From Candidatus Iainarchaeum sp. (GTDB lineage: Archaea > Iainarchaeota > Iainarchaeia > Iainarchaeales > CSSED10-239): a stretch of 5,654 bases of DNA. The DNA lies in the NCBI GenBank assembly GCA_028700115.1, contig JAQVTI010000026.1, positions 1 through 5,654 of the forward strand. The letters run 5' to 3'. The first letter of the stretch is position 1, and the number at the start of each line of letters is the position of its first letter. The position numbers and the translations under genes were made by a program. Positions 1 through 5,654 of this stretch are shown here, piece by piece. The notes beneath the pieces were generated by a model that was not told the DNA's origin, ran no database searches, and saw only the letters and a list, made by a program, of their open reading frames with translations.

Positions 1-68
1 TCCTCAACGATTTTATCTTTTTCCACATCTTCTATAAACTGTTGTTTTGTGGATTCATAAACTAGCAT
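1..68 (-). CDS. 5' end (22 codons) of a downstream gene truncated by the window edge; N-terminus resembles DUF2075 / Schlafen-group-3-type helicase proteins (tentative)
   Basis: ATG at 68..66 is preceded by AAGGAAA (74..80) with a 5-nt spacer. It lies only 12 nt after the stop of the MazG-like gene. The frame reads MLVYESTKQQFIEDVEKDKIVE and is open to position 1. The pattern M-x-x-Y-x-x-T-K-x-x-F-x-x-D-V-(4)-I matches my recollection of typical DUF2075 N-termini. With only 22 aa the family call is weak. Confidence 0.45.
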   Translation of the reverse strand, partial: MLVYESTKQQFIEDVEKDKIVE

Positions 69-73
69 AATTA

Positions 74-80
74 TTTCCTT
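74..80 (-). promoter_or_regulatory. Shine-Dalgarno-like site (AAGGAAA) for the truncated downstream gene
   Basis: Reverse complement of 74..80 is AAGGAAA. The GG core lies 8 nt upstream of the ATG at 68. The site directly abuts the TAA stop (81..83) of the preceding gene. Confidence 0.6.
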
Positions 81-437
81 TTATTCTCTACCAGGCTTTT
101 CCCAAAAACCATTATATTTTTCAACAGGATATTTAATTGCTGCTTTCTTTTGTTTATTATAAAATGCTTTTTCTAAATCTATTTTATTTCTTCCAGAAAA
201 CATTAATAGAAAAGTAAAGGTATCTGCTAGTTCGTCTTCAATCATTTCTCTTTTCTTTGGATTTTTTAGCATTTCTTTTATTTCTTTATCTGATTTAAAT
301 CTAAATAGTTCTAATAATTCTGTTCCTTCAGTTACTATTCCTATCGCTAAATCTTTAGTTTTATGATATTTTCCCCATTTTCTATCATTTGCAAATTTCA
401 TTGCAGAATTCTCTAAATCTTTAATTGTTTTAACCAT
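81..437 (-). CDS. MazG-like (DCTPP1/YpjD-type, all-alpha) nucleoside triphosphate pyrophosphohydrolase, 118 aa
   Basis: Single small domain with 'F.NDRKWGKYH.TKDLAIGIVTEGTELLELF' (E37/E40/E43, nt 309..329) and 'EDELADTFTFLL' (E69/D72, nt 222..233). These are the paired E-x-x-E / E-x-x-D Mg2+-binding helices of the all-alpha NTP-PPase superfamily. Near the C-terminus 'KQKKAAIKYP' matches the family's K-x-x-x-N-x-x-KYP-like ending. AGGTGA lies 4 nt upstream of the ATG. Confidence 0.88.
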   Translation of the reverse strand: MVKTIKDLENSAMKFANDRKWGKYHKTKDLAIGIVTEGTELLELFRFKSDKEIKEMLKNPKKREMIEDELADTFTFLLMFSGRNKIDLEKAFYNKQKKAAIKYPVEKYNGFWEKPGRE

Positions 438-441
438 AATT

Positions 442-447
442 TCACCT
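442..447 (-). promoter_or_regulatory. Shine-Dalgarno site (AGGTGA) for the MazG-like gene
   Basis: Reverse complement of 442..447 is AGGTGA, followed by AATT and then the ATG at 437..435. Confidence 0.65.
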
Positions 448-490
448 ATGTTATATTTATAAGAAACTTAATATATTTAAATGTATTCAA

Positions 491-3400
491 TTATTTATTT
501 AAATTTTGTAATACTTCTTCTAATATTGGTAAAATTTGTTGTTTAGCTAAGAATTTTAAATCACCTTGTCTTTTATAAGACCCAATACATTTTATACACC
601 CATTTGTACAACAAGGATTCTTACATAACTCAATTGCTTTTTCAAAAATTTGTTTAAAATTTGTATTAAATATTTCGATAAATCCAACACCCCCTTCTAC
701 AGTATCAAAAAATATAAATTCGCCATCACCTATTCTTAAACCATTAATTTCTCCATCTTCACAACCAGAAATTAATCTTGCAGAAGCCAGCAATGTATTT
801 AATGTAGTTTTATCTAATATTTTTGTGTCTTTTAATTTATTATCTAAATTATCATTTAAATTTATGTGTGTCGCAACAGTATTATATTTATCTAATATGT
901 CTCCATCTAAAATTTTGTGTTTACCTTTATCAATACAAACTGCTTTTTTATCAGAATTTGTATAAAATATCCCGCATTTTTCACAAATATGGTATTCTGA
1001 ATTACCTCTAACGCCAATAAATTTAAGACCGATGTTACATTTAAAGGTTTTTTGAAGAGAGGTAAAATTTTTTGGCGGATCTATTAATATTATCTCCCAA
1101 TCTACTTTTTTAGGATTTAAACTAAATTTTTTTTCTTGAGCATAAATTACTTGTGGTTTAAATAAAGTTCTTTGAACAGAAACTAAATTTTTAGCACATA
1201 TCGGACAAACAGAATATTGTTCATCAATTAATATAATTTTACACATTTCACAAGTTTTATATTTTGTAGTAAATTCAATTATATTGGATTTATTTATACT
1301 TATAGATTTACATTTATACCTTCTTTTATTTGCATCTAATGTACTAGGAGGGCATGTTTCTCTTAAAGAAAAACCTAATACTGATGGTTTGTCTTTTATT
1401 TTTATAATTGTGCCACCACTACCAAATGCAAAATCCGGAATTAATCCAAATAATCTAAATATAGTTAATGTATCTTTATTTTCTTGATTAGAATTATATT
1501 CTGATCTTACAAAAATAATACATTTGTCTAATTTTGATATCCACTCTAAAAACATTTTATCAAAATCAACTATATCTTTTACTGGAAAAATAGACTCCGA
1601 AAATTCAGTAATTATTAATTTAAATTTATCTGTATAATATTTACTCATATATTCTTTTATTTCTTTATATCTTTCAATCCAATTGTATATAGATTTCCAA
1701 GAATAATTTTTAGGAAATAATTCTAAGAACGTACTTTCAGACAATATATTTTGTAAAAATAATGAAAAAATAGATTTGCTAATAGGGTATTCTAAGTTCA
1801 AATCAAAAGAGGGTGGATAAATTCTACCCGAAATCAATTCTGACGGATTGAAATAATAATACCCGCCTAATGTAGAATCTTCTAAATAGGTAACGACAAG
1901 AGCAGATTCTGAATTTCTACCTGCTCTTCCGGATCTTTGAGTATAATTAGCAGGGGTTGGCGGGCTATATAATTGACCAACACAAGCCAAATCCCCTATA
2001 TCAATTCCCAACTCTAATGTAGGGGTGGCAATTAATATTAATTCTTGAGACTCTCTAAAATCAGATTCTATTTTTTTTCGGTATTCTGAATCTGTTTTTC
2101 CAGTGTCATTTTCTGTTTTAATAATAGGGACGTCATAATTCCAGTTATCAAAATAATTATCTGACTCAATAAAATCTGTCTTGCCTTTTTTTATAATAAT
2201 ATATGCTTCATTAATTAAATATAAATTGTCTTGTGATCTTATAATCATTTTTTTATTTTGAAGTTCAGTAAATATCTGTTTCAGATCAGAAATAGACACT
2301 TCCAATTTTTTTGCAAGTATTTCTTCTATCTTTCTAATACCTTTATTTCTTATTTGATTATAATCTATTGGATTAGACAATTCATAACATTCTTTTATTA
2401 ATTTTTGATTTTTAAACCAAGAATAAATTATTTGTAATTGTTTATTAGAAATATTATCTCCTGAATAATTTAATTTTGTTTTTATCCAGCCTCTATTTAC
2501 TAAAGAACCTACTTTTTGACTTTTAGCTATAAGTTCATTATATATTTCTAAAATTATTGTATTCTTAACATTTTCATCTATGCCTTGTTTATTTAATTTA
2601 GATTTTATCTTATCACGCATAATTTCAAATTCTACATAGTCATCTTGATCTATTAGTAAATTCAATAATTCCTTTCTTACTACATTTTTTATGTGTGTTT
2701 CTTCTATTTCTCTAGCAAATTTTGAACTTCTTTGAACATTATCTGTAAAAATTAACATTTTACGATTATTATTTGTTGCATCACCTAAATTAGAATATAA
2801 CTCATCAAATACAATATGAGAACTGTTTTCATTAGAAATTTTAGATAATGGGGCAATAATTCCTTCTCTATTACTTGTTGTTTTTTGATTACAACAATAA
2901 CAAAACCGGTTGTTTTTTACATCCATTCCATTAAATTCAATAAAATCTTTATTGTTTTGCTTTTTCACTAATATATTTATTGTAATTGCATTCTGATTTT
3001 CTGGTTTAAAACTTGACAAATCATTTGTAGTCCTATCAAGAGACAATTTAAGTGTATATTTGGAACTAAAAGAACTATCTTTTGTAGTTGAAAATAAAAA
3101 TAAGATGTCTTTATCCGCCATCGATTCAGACTTTTGTTTAATATTATTACCTACTGCAAAGAATACATTATTTAATTTAATTTTATTATTTGTATTACCA
3201 TTAATAACTTTACCAAAATATAAATAATATTCTTCACCACAATTTCTACAAGTATATATTTCAAAAATTGATTTAGATCCACAATCACAAACATTTTTTA
3301 ATTCTGAATTGTGATATAATTTTCCACAAGAAATACACCTGAAAAATGGATCTACTTTTTTAAAAAAATTGTGTATCTTATATTCTTTATTAAATAAATC

Positions 3401-4342
3401 GTTATTATTTATTTCAGATAATTTAAATATATTTTTCTCTGATTCATCAGATTCAACAATATTGGTTTTATTAAATTTATTATCTTCTAAATTAAATATT
3501 TTTCTAATAAATTTAACGGTATTTTCTATTTCATCTTTATCCCCGAGTGTTGCACTCGTACCAATATATTGGATTTTATCTAAATTATTACTTGCTTTAA
3601 ATATATTATATTGTAATCGTCTAATAAGTAAAGATAAATCTATTCCTTTTGATCCACGATAAGAATGTATTTCATCAATAATCAAATATTTTAAATCCAA
3701 ATTTTGTAATAAAACATTATATTTTGGATCAGTTAATATTCTATCTAACATAGAATAGTTCGTTAACAATATATCTGGTGGATTTGAAAATATCTGTTGA
3801 CGTTCATTATCGGGAGTATCTCCATCAAAAACATTACAGCTAATTTTCTTATTATATCTTATATTTAACTTATCTAAGTTTTTATTAATTCTGATTTTTT
3901 GATTATCAGATAATGCTTTAAGTGGATATATTATTAATATTTTTGTTTTTTTTGTGTCTACTTTTAATAAATAATTAAAAATAGGATACAAGAAACATTC
4001 TGTTTTACCACTTCCTGTGCCGGTAGTAATAAGACAATTTTTATTTTCTAAAATTTGCTTCCATGCATTAAATTGATGGCAATAAGGATTAAATTTTTCT
4101 AATTCTAAAAAATTGTGCATTTCTTTACAGAAATTTAATTTTTTTATTTCACTTTTTTCTACTTTTGGATACTCTCGTTTTTCTTCTAGATAAATTTCTG
4201 AAAAAAGAGTTTTGGTATTTTTATAATAATTCATTAATTCAGATTTTAATTTTGGATTATTATATCTGCATAAAGTTGTCAAAACAAAAGAAAGATATCT
4301 GTCACTAATTTTATTACAAAGTGTTATGTATTTATCAACCAT
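491..4342 (-). CDS. Large SF2 DEAD/DEAH-box helicase fused to a DUF1998 (MrfA-type Zn-binding) C-terminal module; COG1205-like, DrmA+DrmB / DruE-like; 1283 aa
   Basis: HQ motif PYCHQFNAW aa86-94. Motif I TTGTGSGKTE aa106-115 (nt 3998..4027). Motif Ia IIYPLKALSDNQ aa137-148. Motif II LIIDEIHSY aa220-228 (DEIH nt 3665..3676). Motif III GTSATL aa261-266. Motif IV MLIFTDNVQRS aa529-539 (nt 2726..2758). Motif V ATPTLELGIDIGDL aa772-785 (nt 1988..2026). Motif VI QRSGRAGR aa802-809 (nt 1916..1939). The post-motif-VI stretch 'ALVVTYLEDSTLGGYYYFNPSEL' is typical of the YprA/DrmA clade. The C-terminal hallmark is 'FIFFDTVEGGVGF...CKNPCCTNGCIKC'. Confidence 0.95.
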   Translation of the reverse strand: MVDKYITLCNKISDRYLSFVLTTLCRYNNPKLKSELMNYYKNTKTLFSEIYLEEKREYPKVEKSEIKKLNFCKEMHNFLELEKFNPYCHQFNAWKQILENKNCLITTGTGSGKTECFLYPIFNYLLKVDTKKTKILIIYPLKALSDNQKIRINKNLDKLNIRYNKKISCNVFDGDTPDNERQQIFSNPPDILLTNYSMLDRILTDPKYNVLLQNLDLKYLIIDEIHSYRGSKGIDLSLLIRRLQYNIFKASNNLDKIQYIGTSATLGDKDEIENTVKFIRKIFNLEDNKFNKTNIVESDESEKNIFKLSEINNNDLFNKEYKIHNFFKKVDPFFRCISCGKLYHNSELKNVCDCGSKSIFEIYTCRNCGEEYYLYFGKVINGNTNNKIKLNNVFFAVGNNIKQKSESMADKDILFLFSTTKDSSFSSKYTLKLSLDRTTNDLSSFKPENQNAITINILVKKQNNKDFIEFNGMDVKNNRFCYCCNQKTTSNREGIIAPLSKISNENSSHIVFDELYSNLGDATNNNRKMLIFTDNVQRSSKFAREIEETHIKNVVRKELLNLLIDQDDYVEFEIMRDKIKSKLNKQGIDENVKNTIILEIYNELIAKSQKVGSLVNRGWIKTKLNYSGDNISNKQLQIIYSWFKNQKLIKECYELSNPIDYNQIRNKGIRKIEEILAKKLEVSISDLKQIFTELQNKKMIIRSQDNLYLINEAYIIIKKGKTDFIESDNYFDNWNYDVPIIKTENDTGKTDSEYRKKIESDFRESQELILIATPTLELGIDIGDLACVGQLYSPPTPANYTQRSGRAGRNSESALVVTYLEDSTLGGYYYFNPSELISGRIYPPSFDLNLEYPISKSIFSLFLQNILSESTFLELFPKNYSWKSIYNWIERYKEIKEYMSKYYTDKFKLIITEFSESIFPVKDIVDFDKMFLEWISKLDKCIIFVRSEYNSNQENKDTLTIFRLFGLIPDFAFGSGGTIIKIKDKPSVLGFSLRETCPPSTLDANKRRYKCKSISINKSNIIEFTTKYKTCEMCKIILIDEQYSVCPICAKNLVSVQRTLFKPQVIYAQEKKFSLNPKKVDWEIILIDPPKNFTSLQKTFKCNIGLKFIGVRGNSEYHICEKCGIFYTNSDKKAVCIDKGKHKILDGDILDKYNTVATHINLNDNLDNKLKDTKILDKTTLNTLLASARLISGCEDGEINGLRIGDGEFIFFDTVEGGVGFIEIFNTNFKQIFEKAIELCKNPCCTNGCIKCIGSYKRQGDLKFLAKQQILPILEEVLQNLNK
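563..1465 (-). other. DrmB/DUF1998-like C-terminal module with two Zn-ribbon-like Cys pairs and a terminal Cys cluster
   Basis: aa~960-1260. 'GLIPDFAFGSGG...SLRETCPPSTLDANKRRYKC' resembles the 'lP.y.F...R...EyaPGa.v..dg..y' pattern. CEMC-x11-CPIC is aa1031-1049 (nt 1196..1252). CEKC-x12-C-x5-H is aa1120-1142 (nt 917..985). 'LNTLLASARLISGCEDGEI...FFDTVEGGVGF...C-x3-CC-x3-C-x2-C' is aa1181-1252 (nt 587..802). Confidence 0.8.
1913..4087 (-). other. Helicase motor region (RecA1+RecA2, motifs Q/HQ to VI) including two large insertions
   Basis: Spans aa86-810 of the 1283-aa ORF. Motif coordinates are given in the CDS entry. Motif III to IV is about 260 aa and motif IV to V about 230 aa, both much longer than in compact SF2 cores. 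Confidence 0.85.
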
Positions 4343-5637
4343 TTATTATCCCATTTTCTTAATCTATCAATTAATGTCCTTTTTGAATGTTTATTATATA
4401 AATAAATAAACATTAATGGAAGCACAACTTTATCCCATTTTAATAACTCTAACGGAATTTCTTTGCCATTTAATTCTAAGTTGTAACTGTTATAGATCTC
4501 AGATAAATCCTTCTGAGAATTATAATTAGTAAGTAAGAATGGTTTATAATAGATATTGGAATTTATTTTAACAAAAAACCATTTTAAATAAATATCATAA
4601 AATTCAGGATAATCTTTTGTAATATTTAATTTAAGATAAGATAATCCATTAGCTAAATTAATATAAATTTCTTCTAATTTATTTTCGGAAGAAATATATA
4701 AACGCCCAGTTAACAAATAGTTATAGTAAGCCCTCTGAACTATATTGTGACACAAAATATCTTCCGGAATAATATCAAAATTAACTTTTTCTAATATTAT
4801 CTCTCTTATTAATTTATTTTTTTTATAGGTAATATCTTTAAATAATGCAAATCCCCAGTTTTCATTATTTTGTTGTAATTCTCGTATTAAATCAATATTA
4901 TCTATACTTACTTTTACATTTTGATAATAAGTATTTAATCCATTTAATACAGACAAATTTATACTGTTTTGTCCTGTGGAATAATTATATTTAATTACGG
5001 AAACAAAATAATTAATATAATAATTTTGTTTATCTGAATCGTATTGATTCGGAGAAAATTTAGGCGAAAAATAACTCATAAAAACTTCTGCAGATCTTTT
5101 TAAAAAAGGAAAATAAATCCAATTCGAAAAAAACTTGTTCTCTTCGGTTATAAAATTAATTTGAGATTTAAAAGTTAATATATGACAATAATTTTTTGCT
5201 TTATCCCCTAATAAATATTTCTCAGATATAACTATATTTTCTATTTCTTTTGAATTTAATTTTGAACAAATTTCCTTATAAGTACTTATGTTTTTTTCTT
5301 TTAATTTATCTTCTGAACCGACCCACAAAATTAAGGAAATTGGAGTTTCTAGTTCTAAACAAATACCTAAAAAGAAATATTTGTATAACTCAGAATTACA
5401 ATAATATGTTTTAAGATCTTTAGATCTAATATATCCATCATTTATTCTTATAGTTAAAGGAAATATTCGGTCTCCTTCTATATTTAGATTTTTATTTATG
5501 TGGTTATACAAATCTCTCAAATTTTGATATTCTTTTAAATCGGTTATAAAATTTGTTACATCATTATCTAATCGATTCTTAAATCTAAATTCTTCTGGAG
5601 AATTATCTATATTTATCTGTTTATTAATCATAGTCAC
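4324..5637 (-). CDS. Hypothetical protein, 437 aa as tracked; no recognisable domain; translationally coupled to the downstream helicase; 5' end unresolved
   Basis: Long uninterrupted ORF in 25%-GC DNA, where random frames are stop-rich. Its TAA stop (4324..4326) lies 19 nt inside the helicase ORF, whose ATG is at 4342. The tracked start is GTG (5637..5635), and an ATG follows two codons later (5631..5629). The frame has no stop between 5637 and the window edge (AGA AAA AAA GAA AAA GTG), so the gene may start outside the window. There is no clear SD upstream of either candidate start. Confidence 0.8.
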   Translation of the reverse strand: MTMINKQINIDNSPEEFRFKNRLDNDVTNFITDLKEYQNLRDLYNHINKNLNIEGDRIFPLTIRINDGYIRSKDLKTYYCNSELYKYFFLGICLELETPISLILWVGSEDKLKEKNISTYKEICSKLNSKEIENIVISEKYLLGDKAKNYCHILTFKSQINFITEENKFFSNWIYFPFLKRSAEVFMSYFSPKFSPNQYDSDKQNYYINYFVSVIKYNYSTGQNSINLSVLNGLNTYYQNVKVSIDNIDLIRELQQNNENWGFALFKDITYKKNKLIREIILEKVNFDIIPEDILCHNIVQRAYYNYLLTGRLYISSENKLEEIYINLANGLSYLKLNITKDYPEFYDIYLKWFFVKINSNIYYKPFLLTNYNSQKDLSEIYNSYNLELNGKEIPLELLKWDKVVLPLMFIYLYNKHSKRTLIDRLRKWDNKWLINT

Positions 5638-5654
5638 TTTTTCTTTTTTTCTAA

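Follow-up and report, generated by a model that had tools for sequence, protein, structure and literature searches.

The window, the whole 5,654-nt stretch of DNA analysed here, carries on its minus strand a partner gene (4324–5631) directly upstream of a YprA/DruE-like SF2 helicase gene (491–4342) encoding 1283 aa from its ATG. The 3′ end of the partner gene, including its stop codon, overlaps the helicase ATG at position 4342 by 19 nt (4324–4342), which reproduces the overlap reported in the first-pass annotation for a 437-aa ORF reaching up to GTG 5637. The length given there is likely two residues too long, however, since a start at ATG 5631 gives the 435-aa product called by JGI (P0001) and lines up with the start codon of the relatives; GTG 5637 overlaps the stop codon of the gene upstream. 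An overlap of 13–25 nt is found in every relative with both genes, and both reading frames are kept across it (Trp431 at the C-terminus of the partner; Met1, Tyr16 and Phe19 of the helicase), so that this arrangement is not due to chance and could be read as a sign of co-translation and fixed stoichiometry. As stated earlier, neither the ORF listing nor Pfam revealed PLD, methyltransferase or SNF2 genes in the window.

The helicase displays the traits of the YprA/MrfA family, namely a tandem RecA core, SF2 motifs I–VI and a C-terminal four-Cys MZB domain that follows a predicted OB-CON region. The RecA1/DEAD domain (aa 89–267, 3542–4078; PF00270, 5.4e-29) contains the Walker A sequence GTGSGKT (aa 108–114, with K113) and DEIH (aa 223–226), and the RecA2/Helicase_C domain (aa 742–810, 1913–2119; PF00271, 6.7e-17) contains motif VI, QRSGRAGR (aa 802–809). 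The MZB domain (MrfA Zn-binding, DUF1998; aa 1184–1253, 584–793; PF09369, 7.7e-8) holds a cysteine cluster. All three Pfam families anticipated by the first-pass annotation were thus matched, and the SF2 motifs and the DUF1998 cysteines that it described hold up in an alignment of the 15-member helicase clade, where GTGSGKT, DEIH, SAT (aa 263–265) and QRSGRAGR are invariant. Eighteen cysteines are invariant in the same alignment, among them the MZB cluster of C1240, C1244, C1245, C1249 and C1252 and three further CxxC pairs-of-pairs. AF2 secondary structure and invariant cysteines (C336/C339/C352/C354, C365/C368 and C481/C484) delineate a β-rich Zn-binding insertion (aa ~321–498, 2849–3382), whose CxCGS...C..C motif aligns with the Zn module of E. 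coli DruE (residues ~488–505). This insertion corresponds to the β-barrel ZBM of PMC12458937, and the helicase possesses the defence-branch trait of a β-barrel Zn-binding module with a CxxC at the start of RecA2. A BrxA-like helical domain directly after RecA1 has been proposed as a synapomorphy of the YprA defence branch (Bell et al. 2025). The AF2 model of the helicase has only short helices between the end of RecA1 (~aa 300) and the Zn module, the hhalign alignment leaves a large gap facing residues ~330–470 of E. coli DruE, and this domain may have been lost or reduced.

Residues 85–1282 of the helicase aligned with residues 100–1734 of the 2114 residues of E. coli DruE (hhalign probability 100%). 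Because the alignment stops at residue 1734, the helicase lacks the C-terminal nuclease region, and no Pfam match to PLD, Vsr or MIT_C was obtained, in agreement with the earlier view that no nuclease is visible in this protein. The best PADLOC match was DruE1 (1.9e-76, 256 bits), spread over five stretches of the 1776-position model, followed by DruE3 (1e-72, 244 bits) in four stretches; the M. voltae homolog scored 262 bits with the DruE model. PADLOC gave no full-length DruE match for the helicase, which at 1283 aa is below the ~1500–2100 aa expected of DruE, but matches in pieces only, and DrmA models matched only the RecA2 segment (aa 725–837, 6.5e-16). YjiV_N, the N-terminal domain of DruE, was recognised by Pfam on a 97%-identical relative. 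The best matches among PDB sequences were 9tu7 (3.7e-41, 144 bits), a 2108-aa helicase deposited alongside DruH that we take to be E. coli DruE, and MrfA (6znp, 8.6e-32). The clade members, at ~1280–1316 aa, form a clade of their own, with scores dropping from at least 663 bits within it to at most 278 bits for all other YprA helicases. ARMADA-like and unclassified YprA helicases scored 207–278 bits against the helicase and therefore above 9tu7, so 'Druantia-like' is a loose label. MrfA was also the best fold match for aa 1–860 (6znp, 4.9e-14). This match and the MZB domain would suit a DNA-repair module like MrfAB, a YprA helicase with an accessory factor, rather than an immune system, but the PADLOC DruE scores lie far above those of repair-type models, the NCBIfam repair-type helicase models fall far under their cut-offs, and the extra Zn modules are typical of the defence branch (PMC12458937).

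The partner had no match in Pfam, NCBIfam, PADLOC (including its DruH models) or PDB sequences. When 31 members of its family were searched at E ≤ 1 against the PADLOC library, which included DruH, DruL, DruF, DISARM and Hachiman models, the sole match was a weak RecD_like hit of one member (E = 0.011), whereas the positive control, E. coli YjiT, matched 11 DruH models (best 3.7e-241). Comparison of the partner profile with a profile of 25 DruH sequences gave an hhalign probability of 0.3%. At the level of sequence, these searches detected no relationship between the partner and DruH. It is also much shorter, as had been noted: 435 aa (437 aa from the GTG), compared with 1096 aa for E. coli DruH, 1036–1168 positions in the PADLOC DruH models and 1132 aa in M. 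smegmatis (PMC13316683). No Pfam exonuclease matched any member of the family, confirming that the pair does not include a DEDD exonuclease, and a nuclease fold or motif was likewise not recognised in the partner. The family is small and dedicated (26 representatives among 1.84 billion proteins), with conserved motifs CPELE (E93, E95), W103, W171, PFLKRSxE (P175, K178, E182), SP189–190, H295, YYNYL and YYxP. The AF2 model of the partner is confident (pLDDT 90.2, pTM 0.90) and consists of N-terminal helices, a β-rich middle and C-terminal helices. Its local fold matches are weak and OB/SSB-like, comprising Rim1 (probability 1.0 over 83 columns) and baculovirus LEF-3 (probability 0.98–0.99, E = 1e-4 to 3e-3), with low TM-scores (0.15–0.39) and borderline E-values for the SSB-like matches.

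The outline of this model resembles the architecture of DruH, which has N-helical, Ig-like and C-helical parts (10.64898/2026.05.13.724313), and raises the question of whether the pair is a genuine Druantia III-B, miniaturised and diverged to an extreme degree, in which the partner is a DruH homolog that has shed most of its Ig-like domains; nothing new beyond sequence drift would then be involved. Gene order is shared, the overlap is comparable with the 17 bp between DruH and DruE of M. smegmatis (PMC13316683), and III-B DruE is likewise compact and devoid of PLD (10.64898/2026.05.13.724758; PMC12458937). The null result of all 31 family members with the DruH models, the failed profile comparison, the gap in size between 435 and ~1100 aa and the abrupt separation of the helicase clade nevertheless make this explanation unlikely. 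The pair does not map onto catalogued systems, as the first-pass annotation had supposed, given the fragmentary DruE matches of the helicase and the absence of any detectable sequence relationship between partner and DruH.

The partner lies directly upstream of, and overlaps, the helicase in all nine non-redundant loci (the window, L001, L003, L004, L006, L008, L012, L014 and L015), which answers in the affirmative the earlier question of whether the two genes always travel together. Partner and helicase identities to relatives fall in step (85/85, 42/47, 35/45, 29/38 and 28/35%), and dN/dS is 0.10–0.20 for both genes (0.10–0.19 for the partner against the 85%-identical relatives); judged from these sequence comparisons, the two genes co-diverge and both are under purifying selection. 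The hosts are patchy, comprising Iainarchaeota-like and Aenigmatarchaeota MAGs, Methanococcus (M. voltae) and a Bacteroidales MAG, and the pattern used found one match among 185,579 species genomes. The family of the pair was not found in the viral contigs and plasmids searched, so mobility is deduced from the patchy distribution only.

In M. voltae, the pair is located between hsdMSR and resolvases, beside a CRISPR-Cas I-B system. At L006, it is accompanied by GmrSD, AbiEii, a MazG-like gene, DUF2075 and an NgoPII R-M system, and L012 shows the order UvrD-PDDEXK/GajB-like gene, 378-aa gene, pair, PDC-S61-like gene and MmeI-like R-M enzyme. The expectation of a defence-island setting was borne out at these three loci but not at the Aenigmatarchaeota locus, where the housekeeping genes for SAICAR synthase and LeuRS flank the pair and no other defence genes are present. 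Overall, the evidence supports a location of homologous pairs in variable defence islands rather than in a conserved housekeeping context. The Aenigmatarchaeota flanks are what a repair module would lead one to expect; yet the rarity and patchiness of the family, the R-M, CRISPR, Abi and GmrSD neighbours and a partner that is not a DEDD exonuclease, together with the helicase scores, render a repair function of the MrfAB kind very improbable.

Upstream of the partner, the window edge cuts a gene for a 378-aa coiled-coil protein, of which the 3′ end remains (5634–5654, minus strand; the last six codons, LEKKKK, and TGA). In the window, in L009 (an identical contig), in L001–L003 and in L010, 2 nt separate the end of this gene from the partner ATG, and all share the 3′ end EIEHRKQ(I/L)KDQKLLEKKKK-stop. 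The full gene is present at L010 (2248–3384), and 52–58% identical copies adjoin the pair in L011 and L012 and lie one gene away in L006. In this lineage, the gene cluster thus extends further 5′ than the pair. The 378-aa protein contains an invariant motif, KGKPDNTI..QYIIFDAKSP..IYLVVP, that is reminiscent of RmuC/Vsr-type PD-(D/E)xK nucleases, and two of four members gave a weak Pfam Vsr match (E = 0.025), so a candidate nuclease may lie beyond the interval 491–5637 of the first-pass annotation. Downstream, a 118-aa MazG-like protein (81–437, minus strand; PF12643, 6.7e-7) is encoded after a 53-nt spacer that follows the helicase stop codon. It is followed by a DUF2075/SLFN-g3-type helicase gene that runs off the window (1–68, minus strand), of which the first 22 codons, encoding MLVYESTKQQFIEDVEKDKIVE, remain; this N-terminus recurs in L001 (622+ aa, PF09848) and L006 (626 aa), the latter copy matching PADLOC PDC-S41 (2e-18).

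These neighbours suggest that the unit in the lineage of the window could comprise three or more genes in one operon (378-aa gene, partner and helicase), possibly extended by the MazG-like and DUF2075 genes, with the pair alone being insufficient. The tight packing of the 378-aa gene, its nuclease-like motif and the absence from the helicase of the nuclease domain carried by DruE and ARMADA helicases are consistent with such an operon. However, the 378-aa gene is conserved only in the subclade of the window and is absent beside the pair in M. voltae, Aenigmatarchaeota and L014–L017, and no family model confirmed a nuclease fold. The MazG-like protein is only 52.5% identical to its L001 copy, compared with 85% for the pair, has its own upstream spacer and is absent beside the pair in L004, L008 and L012; together with DUF2075 it probably constitutes a separate module. 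We regard the larger operon as a rather doubtful alternative. The two-gene unit proposed earlier is kept in nine of nine loci, and is qualified by the third gene packed 2 nt upstream of it in this lineage.

Since the overlapping pair is conserved in archaeal (DPANN, Methanococcus) defence islands, it probably represents a pared-down relative of Druantia III that the catalogues do not list. Its genomic context points to a defence function, and we consider it reasonably likely that the two genes make up a minimal anti-virus/anti-MGE system, centred on a compact YprA/DruE-type helicase and standing as a mainly archaeal relative of Druantia III. DruE unwinds DNA 3′-to-5′ from ssDNA, with its PLD domains being dispensable (10.64898/2026.05.13.724758), and DruH binds or processes ssDNA (10.64898/2026.05.12.722862; 10.64898/2026.05.13.724313). 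What is suggested below about the DNA substrate, the polarity, the part played by the partner and a physical contact between the two proteins follows by analogy. By comparison with MrfA and with DruE of E. coli and P. aeruginosa, the helicase would load onto exposed single-stranded DNA of the invader and translocate 3′-to-5′ by means of RecA1 and RecA2, while the OB-CON-MZB canopy and the Zn modules would grip the strand. The partner, made from the overlapping upstream ORF, would take the gene position of DruH and may serve as sensor or effector: to judge from its β-rich, weakly OB/SSB-like core and from the acidic residues, Lys and His that are conserved in it, it could bind, and possibly cut, ssDNA or a junction, thereby providing the specificity or the effector step of the system. 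As the partner has no detectable sequence or profile relationship to DruH, this functional analogy derives from gene position. Because the helicase lacks a nuclease domain, clearance would have to come from the partner, from unwinding or displacement as such, or from nucleases of the host or of the neighbourhood, one candidate in this lineage being the PD-(D/E)xK-like 378-aa protein.

A stronger version of the two-gene proposal, which we put forward tentatively and rate somewhat below an even chance, is that the partner represents a new family and fold rather than a shrunken DruH, one that itself recognises, and perhaps cleaves, ssDNA or a junction, and that it forms with the nuclease-less 1.3-kaa helicase the smallest self-sufficient, archaea-native YprA-based immune system. 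If so, archaea would be its native hosts, host-dependent DPANN lineages among them; the minimal pair would indicate which portions of the 3,200-residue Druantia III machinery can be done without, and experimentally tractable helicase-based immunity would be extended to archaea.

Compared with known systems, the pair resembles the DISARM core (DrmA and DrmB) in that a YprA-family helicase and a DUF1998 module occur together, but a single ORF encodes both here and DrmC PLD, methyltransferase and SNF2 genes are not linked to it, so the DISARM-core likeness first drawn adds little. Hachiman (HamA nuclease and HamB helicase) similarly places a small, formerly unannotated protein beside a large DNA-surveying SF2 helicase; this resemblance is one of logic and not of homology, as there is no PADLOC HamA or HamB match and HamB is not a YprA/MZB helicase. 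MrfAB/YprAB shares the core fold, the DEAD, Helicase_C and MZB domains and the pairing of a helicase with one accessory gene, whereas our helicase is ~530 aa longer than MrfA (~750 aa) and carries Zn-module insertions, and the pair differs in its defence-island context, its patchy distribution and the lack of a DEDD 3′-5′ exonuclease such as MrfB. ARMADA types I and II consist of a YprA-like helicase, a BrxHII-like helicase and a PglX-like methyltransferase. Our helicase belongs to the same ARMADA-Druantia superclade, and its top-scoring relatives outside the clade include the ARMADA-like P0025 (L007) and P0086 (L019), where the ARMADA layout is visible. Unlike ARMADA, none of the nine loci has a linked SNF2/BrxHII-like helicase, PglX-like methyltransferase or GajB-RelE, and the C-terminal Vsr nuclease of ARMADA helicases is missing.

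The pair differs from Druantia III in its mainly archaeal hosts and in its partner of 435 aa in place of a ~1100-aa DruH; no related locus contains a DruH-like (YjiT/STY4851 family) gene, and neither the partner, the 378-aa protein nor other neighbours gave PADLOC matches to the DruA-D, DruM/F/G or DruF/DruL accessories. The helicase, at 1283 aa, is shorter than DruE of III-B (~1670 aa, M. smegmatis) and III-A (~2110 aa) and has no C-terminal nuclease(-like) domain (PLD in III-A, an inactivated Vsr in types I and II). With Druantia III it shares the two-gene layout, in which a gene of unknown function lies upstream of and overlaps a large YprA-family helicase gene, as well as the fused OB-CON-MZB module, the extra Zn modules and the defence-island context, and with III-B the lack of PLD domains; most III-B-like helicases are also without a nuclease domain (Bell et al.). 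Since III-B and the wider YprA defence radiation of ARMADA, BRIGADE and TALON have been described in the 2025–26 literature (PMC12458937), the helicase half amounts to a further branch within an established type, YprA/DruE-centred defence, rather than to a type of its own.

All genes of the window, which has a G+C content of 23%, are encoded on the minus strand. The gene order begins with the last six codons and stop of a cut upstream gene (LEKKKK-TGA, 5654..5634), followed by the partner ORF, which opens at GTG 5637 or ATG 5631 and ends at 4324, and the helicase ORF of 1283 aa, which runs from an ATG at 4342 to 491. The first-pass annotation had described a 19-nt overlap between the partner stop and the helicase ATG, and the window ORFs reproduce it exactly; its coordinates for the pair, however, left out a 378-aa gene that stops 2 nt short of the partner ATG. 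The partner start is likely ATG 5631 (435 aa). P0001, a protein called on a JGI contig of 100% identity, starts at this codon, which aligns with the ATG of the relatives, and GTG 5637 overlaps the TGA of the upstream gene. Signals for tRNAs, Rfam families, meaningful repeats, promoters and terminators were sought in the window and none rose above background. An exact-sequence look-up of the window proteins returned no match, and gene context was taken from the loci of relatives.

Wherever a locus has both sides present, the partner directly precedes the helicase, and the two genes overlap. The overlap is 19 nt in the window and in the related loci L001, L003 and L012, 13 nt in Methanococcus voltae (L004), 22 nt in L006, and 25 nt in the Aenigmatarchaeota locus (L008), L014 and L015. 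Across relatives, the identities of partner and helicase drop in parallel (85/85, 42/47, 35/45, 29/38 and 28/35%), and both genes are under purifying selection (dN/dS 0.10–0.20 against the 85% relatives). Besides the pair itself, no neighbouring gene is common to all branches of the pair loci.

The helicase consists of DEAD (aa 89–267), Helicase_C (aa 742–810) and MZB/DUF1998 (aa 1184–1253) Pfam domains; across an alignment of 15 members, every SF2 motif is invariant, as are 18 cysteines. Among 5.8 billion proteins we found 16 full-length relatives of 1230–1316 aa with 34–97% identity, originating from an Iainarchaeota-like MAG ('Candidatus ainarchaeum sp.'), M. voltae, a Bacteroidales MAG and metagenomes. 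Beyond these 16, scores fall from at least 663 to at most 278 bits, the next proteins being helicases of 1600–2200 aa; judged by sequence, the compact helicases form a discrete clade. The clade profile aligned with E. coli DruE (2114 aa, L022) at a probability of 100%, pairing query residues 85–1282 with DruE residues 100–1734. Because the alignment stops at DruE residue 1734, the helicase lacks the C-terminal ~380 residues of DruE (the PLD region), and its internal domains are shorter. The best matches among solved sequences were the 2108-aa helicase 9tu7, deposited with DruH and taken by us to be DruE, followed by MrfA. An AF2 model of residues 1–860 (pLDDT 81) likewise had MrfA as its best fold match (4.9e-14); it contains a β-rich Zn module at aa ~321–498 and a helical insertion ahead of RecA2, and a BrxA-like domain following RecA1 is not evident in it. 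The modelled β-rich module corresponds to the Zn-binding β-barrel described by Bell et al. in the ARMADA–Druantia lineage (PMC12458937).

The nearest helicases outside the clade for which context was fetched are ARMADA-like (L007 and L019, where genes for SNF2 and a PglX-like methyltransferase lie upstream), solitary (L023) or paired with a PLD gene (L024), and DruH is absent beside all four. A 346-aa gene upstream of the L024 outgroup helicase was considered as a partner homolog and proved unrelated to the partner.

The first-pass annotation had proposed the pair as a candidate undescribed defence system and named PADLOC as a check. PADLOC recognised the helicase, though only through pieces of DruE models (best DruE1, 256 bits in five stretches, then DruE3, 244 bits in four), whereas the partner matched none of its models, nor any in Pfam or NCBIfam, at E ≤ 0.1. 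The repair-type helicase models of NCBIfam score far under their cut-offs on the helicase. An exhaustive phmmer search of 1.84 billion cluster representatives yielded 26 relatives of the partner, nearly all of 420–460 aa. Their alignment shows conserved CPELE (E93, E95), W103, W171, PFLKRSxE (P175, K178, E182), SP, H295, YYNYL and YYxP elements. None of 31 partner-family members matched the models for DruH, DruL, DruF or other Druantia accessory proteins, the sole PADLOC match at E ≤ 1 being a weak one of a single member to RecD_like (E 0.011), and we found no Pfam family common to the 31. E. coli K-12 YjiT, used as a positive control, matched 11 PADLOC DruH models. When the partner profile was compared with a DruH profile of 25 sequences, gathered as homologs of full-length E. 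coli DruH (1096 aa, L021), the probability was 0.3%, and the partner-family profile gave zero matches at E ≤ 1 among PDB sequences.

Single members of the partner family carry sporadic N-terminal TPR, PUA or DUF1232 add-ons. The homologs P0133, P0143 and P0144 have N-terminal extensions of 100–200 aa, that of P0133 containing TPR repeats, and the ~430-aa core module evidently accepts extra domains. At L010:3387-4508, in a 96%-identical contig, the partner ORF is wholly divergent past residue 319 and runs out in unrelated sequence close to the contig end; the copy may be disrupted, or the site may be the junction of an insertion or a chimera of the assembly.

The AF2 model of the partner is confident (pLDDT 90.2, pTM 0.90). 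A helical hairpin forms its N-terminal part, long strands in antiparallel arrangement follow (aa ~59–284), and the C-terminal domain is helical. A Foldseek search of the PDB with this model gave no match at E ≤ 1e-3, a result that is uninformative on DruH because the library predates the DruE and DruH depositions: the helicase model fails to retrieve 9tu7 from it, and 9tud 'DruH' is present in the PDB sequence copy. Fold matches to GFP/GCaMP were dismissed as spurious (TM ~0.1). The partner showed a local OB-fold match to the Rim1 SSB (probability 1.0 over 83 columns) in the PDB, and in BFVD it matched baculovirus LEF-3, a single-strand DNA-binding protein, with a probability of 0.98–0.99, E values of 1e-4 to 3e-3 and low TM-scores.

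In E. coli K-12 MG1655, the yjiT-yjiV region (L020:10415-14856) holds a yjiT gene whose 505-aa product is the N-terminal half of DruH, matching positions 1–503 of the 1100 in PADLOC DruH3 at 3.7e-241, the best of its DruH matches. The annotated pseudogene yjiV occupies the druE position of intact strains. Between yjiS and mcrC, K-12 therefore appears to hold a Druantia III in decay. Other strains of E. coli (L021, L022) have intact copies, with DruH of 1096 aa and DruE of 2114 aa.

The surroundings of the pair vary. In M. voltae, type I hsdM/S/R genes are followed by the pair, two resolvases, cas4-cas2-cas1 and type I-B effector genes. In L006, GmrSD, AbiEii, several unknowns, a 374-aa protein and Bles03 precede the pair, and MazG-like, DUF2075 helicase and NgoPII restriction enzyme and methylase genes lie past it. 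In L012, a UvrD-PD-(D/E)xK gene (GajB-like) and then the gene of a 379-aa protein come before the pair, and genes for a PDC-S61-like protein and an MmeI-like enzyme come after it. The Aenigmatarchaeota pair is flanked by SAICAR synthase/LeuRS on one side and unrelated genes on the other, consistent with a self-contained cassette inserted into a small genome. No partner-family relatives were found on viral contigs or plasmids. The pair family is rare and patchy, occurring in 1 of 185,579 species-representative genomes with the search pattern used.

Of the 378-aa gene, the window has the 3′ end (5634–5654, minus strand, truncated at the window edge), which is also seen in contig L009, identical to the window, and in L001–L003. 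The gene is whole at L010:2248-3384 in the 96% relative, and homologs with 52–58% identity are found at L006:7029-8153, at L012:5663-6802 and in L011. In the encoded protein, an N-terminal coiled coil is combined with the motif KGKPDNTI..QYIIFDAKSP..IYLVVP, which is C-terminal and invariant. From this motif we infer a PD-(D/E)xK-like (RmuC/Vsr type) protein, and do so with caution since Pfam gives a weak Vsr match alone (E 0.025) and does not confirm RmuC; nor is the reading confirmed by any other family model. More distant branches have no such gene beside the pair. Being limited to the subclade of the window, it is therefore a subclade accessory or part of a neighbouring system.

Five independent assemblies of the window lineage break no more than ~200 nt upstream of the partner, within the 3′ end of the 378-aa gene (L001:1-106, L002:1-33, L003:1-39, L009:1-197 and window 5632–5654). 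Breaks at this point hint at a recombination boundary or at heterogeneity among strains. In three subclade loci, a ~900-aa UvrD-helicase/PD-(D/E)xK fusion with PADLOC matches to GajB-like and DRT-associated helicases is encoded a few genes upstream of the pair (L011:4525-7254, L012:2597-5305 and L010:688-1224, the last a 178-aa ORF matching the C-terminal part of the fusion only). In L010, small Mrr-like/PDDEXK_5 genes lie between this part and the 378-aa gene.

Downstream of the pair, a 53-nt spacer with TATA-like and SD-like elements precedes the MazG-like gene (118 aa, 437..81, minus strand), which is followed by a DUF2075/SLFN-g3-type helicase gene that the window edge cuts after 22 codons (68..1, minus strand). 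This gene pair, in which the helicase measures ~625 aa, recurs at L001:5317-7552 and L006:13935-16186, and the L006 DUF2075 copy matches the PADLOC candidate system PDC-S41 (2e-18) and also AbiO/Nhi. The two genes look like a module separate from the partner and helicase. Between the window and L001 the MazG-like gene is 52% identical, whereas the partner and helicase are 85% identical, which suggests that the module is exchanged independently.

By analogy, the best-supported reading of the pair is a minimal YprA-helicase defence system. Work on MrfA and DruE describes helicase loading on exposed ssDNA and 3′-to-5′ movement (10.64898/2026.05.13.724758; 10.64898/2026.05.12.722862), and the pair helicase would load and move in the same manner. 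The partner, which occupies the genomic position of DruH, would bind DNA and might be catalytic, a role in keeping with the weak resemblance of its fold to SSBs and with the conservation of acidic residues, Lys and His. As the helicase has no nuclease, three sources would be left for the effector step: the partner, the unwinding as such, or a further nuclease, for which the 378-aa protein is a candidate in the window lineage. We infer this mechanism as a whole from anatomy and analogy. DruH has itself been reported as a 3′-5′ exonuclease (10.64898/2026.05.13.724313), as a dimer-activated nickase and protein-sensing factor (PMC13192584), and as an ssDNA binder that ATP inhibits and that lacks nuclease activity (10.64898/2026.05.12.722862); four 2026 preprints are at odds over the activity of DruH and also over the need for the DruE nuclease domains.

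The pair bears directly on this dispute over the contributions of DruH and of the DruE nuclease domains, and a nuclease-less 1283-aa helicase with a 435-aa non-DruH partner would test which activities are essential in YprA-helicase immunity. Its hosts are archaea, among them tiny-genome DPANN lineages and Methanococcus, for which genetic tools are established; to our knowledge, few non-CRISPR defence systems have been characterised in such archaea. The partner family, with a confident predicted structure and no annotation, offers a new marker for annotation pipelines, since PADLOC as tested would report only an orphan, fragmentary DruE match.

Among known systems, the signature genes of ARMADA are absent at the pair, as are the signatures of DISARM and MrfAB. 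The system logic of the pair matches that of Druantia III, with III-B, a 'compact DruE lacking PLDs plus DruH', the closest. However, the defining DruH was not found beside the pair helicase in HMM and profile tests, and the DruE models were matched only in part; we therefore keep the pair apart from Druantia III. The helicase forms a compact branch, new within a known family, and may already stand in the 52,000-protein table of Bell et al. (PMC12458937). By this analogy, the pair would represent a YprA/DruE-centred two-gene defence, introducing no new principle and offering a naturally minimal archaeal version.
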